Of a stretch of DNA of 64,000 bases, positions 1 through 64,000 are shown piece after piece. Source of the stretch: Setoptus koraiensis (taxonomy: Eukaryota; Animalia; Arthropoda); contig CM106586.1 in the NCBI GenBank assembly GCA_048013815.1, forward strand, positions 15,252,001-15,316,000, in the 5' to 3' direction. Numbering within the stretch: the first letter of the stretch is position 1; each line of letters begins with the position of its first letter. Under the pieces are notes generated by a model. The model worked only from the letters and a program-made list of their open reading frames with translations, did not search any database and was not told the DNA's origin. The translations under genes were made by a program, and so were the position numbers.

Positions 1-35
1 CTGGCAGTTGTTTTTCGGTAGAGTGCTAAACTCAC

Positions 36-295
36 TTGACAAACATTATAGTGCCAGTTCGGCTCATAGTCCTGGCGATGGCCTTCCACGACTTTGTTAT
101 CTTGAATATTTGTCTAACGTTGAGTGGCATTCGTGGATCATCTTGAATCTTGCTAAAATCACCCACTTCGTCCATGCTGACCACTTGTTTTGCACCGCCG
201 CCGGCACTTTGACTGTTCGAAGACGTCTGGTTGCTGTCTGTATCTTGGCCATTTTCGTTCTTTGCCAAGATACGTTTGCCGATGGCGCAACCCAT
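36..295 (-). CDS. N-acylated globin (globin X / GbX-like), first coding exon; gene continues off the left edge of the window
   Basis: ORF 32..307 gives MGCAIGK...PLNVRQIFKITKSWKAIARTMSRTGTIMFV(K): an MGC acylation motif followed by globin A and B helices. The exon ends at GTC AA|gtgagt (donor at 35), a phase-2 intron at helix position B12. An extra in-frame ATG lies at 307 and an acceptor aaacag at 315-316. Confidence 0.85.
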
Positions 296-480
296 TTTTT
301 TGAGCATGATTTCGCTGTTTAAGTTGAGAAAACTTTCTCACGATGTTGAACGAACGAAGGGCGAAAATTTCTACGAGTGCGTTATGTTGATTCAATTTTG
401 CTTTGCTTGGCTCACTTCGCTGCTGTTTTTTAAACATACAGTCTAAATTCGCTTGTGTTTCTCGGGTGCTGCGTTCGCCT

Positions 481-534
481 TCTCTTTTTCAACTATTGCG
501 TTCGGCGTCTCTTTTTCAACTATTGCGTTCGGCG
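481..534. repeat. 27-bp tandem repeat x2
   Basis: tctctttttcaactattgcgttcggcg is present twice, head to tail. Confidence 0.9.
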
Positions 535-3500
535 TGTCTTTTTCGAAAATGTGGTTCGATTTTTTTTAAAGACGCAATCACGAAAAATAGCGCCGCTTCG
601 ATCAAGCGTGTGTGCGTGAGTGCGAGCGCGAAAAGTTTTTCACTCTTCTGATTAATTTGTTAGCTATAAATAATTGATTCTTCACTGGTCAGCAGGCGTG
701 CACGAGCGAGCTGGAGGGCCGAAAAAGTGTCGGCAGTGTGCCGATGCGATTTTCGAGAGCGAAGAATATCTTTTGTGTTGATGATTTTTTTTTTCTTTTG
801 CTGGCTAGCTTTAAAGTTGTTCTGCTTGTTTGTTCGGATAATTTCAGAGGTGAATTGTATGCAATTGTGCAGCTTTGCTGGAGCAGTAATTGTGGGCATC
901 TGTCAGGTGTGGCGTTCAGTTGTTCATTGTTGTAATTGGGCCAGAAAAATGGAAAACTGGTGGCTGTGTGCTTGGTCAGTTGGTGGTGAGTTATCGTCAC
1001 TAGTCACTGCGTTGTCATTTGGTGGCGATGGTGGCGGATAAGTGTCGTGCGCCAAATGATGTTTCAAGCGCCCTTTTGAATGGGGCCCAACGAGGCTGCT
1101 TTGAATGGCGTTTGCACTGACGTCGTTTTGAATGGCTGTGTTACTGACTGACTGAATACTCGCGTAAGTGAGCTGAATTTGTGCGCGCCAAGTGATGTAT
1201 TTCAACAGCCACGACGATACGTCTTCTCTCTATAGGGCTTCTCTATCGCGCAACACACTGACACTAGTGTTGGTCATTCTTTTGCATTCGGTGCTAAGCG
1301 AGTAAATCTGCAAAATAAACATGAACAAGCGCTCGTTGGCGCCAGTATCAGCTACAGCGCGCGCCAGCCAGAGAGATAAGAGATGAGTTTACGTAATGAT
1401 TGTCGTCTGCTAGCGGTTGTTGGCGGCAGTCGACGCGCGAATACATGCAACCAGGGGCAGCCAACTGAGCGAGTAAACGGGCTTGTGCTACTTCATTTTG
1501 CCAAAATACAGCCAGCCAGCCAGCGAGTTAGAGAGGGCGCGAGATAGAGCACATTAGTATGAGTGCCTACAGCGTTCTCGCGAGCTCGCTGCGCACCGAA
1601 GAGTGTTGCGCAACGAGGGATTGTGGCTCGCGCGGGGCCCGCGACGCCGTCGCCTGGCCCCCGTCGCCCAACGAGCCCCAACGAGCCCCAGCGAGCGAGC
1701 CAAAGAGGTACTTACAGATAGTGGCGCGCATGTTCCGTTGGGCGCGACTTATGTTTGTTGCGCCCTCTTGAACAGTTTGCCAGCCACACCAGCCCGGATT
1801 TGGCTGGGGCCCCGTGTGTGTGTGTGTGTGTGCGAGCGAGTGAGTGCGCCAGCATTAGCCCAGTTTGTAAATATAAGTATAAATATAAATATATATGTTG
1901 TTTGTGTTTGCCATTGTGTTTGTATTTATGTTTGCGTGTTGTCCCTGAAGAGACAGGCACCCGCCGACGCGGGCCCCACTAAATAGCACTCATCATAAAA
2001 GCCTATTAGCCTATAGCGGGCCCACGGTGTGGCTGGCCGCTCGAGTCGCAACATACTCTGTTGAACAAGGCCGCTCGAGACAGCCAGCCAGCGATCGTTG
2101 GTGAGATAGGAGGTCAGTTAAACAACGACCAAACTAATACGCCACTGACCTAACCGGTCGCCGTCTCGTGTGACTCTAAATAGAGGCGCCGATCGACACT
2201 ATTTAGAGACGGCTACATTTGCAGCAACCAATTGCAGCGGCACCAACGGCGAGCAAGTGCAACTTTTAATCCAATAGCGAGTCGATGGATGGATAAAATG
2301 TTGAAATTACTCGGAAACCAGTTTAGCGATAATATAATTTCATTTTATTTTGTTTTGTTTTCCAACGAGCCAGTGAGTCTTCGCTTTGCGCCACTCCGCT
2401 ATAGTGCTATGTATGCTGCACAGAGAGAGAGAGAGAGCGAAGGGGCCCCACAAGCCAGCTGTATATGTGTGTGTGTGTAATACATATTATGTAATATTGT
2501 AATGTTAGGCATAATCGCAAAGCCATCAAGCAACTGCGCTCCAGTCTATACTCTGTCCAGTCTAGACTCACTGCAGTGCAGTGATATCTCTACAGTATAG
2601 CAGCCAGTGCGATTGAATATCAATGCTGCTGTGAATGTTACGCAACAGCGACGCGCTTTGTGTCTATTGTTTCAAATGGGCCCCAAAGATAATGGCATCG
2701 ATAGCTGGCCAGTTCAGTTTCAATGAACACGCGCTCGCCGACTTGATTTCTGGCTGTAAAATAAATGCAACCATCAGAGTTGTTAGCCGGCGTGCTGGCC
2801 CCAGTCACAGTCGCTCCAGTCAGAGTCGCAAAGTCGACCAATGGGCCCCAATTAGAGCGCATTCGCTCTTGTGCGCCATCCGTGCCATTTTATTGCATGG
2901 ATATTGCCATACTATCATCGTGTATCACTATGCGATATCAATGCCATGAATATCTATACTCGGGCCCGTCCGTCCGTATGTGTTTGCGCATGAAAATGGC
3001 TCTAATGAGATCATCTATCTTAATTCGCTGCAACAGGGGCCAGGCGGCGCCCAGTCGCTGGCCAGCCACTGGCCAGTCAAGTGATCCGCTGCTGGCAGTG
3101 ATTTCTATCATTCTGGCAATCATTTCGCGTGTCCATTTCGCTGTCAATTTCGTCTATTGGCGCGCTGATTTGGGCCCGCGATTCGGGCGCGCGCGCGCGC
3201 AACATTGGCCACGGGCCCCAGGGGCACACGAGGGAACAGTTTGCATTATTATTATTATTATTGGCGCTGCTATTTCGGAATTTCGAGCACACACACACAC
3301 AGTTTTGCGCTCGGCCAGCTCGGCATGATTTGCGTCTCTTGTTTGAGTTTGAGTCGCAGTTTTATTCCGAGTTTGATTCGGAGTTTGGCCAGCAGTTTGA
3401 CTGCCGGTTGGGCCCAAAGTTTGATTCCGGCTGCGAGCTTCGCGATGGGCGACACAATTTTCCACGGCAAGCCGGTTCGCGTGCGTGCTTGCGCGCGCGC

Positions 3501-3820
3501 GTGTGGGTGTCAGTTTGGGGCCTCGTTGGAGGCCGACGACGAATGATAAAAATAATAAGCAAGGGATGAAATGGAATTAAATTGAATCGCGGCCAATGGC
3601 GCCTGGCCCGCACTGAATGGAATCGATTTTGTGTTGATAATAACGGAAACGAGCGTTTCAATTCAATTTGGCGCTGCTAGGCGGCAATATTGAGCCGTGA
3701 CAAGGCCCAATATTGCACCGGCAGCATTAACGAGACGGCCGGCCAACACCAAGATAATCCAGCCGGTCGCTGCTGTTTGATAGCGGCCCGATAACCGTGT
3801 TACGCCGCTCGCCGCATCGG

Positions 3821-3880
3821 GCTCATCGCCGCCACTGAAGCTAGCTCGGCGCGCTCATCGCCGCCACTGGGGCTAGCTTG
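3821..3880. repeat. 32-bp tandem repeat x~2
   Basis: gctcatcgccgccactg(aa/gg)gctagct starts at 3821 and 3853. Confidence 0.85.
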
Positions 3881-4250
3881 CCGAGCTAGATTGCTGGCCG
3901 GCAAACAAGCTCGCGATGGGCCATCGAGCGTTGCGTAATGGGTAATGTTGCGATGAAACGCGCGCTCGAGTGGCGATGCCGTGCGATCGCGCCCGGCCCA
4001 GCGGCAGCAACAAATTGAGCCAATTGACACTGACAATTGCGGGCGACCGTGGCGCCGACATTCAGCCCACATATAGCAAGTTAATCAAGTGCGGGCCGAC
4101 GGGGCTCCCAAGTTGGCTCGGCCGAGGCAAAACTTAAATACGCGCAACTGCGCGTAACTAACCTGTCGGTCTCATCAGCATCAACTATTTGCATATTACG
4201 CGCAAGTGACAAGTTTTCAGCGTCAACCGTCGGCGCAGCCACTCGGAACT

Positions 4251-4320
4251 AGGCGCAAATGGGCGCAAATAGACGCAACTAGACGCAACTTGACGCAACT
4301 TGACGCAACTTGACGGAAGT
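4251..4320. repeat. 10-bp degenerate tandem repeat (gacgcaactt-like) x~6
   Basis: Reads aggcgcaaat gggcgcaaat agacgcaact agacgcaact tgacgcaact tgacgcaact tgacgg. Confidence 0.85.
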
Positions 4321-5063
4321 GGACGGACGGGCGAGCGAGACGCCACTAGGCGGCGCGATCAGCGAAGCAGGTACGACGTAAACCAATCAATCTGGCCGGT
4401 GTTTGATCTCGTGCTCATCATCGGCTCGCGGGGCCGCATATCGCACCGGCGCGCACCTGTGCATTAATGATTAGCCACGGTGATCACTTAATCACCTGGC
4501 GCATCGTGCACGGGCCGGCCGGCCCGTGATAGCGGGCAAACTTGATTCATTGGCGCGCCCATTGTAGCATAATGATTTATTTGTGTCCGCTATCGTGGCG
4601 TGTAAGCTCAGCGTGACAGTGACACATCACCGCGGATATGTCCGGCTCCCGCATATACCCGCATACACATGCTACTGTATAGCGTATACAGTATACGTAG
4701 TTGTGTAACGATAGCCCGCCGAAGCGGGCGCCGAGATAAGATTGAGAGGCGCAAATTAAGCGACAAAATCGACCGATAGATAGACGGAGATAGCGCTAAA
4801 AAGCGCACCTCCATATGCTGCGCTTGTTAGCCGATGTTGCCACGGGCAAAATTGTCAAAATTGGCGAGCTTGGCGAGTTGCGCCGACAGGCGCTGGCAAC
4901 AACATTGTTAATTAGGCCGCTCGCAAGCCCAAATGGCTGGCCGAGTGCCTAATAGCGGCCGAATTCACTCATCAGAATGCAAATACTGGCCAGCACTAAA
5001 TATTGTTGCTGTCGGGGGCGCTGGTCGCGTCGCTCGCCTGGCTGGAGCGCGCCGGCACGGGCC

Positions 5064-5150
5064 AGCGGTGACGGGCGCCAGCTCCGACGCAACCGAGCGG
5101 TGACGGGCGCCAGCTCCGACGCGGCCGAGCGGCGACCCGTCGACGCGGCC
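5064..5150. repeat. 32-bp GC-rich tandem repeat x~2.5
   Basis: agcggtgacgggcgccagctccgacgc occurs at 5064 and 5096, with a degenerate third copy at 5128. Confidence 0.85.
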
Positions 5151-6767
5151 CGCGAAACAGCGACAAAACAAAGAGCCACTAACACAATTATCTGTTGTTG
5201 CCGGCAATATAAATAGACCATTAGCGATAATATAAATTGGCCCTGCGAACGTTTTGCTTTTTTATTATTCGTTCGGCTGGCTGTCGGTGGTGTCGCTGTC
5301 GCCGGTTGGCGCTCGCTGTCGCCGGTTTGGCGCCCGCTGTCACCGCTGGTCAGTGTTGCGCGACACCAATCCAATATATTCAATATATACGACCGGCACG
5401 CGCCAGAACGTGCCGCCCGGCCGCCCAATGACCAGCCACTCAAGCGGCCGGCCCGTGTCCAGGTGACCGGCCACGTCAGCGGCACCGTGATGACAAAACA
5501 CACGAAGCAAAACAATATTTTGCCCACACGTCTACACAATGACACAATGACGCCCGCCGCGCCGCGCCCCGTCGTCCGCTGACATTGACACCGGCAGCAG
5601 CGCGTCACCGTCACGTCAACGGCGACACGGCCGCGCAAGGTTCGCTGCAATTGCATCGCCGGCGCCACCGCCATTGCGATGCCCGCATTTATCCGCCGCT
5701 TCCCGGGCGCGCCGGCCCGCGAGCGGCGCGCCAGTTCGTGCCCGTCAGTTGGGGCCCGCCAGTTCGTGCCCGTCACTTCGTGCCCGGCCATAAACTAGAG
5801 TTAGTTTTGGCCAAAACTGGGCGCTTTTGGGCTCCCGCCTTTGGCCTCGCCGGGCAAGTGTCAAGCTTACTTGGCAATAAATCTGGCGGTTAGCGCGCCC
5901 CGTTTTATTTCGGGCCAATAACGCAAAACTGGCCTCATACTGAATGCGGCATACATGACGGACCGTTATCGATACTGGCGCCTCACCTGCGCCATTTAGC
6001 ATGCCCGAGGTGCGCGTTTGTTTGCGCGGGCCGGAGCGAGCGTTCGAAAAGGTTCAAAAATTTCATTTGCACCACTTTTCGTTGCTGTTCTGCGGCGCCC
6101 TTCTGACGCGGCCGTGTATGCATGCCAGGCGCCCACCCCCCAAATCACGGGCCCGCCGTCCGATTTCGGATAACTGCCCGTGTTCCAACCGCTATAGCAG
6201 TGTGATTCGCAGCAGCCGTTGTAAACTGTGCACGTCAGCAAGCCAGCGAAAACGAGCCGAGCGCCAGTCCGCAAACCAAACAATTTACCGGCGAGCTCAC
6301 CTATTGTGCAAATGTGAAGTGTGCCAACTCTGGCGGGACCCGCCACTGGCCGCACTTTGTCAATAAGCATAACAAGATATTTGCCAACATGCAGCCAGGG
6401 CGCCATCCATCATTTCGTGCTTGAGCTATCCAGCGAACTCCGTTGAACGGGGTCTTTGCAGACTTCGTTGAAGTCTTGCCAGACGCCACACTCAAGTGGT
6501 CACTTCTGGAACGACACCTAAAAGAGGCTCCCCCGTTTGAGAGCTGTTGTCCTGTGTACAAACACACACACACACAAGTCGGGGGCCGTCGAATCGATCA
6601 AAATGCAGACACTGGCGCTGGGTTTGCGACCGGGTGTCGGCGCTCGCGGAATTTGCGGGCCACAAGTTCAAACTGAGAAACTGTTCGGGTCACTCTAGTT
6701 GCGCGATTTAGTTGTCGCAAAATCTCCATTAAATGAAAATCAAGACCGCGCCACGATCGGCGACAGA

Positions 6768-6773
<6 letters not shown>

Positions 6774-6802
<29 letters not shown>
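6774..6802. repeat. (GA)n microsatellite
   Basis: Perfect GA run seen directly. Confidence 0.95.
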
Positions 6803-6805
<3 letters not shown>

Positions 6806-8702
6806 CTCACTTGGACTTGTTATTCGAGCATTATGGTAATAATACATTCGGGCTCAAGTGGCAAAATGATAATAAGATGAAGCTGTTAGTGTGGCGTGAA
6901 GCATATGAATTGCCAGGTCCAGTCTGGGGGCCCACTGTGGCCCGCGCCACACACGCGCCACCATTAAACTTGAAAAATATGGCAAGGCCATTAGTTGTGG
7001 CCAGCTCGGTCAGCACACAACACGTTGTACGCACGTTGCTAACCACAGAATTGGTGAACCGGAAATAACACGCGTTGCCCGCCTCAAGCGTAACCCATGG
7101 TCGCTCAACAGCGTCGAGACGCGCTTCGTAAGATGAAACAGACTGCAAACGAAGCACAAATCCAGCCTGACAGTCAGTCTCATGGGGGCAGCTTCGTAAA
7201 ATTATTCCTTCGATCATGTATAATGAGAATATTGTTTTAATGCTTGCTGCTTGCGCCAATTCGAACGACTCCATATGATATATGCGAATTCCATACGATT
7301 CACCGATTATGCTAATGTAAACGCACAGTCTTGAGTGCAGATTCAATATTTTTCAGATGAAAAATTAACACTTGTCACTCGAGAGAGAGAGAGAGAGAGG
7401 GCGCAAGAATCTATTCATGAAATAAAGTGCAAGCTCGCATTTAGATTTTGAATTAATTGGATTGAATCATGGCCAAAGTTGCCCATCCACTCTGTAACGA
7501 AAAGCGGCGAGTGTGTGCGTCAACGTCAAAATATTATCCTCTATAAATCCTCTGCAACCAAGCCAGCCTTGTCAACTGTTCGGCTCGATACATACAATGG
7601 TCCGGCACATGTCGTCAATTCCGCATGAAGTCATCTGGACATTGAAAATGGAACATGTTACTCAAACTGATTTTGTGTCTCAGTGACTCACATTATGTAA
7701 CCAGTTCATGAATGCACAGTGTGACCCCATTATTATCTTGCAAATTCATAAATCACAATTCATGAATCATGATTATCACATATGAACATTTAATGAAGCC
7801 CACGCAATCTAGCTAAAACCCTGGGGTTACTGCGTCACTAAAACTAAAAATGAACTTGCACAATTCATTAGAATTATTCTGTTGCGACTGCACAGTTGCG
7901 ACTGCAAACCAATTATATATTCAATAGAGTGTTACATTTCAAAATTAAAATAGATGAAATGCTCGTGGCTGAGTGAGAGCCACTTTGAGCCATCGCTATA
8001 GTTATGCAAAACATTAAATAGATGGCTGTTATTTTCGAGATGAAGAGCTCCACTTTTTAACTATTTCTCGCTGGCAATTTTAGTAGATCGATGATATTCA
8101 TGGCATAAGCAATTTGTGAGCCCGTTCAAATAATTATTTCAGCATGATTTGTTTGCATATTACAAAGGACATCTCTGGGGCCCCAACTTTTTATCAGCGC
8201 TGGCCAATACAGCTTGCGGATAGTGAAAACAAGCATTGGCCAACAGTGACAACAACAACAAAAAACATCCACCAGCTATCTTCTGTTTTAGAAAATTTGA
8301 CTTTCTCTGTCGCTAAAACGTTCTATCTATCTTCAGTTTTCTGAACAATGAAACAGCCTCACGGAATTTCACAGTCTGAAATTGTCGAAAAAGTTGACTA
8401 AAAATGCAGCGTTTGCCCAGCTTTTGCCAAAGAGCACGCGTTCACGAAAGAGCACGCACAAAGCGAGCGCGAACGAAAATATGGCAATCACGTGTTGTTT
8501 GCTCCACTTCCGGTTCGACGTAGTGCCTGTCCATTTGAGCGCACGATTTACTCACGTGCGTGATTGATACGTGCGTATTAGCTGCACGTAAATAGTAGCT
8601 GATTGTTCGGTGATACATTATGTTTGTTGGACGATGTGCAAATTGTTATGTCACATAGGTCGACTTGTGAGCTCACGATCATCTAGCTTGCTGGCGCTAT
8701 CA

Positions 8703-8790
8703 AAGTGTTGTTGTTGTTGTTGCTAGTGTTGTTGTTGTTGTCGTTGTTGGCGTTGTTGTTGCTGCTGCTGCTGTCGTTGTTGTTGCTGAC
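8703..8790. repeat. compound trinucleotide microsatellite (GTT/GCT)n
   Basis: Interspersed gtt and gct runs seen directly. Confidence 0.85.
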
Positions 8791-9087
8791 GTTGGTGCAC
8801 TTGCAATTAGTTTGCCAGTCTGCCCTATGCCAATGATGTAAACAAGTCAACATGTTTTGCTGAGTCATTTCCTTCAGCTAGTGAATTATAAGTTTGATAA
8901 TTTGTAACTCGCAGCTTTCAATTAAATTCAGTGCCCTAATGATACCATACAGAGACCGTGGGCGCACGAATGGGGCCCCCACGGAGGCGGGGGCGGTGGC
9001 CTTGTGTGTGGTGTCCGCTGACACCGTCGGCAGCGCCATCATTATAATCAACAAAAAAGAAAAAATAAAAACAGCAATGAGAAAAAA

Positions 9088-9275
9088 GAACAACAACAAC
9101 AACAACTATTGTTCAATTACAACTGCCTGTTGTAATTATTGCCATCAATATCAGGCTTGCCTACTACTACTACTACTGCCACCACCACTACCGCCACTGC
9201 CACTACCACCACTACCACTACTACTACTACTGCTACTACAACACTAATGATGATGACGCAACAATGATGCTGCTG
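9088..9275. repeat. compound trinucleotide low-complexity tract (AAC/CTA/CCA/GAT)n
   Basis: Successive aac, cta, cca and gat runs. Confidence 0.85.
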
Positions 9276-12200
9276 ATGATTCGGCCACAATCTTAGCAGC
9301 ACACACAAAATCCATTTGGCCCCATAGAGCGACAGAGGTCCCGCTAATCACCTTGATGGGCGTCGCTTACTCACCACACGCACGCACATTTGCTATTTTG
9401 CAATCTGGTTGACGTAATTCAATTGTAGCTGCTGACAAATTGTAATCGCTGCCTACGTACAATTGTACACTGTTTGTGCATTATATTAAGAGGAGAGAAA
9501 AGCGATGCGATTATGTAATATATGATAGGCAGATCGTCGTTGGCTTACGACAACTGGTAGCCAACGAACAGGCAACATAAACAGTGGCGAAAAACAGTAA
9601 AATGGCGAAAATTTTCTCTATTTCTATGCACACTGTCCACACTAGTATGGCCTCTACTTTATTTGCATGCTGAAAGAAAAGTGCCCAAAACAAAACTTGC
9701 AGTCGGGCTCATAGATGAAAAATGGTTGCAGTCATAAGTCATTCATATTACGTGCGTTCAGAAATCTGTTCGTGCCGCAATCCGCAAAACAATCCCGTTC
9801 AATCCCGGTTGTTGTGTCAATGTCTGCCGGCCTCATCTCTAAATCGAACTGATGGAAAGCGCCAAAAATCGCCACAGTGCCGGATAAAAATTTGCCCGCT
9901 CGGCCTAAGTACACTTGATCTAGTTAGCTGGCTCCGAGCGGGTCAGCCCTGTCCGATTTGATTCCAGTCTAACGGAACAGAATGCAACTAAATGGCGCCT
10001 CTAGTCCCATCACAACTGAGTTCATCTATTGCACATTCACCAGTAGAACAAGTCAATTTATATCGCGCGATTTACGACCACTATCCATCCTGGACCATTT
10101 CGAAATTCTGATTCACAATTTCTGAATGATAGAAATCGAATTGAATTCTCGCGCCCGCGAAGTTTCGCGGGGCAGCCACAAAAAATGAGTTCGCACCTAC
10201 CCTGTGCGGCTGTTTGCTGTTTCCTCCGACAGTCGGACTACTCTGGCCGAACTGTGGGTATTTGTACGAGTGCCCCCATTAATATTTAGTACCGTTCGCC
10301 CAACGAATGCACCGTATGATTCCACGAAGTCATACCAGCTATTGAAAATACGATTTTTATCCCAACTGCTGATTTGATTAAGAGAAACACGCAAAACAAT
10401 TTCAATGCTGCCTCTTTTTCGTCGATATACCGGTCGGTATATATAGATACGGCGGCTTTGGGATGGAGCGGATCTTTTTGGCCACGATATGCTGGCATCA
10501 TGCGCCAGTTTCATCACTCATAATCAAGAGCGTTTCACTGGAAAGAAGCGCACTAAAGTAGAAAGTGCCTCCCTGAACCAGAGTGGATTGCCGAATCCAC
10601 ATGGCGAACACGAAGAGGCGAAGCTGGCCTTCTTACCTTGAGCGAATTTATTATATCGGCTCCCTGTTATTCGCCCATTTTCCCTTCGCTAGTAGCTAAC
10701 GTTCTCGCACAACTTTCGGCTAAATATTGAATCAATTAGATCAGAATTCGCAGCAGCAGCCAGCGAGATGGGCTCGGCAAGAGGTTCAGCAAGGACAGGG
10801 CACAAGATACGGTTGAATGGGTCGCTTGTCAGTGTTGTGTCGCTTGACTGGCGCGCCAGCTTGCCAGCTGTAAGGTATGGTGGTGCGTGAAAACTAGTCT
10901 ATTTCAGATAAATATTTCGCCATTCGGCAGCTAAGTTTTTTTTCTTCATCTGTTGAAACAATAATCTTTCATGATAGATGGAATACGGATTTGCGTCCGA
11001 GTTCGTCCACTCGATGGTATGCATAGATCTAAAATAAAACATACCCTAAGTTTCCGTCGGGGATGGACGATATTTAGGATGCGGCAATTCCGAGGGAAAG
11101 TCTAATTTCGGGGTCGAAATTTCACGAGAAGCCCCTCTGCATTTTGCCCTCGGTTCTTCGGTGTTTTTTGTTGCCAAGCACTTGTACATTCTTTCCACTA
11201 GGCGTTGGGCACTTTGAGTATTTGGGCAGAAACTCTCTGATAAACATCTAATGAAAAGGCCCCAGAAAAAAAAGGAAGAGAAAAAAAGTAGAAAAATCCA
11301 ATTTCGGATGTTGCCCTGAGTGGTCTATAGTCTGGAGTATCGAAAGATATTTATTCAAATAACTTTTCGCTGCAATGTTTCGAGTTTTCCAAGTGCGCGC
11401 CAGCTCGACATTTGTGATGTGTCATCTGATGTGTTGCTGCTGCATTTTTGTTTCTGTTCGCGGCCATCATTTGCGAGGCCCTCGCGTAAAAAAATCGGGT
11501 TGCATGTGTTAGTGCGAATCATACAAGTTTTCAAGGTGAAACAATGTTTGCTCATTGTTCGGTCGCTCGGCCACCAACGAGCTCGCTGATGAGCAAATTT
11601 CCTACACCTACATGTATGTGTGTTGTTGTTAGTGGATCGGCATCGACACTAACACCAACGACTGAGCGTACAGCAACGGTAACTGTGGCCCGTTTTTTCG
11701 CACGAAAGAAAAAACTTTAGATGATGCGTAACAACAGTCCGGAACTCGAATATTACATGTGATTTAGGTGGCCTTGCTGGCGAACGGCAAGCGGCAATTG
11801 GTGGCAACTTGTTTCGTTGGCTGTGCGCCAGTTGTGCACTTGCGCTCTTTTGGCCCCACCAGGCCCCAAAATTGTTTTCTAGTGGGGCATCAGTATCATC
11901 GATAGTATTGGTGGCAGCATCAATAGTAGAGTAATGGCAGACGATGATGAAGGCAACGGCATATCCGTTAGGCTTGGCATGATTTGCATAATTTCACTCA
12001 ATGTTCTTGTTTCACTGTTTGCACGCACCTCCATCCATTGTGTGTTGTGCGCCTCATTGATGCCACTCGCCAGATAAGCTGCTGCCTCTTGCTGCAATAG
12101 CTGTGAACAACATTTGAGGCGAACTGCTAACTTACTTATGATAGATGATTGAGCCACTGTTGTTGATGGTTAGATGCGATGAAACGCGATAAAACGCGAT

Positions 12201-14496
12201 GAGACGTGATGAGACGAAGCGAGATGACGCAAACAGCGCGATAGCGAGCGCCAAGCAGCGAGTTCGAGGGCCGAACAGCGACAGAGCGAAAGATGGCAAG
12301 GCGAAGAAGAGAAAAGAAGAGCGCAAGAAAAGAGGGAAAACGATGCGAAAAAAGAAAGAATCCAAAGTCCAATCGGGTGGCCGTCAGCTGCATGAACTTG
12401 GCCGAGGCCGCGGATCGTTGGGGCCGTTATTGCCGCCGCCGCCGTTGTTGTTGTTGTCCGGAAAGGCCTCATCAGCGACTGATGAAATGGTAGCTCGCGT
12501 TTCATACATATATATATATATATATATATGTATGTGTATGTGTGTATATATATATCATGAGCATGCAGCTAAAAACCAGATGAAAAAACACTGCATCCCA
12601 GAACGCATGGGCCTCGCGCGTCCAAAGTCATTGAATCAAGTTTAATTTTGGCTAGCCCGTTTGGACGTGCTTGGCAACATTAGCCGGACTGGGCTCATAG
12701 CGCGTAGTAATGGGCAATTGTTTGGTCGGCGTAACTCGCTTGGCCGAATGCAAATTACTCATTTCCTGTTCAACAATTCGCAAGCTCGCTTGCCAAAAAC
12801 AATAGGTTGCGCCAGAGATTGCTGGCTGGCTGGCTGGATGGTTTGTTGGCTCGAGGATAAAAATGATGATTTGCATGCCTCATCAATGAGGCAACTCCCA
12901 TCTGTTAATAATAAGTGAACTAAATTGTGCACGCCCCCGTCGGAACCGTTACAAACATTGTCTTCGAGGCACACACACACACACACACGTATGTACACAC
13001 TGGGGACACATGAGGGCGACACGAGAAATAAGAGAAGCTTTTCCAAGAATTGATTGACTCTCGAGCCGCTGTTAAATCGTTTTCGTCTTGGCTAAGCAAA
13101 TGACAAGAGCAACTGGCAGCCGCTTTCGGTAACTAGCTGCCACTGGCTACCACCAAATGTATGCCTGGCTGACTGGCTAGCTGGCCAGCTAACCGGTTGT
13201 ATTGTATATAACCGGTGGTGGTGTGCAATTTAACTATATGTTGCCACCAACAAGTATCGCAATAAAACGGCGACAGTGTGTGTGTGTGTGGGGCCCGAGC
13301 CGAAATTTGCGCAACCAGATAAGCAACCAGAATGAGGCCGAAACACTTGAGAGTGCATGTGAGCCGTAGCATGACCCTCTCTTGTCGTCTAGACAGGGAT
13401 TTTGTAGTGTGTTTGATGATAAAGAAACGGTAGATTTAGTGGTAGTTGTAAAGTTTGAGCCACTTGCATGTTGTTGGCATTGCTGCTGCAACCAGATTAT
13501 ACGATTTGATGTAATATACGCCAATGGGTGCGTGTCAGACAGATTCTTCCACTTGTGTGCGTCCGAAGCTGCTTGCCTGATCTGTGTTTGACAGACATCA
13601 AACAAACAAAGTGGATAAGAGCCCGCCGGCCAGACAATGACTGGTCACGAACCTCGAACCCCACTAATACCCCAATGATGTATGCAACTGCAAGCTAATT
13701 TGAAAGAAAGGCCCAACAACAAAAACAATGGGTTCTGGTCAATTTGACAAATCTTAATCAGTTCCCTATTCGCAATGGCCTCTTAAAGAGAAACTCGTTA
13801 TCGTGGCCGACTTTCAGTTTAGTTTAGTGGGCTCCGTCAGGGCTGAACGCAAAACGCCACCAACCAAACTAATGAGGCCGAATCTGTTTGCGACGCTTAC
13901 GTAACGGCATGCCCCCCTTCTAAGGGCAGCTCTTTAATAGGGCTGCTGCTGCCGTTGCTGCTGCATTACCGGCAATTATTGTCACCGAAACAACGGCACG
14001 AGGTGCCTAGATTATCGGGGGCACATCTTGGGGCATCTCCATAGACACTGCTATGGGCCGCTTACTTGAGTAGCTCGAGATGGCGCTCGGAGTTGGTCCA
14101 TTTAGAGGCGAGTGTGTGCCGGTGGCACTTGTGTCCACATCATTAGACCAAAACGTGACAACTCTATACTTAATGAGTGCTATTATCGTTATTACTATCG
14201 AGCGCCGGCCATGAAACTGGGCCAGAGATAACAGAAACAAATCAAACATAGTGAATTCATACTCTACACAAACCTGGCCGGCAGTGCACTAATTTTGCTA
14301 AAGGTATCGCTATTCGGTTATTCGGTGGAAATGAGCGAGCAAAGTTCGAATCAAAGCACCGAACTCTATCAAGCTCGATAAAGTGTGGCTCGAAAAAGAA
14401 AATTATCATAAGTGACTGGTCGACTATCGCACTGCGAAACCGCTTTAGGCACCTGCATGAAAAATATAAGTCTCGCTCTCCCAAAAATTGAACACT

Positions 14497-14587
14497 CCGA
14501 AATTCGCTTTGCCGAAATTCGCTCTGCCGAAATTCGCTCTGCCGAAATTCGCTCTGCCGAAATTTGCTCTGCCGAAATTTGCTCTGC
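14497..14587. repeat. 15-bp tandem repeat (ccgaaattcgctctg) x6
   Basis: Six near-perfect units; they generate the QSEFR/AEIRS repeat ORFs in the ORF track. Confidence 0.92.
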
Positions 14588-16842
14588 GAGACATGCACGA
14601 AGAAGCCATTTCGGAGGGCCGGCATGACGAGACATGATCCACAGCAGAGCCAGTTTTTTTTTCCTTAATCTCGTAAAACTCTATCAGCGATTTCTCGGCG
14701 AGAGCGGGCTCATTCTTTTCTACCGGGCGAGGCGCACGTTTGTACGACATCAAGATAAGGGCAACTTTTATGCACTTTCCATACACGAGAATGGGGGCGA
14801 AATTTGTGCCAGCTAAAGAGAGCGTAAGGAAGTCGATGAAAGACGGCAATTCATTTTTCATTTTATGGCGGCGCCCACAATAGGAATTCTTCGATGGTTC
14901 GAGAAAGAAGAAGAAAACCTCTCTTGATGATTCTGATTAACAGACTGTAACCAGTGTGCGGTGGCAGATTTTTTGTGCGTGATGAGACGGGCCAATCGTA
15001 GTCAGCGAGATTTTTCCGAATAGTTGTGTCTGGGCCAATTCAACGCGCCGCAATTTGTTAATCGGATATGCATCGCTGACTAATATAAATACAGACAAGG
15101 GCATGTTTGCGCGATAACTCACTCACCCACTCAAATAGATTCGACATATCGGGACGATTTGCTGAGCTCTTCAAACAGCTCGGGCTGTGGTAAGTTCCAT
15201 TCTGCCAAGATTTCGGACCGTCCTTCTCTGAAAAAAAAAATAATAAAGCGGGCCCGGCCGGTTGCTGCAGGTGCGAGTGGCGCATTACGAAAGCAAAGAG
15301 TTAGCATTTTTAGACGCGAGCATTGTTAGATTCTCTTGTTTGCACGCTGGTGCTAATTCTTTTGCTCAACATTTTCTAAAAAATAGCTCACAGCCGCAGA
15401 ATAGTTCAGTGGGAAATTCCATTTCTCGTTGGTGACTCAGACATGCGTTTTCGAGAGTTGCTTAAAATGGGAACAGAAAAAGAATTGTCGTTGTTATTTC
15501 AGAAGTAACCATGAGATAGTGCGAGATTTCCATCCCAATAGCATCGTTACTAGCGCACTCACTTGTCAGGCGCACACAGGGCTGAGTATAAATTAGCCCA
15601 AGGTAAAAAAACTATGAATATAAAGTGTTTCTATCCGAGCGCGGAGTTGACACTAGTTTCAGATTGAATATTCATGTATTAACAAATATGAATGGGCACA
15701 ATTTACCACTTGCATTCATTATGCGACCACTAACGAAAATGTGCCAGTGAAATTGCGTCATCAATTTTCTATCATTTCACTGAAGAACTAACATTCAGCG
15801 AGTATAACGGGCACACCGAGACAAATAAATGTCGGCAAAAGTACCAGTGGCATATTAGTTAGCGATAAGTGCTCAAGAGAAAAAGAATAGATTCATGCTG
15901 TCTATTTCGATGCATATGCTTTCGTCTGACAAATATATGCATTGTGTCGCGCTGGTCGTGGCTACTTGATCATGAGTATGTCCCACAATGGTCAAGATAC
16001 CATAGATCCCACGACACCGGTTGTATTGTGCGATCTAGATGTCATTAGCTGTGGCATGCAAGTGCTGGTATTCAAGTTTGTGTGTTGTCTCCGGTATTTT
16101 CGAGCTAGCTGCTCGTCTAGATACAACAATACAGCGATACCATGATACAACGATACAATTATGCAATTGTGCGTGAGTGGTCGAGCAGAATATTGTATTG
16201 TATTGTCTCGGAAAGAATGTTGATAGACTTATTCGCTACTTTGTCTTGGTCTTTGTCTTTATGAAAGATGGACACGCGAAACTTAATATGTGGGGCCAGT
16301 GTTATCGTCACAGGGCTCCTATTTCTATCTATCTATCAGCTTAGTCCGGCAGCTTAGCTTCTTTCGGGCTTGCCGCCAGCCATACAATTGCTTATTATTG
16401 CCTTTTGCCTTTCGCTATTTTCCACCAGCCAAGCCAATCTGCCAGTTGCGTCATTTTTGTTTTTGGTTTGCGTTTCCATTGGCCTACATTGTCGATCAGG
16501 TGATTGTTGGCATTGTTGGTGGTGCTAATAAATTGCTTGCTATACTCTATTTCCGTCACGTTTCTCGAATCCCCCATTGGGCGCACTCACGAGCCACATT
16601 ACCATTATTGGAATCATCAGAATTATCAGAACCATCAGCACTATCAATAGTATGGTTCGTGTTATTATTGTTGGTAGTTTCATTGGTTTGTCATACGCGT
16701 ATTGGCCACCATATTCATATGCCGGCAAGCCAGAAAATTTTGTATCTCCGTGGTGTGGGTGTCATTTTGCAGCGAAAGCCTCGCGCGCAATTATAGTAGT
16801 TATCGCCAACTAATGAAAAATCCGTTTTGCTATCGATTTCGC

Positions 16843-16875
<33 letters not shown>

Positions 16876-19800
16876 TGCTTTGTCTGCTCCGAAATTCAAT
16901 CTTTTCGGCGTCCGCGGGGCCCGTTCGCCATCTATCTACTGTCGCTACTGGGCGGCTTACTGGCATCAGTTGGCCTCATTTGCTGCAGTGGCTGGAACAT
17001 GATGAAACAACTACTGGTCGATTACATTGCTAGATTGTGCATGGCAGAAATTTCGTAAAAATAGATCCATGGAGACTAATAGAGATAGAGGCGGGTGATT
17101 TGGATTATTAATATCCTTGTCACATATAGATCCGCCATACAGTGTACACAGTTGCAGTGTCCGTGCATTATAAGAGGCTTAGAGATGAACTGGTCGTTAT
17201 TACTCATAATATAGTTAGTTGAACATGACAGCTAGTTTTACTTAATTTTGCCCGCGCCCACTTGTTCTACTTGATCTGGCTTATTGATAGAGGCAACTAT
17301 ACGAGCCACCAGGCAACAACAATCGAACAGACAGCTAATTAACACACCAAACTCAACTGGGCCCATCACACGCGCAAAATATATCCATCAAAATATCTAT
17401 GTATACCGTACATAATGTGCGCATGGAAATGAGCAGCCATGAGATCGATGGGATGGAATATTTTCCCAAGAAATTTCCCATGTCGAACATGGAGATTGTT
17501 GCTCCGCTAGCGCACTATCGACAACGACATGGAAATAATTTCCATATACAAAGGTTATGGCTAGTAGTATGGTTGGCGCATATAGCCCGAAAATGTCAGT
17601 GCGACACAGCCCGAAATCGAGTCTTTTATATGGATTTGCGAACGGTGTATACTGTTGATTTCGGGCTAGCTGCTCAAGCAGTTCGCGATGCAGTTGACAA
17701 TTCATGCACGCAAATCATTAGCAAACTGCCAAAGTAAAGAGCTTTCTAAGTATTGCTTTTTCATCCGTGCATTCATATTTTCCAACAATGTTTCAGAATG
17801 GACAACAGAGAGAAGCCATTCACCCTAAACATTGTATTTGTGCCGCTTATCGGGGCCATTGTTTGTCACACAAACACACACACACACACACAAGTTCAAA
17901 TCATCAGCTCGAACCGTTCGAGTCGAACGGCCCATTTTCGATTGCCCACAAGATCGCAGCGCGTATTAGCCTGTGATCGTGCATTGACTAGCGAGTAGAG
18001 AAAAGTTCACTTTCGAAGCGCATGAACGCGAAATAGAAAACGGACGCAAAAAGGTGTGAAGTAGAGCCAAACTACAAACGGGTTGAACGGGACCCCGCCA
18101 CAGGGCGTTAGCGATATATAGAGCCGGCGAGGGTCGATAAGCCTTCGGGGCAAAGGAGTGTCTTGAGAGAGACAAAGTGATCCGAAGTAACGCCAATCGA
18201 TCGTCTTGTCAGCATCAATGTCCGCAATATATATTCCAATAGATGGAAAGCAAAGCCCACTCCACCGTTAGATTGACTACTTTTTCATGTTGGAACGGTT
18301 TGATACTGGCTGCGCTTGTTGTAGGCACCGCAAACGAATTGCGAAGCTATTTGTGCCATCATTATGTCTCCCACTCAAGATAAACCTCGAATACTTGTTG
18401 CAAAAAAGAGACCCCAAGCATCATTTATTTTTCACTAGTCAACCCTTGAGAGTTCGAGGAATTCGCCGAAGAGTGAATGAACATTACATTATGCACTCAA
18501 TAGTACAAAACACAATGATAACTTCAGTTCGTGCAGCACCCTTTATCACAGTTGAATGGTTCCTCCTGATTCAGGATATTGGCGCTGCCTAGCCGAGCTG
18601 TATAAACTGCACTGGCATGTTGTTGTGGCCAACAGAATGAAAATTAATAACTCGTGTTTTTCCTACACGGTAGTGAGTCAACTCGAGGAAGTATTCGAGC
18701 ATGTGCTCTTTGTTGAACAGAATTTGCGTTCTGTTAAGCCGAAATGTCGCAGATGGATTTCCCATCAAAGAATTTTTATCGTAGCAAACGTTTCTGGCTT
18801 CAACGTGGCTTTGCAGCCATTGCAGAGTGCAGGCGAAATGGGGGAATATTATTTTTCTGGTTGTTCGCTTGGAGCAGTGACCCTTCGCAAGCATTCCGAG
18901 GTAATCAGTCTAGTGAGCGATTCAATTCACTTCCTTAGCGCCAATCGCGTCTTGCCCGCGAAAATTTTTCTCGGCAAACCTGTCGAACTAACAGATGTTT
19001 GATCAGCCCGTAGAGACAAAACTAGAAAAAACCCTTCTAAAACTCAGAAACTCAAATCCTAGAAAATCTCAGAAACTTAAAAACCCACGGGACCCCACAA
19101 ACCTCAGAAAACCCTGCTCTCTCGTCATTTCGGTGTCATTCAGAGTCATTTCGATTGGTCGATTTATGTTGACATTTGATGATGACTCGCTTGCTGGTCT
19201 TCACACCGGAAAAAATGGTTTATCGAAGGAAAAAGTCGCGTGTAAATACGATGTTTCAGCGACCGATTCACGAACTTTTGATATTTGAGTGTGTATTCAG
19301 TTGAGCTTATCTCTTGGATGATAATGCTACATAATTTATAAGGAATCATGACAATTTATTTATATATGTGATATGTGCGTGAAGGTGGGTCATCCAACCG
19401 ACTTAGCCCATTGTGAGTTCGTTCATTACACAGACACCAATAGAGAACGATCCACTGGTGATCCTTTTGCACGTCAAATATTAACCATCGGTCATGTTGA
19501 AAAAGAGGAGCCATTCTGACAGGTATAGAAACATTGTCGTTGTTAGCGTGTCAGTGTTGCTGGCTCGTTGCTTGCAGCTAAACTAGGTGTGCCCAGCTAG
19601 AAATATTGCAGTTTAGGTTCTCATTGCTATGCTTACATAACAACTGGCTAAACTGCATAGAGCCATCATCTGATGGCATCATTCTAATTTTCGTTGCACT
19701 TGAATTTACATTCTGTTGGCCCCATTGGTCCTGCTGGCAAGAAGATCGATGGAGCATATGCTGCCTCAGACTTATATATACAGTGCGGTAATATAAATCA

Positions 19801-22800
19801 GTCGTATTTGTATGATTGTTTGTATTAATGCAGGTAAACAGTCTCAATAGAATAGTTAATCTAGCGCATTTATAAAGCTGAATCGTTGCACTGACCTAGT
19901 GGTACTTAAGTTCTATCGAGATAGATAATATATGTTTTTTTCTGTGTCAACAACTCATTGCGATCATCATTGAATCGCAAATACGAATCACACAATAATA
20001 AATCTTGTCTGGTCTTGTAAAGGCAACTAAGTAGTAAGCAAATAGAGCCATCTATAAGGGTGAATTTCTAATTCTTTATTTCGAATAAAATCTCATCGAT
20101 CTCATTCGATTTCATTTGATCTGTCAAATTGATATGGATTAATTCTTGAAATTGTGGTTGACTAAACAGAGAATAGTCATTTACCGCACAGATGCCGCCT
20201 ATAAGCGACACTTGGTGACAGTCTCTCTCGAGTGACCCCTTCTTGCCTTTTCTGTCACAAATGGAAAACCTCCTGCGGTGCAGTATTGAATCCACCAAGG
20301 TATTAATCCCCATTCATTAAATTATTTTCTTTCACTTATTCTTCGTCAATGTGTAGCTTCCACACTGAAGTACTTTCAATAGGCGTGCCTACTATGAGAT
20401 GTATAGTGCTGTGATGTAACCATGTAACCAAGTTAAATCTACTGACCGTGCAAGTTGTCTAGCCTCCATCATTCTAATTGAATTTATCTACGATTTCTAT
20501 ATTGGTATTGCCAGATAAACAGAATAGCGAACCAAGCGAATGGTTAGATTGCAATGAATAACCAACTGCAACTACGATATAATAAAAGGGGAGAAAATGG
20601 AGAGGGAGAGAGATAGAGAAAGAGAAAGAGAAAGCGAATCAATCATCTGATAATCATAGTTAGAACGCGAGCATTGGTATAATTAGATTGCGAAAAGATA
20701 TATAATCGGCGGTCGAAACTGGTCGAAACCGATTTTTATGAGTTCCAAACGACTGATTTTTCGGTTTTTCATAGCCGAAATTTGTGATCGGAGAAGAAGG
20801 AAGCGGGAGGACGATCTTCGGGGTCTGAGAGGGCCCCTGTAGAGGAAAACTTTCCAAACTCTCAAAAATCCAGGAATAGAGGTTCTCATTAGACATCTCA
20901 TTGAAGCATGTTGTGGAAGAATTAATAGAAAAATATTTCATCTTTCGGTTTTTCCGACAGATTCGGTGTTTCCGGTAGATCAAAACGAGGCTTACAAGAC
21001 GTATCTAGGTAGGTCTAACCGAAATACGAAGGTTCATAGTCTTGCCAGCACCAGAAAAATTTCGGCGACTCGTGCTCACTAATTGTGTTACAAAACTATG
21101 CACATATGAATCGAAAATATTTGTGCATGAAGGAAAATCATCACGGCGCATTCGGATAAATATCTGGCACATATAACTAGATTACGGACCAATATAATGG
21201 TAACAGTAGTGGAGATATATGCGAATCTGTGGTACTTTATGACACATTTGTTATGTTTGCGGTAAGTGATGCCGAAACATGTTGTCTATATTGTGTATCG
21301 AGTTATCGCCATAAGAACAGAAAGAAAGAAAAACTGTATGCCATCATGGTCATCCACATGCGCTCGACAGGGTGGAAGTAGCATAGAATGGTCTAGTAAT
21401 TTGAGATTGTCACCGAACTACTTTATTACTTGATATTGTTTGTTTGTTTGTCGGTCTTGCCACCAAGACAGTTATCGCTGACAACAATAATAAGAAGAGA
21501 TGAGAAGTAGGTAGGGATATAAGCTAATAAAGAAATGCGCTATTGTGTTTGTCTTGATCGAGTGGCTGTGTTGTCCAACATAATGAGACCATAATAATCC
21601 ATATCGTATCCATCCAGTATGCCCACCGATAATAATATTACCGATCAATTCTATATGATACAACAATAACTATTCGTCGTGCCCCATGATTTTAATGGCA
21701 GCAAAAGAAAGAAAGGAATAGAAACATGTGTTGCAAAGAATCGATAACGCTCTAACTGCTTCTTATAAACCAAACAACAACCAACAACTACTAACCATTC
21801 AATACCATCATGCCACACTCTCATCAAATGGCTTTCACCAGCAAATTTTATGATCGTTTCAACTGGCCATTTTTCTGGCCTTATCTCTTCACTCACTCAG
21901 CTAAATTTAATCCTGCCATCATGTCTTGAAGACTTAATTTTATTTGCCAAAGAAAGGCCAGTTAAGCTGTGCCACAGCAACAATATTAGATTGCATGCGT
22001 TGTCAAATGAGTTGATGCGACAAACACAACGAATCAAACTAATGCGATAAAGTGCGCCTTGCAATCATTAAATTCAGAACCTACCCACAGAATGGAAACT
22101 CACAGTTAAGAGTTTCATAGGGTCTAACCATCACATTCAAGCTGTCATGTTACAATTTCCAATTTATGCTGTTGACACTCGTTTCAGGTCAAATTTTTAC
22201 CGGAATTGTTCTCACTCAGAAAATGAGGCCCTTCTAAAGTTCGATTTATATTAGTTCAGTTTTTCGGTGCGATTTCGTTGATTTTGCACATTTTCTCTTC
22301 CAAACCTAACGAGAACATCATTTCCAGTGCACTGATCGGAAGAAATGCCAACCAAGGCAGTTAAAATTTCGCACCAGAATGACAGAATATTTCGTCCACT
22401 ACAGCCTTCGATGGAGTAAAAACAGAGAAAGTGAGGATAGATCGCATTTTTTCTAGTTAGTCGAAGGGGAAAAATCAATGGCTAACTCCATAAGCATTTT
22501 TCTAGTTGTTGCAGAGACTATTGTTGGAATAAATTATTTTCGAATTCGCCCATGCAATTCTTCAAAAAACAAAATGCAATTGATTGATTTGTTAGTAATT
22601 CATTCAACACACAACTTATCGGTAATAGTGCGAAAAGTACACCCGAAAAAGGCGTTCATTGGCGGATTTTCTCGGTGCAGCAGTTGAGTGTCTTAATGAT
22701 AGGTAATATTAATATCTATCAGTAGGAAGTGCGGGTAGCTTAAGTGACACACTTGCGATAAAAACCACTTGAGCGTCATAATTTCGTATCTCCTAACTTC

Positions 22801-25800
22801 ACGTTACCGGCAAACTTCTCATTGGAATGCTTATGAATAGTATAATTGTCAAGTAATGTGAAGAAAAATGCAATAATAATGCACGACACACGGTTAAAGT
22901 TGTATGAAGTTTGAATGGCAAGATTATATCCGAGACGCAACTTTTCTGGGGCTGTTTTTATTGGATTCGCGACCCGATGAACTCAAAAGAAGCGCTAGCA
23001 ATCAGTGAGTGGGGTCGTGCAGTCTGGTACATCGGAATGGCCCCATTTTCTTAATTTTTCTTCGAGCTTACCAAATGGCCTTGCAAGTGCCCTCTGGCGA
23101 TAATTTTAATGAACTGACCGAAAAACAAGTGAAGTTCACTCTAAATCCCCATTCAATCAACCCTATGAACCTTGATGGATATCCGCGGATGAATGAGCAT
23201 AAAATAAGAAGAGCACGTTCTCAAATAATGTGCTGAGTTTTTTTTTCTCTTCTAAATATTTCAAAAGCACGACAGAGTAAGTGGACACTTGCCTGACTTT
23301 TGTGGCAACACCCCAGTTCGAATTGAACTTTGCTGGCATCTTTTCGTTTGATCTTACATGAAATATTGTTTGCATCTTCAATGTTTTCATGTGCCCTTGA
23401 CTACCTGTATCGAATATCTTTTTGGCCCACACACTGTCTCAAACTGGCAAACAACAACTCTGGCTCTCACAATCCAAACAAAAGATAAAAAGGTACCTCT
23501 GGGAAACCCGATGAGATGCAAAGGTCACATCCTCGAATAATGAGGGTTTTATTCAAAACGCGAAATGGCACTGCCTAGGCCACGGCTGCCTCCCAAGGGC
23601 GCTCGATAACAAGCGAGAGCACTATTTGTTGGAAGTTGCGATTTTGTAGCAAGTGTATTTTATGGATTTGCTTGAATGTAACACCCTTTATTATGATGGA
23701 TTATATAATGACGTTCTCTATGACGTAATCGTGTCGTTAGCTAGCTAGCTTTTACTGTGTCCTTTTTAGTCAACTGTTTTAGCCGAAACAGCTGACTGAC
23801 GGTGGCAATGTCCATAAATCATTATTATACACAATATGTAATGACACAATATACATACACAATGTACATACATCGCAACTAAATTGGCCAACTACGTTCT
23901 TGTTGCGTTTGTTTTGGCCAACAACCCCACTTTCACCTGTACTGCTGGCAAGCTCATGAACAATGCAAACAAATTTACACGTGCAGTTGTTTTTGGTGTG
24001 AGAATAATTATCGGCATGATGGATGCAACGTTGCGATCGTTTATCATCGGGTTCCAATGTTACATGACGACGATATGTTATTGTGTCGCCTCTATGATGA
24101 CACATGCGATGTGTATTTAGTTTGCGATCTTTATTAATGAGATTCTATTAGTTGACTTGTTTGCAAAGCAAAATAAGTCCCGATTGCCCGACAGCATTGC
24201 ACCGAAAACGCTCATTAGTGGGTTGTTTATGTTTGATGTGTTTGTTTTATTAATGCTCAACTATGTGGTCAACTGTTGTTGTGTCAACTATTGTTGGTCA
24301 ATACCTGTCTGTATCTGTTCAAACAAAACCACCACGTTGGGGTTAATAAGGTCTGACGGTTCGCAACCCCGCACCGTTATCTGTGGCGATAAGCCACAGC
24401 CAACTCTAGTTAGATTTACTGTGCGAGTAGTAGTGACAAAAACACGCAATAAATAAATGAGCTATGGCACTGACTGTTTATCCAACTGTATCATTATGTT
24501 GCTGTTAGTGTCAACATCATCAGCGAAATCGCCTCAAGACTATTTGATGCATTGAGGCCTCGCATTCAGGTGTCTGGCGCGGGCTTATTTTCGGTTTAAT
24601 TTAATTTAATTTATTTTTTTTTTGTTTCATGCACACCAGAATTATCAGAGATGATAAACTAATTCGAGGCCGGGCCAATCAAGGCAGCTGTCCTAACAGT
24701 GTGTTCTCAGTATCAATTTTAATCACTATGTGTCGGTGTGCGTGTGTGTAAATGTTTTTGGTAAACCATCAACGGCATCATGAGAGATGGCAATTAGGCG
24801 ATCTGAAGCAATAAATTTGGGCCCTCATCGCACCAAATGAAACCGCCAATGGTCATAATGAACCATATTGAGCCCAACACAACCCAAATCACACCGGCAA
24901 TCGCGAGATGCCGGCGCATCTCTCGACGGCATCTCCGGTAAATTGTTGTGTGGCACGCAATCAATTGCATCGTGATGAACAGCATCGGATCGGCTATAGG
25001 TCGTTGCGAGAACAAGTCCGTTGAGTCTAGTATGTATTGTTTATGTGAGCTCATAAACGAAAATTTTTTGTCCGAAAATTGAGAGCTGCACTAAATCTCA
25101 TCGAGACAGTCAGGCAAACCGTCTGGTTAGATAAGATGATTGTTTTTTTTTCAGCCGACAAGACAGTATCGATAGTATTTTCAGTGGTGGTGAGAGATTC
25201 CAGAAACAATGCTACATGTGTTAGTATTAATCATAATTGAGGCTTGAGCGTCTTGAGTTGTCGGACATTGATCTGTCTGTCTCTGTTGGACAGTTTCTCG
25301 AGTATAGCTCGCAAGCCAGCTTATACCGCTTGACTTGGCTGGAAATAAATGCGTTTCTTTCTTTTCTTTTCGTTGTAGCTTTTGTTCTCAAGTGCCTTAC
25401 AGCTGCATGATGACAACAACAGAACAAAACAAATGGTAGCGGCCACGACAACTACAGAGGTTGACAAGTTTTAGTTATCGTGTGGTATGTCCCTTATGAA
25501 ATGTAGCAACATAAAATTCCTGGCGATAGGCCCCGACAATTTCGCACTGGTTCGAAATTGTCTGCGGCTGCGGCCATCAATATACCGATGGCAGCCCTGA
25601 TGCAGTTGTTAAACTATCATGGCTCTACATTTAATCTGTCCGATACACTGGATGATGGTTGCATCATCCGGATTAGGGGCACCTGTTTCGAGCAAGCGGC
25701 CATTGGTGCCAACAGGCACAGCAACTTAGCATTTCTTAGAGGATAAGCGTTTGGCCGAAGAGTACCGTCGGCCCATCACAGTGAGCCGATTAAAAGATAG

Positions 25801-27365
25801 TGAGCTCGAGAGATAAGCTTGGAATTAAATACTACAGATACTATGTGTCAATTTATACAATTATTGTTGCGATTCGGATGCGTCTCCTTGAGTCTCACAG
25901 TGTGAGAGGTGAAAATTTTCAAATTGGGCGCCAACAAGCTACCCGGGGCCCCTCTGGCAAGGCCAATAAGCGAGCGTTGCCGAGACAGCCAAACTGGTTG
26001 ATTTGGCAGCGAAAGTGATGTATCATCTATCATTGTTCCAGTTTGTCTTGTTAGCGGCTGGTCGTTTATCTACTTAATGGTCGATGATGCCAGTGTTTGC
26101 CGTTTGCTCTGTATTGTGGGCCAAATCCACACATCGGACTGTATAAAACGGTATAATCGCCCATGATATCGCTGAGTCGAGTCGACAAATTTTTCGACAA
26201 GCAGCACGCAACGAGCAATTTGGCCCCGAGAAAAAGTCTCGAATTCGAAATTGTCGCGTTCGAAATTCGGGTTGCCAAAATAGAAAAGTTATAAATTTCA
26301 AGAAAGTTGTAAAAGGAAACTGTGGCTGTCTGCGCCAGCTGTTATCTGGCATGCTCACAAATAGGGGGAGATAATAGCAAAAACGGCATGCATTGTGGGC
26401 CTGCCATGCGCGGCTTTGTGCGGCCACCGGGCCGAGATAACGAACGAAGCGACGGGGTCCACGCTGGGGCCCCAAGTATAGGTCTGGCGAGAGTGCTTTG
26501 TGTGTGTGTGGCCCATCGAGGGCAGCCGGCTGTTTTTATTTTTATTTTATATGCGCTTGTCCAAGGTTACACACACACGCACGCACGCAGCCACCCACTA
26601 AAACACAACCCAAACAAGCTAAATATAATGTGTATAGCGACAAATAATCTCTTTATATTATTATATTATTTATACTACACGGCATATACGGCGTGTACGG
26701 CAGTGAGAGATGAGTGTGTTAGTTGGTGGAAAACAGTTGAATTTTGAGTTGGGCGCAAATTGCAATTTGCAACCATTTGATTATTTGAATAGTAAGCGAG
26801 TGTGACGCAAATCTATCAAGTGCCACATTCAGACTTTCGCGAACGGGGGGCGCCCAGCACGGGCACTGGCGACCGGCGAGTCGTATTGTAATTGGATTCA
26901 TTTGGAGCCTCACACTGTCGTTGCGCGCAACTTTTTGAACAGAGTCACAAGTGAAGTGTCTAACCCTGGCTTGAAGCGCCTGACGTTTCGTTGATGCGCC
27001 AAAATTGCCCTGTTCGCCGGCTCGAGATTGTTTATCTTCTTTTTCTGTGCCATTAGTTGTAATATATATTGAATTTGCCGCGTTGTGTTCATCGTCAAAT
27101 CATTATTTTTATTGCGCGCGCGCTGGCGACAAATTTCAGACTTGAGCGACATGGCGACATAGCGACATCGCGACTTGAGCTGGCGACGGGCCGACAGCTA
27201 GTCACACGATTGTGTTACATTGTCCCCGAGGGCACGCTGACAAGCTTCGCGAGCCAAAATAAATGAAACGGAGACCCGCGAATAAATTTGCAGATATTCA
27301 GCACATGACTAGTTTGCGGCGCCACAACGCAATTGCATACATGTCGTGCGAGAGAGAGAGCGCGC

Positions 27366-27421
27366 CGGATAATCGCGCGAGGCGGCGGATAATCGCGCGA
27401 GGCGGCGGATAATCGCGCGAG
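27366..27421. repeat. 20-bp tandem repeat (cggataatcgcgcgaggcgg) x~3
   Basis: Seen directly. Confidence 0.9.
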
Positions 27422-28060
27422 CTCTCCAGCGGCGACTCTCGAGCCGACCGCTGCGACAGGCTCGAGAGTCCCGCTCGAGCCGCGGCTCTCGTGCACGTCG
27501 GGCTGGCGTGTCAAGACTCGAGTTCGTAGCGACCATCGCGCCACAACAACACAAGTCGGCGATGGCGTCACCTAGCAACGTTGTTCACTGATCACCAAGC
27601 TCGCATAATCGTTGCATGGCAAACGGGTTGTGTCGTCGTCTGTGTGCACTAATTGACTTTGTCGACGTAATGACCTTGTTGAACTGTCTTTGTCGAAATG
27701 ACTCTGCTGAATTGTCGACTCTGTCGGGGTGACTTGGCTGAATCGTCGTCGTCTGTGTGTGTGTGATTGACTTGCGGGCAAGTTTACATAACCTGACAAT
27801 TGCGATTACATAACATTGCGCGGGCAATGTTATGTAATCGCCGCAATTGTCAGGTGCCCACAATTGTGGCGATGGTCGACTGTTCACACGATTGATTAAC
27901 TGGCTCGCGTCAATCAGCTGACGATTCATCGGCGATTCGAGTGGATCCAGTCGGCTCAGTTTGGTCAGTTGACGGCCGAGTTGCACGAATGAGCCGATTG
28001 ATTGATTTGGCCCACGCGCCAGCGGCCCCCTTCCGGCCGACTTTGTAAGCCGGGCCTGGC

Positions 28061-28120
28061 GCAGTATATGGCAGTATATGGCAGTATATGGCAGTATATG
28101 GCAGTATATGGCAGTATATG
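28061..28120. repeat. 10-bp perfect tandem repeat (gcagtatatg) x6
   Basis: Six perfect copies. Confidence 0.97.
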
Positions 28121-28590
28121 GCGCGGCCGTTGTCGTTATCATTATTGTAAATCAAGCAGCCGGCTGCTGGCTAGAAATTGCGAGTCTATCTGGGTCTGCT
28201 CGGTTCGCGTATTCGCGTGAGCGCGATTGAGTAGATGGCGCGCCGTCATGTGACAGTTATTGGCCAACGACATAGGCCCAGATAAATAAATAGATAACCT
28301 TGAACGACTTGCAAGCCGACCAGTGGAGCGTTGTTAAATCACATACTGTTTACATTTTAGTTGTGTGCTCTGTTGCGTCGTTGGCGCCGCTCGCGCCCCA
28401 ATATATCTTATCTCGGCCCATGTCGGCAAGCCAATTAACTGACAGCCGGGCCGCTGATCCTGCGCTCGCTCATTGCCAGTTGTCGCGGGCGCGAGGCGAC
28501 GATTGCGGGCCCAATGATGGGCCGCAATCGGGCCACTAACCGGGCACTAAGCGAGCGGGCCGCCACACGGGCGAGCGTGCGCTCCTTGGG

Positions 28591-28700
28591 GCCGCCTAGC
28601 GTCTCGTTGGGCGGCCTAGCGCCTCGTCGTGCCGCCTAGCGCCTCGTCGTGCCGCCTAGCGCCTCGTCGTGCCGCCTAGCGCCTCGTCGGAGACGCCTAG
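28591..28700. repeat. 20-bp tandem repeat (gccgcctagcgcctcgtcgt) x~5
   Basis: Three perfect central copies with degenerate flanking copies. Confidence 0.9.
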
Positions 28701-29722
28701 TGTCGGCCCGCAGCGGGCCTTTTGGGGAGCCAACTTGCCAGTTGCCAGTTGCCAGTTGCCAGTCGCCAGTCGACGCCTTCGATGGCTCGCTGGTCGACAG
28801 CGCCACCCCGCCTCGAGCAACAACATCAACAACGACGCTGCAACTTTTATAACAAGCGTCGTCGCAACCATACAGCAACAACAGTGCCGCCTAAGCGCCC
28901 TCCACTAGAGGGCCTGTAGCCCCCATCGCAAGCCAACTATGATAGCTGGCCATATAATCAGATAATCATATGATCATATCCACCCGTGGATTTATCTGCA
29001 CAAAGCCATTATTTGCCAAACTTATCTAAGCCCCATTTGCGCCGCTTGCGGCCTATGCCCACCGTCGGCTGCCCACCATCGGCTGCCCACCATCGGCTGT
29101 TTGCTGGCCCATCATCGGCTGGCCCACTGGCGCGCCCACTGATGAGCCCGCTGGCGAGCTCACTGATGAGCCGGTTGGCCAGTGAGCCAGTGGGCCGCTG
29201 AGCGGCGGATCGATGCATAACCGAGCGAGCGAGCTTGCCAGCGGGTCGGCATCACGCTGGCGCGACCACGTTACAGTGTCTACTTTTGGCACTGCTGCTG
29301 CTATTACGCGGCCTATGCACGTTGTATCAGGGGCCCCACGCGAACAAGCCAACAGTTCTGGCCAGTTGTGGCCAGATTCGCGAGCCCGCGAGCCGCGGGG
29401 CCCCCTGGCCCGCCTAGTGATCGGCCCACGGACTGCCGATGGCTGGCGCAAAGTCACACGATGGCACAGTGCGCACTGCATACTGCAAGTGTTTGAGCCG
29501 GCACCGAGGGCGACACATAGCGATGAGTTACGTAACGACGCCGACAGGGGCACGGCGAGCGGATGCATTCAAGGGCGAGCCGCCCGGCGGCGCCCACACA
29601 GGCACCCAGGGCCGCCAATCATTCATCTTGGGCCGCGTTTTGTCGCTTCGAGACAATTCAATGGGCCCATTGGCATGGCCGTCTCGTCCCCATGCGCGTG
29701 GTTTCCTTTTTATCTCTTCGTT

Positions 29723-29845
29723 TATGCTCGCGCCGCGTCGGGCCGGCTCGGCATTTCGTATGCTCGCGCCGCGTCGGGCCGGCTCGGCATTTCGTATGCT
29801 CGTGCCGCGTCGGGCCGGCTCGCTGTTTCGTGTGCTCGCGTCGCG
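29723..29845. repeat. 36-bp GC-rich tandem repeat x~3.5
   Basis: tatgctcgcgccgcgtcgggccggctcggcatttcg occurs at 29723, 29759 and 29795, with a partial copy at 29831. Confidence 0.9.
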
Positions 29846-30204
29846 CCGCACCGTGCCCGATCGAGCTGATAATCATGGTGGCGGCCATGGTCGTCATTGT
29901 GCTCATCACGACCGTCGCCCAGCGGCCATTGTGTTGGGGCGCCAACACAACACCAAGCGACGCGTCTTAACGTTATTATCGCCCGTCGACACTGCGCATC
30001 GCAGTTGTGCCGGCCCCCAGCCGCCCCTCAGACACGCCGTTTGTGTTGGTGTGGGTGGGTGGAGGAGGGAGGGGGGGGGGCGTCCGGCTCCAACAAAGAT
30101 GTTTGGCAAGATACTGGTTAATTATAAGCGATTTTGGGCCCGCGAACGAGTGTGCCGTATTGGCTTGTTACGTAAGTATATAGGAGCCATGGGCGATGCG
30201 CGCA

Positions 30205-30300
30205 CTTGGGCCAATTGTAGTGCGTTGTTGGGCCGATTGTAGTGCGCTGTTGGGCCGATTGTAGTGCGTTGTTGGGCCAATTGTAGTGGGCGCTGTTGGG
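30205..30300. repeat. 22-bp tandem repeat (ttgggccRattgtagtgcgYtg) x~4
   Basis: Units start at 30205, 30227, 30249 and 30271. Confidence 0.9.
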
Positions 30301-30840
30301 CGAATAAATGTGACAAGTTGACAATTGTCAATTGTTTGCCTTCTATGGCAATCTCGCGCCTCTTTGCCCGTGCACACAATCACACTGGCTGCGATCTGGG
30401 CCCCATCTCGACAGTGATCTCGGCAGCGGCGGCGTCGACAGCCATTGGCGCCGGTTCTACTTAGGCCCAGTGTGCAGCGAGGCCCCAACTGCTTGCTGCC
30501 CATCCCCCAAAACACGCATGGGGCCCCAGCGGCAGATGTGACGCATCAAATGGACGAGGGCGGACGTGCATTAGGCAACAGGATGAGTGAGCGGGAACAG
30601 GGGGGGGGCGAGCACGGTTGATGATGGCAAAAAAGCAAACACGAGCACAATTGAGAGTGTCAAACGAAGCCATCCGACCAACCAACTCACAAACTTGTGA
30701 CAGACTCGTTGACTGCCGACTAACTGTGGCGCCGCACCTGCTGCCAACACCAGCAAACAAACAAACAAACAAATAGACGACCAACACAGTCACTCAAACA
30801 GACAAACAATGGCCCTGCGCTCTGCCTCTGGTTTGGGCCT

Positions 30841-30915
30841 CACAGCGCCCCAAACACAGCGCCCCAAACAGAGCGCCCCAAACCGAGCGGCCCCAAACCG
30901 AGCGGCCCCAAACAG
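30841..30915. repeat. 15-16-bp tandem repeat (gagcg(g)ccccaaac-like) x~5
   Basis: Seen directly. Confidence 0.85.
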
Positions 30916-32767
30916 CCAAATGACCAGACGCGCCAATGATGTGTCTCACATTGCAGCCCGGCAGCGGGCTTTCTATTTTTGCGTTAGCCATCAGCCATCA
31001 GTATGTATAATGTACGTCCATTAATTGTCAATAGAGTGTCTCCAATGGCGGTGCCCCATGAGCCGCCCGCCCGTCCCTACGTTTGTCCGTTATTCACTCG
31101 GTCGCTGTTGCTGTGAATGGGGGCCCACTCTTATTATTATGTTTGCTTTATCCGGTCCATTCTATCCATCCATCCGTCCATCTATTCACCTGGGTGCGTG
31201 CGTGTGTGTGTGTGTGTGTCGACAATCATACTAACTCACTGGCGGCAGCAACTGGGCGACTTTTGTTCGCAATTTGCCATGTTGTTCAATTAGTTATGTA
31301 CCACTGAACACTTATAAACAGTTGCTGCTGCTGCTGATGCAACCCAGCAACTGTCAATTAATGCAACTTGCCAACGCACAGATTGTATCTGTCAATAAAG
31401 ATGCTATTATACTCGATAACCCTTTTCTCTTATTTGGGCCCCCACTTTTGACCGCCGCCTCGTCACTTCTTTGCTTCAAACACTAAACACTGCTACACAA
31501 CGAACCGGACAATATAAATAGAGTGCTGCCAACAATACTAAACACCAACAACAATGCCATCTGTATCAATGAGCAACTGCTCAATGACATAATCGTTGGC
31601 CATAGAGGGCCCAAATATACTGCTTAGGCTGACAAAAGCGCACTAACTGTACCGTTATAACATTATACTTACGTTATCATCTATATATGGTTTAGGTATT
31701 ACAAGTTGAGTAGCATATAAGTTGAGCTAACATTGGCACCACTGACAGCCAAACCAAATGAAATCGTTGCCACTCATTTACACGGTACTCAGGCAGCTAT
31801 AGATATAGCTCTGTTTTCTTTGTAACAATTTTCTTGCTGACACGTATACTTTCTGTTGTATCAAAATGTTTTCTTTTTCTCCTTCAATCCTGTTCGTGTT
31901 ATATAAACCAACAAAAAATCAACTTGATGCTACTACTTAATGACTGCTAACACTCCAACTTGGCAAGACAGCCTCTTAGCAATTTCCATAACACTGACTG
32001 AGCTAGATAACACAACAGACATTTAAGCGACCCACTACAAGTCTAGTGCTGCAATTGGTATGGTGTGACCAACATACTTGAGATGAGAATTATCAAGAAT
32101 TAATAACTGTAGAAGGCTAATAGGTAAGGCTTCATGTTTGTGCACGATATAAACCTCGTCTAGACGAACGATTTTCCAGCTCAAAACAAATTAAAAAAAC
32201 CCAGAGACCTACAGAAACATGGGCCCATCTTCACCATGGATGACGTAGCGAACTACATGTAGTGCGCGTGAGAATTCATATATGTCGATTTGGGTACTCG
32301 TAGTATGGCAGTGAGGTTACCCGGTGAATATTGCCATTCATACTCTCCCTGGTTTTTCTTCATTCATGAAATGCTTCAAGAAAATGACGTTTTAACGTTC
32401 CGAAAAGAGAGGTACTCTCAGAAAATGAAGCGATCCGCATTGAGAGAGGAAAGATGATTGGATATAGCCCGCACAAAACATGCACATCGATATGATTGCA
32501 TTCTTGTATATAAGTTATGTCAATGCCGACAATAGTTGGACACACTTTGCCTCGAGTCCGAGTCAGTACAAAATCTCAACAGCACTTACAACACTTACTT
32601 GTTAGTCTAGAAGCACTAAATCTCGACCAAGTTTTATTTAGACAACGCCTTCGTAATCACATCTCGTGATACACAAGAAGTGAATAACAGATGATAGTAG
32701 TGACATTCCGTCCTACAAGTGGATCTCTTCCTCCCTTGGCATCTTTTAGATCTCAAATGATCAAAGT

Positions 32768-33204
32768 CTACCAATGATACTTGTGCAGTCTGTGTTTTCT
32801 CAGATATGGTATCATTGTGAGCATGGTGAGAAAAGACACAGCGCTCATAAATTGAACAAATGCCGGGATTGCACTTCCATAACGTGTATGCATCCACCTG
32901 TATTGCCATCTGAAGAAGGCCCTGCTGGTGGCCGCAATCGCAGCTTGGGGCGTCTTATTGCGTCGCATGAGCCAAGCTTGGAGTTCACCCAATTTCACAT
33001 CTTTTAATGGGATATCCTCTGGCGTGACAGGGAAGAAAGTAAGTTATTATTTTACAAGAGAGGATAAAAAGCAGGGTAAAAGAATGTGGTCAATAAAGCT
33101 CGCTTCAACTTACTCTTGGCACTGTAGTTGACCCAAGGGTAAAATGGTCCATGAACGGCACGATTGTATTCCTTTGGGTAGTTACCAAACGATGGGAAGA
33201 CCAT
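32768..33204 (-). CDS. ATP5MF: mitochondrial ATP synthase subunit f (2 coding exons: 33204-33114, 33018-32768; 113 aa)
   Basis: Spliced product MVFPSFGNYPKEYNRAVHGPFYPWVNYSAK|KDIPLKDVKLGELQAWLMRRNKTP...RAFFRWQYRW...RKHRLHKYHW matches the subunit f family (YNxxVHGP, VKLGEL, WLxRRNKTP, KYH). The 95-nt intron has canonical gtaagt...ccag ends and restores the frame. Confidence 0.93.
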
Positions 33205-33613
33205 TTTGCCGAGATGCGATTCCCTATAGACAGATAAATATTGAACAATATTGAATAATAATATTGTTACTTTCCAATGATACTCTGGTGACCTGTAATA
33301 ATAAAATAAAATAAAAATACAAACAACTTCACATGGGTTCCACGGCAAGCTGGCGCCAATTTCAAACGAAATTTCTCGTCGAGAAATCCTCGTTGGTCGT
33401 TCGCTTGCATAATATATGAGATTAATGGACAGCGGTGTATGAAGGCGTGTTGAGTCGATTCGGCATGGCTTCATGTGCAAGTCTGATCTGTTTTATTAGA
33501 AATATTGTTTTATTTGTTGAATATCCAGACAATTGTTATTTCTTGTTCATATACTCACAGTGGTAGTAGAAGTAGTTGTAGTAGTGGTCTCCCACAACAA
33601 TACCGGCTTCATC

Positions 33614-34711
33614 ATGGGGATATTAGAAAAAATCGTCGAGATCGAGAACGAGATGAAGAGGACGCAAAAGAACAAAAAAACGGAATATCATCTCGGTTTA
33701 TTGAAGGCCAAATTGGCCAAATATCGTGCCACCCTCTTGCAACCAGCAAGTAAATCAAAAGATAAAGGAGAAGGATTTGATGTTATGAAGAGTGGCGATG
33801 CCAGAATAGCCTTGATTGGATTTCCCTCCGTGGGCAAATCCACTATTTTAAATACTTTGACACACACACATTCGGAGGCCGCCTCATACGAATTCACCAC
33901 TCTCACCTGTATACCTGGTGTCATTGAGTACAAGGGTGCTAATATACAATTGCTTGACTTGCCTGGAATTATTGAGGGTGCCGCCCACGGTAAGGGTCGC
34001 GGTAGGCAAGTCATTGCCGTAGCCAGAACATCCGACCTAATTGTTATCATGTTAGACGCAACAAAAAGTGATGTGCAACGGCAACTACTGGAAACCGAAT
34101 TAGAGACAGTGGGCATTAGGTTGAATAAACAAAAACCCAAAATTTATTTCAAAGAAAAGAAAGCTGGAGGAATAGCTTTCAATTCGACATGTCCACTGAC
34201 CAAGATAGACGAAAAAATGGTGCACATGGTATTGTCCGAATACAAGATGCATAATGCTGAAGTTTTATTCCGTGAAGACGTTGGCATAGACGAATTCATT
34301 GACGTTCTATCAAATCAGAGCCGTGCTTACATACCTTGCCTTTATGTTTACAACAAGATAGATCAGGTCTCCATAGAGGAGGTGGACCGTTTGGCTCGTC
34401 AACCAAACAGTGTTGTTGTCTCGTGTAACATGAAATTGAATCTAGATTATCTATTGGACAGGATATGGGAGAAACTGTCTCTCATTAGGATTTACACCAA
34501 AAAACGAGGCAAGCCGCCCGATTTCAATGATTCGCTTATTATGAGACGAAACGCTACAGTAGAACATGTCTGTCATAGCATACACAGGACTCTGGCAGAT
34601 CAATTCAAATATGCAATTGTTTGGGGTCTTAGTACCAAATACAGCCCTCAGCGTGTTGGTTTGGCGCATCGTCTTGCCGATGAAGATGTTGTTATGATTG
34701 TCAAAAAATAG
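33614..34711 (+). CDS. DRG2: developmentally regulated GTP-binding protein 2 (365 aa, intronless)
   Basis: Starts MGILEKIVEIENEMKRTQKNKKTEYHLGLLKAKLAKYR. Has G1 GFPSVGKST, G2 YEFTT, G3 DLPGI, G4 NKID and a C-terminal TGS domain. The true ATG is at 33614; the listed ORF starts at an upstream non-ATG codon. Confidence 0.96.
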   Translation: MGILEKIVEIENEMKRTQKNKKTEYHLGLLKAKLAKYRATLLQPASKSKDKGEGFDVMKSGDARIALIGFPSVGKSTILNTLTHTHSEAASYEFTTLTCIPGVIEYKGANIQLLDLPGIIEGAAHGKGRGRQVIAVARTSDLIVIMLDATKSDVQRQLLETELETVGIRLNKQKPKIYFKEKKAGGIAFNSTCPLTKIDEKMVHMVLSEYKMHNAEVLFREDVGIDEFIDVLSNQSRAYIPCLYVYNKIDQVSIEEVDRLARQPNSVVVSCNMKLNLDYLLDRIWEKLSLIRIYTKKRGKPPDFNDSLIMRRNATVEHVCHSIHRTLADQFKYAIVWGLSTKYSPQRVGLAHRLADEDVVMIVKK

Positions 34712-35050
34712 ACTTTGAAACTGGTCCAATAGCGAAGTCTAAGAGAGTTAGAGAAATATATGTGTGCAGAGGATGCTTTGATTTTGCAAACAAATATGAC
34801 ATAATAGTGTGTTGATTGAAAGTGTGTGCACTGTTCTATAAGAATGCCAGTTGGTTTTGCATATATTATTATTATAATTATCATCATCACGTAACACATG
34901 ATGATGATTAGCTGGTATTGCTTTTATTCATTCATTTTACTTTTAACGGAACAACGCTAGAAACGGCAACAAATTGTAATTTTGTTTGCCGTTGTCATTA
35001 TCGTGACCATTGTATAATATCCTTTCATATCATTAAACATTTAATCTAAT

Positions 35051-36143
35051 TTAGTAACGTGGGATGGCAGGGGCAGCCAAGGGCACTGGCAAGGCAGCTG
35101 GGGCCAAGTGGTTAGACACAATTGAGTAGCTGAAAGCTTGTGGGACAATTGGTGCAGCTGGTGCGTATGCTGGGGCAGCAATTGGGGCGTATGCTGGAGC
35201 GGCCAATGGAGCGGCTAGAGGAGCGGCCAGAGGAGCGGCCAGAGGAGCTGGTCCCCATGCTGGCAGAGGTGCTGGCAGGGCAAGTGGTGCAGGGGCAACG
35301 GCAAGTGGTGCTGGGGCTGCATTTGTGTGGTTTTTAGCGGAACCGGAAGTTGGATAAAAAGACGAGATAGAGAGAGCTTATGTCAGTTCCGGTTGTCAAG
35401 CTAAGAGTGCAAATTGTGATAGATAGTAGTGGTGACATTTGACTATTTTTAATTGCCCCAATACTAACCTGCGAGAACTGGTGCTGGGGCGGCGACGGCA
35501 ACTGGTGCTGGTGCGGCAACGGCAACTGGGACGGCCTTGTTGATTGAGGTGGCAGCAGGGTCCTTTGGCTCAACTCCTGGCTCGTTGGTTTGGATGTTGG
35601 CACGGAAACCGGCACCGTCAGCAACGTAGTTAACAATACGTGTTCGACCATCTAAGTCACGGAGACCGTATGAACCTGTCTTGACTCCCAAAGCATCACC
35701 GGTTTCACGTCTGAATGAGCCACCGGTTGCGTGATCTTCGTTGTAACCGAAGTTGTAGTTACCAATGTTGTCTTGGCTACGGAACTGGGTGCTGGTACCG
35801 GTTGACACGGCTGCTGGAACGGCAGCGGGTGTGATGATGTGGCTGGCTTGTGACACGGCAACAAGGGCGGCTAAACAGATTAGGACCTATAGTTGTAGTA
35901 GTTTTGTTTGTTTGTTTTTTTTTTTTTTTCATTTATATCGGTTTATATTGGATATTTTTGTTTAATTGAACATTGGATGACGAGTGAAACGCAATGATTA
36001 GTATGATTAGACATGATGATTCAAGAATTTCTTCAAGAAGTTTCGAATTGATTCACTTAAGTAATCCGATAAACACAAGTTTGGCTCATTTGGGGCCAGA
36101 CTCTGTTTTTCGTGCACTGCAAGTTGAGTTTTCGTACCTTCAT
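35051..36143 (-). CDS. R&R chitin-binding cuticle protein (3 coding exons: 36143-36138, 35886-35469, 35316-35051; 229 aa)
   Basis: Signal peptide MK|VLICLAALVAVSQA. R&R domain YNFGY...GSYGLRDLDGRTRIVNYVADGAGFRANIQTN. Ala/Pro-rich AAP(L/A) tail ending AIPRY*. Both introns are GT-AG and the frames join. Confidence 0.93.
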
Positions 36144-36272
36144 TTTGATGAGTTTTTTTACTTTTCTTGACTGCAACTGTGAAAAAAGTGTAAGAATAAT
36201 CAGAAAGATTTCTCTTTTCAATATTTTCTTGTTCTTCTTTTAGTTAAGAAACTCGAGAATTGTTTGGTGGCC

Positions 36273-36300
36273 AACTGATGAAAATTCGTTTCTATTTATA
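36273..36300 (-). promoter_or_regulatory. candidate TATA box and arthropod initiator of the cuticle gene
   Basis: On the minus strand, TATAAATA (36300-36293) is followed by TCAGTT (36278-36273). The spacing (~24 nt) is shorter than canonical. Confidence 0.4.
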
Positions 36301-39300
36301 CGAAAATCGCTCGGCTAAAACTCAAGCTATTTGTATATAGTATAAAAAACTCGTGCGCAACTCTCTGTATTGTTACCAGCCTTCCCTCGGTATCTGAGCC
36401 ACCACGAACTATTACGTGCAGTATTAACACAATGTTTAGCCTGGCTGAAAACAGTTAACAAAACACGTTCAATTATGTGTAGCCAATAATAGTAGCAGCC
36501 AAGGTATCTGGTCACCACCTCTCGTTGTTGTTGTGGTTGTGGTTGTTGTTGCTGGCTAACTGGAACAACACTTTACACAACCAGTAGTGGCAGTAGCGAC
36601 AGGTGAACAAGATAAGAGCGTTCGCTTTAGCCACTTGCCTTCTTGTTTGTTGGTCTGTTTAATGTTTGCTCGTTCATTCGTTTGCTCGTTGCAACAAGCT
36701 TGATAGCTATCGAACAGGTGAAGAAGCGGTGGATGAATTTGTTAGAGAGGGAGAGAATTTGCATGGTTGCAAATTCTTGCTCGTTACGAGCAAGAATTCT
36801 GGCTCGCATATACAATTGTTGCTAAATGAGATACAAACATATTCAATCGTATTCTTTTACATGTGTTGTGTCGATAGGGAAAAAGACAGTGGCGGGCGGG
36901 GGACGGAGGGGGGGGGGGGCGCAGTCGAAATGCGCTTGCCATTGAACTTATCCAATCGAAGCCAGAACCTGAAATATTCTCCCGTTTTCTTCTTTGGTTA
37001 CCATCTCGATAAAAGTGTCTCTCTATGCCTATTAACCTGCCTAGTAAGTTATTGATATTACCACTTTGGCTGTTTATCGTCTCTGCTATTTGACATGTAC
37101 ACTTTATATGGGACGCACTATAATGAGCAGTTATCAAAAATAAATTTTCTCTAGATGGCTGGTTAGATGGCTAGACGGCCAGACGACAAGATGGCGAGTC
37201 GGCAAGACGGCTTAATGGATAGATGGTTGGATGGATAATTCATCACGTGCACATAGTCAGTATGCGTAATAAACTAATTTCTGTCAGATTCAGACTTTCT
37301 CTCTCTCTCCCTCTGATCAGATTTCCACCAATCATCATTGGCACGTATCGATGTGTACTTTGTTCTCTCTTGTTATCTGTCTTTTATCTTGAATAATGCA
37401 CTCCTATCAATTCTATCAATCAATTGAAAGTTTTTGTTTAACGAAGCTGACGAATGAGTGAATGAATCAATGAAAGATATAACTACCAGTTAGAGTAGAC
37501 AAATTACATTGTATCACTTTGCGCTTTACATGCGATAAGGTAGGTTAACAAATTTGTCTAGATAATAATAAGAACCTTAGTGATTGGGTCAGCTACATCA
37601 GATAGTCTGGCAAGATTGAAGGCATCGTTTGTGAGAAAAACATATTCGCGATTGTGTTCGAATGAACAAAAAATAATTTGTTGCCGAGGTTGGTAAGATA
37701 AACTTGTCATCAAGCTTGCAAAAGTTTGACCTGAAACTTGATGAAACAAACACGAACATGCGAGCATGCTGAAAGTTTAAAATTTATTCGAAAAAGGTTA
37801 CTCGGTCATTTGTTGGAAGCGATTTATTTCATCAACTGGAAATGATTCTGCTGATGATTTTGATGATTTATCATCTCCGGTCATACCGTACAGTAGTTTT
37901 ATAATGTTTACGTAACAGTCCACTCAATGTCAGCATGAAACATTATAACAACATCATTCGCAATACGTTCAATAATATTATCTCAAGTTACAAGACAAAT
38001 TTTCTGTTAAGAATTGAAACGTCAATCACGCATTAGGAACAATAAAACTGACGTGCCTGACAATCACTATAACCATCATGTTGCGTCAGTGGCTTTCATT
38101 CGTTTATCCAGCCTGTTAAGTTGGAAGCCGAACAATCTCAGGTCAGGTCCACACGACCAATTGTTGAGACTCTATTTTTACTCAAAAATTGTAGGAGTGA
38201 TTAGTTAGTTGGGTCTGTTTCATTATTTGTAATGCCAAGTAACTCTAGAATCAAGGTCACTCAAAGGGATCGGCAATTTGCTCGTTCGCATGCTCGATCG
38301 TCCGCCGCCAATGTTTGTATTTGGAATAAATAATGAAGTTTTTGCCAGCTAGTTTTTTCACTTTCTCCACGTCTCCAACTCTCTCACGTCTCTAAGAACT
38401 ATCTTACCATTATATCTCTGTGGCTAGGCGACAGGGTGCTATTTAAAGGTGCTTCCCATCTGTTTGGACTGCCAGCAGCCATTGTTGTTGTTGTTGTTGC
38501 GGTTACTGTTACCGTTGTTACCGTCTGCTCAAAATTGAGATACCACCTTGACTGTGCTCACTCTGGCAGACCAACTGAACGAGTGAAAAATCAGAGAGAA
38601 TTTTTTAAAAGAGCCTTGTTGCGGTCTTGCTAGCAATATTGTATCAAGGTCGAATTGCTCCTCATTTGTTCTCGTGATTGTTCTCCAAACGCCCAATTAT
38701 TATCAACTCTATCAATCCTCCCTCCCCCTCTCTCCTTCACCAATTTAATTCACGTTTTATCTCATCGAAATCTATTTTCTTCCACATGGCCGCCACCAGT
38801 TGCACGAAAGAATCCTGAACAATTATCGCGGATAAAGGCAATCATCTTTTTCCCCAGATTCACCTCGCCAATCACAAAGATGGTAGATGTTTTGCGAGAG
38901 GGAAAAACTTTTTTAATCTTGTGAGGCTTCGTCAGCACTGCGATATAAATGCAGATAAACCTACGAGTAATTCGAAATAGCCTCCATTATTGGGCCTATT
39001 TCTAGGCTAGAATAATCATAGGCATAGCTTATAAGAAAATTTATTGTATCGTAAAAATAATTTTGAATTAGTAGATGGCAATCAAGGCGATAATAATGTA
39101 ATAAGTAATTCTCTATATGCTGGTGCAATTTCGTTTTTGTCACGAACTCGAGACGATCATGGCCAATATCTGTTAATCATTTGTATTAATGATCAGACGA
39201 TTCTTCTATATTCTTCTTACATTTATATATAAATATATATATATCAATACAATGAGCCACTTGTTTTCTTTATTATGTTCATTAGTCACTCTCACTCTTT

Positions 39301-40571
39301 GCCCCACCTTTCTCTTTCTTTGTCTCTGTCTAAGGCTATCGATTATCTTTCATATGAGTATTTGTGAGTATGAATTATAATCTTGGTGTAATTAAAAGCG
39401 AATGAGCCATAATATCAGTTCGCTTTTTCATCCCTGATTTCCTTGTATCTGTTGTTGGTGCTGTTGCCGTTGTTGTTTTATCATTTTGCTTTTTATTCTA
39501 TAGTATTTATATTCTATCTTTAGTATTGATATAATAACACCGCTGGTAGTTATGTCCTTAATAACAACAATAATTCAATAGTTGAGCATTATAACAAGAT
39601 TATTATGCCATTATGAATAGTCAAATTAGAAATAGCGAAGAAACAAAAACTTTCAGTGGTGCCCCATTAAGTTATTGGCCACCATTAAATTTGCATGCCA
39701 ATGCTATTTCGGTATCTTATCTTCAGATATGCGCTTTTCTCTGACAAGCGAAAGGCTATTCAGGTTGGCTGGCACAACCGAGGCGACTCACTGTATCCTT
39801 TTGACAATTTTGATCGATCGTTTGACCCGGCTGAGCGTGTGTTTTAGATGCCGGTGGCATTAACCGAATCTGATCATTGATCAATGATTATCCCCATCGC
39901 ATCGACCAGATAAGATAGCATTTGTAGACAATATCCATGGAAAGTTAGACAGATCTTGCAAATCAATGTAGTAAATCAAGGTCAATTAACCAATGTGTTT
40001 TTAACAACTATCTGGCTATCACTATAATAATGAGCAATGTACCAAATGAATATACCGTTTGATTGAGCTCATTAGGCAACGCTAGCTGTTCATTGAAACA
40101 TCAAAATCAAGAATTTCTCCCTTTCTCTAATTGTGTATTGCCCAATGAAGATTTGTTTTACTTTTTGTCTAGATGGATTTAGTTGGCAACGAGTTATTTT
40201 AGACACTGACAATCAAACGAAAACAACTTTTACACAGTGTTGCTTATTTATGGTGTTCACATTGTGCGCGCGCTCATAAACGGTACATATCCAAGCATAC
40301 GAGACACGTCGAACGACAGATTTTCGATGGCACAGAATCGCACCGAATCTGGCACAGAAGCCCTTCGAATTTGGCGCGGGACCCCCTCCGAGGAAATTCT
40401 TTTCTTTGTATATGCAATGTTCGATGGGGATCCTTTCGGCCCCAAACGCAGGCACACGCAGTGGCCTAAGAATATATTGTTTGATACTCTAATTATAGTA
40501 TCAGAAAATATTACTTCGTTTCAGTGATCTGTCTAATCATCTCGGCAAGCAACTTCTGATCGTTTCGAACC

Positions 40572-41525
40572 ATGTCGTCGCCACTTGGATCAGCGAACGT
40601 TGATCGGAAATCAACTCCTCCGCAAGACGACTCTGAATCGAGGCAACAACAGCAATCACTTAATAATAGCAAAAAGAGAGGTAAGAAACGTTCGTTCGAT
40701 ATCGATTCTCTGATGGTTTCAGACAATGGCAACTCGCAAAATATTCGTCAAGCAAGTCAACAGAAATGCTTTGACACAGCAAATGTGGTCGATCATTGCA
40801 ATCAATCATCATCTATCAATAAGTCTTCATGTCATCAATCACTCAACAAGACTACAACTGAGGGAAATCCATTGGGAGAAAGTCAATCAATCCTTCCTCT
40901 CACAACCATCACCACCACTAATATGCAAAGCGATGAAAGCAAATTGTCAGCAGCTCAACAACAGGACTATGGCAATCAATTAATTGCCAACAACAGTCTT
41001 GAACAACAGCAAACCTTCGCGACCAATCTAACAACATCTACCAATCACACCTCTAAATATAATGTATTGCAAGTGCTTCAACCCACATCTATTTTAACAC
41101 CTTACGAATCGACCTACCAACAATTGGGCTGTCAGCCCGGATTGCAACTAACGTCCTCGGACGATCAGACATGCAGTTCATCCGCACCACAACAAGTCCG
41201 AAATGGTAAAACTAGTCAGCAGAATAGTACAGCTCCAAATATTATCACTAGCAATAATAATTCATCTAATCTAGTCTCGAATGATATACCACCGCGAAAC
41301 ATAGAAAGGAACAAGGATTCACAGGCATCATATCAGCAATCAACGGCACCCCAACACGATGATGGCCAACAGTTGACATCGAGTCTGACATTTATGCCAT
41401 CACTTGCAGTCTTGGCCACCTACCCAATGTTTAATTGGTGTGCTAAATGTAGCGCCTCATTCCGAATGACATCAGATCTTGTTCAACATATGAGGACACA
41501 CCATAAGAGGCATCGTACTAACTAG
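40572..41525 (+). CDS. PRDM8/ZNF488-like protein with a single C-terminal C2H2 finger (317 aa)
   Basis: A Q/N/S/T-rich body is followed by NWCAKCSASFRMTSDLVQHMRTHHK, nearly identical to the PRDM8/ZNF488 finger as I recall it (NWCAKCNASFRMTSDLVYHMRSHHK). Confidence 0.8.
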   Translation: MSSPLGSANVDRKSTPPQDDSESRQQQQSLNNSKKRGKKRSFDIDSLMVSDNGNSQNIRQASQQKCFDTANVVDHCNQSSSINKSSCHQSLNKTTTEGNPLGESQSILPLTTITTTNMQSDESKLSAAQQQDYGNQLIANNSLEQQQTFATNLTTSTNHTSKYNVLQVLQPTSILTPYESTYQQLGCQPGLQLTSSDDQTCSSSAPQQVRNGKTSQQNSTAPNIITSNNNSSNLVSNDIPPRNIERNKDSQASYQQSTAPQHDDGQQLTSSLTFMPSLAVLATYPMFNWCAKCSASFRMTSDLVQHMRTHHKRHRTN

Positions 41526-41809
41526 GCCCAAACAAATTTTTTGGGCCCAAAATAAACAGTGCAACGATGGCGACAGGGCGAAAATTGAAGTCTCCAATGT
41601 ATGGGTTTTCTCACTCATTTTATAGTATCCCAACGAAATCCATACCTTTAAGATAATCAATGATCTCATCAAACTAACAGGCATATTCTCATTGTCTACC
41701 GATACATAGCAACGAAACAGCTACAGATTGAAACACTATAACAGATCTACTAATAAAGTTTAATCGCAGTAGTTGCACCATGAGGGACCTTGTTATTAAA
41801 ACTTCAATT

Positions 41810-43249
41810 TTATTTATCATTGGATTTAGATAGTTTCTTAATTTCATCAAGACAATATTTGGAGGTCGCTGTAACATCTTTAAAATTATAATGTTGCCTA
41901 TTGCTATGAGCCAATTTACTTGATTGTTCACAGTAATATATTGCTTGATCAATTTTCAACAATTGTAGATGTATTAGGCCTAGATTCGCGTAAAACGAGG
42001 CTAGCTCTTGAGAGCCTGCTTCTTTAGCTCCTTCAACGGCCTTTTTTATATAATCACATCCTTCTTCGGGGAAATCACTCATGGCGAGAGTTGTGCCTAC
42101 GTCATTCATTAGTATGAGTGTTTGATCATGTATTCTACCCAATACAAGAGAACTTATTTGTACGGCTTTCTTCAACACTTTAGTGGCCTCATTCATGTTA
42201 TTCTCACCAATGTAATGTTTGGCCAACCAATCGTAACCCCATCCAAGCAAAGCTAACTCGTTCTTTTTTTCATCACTAAGATCGTCGGACTTTAAAGTAT
42301 CTAAATGAGGAATTAGATCTTTGAGTTTTTCTTGAAGTGTGTCAATAACAAATTGATAACCTTTGACAGCTTTGTGATGGCTGTCTTTCCTACGACTATA
42401 AATGGAGGCTAATTTTAAAGAAAGTTCTAGTATTGCCGGATCAGTGGGGTCAGTGTTGTGATTTAGCATTTTTTTGATTAACTCTACAAAAATCTTTTCA
42501 GCATGAACCAGATCCTCGTTCTCGAAATAACTCGTTGCCAATATATTATTTATTAGCATTTCTTTCTCATAATTATCATCATCTTGGGCTAAAACTAATG
42601 CGTCATGGAGTATCTCCTCAGCTTTGGCATAATCTTGTTTCATGAGACAATAGGCTCCTTTTCGTATTAGAATATCCAGTGGAGTTAGCTCTTTGTCATC
42701 TATATCATCAATATTGTCCTTAAATCCAAATATACTCATTATACTGAAAGCAATCAAGTATCCATACGAAATAGAAGATCTCCTTTTGCGGTAGTTTTTT
42801 TCACTTCTATATGAGTTGCCTGCTGTAATTGGGCTAATATCTTCAAAGATAACTTGATGATGAGATCCCCTGATAGTTTCCTCCCCAAATATATGATTAT
42901 GAGTTTTCCTCAACTGTTCTCGAGGTGGTCTGCTCTCTTTCAGTTTCAGGTTATTGCTGTAAAATCTTACGATACTGTTATATTTGAGATCCTGATTTTG
43001 AGACAGATCAATTTGTGAACTGCCTGTAAATAGTTTGTTTCTAGAATTAGACAACGTAAATTTTTTTAACAATTTATGTTTGGTGTTGAACTGCGTCTGA
43101 TAATAGTAGGTAGGTCGCAATAGGTTATGATAATGTGCTGGCATGTCATTTAATTTAGAGAATTCATCGTAATACATAATGCCAGAACCTTTTGGTTGCT
43201 TCAATGCTCTGAGCATTAGCCCTAGTGATGACCTAATGAGTGACATCAT
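41810..43249 (-). CDS. TTC19: TTC19-like mitochondrial TPR protein (479 aa, intronless)
   Basis: Basic, R/L/S-rich N-terminus resembling a mitochondrial presequence, then a hydrophobic segment and TPR repeats (KQDYAKAEEILHDAL, ILELSLKLASIY, LASFYANLGLIH). This architecture is typical of TTC19. Confidence 0.8.
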   Translation of the reverse strand: MMSLIRSSLGLMLRALKQPKGSGIMYYDEFSKLNDMPAHYHNLLRPTYYYQTQFNTKHKLLKKFTLSNSRNKLFTGSSQIDLSQNQDLKYNSIVRFYSNNLKLKESRPPREQLRKTHNHIFGEETIRGSHHQVIFEDISPITAGNSYRSEKNYRKRRSSISYGYLIAFSIMSIFGFKDNIDDIDDKELTPLDILIRKGAYCLMKQDYAKAEEILHDALVLAQDDDNYEKEMLINNILATSYFENEDLVHAEKIFVELIKKMLNHNTDPTDPAILELSLKLASIYSRRKDSHHKAVKGYQFVIDTLQEKLKDLIPHLDTLKSDDLSDEKKNELALLGWGYDWLAKHYIGENNMNEATKVLKKAVQISSLVLGRIHDQTLILMNDVGTTLAMSDFPEEGCDYIKKAVEGAKEAGSQELASFYANLGLIHLQLLKIDQAIYYCEQSSKLAHSNRQHYNFKDVTATSKYCLDEIKKLSKSNDK

Positions 43250-43750
43250 TCCGCCAGGAGGTTCTAATAGGCGTTAGAAACTGCAAATAGTCTTGCGACC
43301 ATTAATCGAAATATTCGGATATAATATTATCGAATTTTAATTTAATAATTTTTAGTAATAAATCAGCGAAGCTGACGGACAATGTTAAAATTTAATGCAA
43401 CAGACGGAATTCTTGTTTTGTCCTTCCTAAGAGCTCCTGTCCTATTCTCCCTCAAAACATATGTTTTTTGCGATAATAGCCTTCAGAAGAAAAGTTTCCA
43501 CATGATTGGGAAGGGGGCACGCACGACGACTTTCACTTGAGGACGTGCGCTGCCTGATCCTTCTAACGAGCAAATTAAATGCAAAATTCCTGATTCGCAG
43601 AAATAAAAAGAACTAACAAAAAGTGAAACATCTATCGAGACAACCCACAAATTAGTGTGCTAACAAGAGCGCTGCAAGCGCCTCTCGTGGAGTTTCTTTT
43701 AATCATATTATCATCGGTCACACAATGGTACAATATGACATGCAATAATG

Positions 43751-44247
43751 GCCATATTGTTGTTGTGATTTAAGTCATTGTTATCCCACTACACTTGTCA
43801 TTAAATGCACTGTAATCGTCGCAATTAAGAGCTCTCTTTTCATTTTACACCAGAGATAATGTTCTCATTATTTTATGGCTTCTGGGAATACTTTTTCAAG
43901 AAGGGAGATTATTTTGTTTTGATTTTAGGATTAGATAACTCAGGGAAGACCACATTTCTGGAGCACGCTAGAGTTAAATTTAACAAAAATCACCGACCAA
44001 TCGATCTATCTAGGATAGCTTCAACAGTAGGATTAAATGTCGGACGAATCGAGACATCGGGAGTGAGATTAAACTTTTGGGACCTCGGAGGCCAGAGAGA
44101 GTTACAATTGTTATGGAACAAGGTAAATAATCATAACACAGTACCCAACATATAGCCCTTTGCATAAAACACTACACTATTTACAAAAGCATCAATCTAG
44201 TAACCAATCGATCAATCGAATTATATCACATTCATTTTTCTAGTACT
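43751..44247 (+). repeat. 497-bp duplicate of 44785..45281 (ARFRP1 5' region, exon 1, intron 1) abutting the gap
   Basis: Constant offset of 1034 bp and no differences seen by eye. The copy is truncated 4 nt into exon 2, followed by 37 unrelated bases and then Ns. Confidence 0.9.
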
Positions 44248-44284
44248 CAAAGCCCATATGACTCTAAACCCAGAACCTCTCACT

Positions 44285-44784
44285 NNNNNNNNNNNNNNNN
44301 NNNNNNNNNNNNNNNNNNNNNNNNNNNNNNNNNNNNNNNNNNNNNNNNNNNNNNNNNNNNNNNNNNNNNNNNNNNNNNNNNNNNNNNNNNNNNNNNNNNN
44401 NNNNNNNNNNNNNNNNNNNNNNNNNNNNNNNNNNNNNNNNNNNNNNNNNNNNNNNNNNNNNNNNNNNNNNNNNNNNNNNNNNNNNNNNNNNNNNNNNNNN
44501 NNNNNNNNNNNNNNNNNNNNNNNNNNNNNNNNNNNNNNNNNNNNNNNNNNNNNNNNNNNNNNNNNNNNNNNNNNNNNNNNNNNNNNNNNNNNNNNNNNNN
44601 NNNNNNNNNNNNNNNNNNNNNNNNNNNNNNNNNNNNNNNNNNNNNNNNNNNNNNNNNNNNNNNNNNNNNNNNNNNNNNNNNNNNNNNNNNNNNNNNNNNN
44701 NNNNNNNNNNNNNNNNNNNNNNNNNNNNNNNNNNNNNNNNNNNNNNNNNNNNNNNNNNNNNNNNNNNNNNNNNNNNNNNNNNNN
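44285..44784. other. assembly gap (500 N)
   Basis: Run of exactly 500 N, a placeholder-sized scaffold gap. Confidence 0.99.
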
Positions 44785-44892
44785 GCCATATTGTTGTTGT
44801 GATTTAAGTCATTGTTATCCCACTACACTTGTCATTAAATGCACTGTAATCGTCGCAATTAAGAGCTCTCTTTTCATTTTACACCAGAGATA

Positions 44893-45610
44893 ATGTTCTC
44901 ATTATTTTATGGCTTCTGGGAATACTTTTTCAAGAAGGGAGATTATTTTGTTTTGATTTTAGGATTAGATAACTCAGGGAAGACCACATTTCTGGAGCAC
45001 GCTAGAGTTAAATTTAACAAAAATCACCGACCAATCGATCTATCTAGGATAGCTTCAACAGTAGGATTAAATGTCGGACGAATCGAGACATCGGGAGTGA
45101 GATTAAACTTTTGGGACCTCGGAGGCCAGAGAGAGTTACAATTGTTATGGAACAAGGTAAATAATCATAACACAGTACCCAACATATAGCCCTTTGCATA
45201 AAACACTACACTATTTACAAAAGCATCAATCTAGTAACCAATCGATCAATCGAATTATATCACATTCATTTTTCTAGTACTTTCTAGAGTCTCACGCAGT
45301 TATTTGGGTAGTTGATTCGTCAGATCGCAATAGACTTGAAGAGTCAAGACAATCATTCGACAGTATAATCAAAAATAAACTTTTGGATGGGCTGCCTTTG
45401 CTATTCGTCATAAACAAACAAGACATTCCCAACTCCTATTCTCCAGACGAAGTAATAGCAGCCTACAGACCAAGTCTCAATATAATTGGCGACAGGCACT
45501 TTCTTACATTACCCGTATCGGCACTTAAAGGCAACGGTCTGCAACAAGCAATAGATTGGATCGCAGAACATATCAAAACCACGCCTAAGCCTCCGTCCGA
45601 ATCTATATAA
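44893..45610 (+). CDS. ARFRP1: ADP-ribosylation factor-related protein 1 (2 exons: 44893-45156, 45278-45610; 198 aa)
   Basis: MFSLFYGFWEYFFKK N-terminus (no Gly2), G1 GLDNSGKTT, G3 WDLGGQ, G4 NKQD and SAL. A 121-nt gtaaat...ctag intron joins LWNK|YFLESHAVIWVVDS. Confidence 0.93.
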
Positions 45611-46516
45611 TAAATTTTATTATATGTATATAATATATAATAGATCTTGAAATTAAACTATTAAATCAACTAAAGCATAGTACGGGTATCTATATATTAC
45701 TGTATAACTGTACAAGATTGCTCTTGTTTACATCTATCACACAGCTACAGAGATTATATCTTGTTGACTTGGCTAGTTTGTTTGTTCAGTCTAGTACCTG
45801 TCACCTGAATTGAAGAGCGATTTTTAATATCAGTGAACGATATTGTAGAACGACAACCGGCAGAAACAACTTGTTCATTCAGTACGGTTTTCTGATGTCG
45901 CCGCACTACTTCTACTACTACCATCAACTTGTATTCGCCATCATGTCGGGCAAACATCATTGATACACTTTGTTCAAACAAGTGGTAGCAATCTTCTGCT
46001 TCCTATTAGACTCTAAACTATAGTTGTACAATCAAAGAAATGATCAGTGATACTTGGTAGTTGGGTACTATTATGTAATTGCTACCGTTATAGAGATTCC
46101 GCTAACATTACCTAATGAAAGTTGCATGTAGCTTTGATTATTGTTGACTTAGTGATCATTGAACAACAACATTGATAGGCATTATGATTGCCTGATCTAG
46201 GTGAGTTTCTTCATCTTACAATTGATTGTCAAACTTATGACTGATGGCTTTCATACGACAGCATACAGACATCAGACTAGTTCCTCGATATCCAGTACAG
46301 TCGCCATCGTGTCTGACTTTCAATTACTTGGCTCTATTTTTTTGTGACACTCATAATTGTATGAACCTTTACTTGGTGGTACGGTAGGTTTGAAGTGAAT
46401 TCAACACTGTCATGCGATGGCGCCTCCCTCTTGACGATATCAGATTCAACCGTGAATTCTCTTCAACATCCTGTAAGGGATCCTCAAATTTGCACTGTGG
46501 CGATTATCAAAATACT

Positions 46517-46554
46517 TATAAAATAGTGGGCCTTCACTAACCGCCTTATCATTC
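46517..46554 (+). promoter_or_regulatory. candidate TATA box plus initiator of the secreted precursor gene
   Basis: TATAAAA at 46517 and TCATTC (Inr consensus TCAKTY) at 46549. A candidate 5'UTR intron runs gtaagt(46636)...acag(46768), just before the ATG. Confidence 0.45.
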
Positions 46555-46769
46555 AACAATCGCCATCAATCGAGTATACATCAGTCTTTTCAAATAGAAT
46601 TCAATCAGTTTCGTTTCAGTCAATAGAACCCAAAAGTAAGTTGAGTGATTCAAGTGCTTTATCTGCAGACCAATGAGAAAGCTTTCAACATTTTAAAGAT
46701 CAAACACGTATATATATACATATATCGCTCTAGTCTAAAAATTAATTTATTGCCCTATAAACAAACAGA

Positions 46770-47528
46770 ATGTCGCCGCAACTAAATTCCGTCGCATCTA
46801 TTGCCGCCATAGCAACAATACTGTTGTTTGTTTCATCAAGTGCACATTGTCAAGATTACGATAATGAAGGTGAGACTGCCATAACTGGTCTATCAGGCCT
46901 TTCAGGTCTATCAGGTCTTACAGGATTAGCCGCTAGCGGTGCCATAACTGGTTATGCTCCAATTGGCGCATCCAACGCCGAGGCTTCAAACCACAATGAA
47001 AATCAACAACAGGGTGCAGCTAGTGAAAACTCCGAGGCCGAAGCTGGAGATTACGACGAGGACTCCAATGATTCGTCAGCTTCAGAAATGCACCCCATTC
47101 TATCCAAAGTGATCAACTTGATCAGTGGTGGCCGGTAAGTTCACTACATTTCTGACTCGACCCTTTTATTTTCAAGCAACCTGATTCCACTAACAGCTCT
47201 CGTCGACATCCACCTGTACAATGTCCGTCCAGTCACAAGAGATCGATCCCAGAGATTGAAAGCCATCAGGTTGCAGCAACAAAAACAGTTCACAGAGTTA
47301 AGAGAGGATCGAAAGGATATGTGCCATACGTCAGCACATACGTCAAGACAGACAAGAAGGCCAACTTCAAATGGGGCGTAAGTAAACAAGATTCAGTCAA
47401 ATTCAGATTCTACAGGGTAAGCGAGGCTTCATTATAATATTTACATATATTTACACATGATATTTGTTGGATTGATCATTCTAAAACAGGTTAAAGCCAA
47501 GGTCGGAAAGAAATACGGACGCAAATGA
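46770..47528 (+). CDS. secreted prohormone-like precursor of unknown family (3 exons: 46770-47134, 47197-47377, 47490-47528; 194 aa)
   Basis: Signal peptide MSPQLNSVASIAAIATILLFVSSSAHC and an acidic pro-region. Two GT-AG introns (62 and 112 nt) keep the frame. The C-terminus is RVKR-GSKGYVPYVSTYVKTDKKANFKWG|VKAKVGKKYGRK*. Confidence 0.8.
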
Positions 47529-47921
47529 GGAATTACTATCTAACTTGCTTAGATGAGGATGCGAGGGATTCTGGTCGACCAAAGCCAGTGTCTACAAACA
47601 AGGATTCAACTAACCCACTAATCCAATGATTTGTCTGTTGCTAGTAAGTGTTGGTGCTCTTCCAAAGACAATATCCAGGGTTTTATTCAGGAACTCTGTT
47701 GCAAATAAAATAAGAAAATTCATTGATATCCTGGGGTATTGTGTTGATATTCGGCTAGTCTGACACATAACAGACAAACACTAACAAAACGACAAATTGT
47801 ACACGTAACATGCTGAAAGAATGATGAGATGATTTGTGCACATTATCATCATGTCGATTGATTGGCCTGTCTATAGTGATGTAGAATATGTATTTGTTGG
47901 CAGATAAGAAGTGTCTATAAA

Positions 47922-48979
47922 CTATTGTCGTTGGGCGGCATGCGTTGCCGCCGATACTTCGAGGGCTTTGGTAGATTCAAAATCTATCATTGTATAGGCG
48001 AGTTGTGTGTCCTCTTGTTTGAGCTGTGTAGATTGTAGTGGAATGTTATTATGTTTAACCATTTGTGATTTTGATAATTCATCTGTTTGACTGATAATGG
48101 CAGCATCAGTGGATGTGGATGCGTCTTTGGTGTTGTTGTTGCATAATGACGACTTGTCAATTGTGCCATTTGTATCACTTTTCACAAATTGATTATTATG
48201 GGTATTCGTTGTTGTTGTGTGGTGAGAGAGTTGTTTGCCTCGATTGTTTGTTGCATTGTCTGATTGATTATGATGATGAAAAAGACCATCGGTGCCACAA
48301 TGTGCATTTCGCGTGACAAAATTCTCTATTTGGCTCATCTGATTGTTGTTGGGTGTGTCGGTGGACCTCTGACGAACATTTTGATTTCTTGCGGCGGGCA
48401 GTTCCTGGAAAAGATCTTGATCGTTAAGGCCAGCCTTGAGTATATTCTCTCTGAGCATGTTAATAAGATCGAGGCCACGGTCCACTTTGAAGGCATAAAT
48501 GCCAGTGCCCAGGGGACCCTTGCGTCCACTTTCAAAGCTGAACTGATTATCATCACAACCGTATCTTCGTATGCAACTGATAGGCCACCTCAAAGGAAAC
48601 TTGCCAGGCCGATAGAAGGTGAGATCTGAGTTGGTTAGTTGTATTTCGCCCCGTGAAACCTCCTCTCCGTCTTCGTTGACATTACAAGCCTGTTTTTGTT
48701 GTTGTATAATAAATGTGGATGTAAGATATATGGATGGATGGATTAGTTAGTTATTTAGTTAGTAAATTATTGTAAGATATTAGTAACTATTGTTGTTACT
48801 GTTCTTCTGGATTGTGTTATTTGTTGTGTCGCACCGAAGCCCAACAATTGGCAATCGGTCAGTAGAATGGTTACCTTGAATCGAATTTCTGGACGGTCCA
48901 AATTAACCGACTCAATAGATTCTGTACGGATACTGCCCGCAGTATAAACACATTTCATCAGCGTCTGAAGAATGTTCAT
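47922..48979 (-). CDS. FRS2: FRS2/FRS3-like IRS-type PTB adaptor (2 exons: 48979-48875, 48689-47922; ~290 aa)
   Basis: Spliced RFK|ACNVNEDGEEVSRGEIQLTNSDLTFY...WPISCIRRYGCDDNQFSFESGRKGPLGTGIYAFK matches the FRS2 PTB domain. A C-terminal LAYTMIDFESTKAL tyrosine motif is present. The intron is gtaacc...acag. The start codon is less certain. Confidence 0.82.
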
Positions 48980-50653
48980 CTTTTTGTTTTGTTGCCCCAG
49001 AGATTATTTGCTTGATCTGATTGCTTTGTGAAACGTACGAGTGTGCAATTGATAAATAACTGATTATCTGCAATATTAATAATAATAAATAATAAAATGA
49101 ATAGCTCGCTGTTTATTGTGATGGTAATATTGTTGATTATGTCAGCAATATTTGCAGCATTAGCACCATGTTTGTTGCGATGATGTACTAAGTGTATAAA
49201 TATAGTACAACAACGACGCTTGTTGTTTACATGAGGGGGTATATATGCTCATGAGTCAGATGACAACGGTACCCACTGTATAGGCCATTTGGCATGATAT
49301 AGTGTGGTGAACGCTGTAAGATGATTTATTGCACATGGCACAATACAGCGGACACCATACTAGCAGTAACTACTTTGCATACTTGGTAGGGTTTATTCAT
49401 GTTGTTGTTGACGATAGTAACTGATCGTGAGATGGACAAATACAGTAATAACAATAATGCTGATTGCTGTTGTTCGGTTAAAAAAACAAAACAATAGTGG
49501 CCACAAATGTACACGCGGACGCATATCATGAATCCATATGCTTCAATACGACAACCGCTGCTCAGTAACCAACTGACCACCATCCTCTCGTGTCGATACA
49601 ATTACACCCACACATTCAACTCGATCACTCTGATATCTGTCATGATTGTTATTCCCAACGCCCGAAGCAATCAGTTTGGATGTGTTCTGTTATGGGCCAG
49701 CTTCATTCGATCAGTCGGATCGATTTGATTCGAATATGCAATTGTTGTTCGACAGGACAGTCTGTTTGAGCAGGTATCACGCGAACGAGCTCCACGACAA
49801 CATTATGTTACGAGGTGCACACGCCACCATCTTTTGCCAGCACCAGCCAGCACCAGCCACCACCAATCCTTTGTGGGCTAGCGAGCAATATTCTCATATT
49901 ATCAGAGTAATGTTTTGTTGTTGATATCTCGAATCATAGTGTTTGCTCTCGGTATTTGATATTGCGGCAAAGTGAGGCAAATTTCAGGCCTTATTTAAAA
50001 TGTAAATTATGGCATCGAGTCAATCGCTAGAAATATCACATTGATGCCAGCATTTGTTTGCTAGTGCTTGCGACACAATGTGTTACTCTGAGGATCATGT
50101 GGATGCATTATCCGAGTTACACATAAATCTTCTGACTCATTATACCAATCATTGACTAGACACATAAACGAGTCTACAAACGAATAAACAAATTGTCGCC
50201 AAATCCTAGACCAATTGACGTTGCCAGTACAAGTTCACCGTTCTTCCTCTTATTCTTTTAACAAAGGTGATCAACCTCTAGCGGACTGTTCTGTTATGTA
50301 CAAGTCAGCTGTTTTTATTATTCGTACACATTGCATTAGCGAGTTGTGTGTTGTTTCAATGCAACATGCACCTGCATAAAATCGTTCAACTCATTCCGTG
50401 AGGACACAGTCCGCTACATGTACCACACTATTAATATAGGAGCTTCTATTGGAAATGATTTTCTTTCCCTCTATTTCAAAGGAATTTTATCTTTACTATT
50501 TTGATTATATAATAAATGAATTTTTCTAAAATTGCCATTGCAATCTAAAATAAACGTTGTAATGTAAAAATTTAAAATTGACAAGTCAATCCTATCATCC
50601 ATCCCAGATTATCATTACTAGTGTGCTGCTAGTAAGATAATATTAATAATATC

Positions 50654-52140
50654 ATGTTGAAATGGATGAAAGACCAATCGAAAAGACGAAGAAGTCTATT
50701 AGCTCAGCAGGTAAGCAGTACAAATCATATCATCTCACTTAATCAATTTTTCCATTATAATTATCTAAATGCTAATTTACAATATGCGACTATTTCTATC
50801 ATTCATGACACTAGTTTGGAGCAAGCGATACCAACGAGCTTAGCAGTTTTCTTGGAACTGAGGAGGAGAAATGTAAGATGCATCGATCTAGTCGCTTGTC
50901 ATTCGGTAATCACACTCATCCTTCACCACCGAGCATAAGTAATGCGAACAACAATCACCTAACAAGGCGCCGATCTAACGCCACTGATGATGACACAAGA
51001 CCCGATGGTGTTGATGACGACGAGGAAACATATAAATACACTGGCTCGAGTACCTTTCTCAAGGTATGCACCCTATTTTTATTTGACACATCACCATGAA
51101 CATCAACTATCTTTTTTTCCTTGTGATATTCTTATATTGACAATTTTCTTTCTCGAACTCATCTCCATCACCATGCCTATACTTATTTCTAGGGGACGCA
51201 AAGTGCTAATCCTCATAATGACTACTGTCAACATTATGTTGATACTGGACAAAGACCCCAGAATTTCATCAGAGATTATGGATTGCATGATAGATTCGAA
51301 GAATACCCAAAACTGAAAGAACTCATCAAACTCAAAGACGAGCTTATATCAATCACTGCAACCCCGCCCATGTATCTTAGATGCGATCTGAGACAGTTTG
51401 ATCTCTGTGAGTTAGACTGTAAATTTGATGTTATTTTAGTGGAACCCCCTCTAGAAGAGTATCAGCGGACACAAGGAGTAACAAATACGAACTTTTGGTA
51501 TTGGGCAGATATCATGAAATTGCAGATAGAAGAAGTCGCCGCACAAAGGTCTTTTATATTTTTGTGGTGTGGATCCTCAGACGGCTTAGATTTGGGCCGC
51601 CAATGTCTGCGTAAATGGGGCTTCAGGCGTTGTGAGGATATCTGCTGGATCAAAACGAACGCCAACAATATAGGACATAGTAAAAATTTAGAACCTAAAG
51701 CAATCTTTCAACGAACGAAAGAGCACTGTCTAATGGGTATCAAAGGTACTGTAAGAAGGAGCACTGATGGAGACTTCATACATGCAAATGTTGATATTGA
51801 TCTTATAATCAGCGAGGAACCAAAATATGGTACAGCAGAAAAACCCAAAGAGATCTTCCATATAATAGAACACTTTTGCTTAGGACGTAGGAGGTTGCAT
51901 ATATTTGGGCGAGATTCAATACTAAGACCTGGATGGCTGTCCATAGGGCCTGAACTTACAAATAGTAACTTCAAGGCGGATATTTATAAATCTTATTTCC
52001 GAAGAAACTCGACAGACTACCTGACAGGATGCACTGATAGAATTGAGTCATTGAGGCCAAAGTCACCACCACCAAAACCTCCAATGATTTTATCAAAAAG
52101 TGGTTTCTCTAGAAAAAGGAAGCTGATGGACAATCCCTAG
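50654..52140 (+). CDS. METTL14: m6A methyltransferase non-catalytic subunit METTL14 (3 exons: 50654-50710, 50815-51063, 51193-52140; 417 aa)
   Basis: RRRSLLAQQ|FGA, STFLK|[37 protein letters not shown], the EPPL pseudo-catalytic motif and LRPKSPPP are all present. Both introns are GT-AG, phase 0. Confidence 0.96.
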
Positions 52141-52913
52141 AGCTGGTCTCTACTAACAGTCGGCAGTATTCATTATGTGATATAAAAGTTGACCTATTTT
52201 ATTGGGTTGATTTAGAATCTCCAAATAGATGAAACAGAACAATTATAATATATATCTATATAATGTAGATGAGATATCAAAATGTATTTTCAGATTATAC
52301 TGATGTGATTTTTTTAGTATATATTAAAGTGCGAAGCTCTAACTGCTCATTTAGACAAAAAATATCATGCCTCTTCGATTAAATTTTTCCCTGCTAAAGT
52401 AGAACTAGTTTTCAGCTCAAGTTGAAGGGACAAGTGCCTTGCAGATATTGATTGATACTCAGAGTCGAATGTAATTCAGTTGAAGGAAAAGTAACGAACC
52501 TGAGATCATAGTTCATAATTTCAGTCTTACAGCTCTGTATGCGAACCGAAAATGAAGTAGTCGAGCTCACGATGAACCGATTTTATCTCTATTCATTTGC
52601 GAAGTGTCGTGCACCATAACGTTTCAGATGTAATGTGTATTTTTTTTTGCAAAATAACGATTAAAATTGAGCAGCAATGTCTCACAGATGCAATGACAGA
52701 CTGTCTGGAGTTACCATAATAACATCTATGAGGCAATTCAAATATAACTATTAATATGTAATATTTTCATTCGTTAAATAGATTGTAAGTATTTTCACTA
52801 TGTTAGTGGTCATGCTAATGTCACCAATAATAACTTATGCACTTTATGCAACCAGTCGCTTTCTCAATGACATTTATTAAGTCGATTAATATTTTACTTC
52901 CGTCCACTGACAC

Positions 52914-54479
52914 TCATGTCTCATCGGCATCTAAAAACGGCTGAGGGGCTCTCGTTAGATACCATTTGAGCCACAAGAAGAACTGATACATTCTCAACTT
53001 GAAGTCTATCCAGCGATGAGATGATCTGACTTTGAACCTGCACTTCCAATCTTTGCAGTTAGCCATGAGTCTTCTATGGACGTTTTCAGAACAATATCTT
53101 GTCATTATTATGAATGACATCTGTTGGCCTTTGGTCCCAAGTCGGGTTTCAATGCTCCTTAGTAGATCATTTGTTTTAAAAATGAGCAACAATTCTCTTG
53201 GAACACTTGATAATAATTGATTGATTTCATACATATATCTCGTGGCATAAGATTTTATTTCTTTTTCCTCTGATTGCATTGCTTTCCCGTCTATGTGCTC
53301 AGTTATACCGCGAACAACTGCCGACCAGGGTCTACCCGAAACAATACAGGCTAATATGCCATAGAGATCACCAACTCCTAATTCGCCGGCAAATTTTTTA
53401 ATATTATCCATGTCAGCCTGTATCAGGGCCAGCCAGAGACTGCTATAATTTTTCCTAAAGTTGTCACTCAAATGAGTGTACAGCCCGTGATCCAATAGAA
53501 TGATCTCGGCTCCTTTCTCTTCTGAATTTCTAACTAAGATATTTCCAGGGTGAGGGTCACAATGAACGTGTCCATGTTTAAATATCATGTCACAAAACAA
53601 AGTATCGAGACGTCTCGTTAGTTGATGCTTATCAATTCCTGAACTATCAATATATTTTGAGTCACTTATCATGCCACCAGTAACAAAATCCATAACTAAT
53701 ATTCTCGATGAAGTATGTTTCCAATGCACTTTTGGAATCACTAACCAACTGAAATTCTCTAATAGTTTACTAGTTTTGTCTGCATTCTCTCCTTCGTATG
53801 TGAAGTTAAGCTCAATTGGTAGATTCTTTTTAATTGTTTCGGCCAACCACAATAGTGAGAAGTTTGGAAATAGTTTAGCTATAACATTCACGGACAGGTC
53901 TATTGTAGCGAGATCGACGTAGCCATGTTTTTTGACACGTGGATGCTGCACTTTAACAGCCACCTCCTTGCCACTCTCTTTCAATTTAGCCCTGTGGACT
54001 TGGGCTATCGAGGCCACCCCAACTGGCTCTATATCGAACTCCTCAAACAGGTCTTCCAGTTCAGCTTTCAGGTCCTCCCGGATCACTTGCTTTATAGAAT
54101 CAATATCACTTCTTGGGGCTTGATTATGTAGGACAGATAATACATCGACATACTCTATAGGTACTAAATAAGGTAGTGCTGCTATATGTTGGCCGACTTT
54201 GATATAGATTCCACCATTGGCACGGCATAACTCCAGTAGGCTATTGGCAGATTTCCTATGGATCATTGACCATTGTTTCATTGATTTTTCCGAGAAATCA
54301 TCATACTCCTTGTTGTCAGTTAGTTTCTGATAATCATAAGCAATTTTGGACACTGTAAAAGCGGCACGTCCCAGCCTGGCAAAACCGATATCACGTAGAT
54401 TCCAATCATTATCCTTGAGGGCCAGGACACTTCCCACTCCAACGGCACCCAAAGTGCCGTATTTGATAAGTGATATCAT
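52914..54479 (-). CDS. ADCK1: AarF domain-containing protein kinase 1 (521 aa, intronless)
   Basis: ABC1/UbiB motifs GGIYIKVGQH, VASIAQVHRA, VAVKVQHP, HCDPHPGN and LLDHGLY. Confidence 0.93.
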   Translation of the reverse strand: MISLIKYGTLGAVGVGSVLALKDNDWNLRDIGFARLGRAAFTVSKIAYDYQKLTDNKEYDDFSEKSMKQWSMIHRKSANSLLELCRANGGIYIKVGQHIAALPYLVPIEYVDVLSVLHNQAPRSDIDSIKQVIREDLKAELEDLFEEFDIEPVGVASIAQVHRAKLKESGKEVAVKVQHPRVKKHGYVDLATIDLSVNVIAKLFPNFSLLWLAETIKKNLPIELNFTYEGENADKTSKLLENFSWLVIPKVHWKHTSSRILVMDFVTGGMISDSKYIDSSGIDKHQLTRRLDTLFCDMIFKHGHVHCDPHPGNILVRNSEEKGAEIILLDHGLYTHLSDNFRKNYSSLWLALIQADMDNIKKFAGELGVGDLYGILACIVSGRPWSAVVRGITEHIDGKAMQSEEKEIKSYATRYMYEINQLLSSVPRELLLIFKTNDLLRSIETRLGTKGQQMSFIIMTRYCSENVHRRLMANCKDWKCRFKVRSSHRWIDFKLRMYQFFLWLKWYLTRAPQPFLDADET

Positions 54480-55023
54480 AGGTATTAACGGTCAAGGAAT
54501 CCAGTTTAATCACTTTTGGTTAGAATCATGAAAGAATGGACATCAAGCAATTAGTTGGTACCAAAAATAGATTATGGTTCATCCAAATTCTGGATGATTA
54601 TTGAGATCAATGACGAAAAATAGTCACGTTGTTTCTACATTTTAAGCGCCAAATTTAGTTTTGTCGTGAAAGATTTTTCACGCGAAGATTTGCACACATA
54701 ATGAACAGCCTTTCTGACGCAATCTATCACCCATATGTTGTGTTCAACAAAGTTTAATGTGTTGATGCATTAGCACGTCCGTCGAAACAAGTCTATTTTG
54801 AATCTACTAGCAACTCAACTTGTAAACAATTCAGAAACCACTGTAGGAGTAACTAACAGAATGACCTACGTAGTATTAGATGAACAAAAGTATTGACTCA
54901 TGAATCGAGTCAAAATAACCGGACCTACAGACAAATAAAAATAGAAGAAGAATGGTCACATGGTAAACAGAATTATTATTATTACTCTCTACTATGCGTC
55001 GTTACTTAAAAATAACACATAAT

Positions 55024-56940
55024 TCAATCTTGGACGTCCCATATTTCTGCCAGGAAGTCAGGCAGACGTTTGTTTTTAACTTTCAGTGAGAAACACACGT
55101 TACTGTTGACTATGCCAAGTGCTCTCAATTCTGTCAATATGGATAACATCCGGGCAAAATAACATTGACCTGGTTCTCGATGAGATTCTACATAGGCTTG
55201 CATTAACGATAAGTAATAGTCTTGTATTGCCTCGACTTTCTTCGGGTCCCTTAAATTGGGCCGATCGCTAAAAATGGTGAGGGCTGTAAGAAGTGCATAC
55301 TCTGATTCATCCAATCTTAAAATATAGATACTTTTACAAAAGTTGAACATGGCATCGGCTATGTCACCAATGTAGGCGCTCCTATAATTGGCTCTTGTAA
55401 ATGGTTGGTTGTTTGCAAATAGTATACTATCAGTTTTGATATCATATTTTCTAGAGGATCGCAACATCATGACCTCACTAGCACATGCTTTTAATAACGT
55501 GATTTGATCTTCTCTGGTGAGCTGTTCGAATCCTTTAACACGTTTGGAAAATTCAACAATTAATTGTACAGTCAATATGGTCATTTCGGTAACCTGCCTG
55601 AATTGATTGATCTGTTCGTCTTCATTCTTATTATAGGGCTGTAGTTGCACAGATATAATGACGATACGATAATGATATATACACACATAGAAATATATGA
55701 GAGTGGAACGAAAGGTGTTGCGATTAATTTTGAGATACATTATGTGATATGCAAACAGCGTTGCTATCGCCTTATTATAGTGGGCGCCGACATATGTAAG
55801 CACATATGTATCATTATTATTATGAATACCTACCGCTATTTTGCTTAGATCCTCCGCAGATGGTGAATCAAACTCTGCTTGGTATCGCACTAGGTGCTCT
55901 ATCATGGCTATCTGGTCCGGAGATAGAAATTTGGGTGTATACCTATTGATTTCAGTGGGTGCCACAGAGGTGTACATGACTCCATTTGGGTCTTTGGTGA
56001 TACTTGAATTGGTTGTACTATCAGATTTAATAATATTGCCAGAATGAAAATTAGGATGATAATGTGGATTAATAGTAATAGTGGGCGTCGGTGAAACAAT
56101 CAATGGGGTGGTGGTAGTTTTGTCGTCGCATGATGACGATGATCTTGTAGATGTGGTTGAGTCTTGAGTTAGTTGGTGATTGTTGTGATGATAGTGTTGT
56201 TGCGTTGTTGTGTGTTGCATTGGTGTAATAATATTGTTGTTGTGTGTGTTATTGCCAATAATTGTAAGATCATGATTTGAACTTTGGTTTGCCGAGTGCA
56301 ATGTTGTTGTGGTGTTTGAGGGCACTGTGTAAGGTGAAGTATGAATTGTAACATTGTTATTGATAGCGTGCAGCTGCTGATGGGTAGCGTGGGGCGCCAG
56401 CGGGGGCGGCTGCGGCGACGGGTGATGCGGTATATGCTGCTGCTGGGGGTGTTGATGATGATTATTGATATTATTGTTTAGACCACTGTTGATATTATTG
56501 ATGATGGCGCTATTGTGAAGATGATGGTTGTTGGTGTTGGTGTTACCATTATTGTTGTTGTAGTTGGCGTTGTTGCTAGTGCTGTTGCTGTTGTTGTTGT
56601 GATTTGTTGTGGTTGGCGTGGTGGCCGTAGTTGAGTTTGGGGCCTGCTTTTGGGCCTGTTTCGATTGCCTCTTGATGGCGCACTGATACTCGGGCACAAC
56701 ACATTCGGGCCTCATTCCAACAGTGAGACACTTCTTGAGTCGACACTCTTGGCATTTCCTTCGCATGTACATGTCAATCTCACAATTGTTTCCATATTTG
56801 CACGTATATTGATTGTTTTTGGTGATGGATCGCCTGAAAAAGCCCTTGCATCCCTCGCAGGTGAGCGCGTTGTAATGGTAGCCGCTGGCCCTGTCGCCGC
56901 ATACAAGGCACAGCTCCTCTTGTTGCCGTACGTCGGCCAT
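55024..56940 (-). CDS. EcR: ecdysone receptor paralogue 1 (2 exons: 56940-55834, 55638-55024; 573 aa)
   Basis: [37 protein letters not shown]...MRPECVVPE and [17 protein letters not shown]...[17 protein letters not shown]...FLAEIWDV. A 195-nt gtaggt...acag intron lies in frame within the 638-aa ORF. Confidence 0.96.
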
Positions 56941-57200
56941 CGCTGCTGCTGCTGCTCGACTGATTTGTGTGGTATAAATATTGTGATATTAATTGATTGA
57001 ATTAATTTAATAATAATATTATATAATGGCGATAATAATAATAGTGACGCTGATAATAATGATAATAATGGCCGATAGTGTGTGCAGCCAGTGGGATAAT
57101 CGCTCAATTGGTTGGCCTGCGAATGATGCAAAATCAATTGTTCACCATTGGACGCCCGTATTTGACTGACTGGCTGTGTGTGTGTGTGTGTGTATGCGCG

Positions 57201-57228
57201 CTGGGTTCACTGTGATGTCGTTGCTCGC
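57201..57228. promoter_or_regulatory. conserved non-coding element A upstream of EcR paralogue 1
   Basis: ctgggttcactgtgatgtcgttgctcgc is 27/28 identical to 63851..63878 upstream of paralogue 2. Confidence 0.65.
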
Positions 57229-57643
57229 TAGATAAATGGCCAGCTTGCCTGTGTTTGCCTATACAGGCTGTTCAAAATGCGACCAGCACTATGGTTGCCG
57301 TAGCGCAGTGTGCAGTGAACAAGTTATATGCGTCATAGTCAAGTTGCTGAAGCTGCGAGCGTTGTGTGTGTGTGTGTGTGTGTTCGATTTCAATGTCGAA
57401 AGAATGTCCACTGGTCCAGCAAGCCGTCGGCAGCAGCAGCAGCAGCGCACTCTGATGATCAGACTACGATCATCAGCGCTGCTGTTGCACTGCACCAACC
57501 AACACAAGCGCACCAATTTCGCTTGCTCTGTACACTAGCACTATAGTACAGTGACTGTGGTGCAGTCAGTGTACACTGCACACACTGTGCAGTGCAGGGC
57601 TACACACACACCATTGGAGCAGCGCACACACATACACTGTGTA

Positions 57644-57644
<1 letters not shown>

Positions 57645-57684
<40 letters not shown>
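57645..57684. repeat. (CA)n microsatellite
   Basis: Perfect CA run. Confidence 0.95.
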
Positions 57685-57688
<4 letters not shown>

Positions 57689-58605
57689 TGATGGCCGTTC
57701 AAGATTAAATGGCACCACTGTGTGTGTGTGTGTGTGTGCGCTTAGCTTAGCGATGGCGGGGCACAGCAGTGGGGGTGGCACCATGGAAACACACACACAC
57801 ACACACGTTCGGTCGCATCGAACCAAGTGAGTGCGGCCGACATTGTAACACAGTCGCACAGCAACGGCAACAATAGCACACAACAACAACAACAAACATG
57901 GCTAGCAGCGGCAGCAGTGCACTAGTGCAAATTCAATGTCGTTGCGATTCGTTTTTCATCGTTTGCCATCGCACGCTCTCTTATAAAACAAGATGATGAT
58001 GAGTACAGGTAGGGTGAAGCAAATCCCCAGCCTTTTCACTTGTCTATGCTACACTCTGTATTACATTATTATTATTATACACACGACAATGGCAGTTGCG
58101 TCAGTGTCGGCCAGACACGGTGAGCGACGCAGCCAGAGACGCGGCCAGAGAGAGAGAGAGAGAGAAATCACAACTCGTTGGCCAGAGGACAAAGCTCCAG
58201 CATCAACTGGCGGCTGGCTGCATGTTACACCCAGGCCAGTTTCTGGCGACTGGCGTCCGACAACTGCAAACAGTTTCCACTGCAAACAGTTTGCAGCAGC
58301 AACAACATGTTCCAGCGAGCGTAACTAGCAGCTGCTGCCAGATTCACTTGTGGCCCAGCGGTGGCACAAGCACAACAACGAATATCTTGTTGCTATCGCT
58401 ACAGCCACCTATCCACCACCACCGGTTTGTGTCTGTGTGTCGGTGTGTCGGTGTGCGCAACAACAACATTCTGTGCCTACGTGGCAATAGCAATTCTCTC
58501 TCGCTGAACCGCAACACACACACACACACACACAACACCAACAACCGACTGCTAACAACTGCTGCGCTAGTACGTTGGCTCTTTCCATCTGACAGACTCT
58601 GACAG

Positions 58606-58607
<2 letters not shown>

Positions 58608-58643
<36 letters not shown>
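58608..58643. repeat. (GT)n microsatellite
   Basis: Perfect GT run. Confidence 0.95.
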
Positions 58644-58644
<1 letters not shown>

Positions 58645-59062
58645 ACAGCAATACTAATATTAACCAATACAATAATGTATTGCTGCTGCACAGGAAGACA
58701 CTTCCAATCAATCGAGCGATCACAGATCGCACAAGCAAACACATGCAGCTAGTTATAACACCTGTTCGCCCTGTGGCAATCCATTTATCACTACATATGT
58801 TCAACAGCGCACACACACACACACACGTAATACATAATAAACTCTATATGTAATGCCAGTGGCAGCCAGTAGACGGTGAATGGTGGAAAGTTCTTAATGA
58901 ACGACCAGCCCAACAACCCAGTCACTGTGGCCGCCCCACAAACAACAACAAACGGCTACGAACAAGTGCCAGTGTCTGCGCAATTCTAGCTAGCCAAATA
59001 GCTAACCAATAGCACATTAATATAAACGTTTCTGCTCTTTTTTCTGATTACTGTGCACTGTG

Positions 59063-59098
59063 TAAGTTGAAACAAAGACCACGACGACTTTCAAGGTC
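59063..59098. promoter_or_regulatory. conserved non-coding element B upstream of EcR paralogue 1 (contains TCAAGGTC)
   Basis: 30/36 identical to 63920..63955 upstream of paralogue 2. Confidence 0.55.
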
Positions 59099-59705
59099 TC
59101 TTTTGCCACTCTTTCTTTCTCTCTCTCCCTCGCTCTTTCTCTCTAGTTCTCGCTCGCTCTCTCACTCTCACTCGCTCTCTCATTGTGTAATGTGTGCGCA
59201 TGTGGGCTAATACTCATACTAGAGTAGATAAGGCGAATAAATGAACACATAATGAAAGTAAATATTGCCTACCATGAACTAATGTTACATAGGCAGCCTT
59301 TAAATACTATAAATAGAAAGCAATGGCATTAAATGCAGTTGCTTGTGCCAAGCTCTCTCTCTCTCTCACACACACACACAGATAAGCTTGTTAGTTGTTA
59401 GAGCCGGTTGTCTAGTTTGAATTGTCAATAGTGCAAACTCTAACCACACAACATATAAACTAAAAGAGACAGCAGAGAGAGAGAGAGAAAGAGAGAAAAC
59501 GACTCAACTCGACGAACAACCCTAATGATTCAATGGCCTATACCATTGCGCCTGTAGTTACTGCAAAATAAAATCACTGCTTACTCTTTTAACACTTTCT
59601 TGATGCGAGCTAACTAGTATTGTCGTCACAACTAAACTTTTTATTAGTAGATATCCATTTGTATTCAGATAAATATTTTCATAATAGTCAACTATTATCT
59701 CACAA

Positions 59706-59710
59706 ACACA

Positions 59711-59770
<60 letters not shown>
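59706..59770. repeat. (CA)n microsatellite, ~32 units
   Basis: Long CA run with one interruption. Confidence 0.95.
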
Positions 59771-59772
<2 letters not shown>

Positions 59773-60963
59773 ACTCAACCAATCAACTTGATATTGACTT
59801 GCTCAAGTATACATTTATTGACCGACAACTTTCCACCCAGAGTAGCTGGCGTTAGTGATGGTTTTAGTTCTATCATTTGCTTGCACAAAGACCTTTCTCT
59901 CTCTCTCTCTCTCCCTCTCCCTATCTTCCTCCTGGGTGTCACTACAAAGTCTCGCTAATCGAATTAAAAAAACGCTAGTCTTTATTTCATCCAACGAACA
60001 ACAACGAAATTGATTAATTCTACTTATGATCGACATTAAATAACACCACAATCTCTTACTGAATACTCTTAATTAAAACCAAATCCATTTAGCTTCGGAA
60101 CAAACTTGATGTCGATATCCTTGCTGATGCCAAGTTGTTCATGTTTTTTATAGTCTTATTTTCTGCATTGGCTTGTCATGCTATCGCGCAAAATCTCCCA
60201 ATCTCATCCAATCTAATACCAGAAATCTTCCATTTCAATGAATGCTCACTGCTTCTTGATTTATGTTCGTAATAAAGGGTTTCTTCCCAAGAAAACTACT
60301 TCACTATCACTTATCCAAAGATTTTTAGTTTATCTGAGTTAGCAATTCTTCATACAATGTGATGTAATCATCTCGTGTGCTTGTTGATTGCTTTTGAGAC
60401 TTTGTAAGCACAAGAAGTCAAGTTATCAAGGTTCAACATTTAATTATTATTGCTACCACATTGTCGAATATGCAATAATGCTGCTGATTCCACTGACTTG
60501 TGAGATCAGACGTCTGGCGACCATTGATAGGACGCCAAGATATGTTTATATTTGAGCGCTGAATAAACAGATTTCACTATTCGGTTTATATAGGTCATGG
60601 TGAAAGCTTAGAAAATGAAATTGTTGTTGTTGCTTTTTTTTAAGAAGAACCATCTTTCATTTTTTTTTCAAATGAATACGATGCGAATAAAAGATTTGAA
60701 CAAGTAATTGTTGTTAATAATTATTGTTTGTGTTTATATTATGTGTGTGATGATAGCCGGTAACTGGCATTTCATAGTAACTTGTGTGGAGATCTTTCGC
60801 ACTATTAAAACAATTTAGTGTGAGGCATGGAGGGTGGCGGATATCAGGGGGCCAATAATTGATGAATGACTTGTTTTGTTTTATCACCTTTATACTATGT
60901 ATTTGATTGTTGAAACTCTCTACTAAGGGTCTTTACATTAATTAAAAAAATATATCACATATT

Positions 60964-62965
60964 TCAATCTTTGACGTCCCATATTTCTGCCAGGAAGTCT
61001 GGTAAACGTTTGTTTTTGACCTTTAGTGAGAAACACACGTTACTATTAATTATACCAAGTGCTCTCAATTCTGTCAATATGGATAACATCTTGGCAAAAT
61101 AACATTGACTTGCTTCGCGTCTTGGCGAAGATTCCACATAGGCTTGCATTAACGATAAGTAATAGTCTTGTATTGCCTCTACTTTCTGGGGATCCCTTAG
61201 GTTTGGCCTGTCACTGAAAATTGTGAGGGCCGTAAGAAGTGCATACTCCGATTCGTCTAATTTCAAAACGTAGATACTTTTACAAAAGTTGAACATGGCA
61301 TCGGCTATGTCACCAATGTAGGCGCTCCTATAATTGGCTCTTGTAAATGGTTGGTTGTTTGCAAATAGTATACTATCCGTTTTAAAATCATATTTCCTTG
61401 ACGATCTCAACATCATGACCTCACTAGCGCATGCTTTTAATAATGTGATTTGATCTTCTCTGGTGAGCTGTTCGAATCCTCTGACTTTTTTGGCAAATTC
61501 AACAATTAATTGTACAGTCAGTATGGTCATCTCGGTGACCTGCCTGAATTGATTGATTTGTTCGTCCTCATTCTTATTGTATGGCTAAAGATAGGTAAAT
61601 GTAATTGAATAAACATGAAAGGAGAGAGAGAGAGAATTAGAGAGATTAGTCTTTTGTTTCTAGCTAATAATGAGGACATAATGAGAATATTGACTTGTTG
61701 GACCCTCATTCGACAAGTGTGGGCCATTTTATTTCACTTACTGCTATCTTGCTCAGGTCCTCGGGTGATGGTGAATCAAATTCCGCCTGATAATGAACTA
61801 AATGTTTAATCATGGCAATCTGTTCTAAAGTGAGAGATTTCTGTGGATACCTATTATTAAGATCGGTGGCGATTGTTGTTGTGTACATGGGGCTTGCATG
61901 ATCTGCTGCTGTAATATTATTGACAGCATTTGTTGCATGTTCATCATTTGTGGTATGTGTCTTGTTGTTTGAAACAGCAATGATATTATTAGCGGAATGA
62001 TAATTTTGATTGATAGCTGCTAGGTTGTTTGGTGTCGGCGATATAATAAAAGGAGTTGTAGTAGTTGTTGTTGTTTTATCGTCACAAGACGAAGACGATC
62101 TAGTAGACGTTGTTGAGTCTTGATTATGATTATGGTGAAGATTATGATTATTATGATGATGTTGCTGTTGATAATGTTGGTGCGAGCTTGCAGCTGTTGG
62201 TAATGATGTTTGGCCAACAATGTTGATATCTTGATGATTTAATTGTGTTGTCGTTCTACTATTGACATTTGTTGTTGTGACGGTGTTTGAATTAGCTGCT
62301 GCTGCTGTTATTGGCCCTAAAGATGGCGTAATATAGGGTGAAGTGTGATGGGCAGGATGATGAGCTTGGTGATTGTTGTGTAGATGATGGTGATGCTGAT
62401 GTGGATTTAGGTGTGGTGGTTGCTGTTGATTGGGTTGATGTTGTTGGTGGTGTGATTGGTGTTGGTGGTGGTGTTGTTGTTGCTGCTGTTGTTGATGATT
62501 GAGGTGTTGTGCATGAAGCGAATGTTGTTGGTTGGCTGGATGGTGGATGCCATTGTTGATATTGTTGATGATAGCACTGTTGGTAGTATTGTAATTATTA
62601 TTATTATTGTTGTTGTTGTTGTTGTGATTTGTTGTGGTTGGCGTGGTGGCCGTAGTTGAGTTTGGGGCCTGCTTTTGGGCCTGTTTCGATTGCCTCTTGA
62701 TGGCGCACTGATACTCGGGCACAACACATTCGGGCCTCATTCCAACAGTGAGACACTTCTTGAGTCGACACTCTTGGCATTTCCTTCTCATGTACATGTC
62801 AATCTCACATTTGTTTCCATATTTGCACGTATATTGATTGTTTTTAGTGATGGATCGCCTGAAAAAGCCCTTGCATCCCTCGCAGGTGAGCGCATTATAA
62901 TGGTAGCCGCTGGCCCTGTCGCCGCATACGAGGCACAGCTCCTCTTGTTGCCTGGTGTCGGTCAT
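60964..62965 (-). CDS. EcR: ecdysone receptor paralogue 2 (2 exons: 62965-61742, 61584-60964; 614 aa)
   Basis: [15 protein letters not shown] 157-nt gtaagt...ttag intron joins DLSKIA|[20 protein letters not shown], at the same position as in paralogue 1. The intact LBD ends [10 protein letters not shown]. Confidence 0.96.
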
Positions 62966-63408
62966 GCTTGTTTGCGTATGCTGATATCGCGGATATATGT
63001 GATTGGTTGTGTTGTTGGTGTCGTCGTTGTTGGTGTGAGATTGTTGTTGTTGTTTTTTCTATTGTTTGTACTTTGTAAATTGTTAAAAGTTGAAAAATTG
63101 AAAAAAAGTTGTCAAAAATGGTGCTGCTGCTGCTGCACTGTGTGCGTTTCTGCGCGTCTCTTGTTGAGTTGGGTGTCGATGGTGGCGACGGTGGTGTGGC
63201 AATAATACGAGGATGATCGGTTATAACAATTGCAACAACAAAAACTTGTATAAACGGCAATCATAATTCTCTGGTTTGTGACGCAATATGTTGTAACGAA
63301 TTGGCTCTTCGTTTCTTTATTCGATTTGCTTGTTTCATCGACTGCTCACTGTTGGTTGTTTCATCGATTTGTGGCTGCCAAATGCTTGTTGTTTGGTCGA
63401 TTTTGAAT

Positions 63409-63466
63409 TGATACACGATTGCGAGTTGATACACGATTGCTAGCTGATACGCGATTGCTGGCTGAT
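63409..63466. repeat. 18-bp tandem repeat (tgatacRcgattgc....) x3
   Basis: Units start at 63409, 63427 and 63445. Confidence 0.85.
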
Positions 63467-63850
63467 CTGGCTGGTTGGTGTGTCGACGAGGCCGGGAGTC
63501 GCGGCCGGCCCAACGAGAGGCGAATTGGATTAAATTAATGATATTATATAAATTAATAATAACGACGAAATAATGATAATATTAATAGAAATGGTTGCTT
63601 GCTCGGCGGTAGCGGCACTGCAATGAATTTGTAGCTCAACTCAACTCAACTCAACTCAACTAACAAAGTTCGCTTGTGTGTGCGCTGATAAAATTCGATT
63701 GTTCTGCTAGTTTGTCGCTGCTGTCTGTTGCTGCTGTTTGTTCGATGATCGTATATTCGATGATCAAATCATTCGATCGTCGTCGTTCGATCCACTCGCT
63801 AGGCTAGCGAACTAATACTGTCTCACTGAAAATGTATGAGAGCGCGCGCT

Positions 63851-63955
63851 CTGGGTTCACTTTGATGTCGTTGCTCGCCAACAAACTCTGACTGTGACTG
63901 GCTGTGTGTGTGTGTGATATAAGTTGAAACGACGACGCCAACCACTTTCAAGGTC
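63851..63955. promoter_or_regulatory. cluster of conserved non-coding elements upstream of EcR paralogue 2
   Basis: Elements A (63851-63878) and B (63920-63955) plus tgactggctgtgtg (63895), all shared with the region upstream of paralogue 1. Confidence 0.6.
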
Positions 63956-64000
63956 CTTCGCTCGCTCACTCGCTTACTATTCAACACTAACCATTGTGTG

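What the first reader, a model, noticed from the sequence alone, without database searches (positions are those of the whole stretch)
55024..62965. Tandem duplication of two intact, diverging ecdysone receptor genes
Seen: two complete EcR genes on the minus strand, ~6 kb apart, with the same single intron position. Their LBDs differ by about a dozen substitutions plus a 2-aa indel (HREPG vs SPRREAS), and their introns, hinges and UTRs are largely unalignable, so this is not an assembly haplotype artefact. Known: EcR (NR1H1) is single-copy in most arthropods and diversifies through alternative A/B isoforms, although duplicates exist in some lineages such as Daphnia. Inference: a local duplication maintained by selection, possibly a sub-functionalised two-receptor moulting-hormone system.
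Basis: partly seen in the sequence, partly recalled or inferred. Interest (0 to 1): 0.75.

Follow-up and report, generated by a model that had tools for sequence, protein, structure and literature searches.

The report
Tandem ecdysone receptor pair, gall mite
A tiny plant mite carries two working-looking copies of the moulting-hormone receptor gene side by side. Their hormone-binding and DNA-binding parts are kept almost the same, partly by copying between the copies, so this is a real but fairly ordinary gene duplication.

Summary
Two intact EcR (NR1H1) genes lie head-to-tail on the minus strand, 6,025 nt start to start, inside one gap-free stretch. Each has a DBD+hinge exon and an LBD exon, split by a phase-0 GT..AG intron at the same codon. 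The genome is most likely the eriophyoid mite Setoptus koraiensis, judged from contig lengths and a published N50.

Both copies are under strong purifying selection. LBD exon dN/dS is 0.07, and it stays at or below about 0.1 where synonymous sites are saturated. Both long low-complexity hinges remain open.

Synonymous differences form a sharp mosaic. Perfect 174-nt and 107-nt tracts sit next to saturated stretches (permutation p = 5e-5). I read this as an old duplication whose conserved domains are repeatedly homogenised by gene conversion, not a simply "diverging" pair.

All eleven ecdysteroid-contact positions I could place are the same residue in both copies. Divergence lies in the hinge, intron, UTRs and flanks. 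Any division of labour is therefore more likely in expression than in ligand choice.

The closest relatives, and the published Aculops genome, have one EcR. Multi-copy EcR is already documented in mesostigmatid mites and Daphnia. This is a new member of a known kind, of moderate interest. Expression and read-level support could not be checked. This scan noted conversion between other duplicates in this genome.

The parts
55834..56940 (-). EcR copy A, exon 1. It holds the start codon, the C4 zinc-finger DBD, a long N/Q/H/T-rich hinge, and LBD helices H1-H2 (369 aa).
   Evidence: ORF and sequence. Pfam zf-C4 at 1.3e-31. H1-H2 aligns to EcR structures.
55639..55833 (-). Copy A intron: 195 nt, GT..AG, phase 0, open in frame.
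   Evidence: Sequence read. Barely alignable to the copy B intron (z = 2.4).
55024..55638 (-). EcR copy A, exon 2. It holds LBD helices H3-H12 with AF-2 (204 aa plus stop).
   Evidence: Pfam Hormone_recep at 8.9e-23. PDB EcR at 2.6e-75.
61742..62965 (-). EcR copy B, exon 1. It holds the start codon, DBD, hinge and H1-H2 (408 aa).
   Evidence: Pfam zf-C4 at 1.9e-31.
61585..61741 (-). Copy B intron: 157 nt, GT..AG, phase 0, at the same codon position as in copy A.
   Evidence: Sequence read.
60964..61584 (-). EcR copy B, exon 2. It holds LBD H3-H12 (206 aa plus stop) and is the faster-evolving copy.
   Evidence: Pfam at 5.9e-24. PDB EcR at 1.6e-75. Tree branch length 0.056 against 0.013 for A.
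56589..56762 (-). A 174-nt tract perfectly identical to 62614-62787. It covers the second zinc finger, the C-terminal extension and the start of the hinge. Proposed recent gene-conversion tract.
   Evidence: Longest exact match. Zero synonymous differences in codons 71-112. Run test p = 5e-5.
62614..62787 (-). Partner in copy B of the 174-nt identical tract.
55325..55431 (-). A 107-nt tract in the LBD exon perfectly identical to 61271-61377. Proposed second conversion tract.
   Evidence: pS is 0.05 in codons 69-102 against 0.76 in codons 103-136. Within-exon run tests give p = 0.003 and 0.0005.
61271..61377 (-). Partner in copy B of the 107-nt identical tract.
57196..57228 (-). Conserved 33-nt upstream element of copy A, 256-288 nt before the ATG. 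Candidate cis-regulatory or leader element.
   Evidence: It is the only similarity in otherwise unalignable flanks. Its 28-nt core occurs only at these two places in the 48.8-Mb assembly, allowing up to 3 mismatches.
63846..63878 (-). The same element upstream of copy B, 881-913 nt before the ATG.
54984..55023 (-). First ~40 nt of the copy A 3' UTR, still alignable to 60915-60963 of copy B.
   Evidence: The blastn segment 54984-55640 against 60915-61586 runs past both stop codons. Sequences shown.

Best explanation
These are two functional ecdysteroid-receptor paralogues. They arose by an old DNA-level tandem duplication in the lineage of this eriophyoid mite, probably Setoptus koraiensis, after it split from the eriophyoid-like lineages that keep a single intronless EcR.

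Each gene encodes a receptor with no A/B domain: a DBD, a long disordered hinge and an LBD. By homology, each should pair with one of the genome's two RXR/USP proteins, bind an ecdysteroid and act at ecdysone response elements.

Purifying selection acts on both copies. Short-tract gene conversion between the neighbouring copies keeps the DBD and parts of the LBD almost identical. The hinge, intron, UTRs and promoter regions, where conversion cannot start, have diverged beyond alignment.

The likely functional difference is therefore when, where or how much each copy is made, or some hinge-dependent property. It is unlikely to be which hormone is bound.

Shown here: gene structures, family membership, copy number, selection, the mosaic of divergence, and identical pocket residues. 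Inferred: conversion as the cause of the mosaic, expression of both copies, the division of labour, and the species name.
For: - Structure and family.
- Only two EcR LBDs in the assembly.
- No gap between the copies, and similarity confined to coding parts plus two short elements.
- Selection: LBD exon dS 0.50 with dN/dS 0.069, and DBD dN/dS 0.14.
- In the saturated segments (H1-H2 and LBD codons 103-136), pooled pN is about 0.08 against pS of about 0.8. This is incompatible with either copy drifting neutrally since the duplication.
- Mosaic: pS is 0.00-0.08 in DBD codons 29-112, 0.84 in H1-H2, and 0.05 then 0.76 in adjacent LBD windows. Fisher tests give 4e-5 to 5e-11. The longest identical run is 52 synonymous codons (p = 5e-5) and the runs test gives p < 5e-5. 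Perfect tracts are 174 and 107 nt.
- Tree: A and B are sisters (94/86), inside a 100/99 clade with 22 unnamed sequences (those inspected are single-ORF, intronless EcRs); branch lengths are A 0.013 and B 0.056.
- A relative's contig (L026 and L027 are the same sequence) shows one EcR within about 8-10 kb on either side; L028, a whole 13.4-kb contig, also carries one.
- Aculops lycopersici is published with one EcR and two RXRs (PMC7738191).
- Two RXR/USP loci are present in this genome.
- Pocket positions are the same in both copies.
Against: - There are no expression data, so one copy could be silent.
- Conversion from a live copy could hide decay of a dead one in the converted tracts. The saturated tracts argue against this.
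- The mosaic could in part reflect uneven constraint on synonymous sites. It could also reflect short-read polishing of a CLR assembly across paralogues (assembly method in PMC11920263). Raw reads were not available.
- No close relative is available to show conversion by tree incongruence or to date the duplication.
The two-contig total of 48.76 Mb differs slightly from the published 47 Mb.
Confidence: 0.7

Rival explanations
1. Redundant dosage pair. Both copies are expressed in the same way and are kept for the amount of receptor they supply. Gene conversion simply maintains two equivalent genes, and there is no division of labour.
For: DBD 97% and LBD exon 93% identical, with the same pocket residues. 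Conversion tracts are present. A shared 33-nt upstream element and a shared start of the 3' UTR could mean shared regulation.
Against: The promoter-side flanks, introns and most of the UTRs are unalignable. The hinges differ in length and sequence. The shared element sits at very different distances from the ATG, 256 against 881 nt. Copy B evolves about four times faster in the LBD.
Confidence: 0.2
2. One copy is a silent or decaying gene whose open frame is kept up only by conversion from the working copy.
For: Conversion tracts exist. Copy B carries most of the derived LBD changes and a 2-aa insertion. There is no expression evidence.
Against: Where synonymous sites are saturated, meaning no recent conversion, amino-acid change is still rare (pN about 0.08). 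Both hinges of roughly 250-290 aa stay open through many indels. Both copies keep GT..AG splice sites, start and stop codons. All changes in B are conservative.
Confidence: 0.06
3. Assembly artefact: two haplotypes, or sequences from two individuals or species in the pooled sample, placed in tandem.
For: The assembly came from pooled mites, CLR reads, purge_dups and Hi-C scaffolding (PMC11920263).
Against: There is no N gap between the copies; the nearest gap is 10 kb away. The flanks are not duplicated: the ADCK-like gene is downstream of A only. Divergence is far beyond allelic, with saturated synonymous sites and unalignable introns and hinges.
Confidence: 0.03
4. One compound locus. Transcripts starting at copy B read through and splice B exon 1 to A exon 2, giving chimeric receptors in the manner of alternative cassettes.
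For: The two genes have the same orientation and are 4 kb apart. Both introns are phase 0 at the same codon, so a B-exon1/A-exon2 junction would stay in frame.
Against: B exon 2 has its own stop codon and a conserved start of the 3' UTR. A has its own ATG and its own copy of the upstream element. There is no transcript evidence of any kind.
Confidence: 0.05

Closest known systems
Arthropod ecdysone receptor EcR (NR1H1), for example the Heliothis, Tribolium, Bemisia and Bovicola EcR LBD structures (1R1K, 2NXX, 1Z5X, 4OZT)
   Same: C4 zinc-finger DBD with a CEGCKG P-box. The LBD matches EcR structures at 1e-70 to 1e-75, well above LXR and FXR. Pocket and AF-2 residues are conserved. RXR/USP partners are present in the genome.
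   Different: There is no A/B (AF-1) domain. The hinge is very long and low in complexity. The position equivalent to Heliothis E309 is Asp in both copies. There are two genes instead of one.
Single-copy EcR of eriophyoid mites (Aculops lycopersici, PMC7738191) and the unnamed intronless relatives found here (P0001-P0014, L026-L028)
   Same: The same clade in the tree (100/99). The same start position just before the DBD. The same long Q/H/P/N-rich hinge. Compact, intron-poor genomic context.
   Different: Those are single-copy. The unnamed relatives inspected here are also single open reading frames. Here the gene is duplicated in tandem and keeps one intron in the LBD.
Multi-copy EcR in other lineages: Daphnia EcR-A/EcR-B (named as duplicated in PMC13449613), three EcR genes in Neoseiulus cucumeris (PMC6902594), and two EcR-like genes in Varroa and Galendromus
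   Same: More than one intact EcR gene in one genome. Within mites, the mesostigmatid pairs are also both intact.
   Different: The mesostigmatid duplication is old and shared between genera, with well-separated paralogue clades. Here the copies are adjacent, lineage-specific in the tree, and partly homogenised.
Concerted evolution of tandem paralogues by gene conversion (classic examples are globin and heat-shock gene pairs; the same is noted in this genome for twin EGFR genes by an earlier finding)
   Same: Neighbouring paralogues show sharply bounded identical tracts inside otherwise old divergence. The tracts are confined to conserved coding sequence.
   Different: Here it affects a hormone receptor, and it could not be confirmed with orthologues from a sister species.

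Membership tests
EcR (NR1H1) nuclear receptor | C4-type two-zinc-finger DNA-binding domain with a CEGCKG P-box | tested here: met
   Pfam PF00105 at 1.3e-31 and 1.9e-31. The motif [11 protein letters not shown] is read in both copies.
EcR (NR1H1) nuclear receptor | Ligand-binding domain closer to EcR than to any other NR1H or other nuclear receptor | tested here: met
   PDB search: EcR chains at 2.6e-75 to 3.7e-69, next best LXR at 4e-44 and FXR at 3e-30. The best database hits that carry a source name are called ecdysone receptor or are annotated as such; a few are unnamed or hypothetical.
EcR (NR1H1) nuclear receptor | Placement within the arthropod EcR clade | tested here: met
   The LBD-exon tree nests both copies among acariform EcRs with 100/99 support for the local clade. 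No non-EcR outgroup was included, so this shows position among EcRs and not exclusion of other NR1H members. The PDB ranking covers that point.
EcR (NR1H1) nuclear receptor | Conserved ecdysteroid-contact residues (Heliothis T343, T346, M380, M381, R383, A398, Y408, N504, C508, W526, E309) | tested here: met
   The residue list is recalled from the Heliothis EcR-ponasterone A structure paper. I placed the numbering on the HMMER alignments, where each number lands on the expected residue type. Ten positions are identical in both copies. The E309 equivalent is Asp in both.
EcR (NR1H1) nuclear receptor | Heterodimer partner RXR/USP encoded in the same genome | tested here: met
   Two RXR/USP loci were found. 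One is at C1:11398552, a 487-aa ORF matching RXR-alpha at 7e-94 and USP at 2e-57. The other is at C1:18980492, a DBD exon matching USP at 6e-45.
EcR (NR1H1) nuclear receptor | Ecdysteroid binding and hormone-dependent transactivation | not testable with these tools
   This needs ligand-binding or reporter assays for each copy with each RXR.
EcR (NR1H1) nuclear receptor | N-terminal A/B domain with isoform-specific exons (typical, not strictly defining) | tested here: not met
   The ATG lies 9-10 codons before the first Cys in both copies, and similarity between copies stops at the ATG. The full-length intronless relatives inspected start at the same position, and L027 has an in-frame stop 12 codons upstream. 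tblastn with chelicerate A/B regions finds only compositional hits inside the hinge.
Tandem paralogues under gene conversion (concerted evolution) | Significantly clustered silent differences, with long identical tracts beside saturated tracts | tested here: met
   p = 5e-5 for the longest run, p < 5e-5 for runs, and 174-nt and 107-nt perfect tracts.
Tandem paralogues under gene conversion (concerted evolution) | Tree incongruence along the gene when orthologues of each copy from a sister species are included | not testable with these tools

The most novel reading that the evidence does not exclude
Eriophyoid EcR has lost the A/B domain, through which other arthropods make stage- and tissue-specific EcR isoforms. 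In this lineage, whole-gene duplication has replaced isoform splicing. Two receptors with the same DNA-binding and hormone-binding cores but different promoters and hinges, combined with two RXRs, would give up to four heterodimers that divide the moulting and reproductive roles. Gene conversion would hold the cores together while regulation diverges. Earlier notes of this scan report a second copy of Blimp-1 in this genome, and I saw a second HR4-like DBD, so duplication may extend to several steps of the ecdysone cascade.
Probability: 0.3. Interest if true: 0.55.

Novelty: new member of a known kind. Interest (0 to 1): 0.35.

Why it matters
Eriophyoid mites are known for extreme gene loss, including losses of nuclear receptors or of their ligand-binding domains. 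A retained duplicate of the central moulting-hormone receptor runs against that trend and is not mentioned in the papers I could find on eriophyoid genomes.

It offers a compact natural test of how a hormone receptor pair is kept. The DBD and LBD cores are tied together by selection and conversion, while the regulatory and hinge regions are free to diverge.

It also matters in practice. EcR is a target for moulting-disruptor acaricides and for RNAi, and two near-identical targets with separate regulation would affect both.

The finding is not a new kind of system. Multi-copy EcR is already recorded in Daphnia and in mesostigmatid mites.

Tried and rejected
The long Logan contigs of the nearest relatives could not be fetched. 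I used one metagenome scan instead.
- I first took the genome for the broad mite Polyphagotarsonemus latus (49.1 Mb in two contigs, PMC11233664). I rejected this because its contigs are 30.9 and 18.2 Mb, whereas this assembly has 24.22 and 24.53 Mb. The latter matches the N50 of 24.53 Mb for two-chromosome Setoptus koraiensis.
- The search for an upstream A/B-coding exon, using chelicerate A/B regions against 54-74 kb, gave only low-complexity hits inside the hinges.
- I tried to read the 33-nt upstream element as an ecdysone response element. It has one TGAACC half-site but no convincing palindrome, so I dropped the idea. The element is absent from the relatives' loci.
- The exact-sequence look-up of the neighbouring ADCK-like protein, meant to name the organism, found nothing in the collection.
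- Literature searches for an EcR duplication in eriophyoids, Setoptus or the newest eriophyoid preprint found nothing.
All searches were run exon by exon by reference. The one exception used the unspliced read-through ORF of copy A by reference, scored on exon 2 only. A tree or fold of the joined protein was left out for that reason.
- No structure prediction was run, because the 1e-75 sequence matches to solved EcR LBDs made it unnecessary.

Full report
**What is there.** On the minus strand of the window lie two genes of the same build.
- Copy A has exon 1 at 56940..55834 (369 aa), a 195-nt GT..AG intron at 55833..55639, and exon 2 at 55638..55024 (204 aa plus stop).
- Copy B has exon 1 at 62965..61742 (408 aa), a 157-nt intron at 61741..61585, and exon 2 at 61584..60964 (206 aa plus stop).
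- In both, the intron sits in phase 0 between ...DLSKIA and PYNKNED..., that is, between LBD helices H2 and H3.
- The copy A intron happens to be open in frame, which is why the mechanical ORF list shows one 638-aa ORF.
- Pfam finds the C4 zinc finger in both first exons and the hormone-receptor LBD in both second exons.
- Solved structures rank EcR first at about 1e-75, well ahead of LXR (4e-44) and FXR.
- The assembly contains only these two EcR-type LBDs.

**Whose genome.**
- The assembly has two contigs of 24,221,962 and 24,533,333 bases.
- The window holds one 500-N scaffold gap at 44285-44784.
- A published chromosome-level assembly of the eriophyoid mite Setoptus koraiensis has two chromosomes and an N50 of 24.53 Mb. 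It was built from CLR reads with Flye, short-read polishing, purge_dups and 3D-DNA (PMC11920263).
- I therefore take the genome to be S. koraiensis. This is an inference from sizes, and the published anchored total (47 Mb) is slightly smaller than 48.76 Mb.
- An earlier idea, the broad mite P. latus, fails on contig lengths.
- Protein searches agree with a divergent acariform mite. The best hits (77% in the LBD) are unnamed metagenome or SRA proteins. Oribatids score 69%, and other named chelicerates about 62-67%.

**Is the duplication real.**
- A self-comparison of 48-74 kb, with 10 kb added beyond the window, finds similarity only in four places: the LBD exon plus about 40-49 nt of 3' UTR (88%), the first 417 nt of the coding sequence (92%, ending exactly at the ATG), the H1-H2 end of exon 1 (74%), and a 33-nt upstream element.
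- No flanking gene is duplicated. The single-exon ADCK-like gene at 52914-54479 lies downstream of copy A only.
- There is no gap between the copies.
- Introns and 5' flanks are at or near the level of shuffled sequence.
- Alleles or misplaced haplotigs cannot give this picture. The shared intron shows a DNA-level duplication, not a retrocopy.

**Selection.** These are Nei-Gojobori counts, exon by exon.

| Segment | dS or pS | dN or pN | dN/dS |
|---|---|---|---|
| LBD exon | dS 0.50 | dN 0.035 | 0.069 |
| DBD codons 1-112 | dS 0.11 | dN 0.015 | 0.14 |
| Last 35 codons of exon 1 (H1-H2) | pS 0.84 (saturated) | pN 0.13 | - |
| LBD codons 103-136 | pS 0.76 | 3 replacement changes | - |

- In the saturated segments pooled, pN is about 0.08 against pS of about 0.8. 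If either copy had drifted neutrally since the duplication, replacement divergence there would be several times higher.
- Both hinges (about 250-290 aa of N/Q/H/T-rich sequence) stay open through many indels.
- I conclude that both genes are maintained by selection.

**The mosaic.**
- Silent differences are far from evenly spread. DBD codons 71-112 have none, H1-H2 is saturated, and inside the LBD exon a window with pS 0.05 is followed by one with pS 0.76.
- Fisher tests between segments give 4e-5 to 5e-11.
- Among 314 codons with the same amino acid and a degenerate third position, the longest identical run is 52 (p = 5e-5). The number of runs is lower than in all 20,000 permutations. Within the LBD exon alone the two tests give p = 0.003 and 0.0005.
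- The longest perfect matches are 174 nt (56589-56762 with 62614-62787, running into the poorly conserved start of the hinge) and 107 nt (55325-55431 with 61271-61377).
- The simplest reading is an old duplication, with silent sites saturated where untouched, plus repeated short-tract gene conversion confined to the parts still similar enough to pair.
- Two caveats apply. Uneven constraint on silent sites could contribute. Short-read polishing across paralogues could create false identity, and only the raw reads can settle that.
- Earlier notes of this scan describe conversion between other duplicate pairs in this genome. I did not test those notes, and I treat them only as being consistent with this reading.

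**When.**
- In an LBD-exon tree of 50 EcRs, the two copies are sisters (94/86).
- Together they are sister to 22 unnamed sequences (100/98). The joint clade has 100/99 support and a long stem.
- The sister relation also holds by eye in the unconverted H1-H2 segment: 26/35 identical between the copies and about a third identical to the relatives.
- The relatives are single open reading frames with no intron. The full-length ones start at the same place (M-A-N-x-T-Q-Q-D-E-L-C against [11 protein letters not shown]).
- On the relative's contig recovered as L026/L027 (the same sequence twice), there is one EcR within about 8-10 kb on either side. The 13.4-kb contig L028 also carries one. Neither has an ADCK neighbour.
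- Aculops lycopersici is published with one EcR and two RXRs (PMC7738191).
- The duplication therefore arose on the branch leading to this species, after the split from those lineages, but long enough ago to saturate silent sites.
- I infer that the unnamed relatives are Eriophyidae. This was not shown.

**What differs between the copies.**
- Polarising the 13 LBD-exon substitutions and the indel with outgroups shows that copy B carries most of the derived states: I67F, I106V, V177I, Q203K, P156A and the two-residue insertion in the H9-H10 loop. All are conservative. This matches its branch, which is four times longer.
- I placed the Heliothis EcR numbering on the HMMER alignments. The residue list is recalled from the ponasterone A complex paper. 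Each number lands on the expected residue type, which checks the register.
- On that basis, T343, T346, M380, M381, R383, A398, Y408, N504, C508 and W526 are unchanged in both copies. The E309 equivalent is Asp in both.
- Two differences, I67F and V177I, sit next to pocket residues but are not contact positions.
- The AF-2 helix is the same in both.
- Nothing in the sequence suggests different ligands.
- The large differences are in the hinge, the intron, most of the UTRs and everything upstream. The exception upstream is a 33-nt element whose 28-nt core occurs only at these two places in the assembly. It lies 256 nt before the ATG in A and 881 nt before it in B.

**No A/B domain.**
- Similarity between the copies ends at the ATG.
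- The full-length intronless relatives inspected start at the same position, and L027 has a stop 12 codons upstream.
- Chelicerate A/B regions find nothing upstream.
- This clade's EcR seems to lack the N-terminal domain through which other arthropods make isoforms. That makes gene duplication an attractive substitute, but this is speculation.

**Partners.**
- A scan for the zinc-finger family finds about 18 receptor DBDs in the genome.
- Two are RXR/USP, as in Aculops and many arachnids (PMC13449613).

**Comparison with what is known.**
- A 2026 survey of moulting genes names EcR duplication only for daphnids (PMC13449613).
- However, three EcR genes are reported for the phytoseiid Neoseiulus cucumeris (PMC6902594).
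- My tree also shows an old duplication shared by Varroa and Galendromus.
- I found no mention of an EcR duplicate in eriophyoids.
- The finding is thus a new, lineage-specific instance of a known phenomenon. Its points of interest are the clean conversion mosaic and the contrast with the gene-loss trend of these mites.

**Limits.**
- There are no expression data, no raw reads and no close relative.
- The exons were never joined. Searches were run exon by exon by reference, and the joined-protein tree and fold were left out.
- The contig is not human.

**Verdict.** I class it as a new member of a known kind, with interest about 0.35.

Noticed in passing
G000:C2:2687049-2687252 and C2:2694039-2694242 (loci L015, L016): A second tandem pair of nuclear-receptor genes, 7 kb apart on the same strand, with identical HR4/GCNF-like DBDs. 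The 3.2-kb loci align only in patches (96% over 649 nt, 94% over 237 nt). The existence of a second copy seems not to have been noted.
   Followed up: partly
G000:C1:11398552-11398758 (L013, ORF 1123-2586) and C1:18980492-18980698 (L008): Two RXR/USP genes. One is a 487-aa single-ORF RXR with DBD and LBD (7e-94 to human RXR-alpha). The other was seen only as a USP-like DBD exon.
   Followed up: partly
window 57196-57228 and 63846-63878 (minus strand): A 33-nt element conserved upstream of both EcR copies. Its 28-nt core is unique to these two places in the assembly. In both copies it lies next to a (CA)n run and a GCCAGTCA motif, but in a different order. Its function is unknown, and it has no convincing ecdysone-response palindrome.
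   Followed up: partly
window 56911-56940 and 62936-62965; loci L026/L027 8463-10352: EcR of this clade appears to have no A/B domain, because the start codon lies 9-10 codons before the first zinc-finger Cys. The relatives' EcR genes are intronless single ORFs, whereas this species keeps one LBD intron.
   Followed up: partly
tree (P0041/P0047 against P0063/P0066): Varroa and Galendromus each have two EcR-like proteins that form two well-supported paralogue clades. This indicates an old EcR duplication in Mesostigmata.
   Followed up: no
window 44285-44784: A 500-N scaffold gap, the only one in the window. It is typical of Hi-C scaffolding and lies 10 kb from copy A.
   Followed up: yes
window 52914-54479 (minus strand): A single-exon 521-aa ORF 545 nt downstream of copy A that looks like an ABC1/ADCK-type kinase. 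This label comes from reading the translation only and was not checked with Pfam. It is not duplicated with EcR, and its exact sequence is absent from the protein collection.
   Followed up: partly
window 57200-59800: The 4-kb spacer between the copies is full of (CA)n/(TG)n microsatellites, which produce many spurious Cys/Val/His/Thr-rich ORFs on both strands.
   Followed up: no
window 56000-56100 and 61900-62000 (hinge): A block of about 20 aa ([20 protein letters not shown]) is identical in both otherwise diverged hinges. It may be a functional hinge motif or another conversion patch.
   Followed up: no
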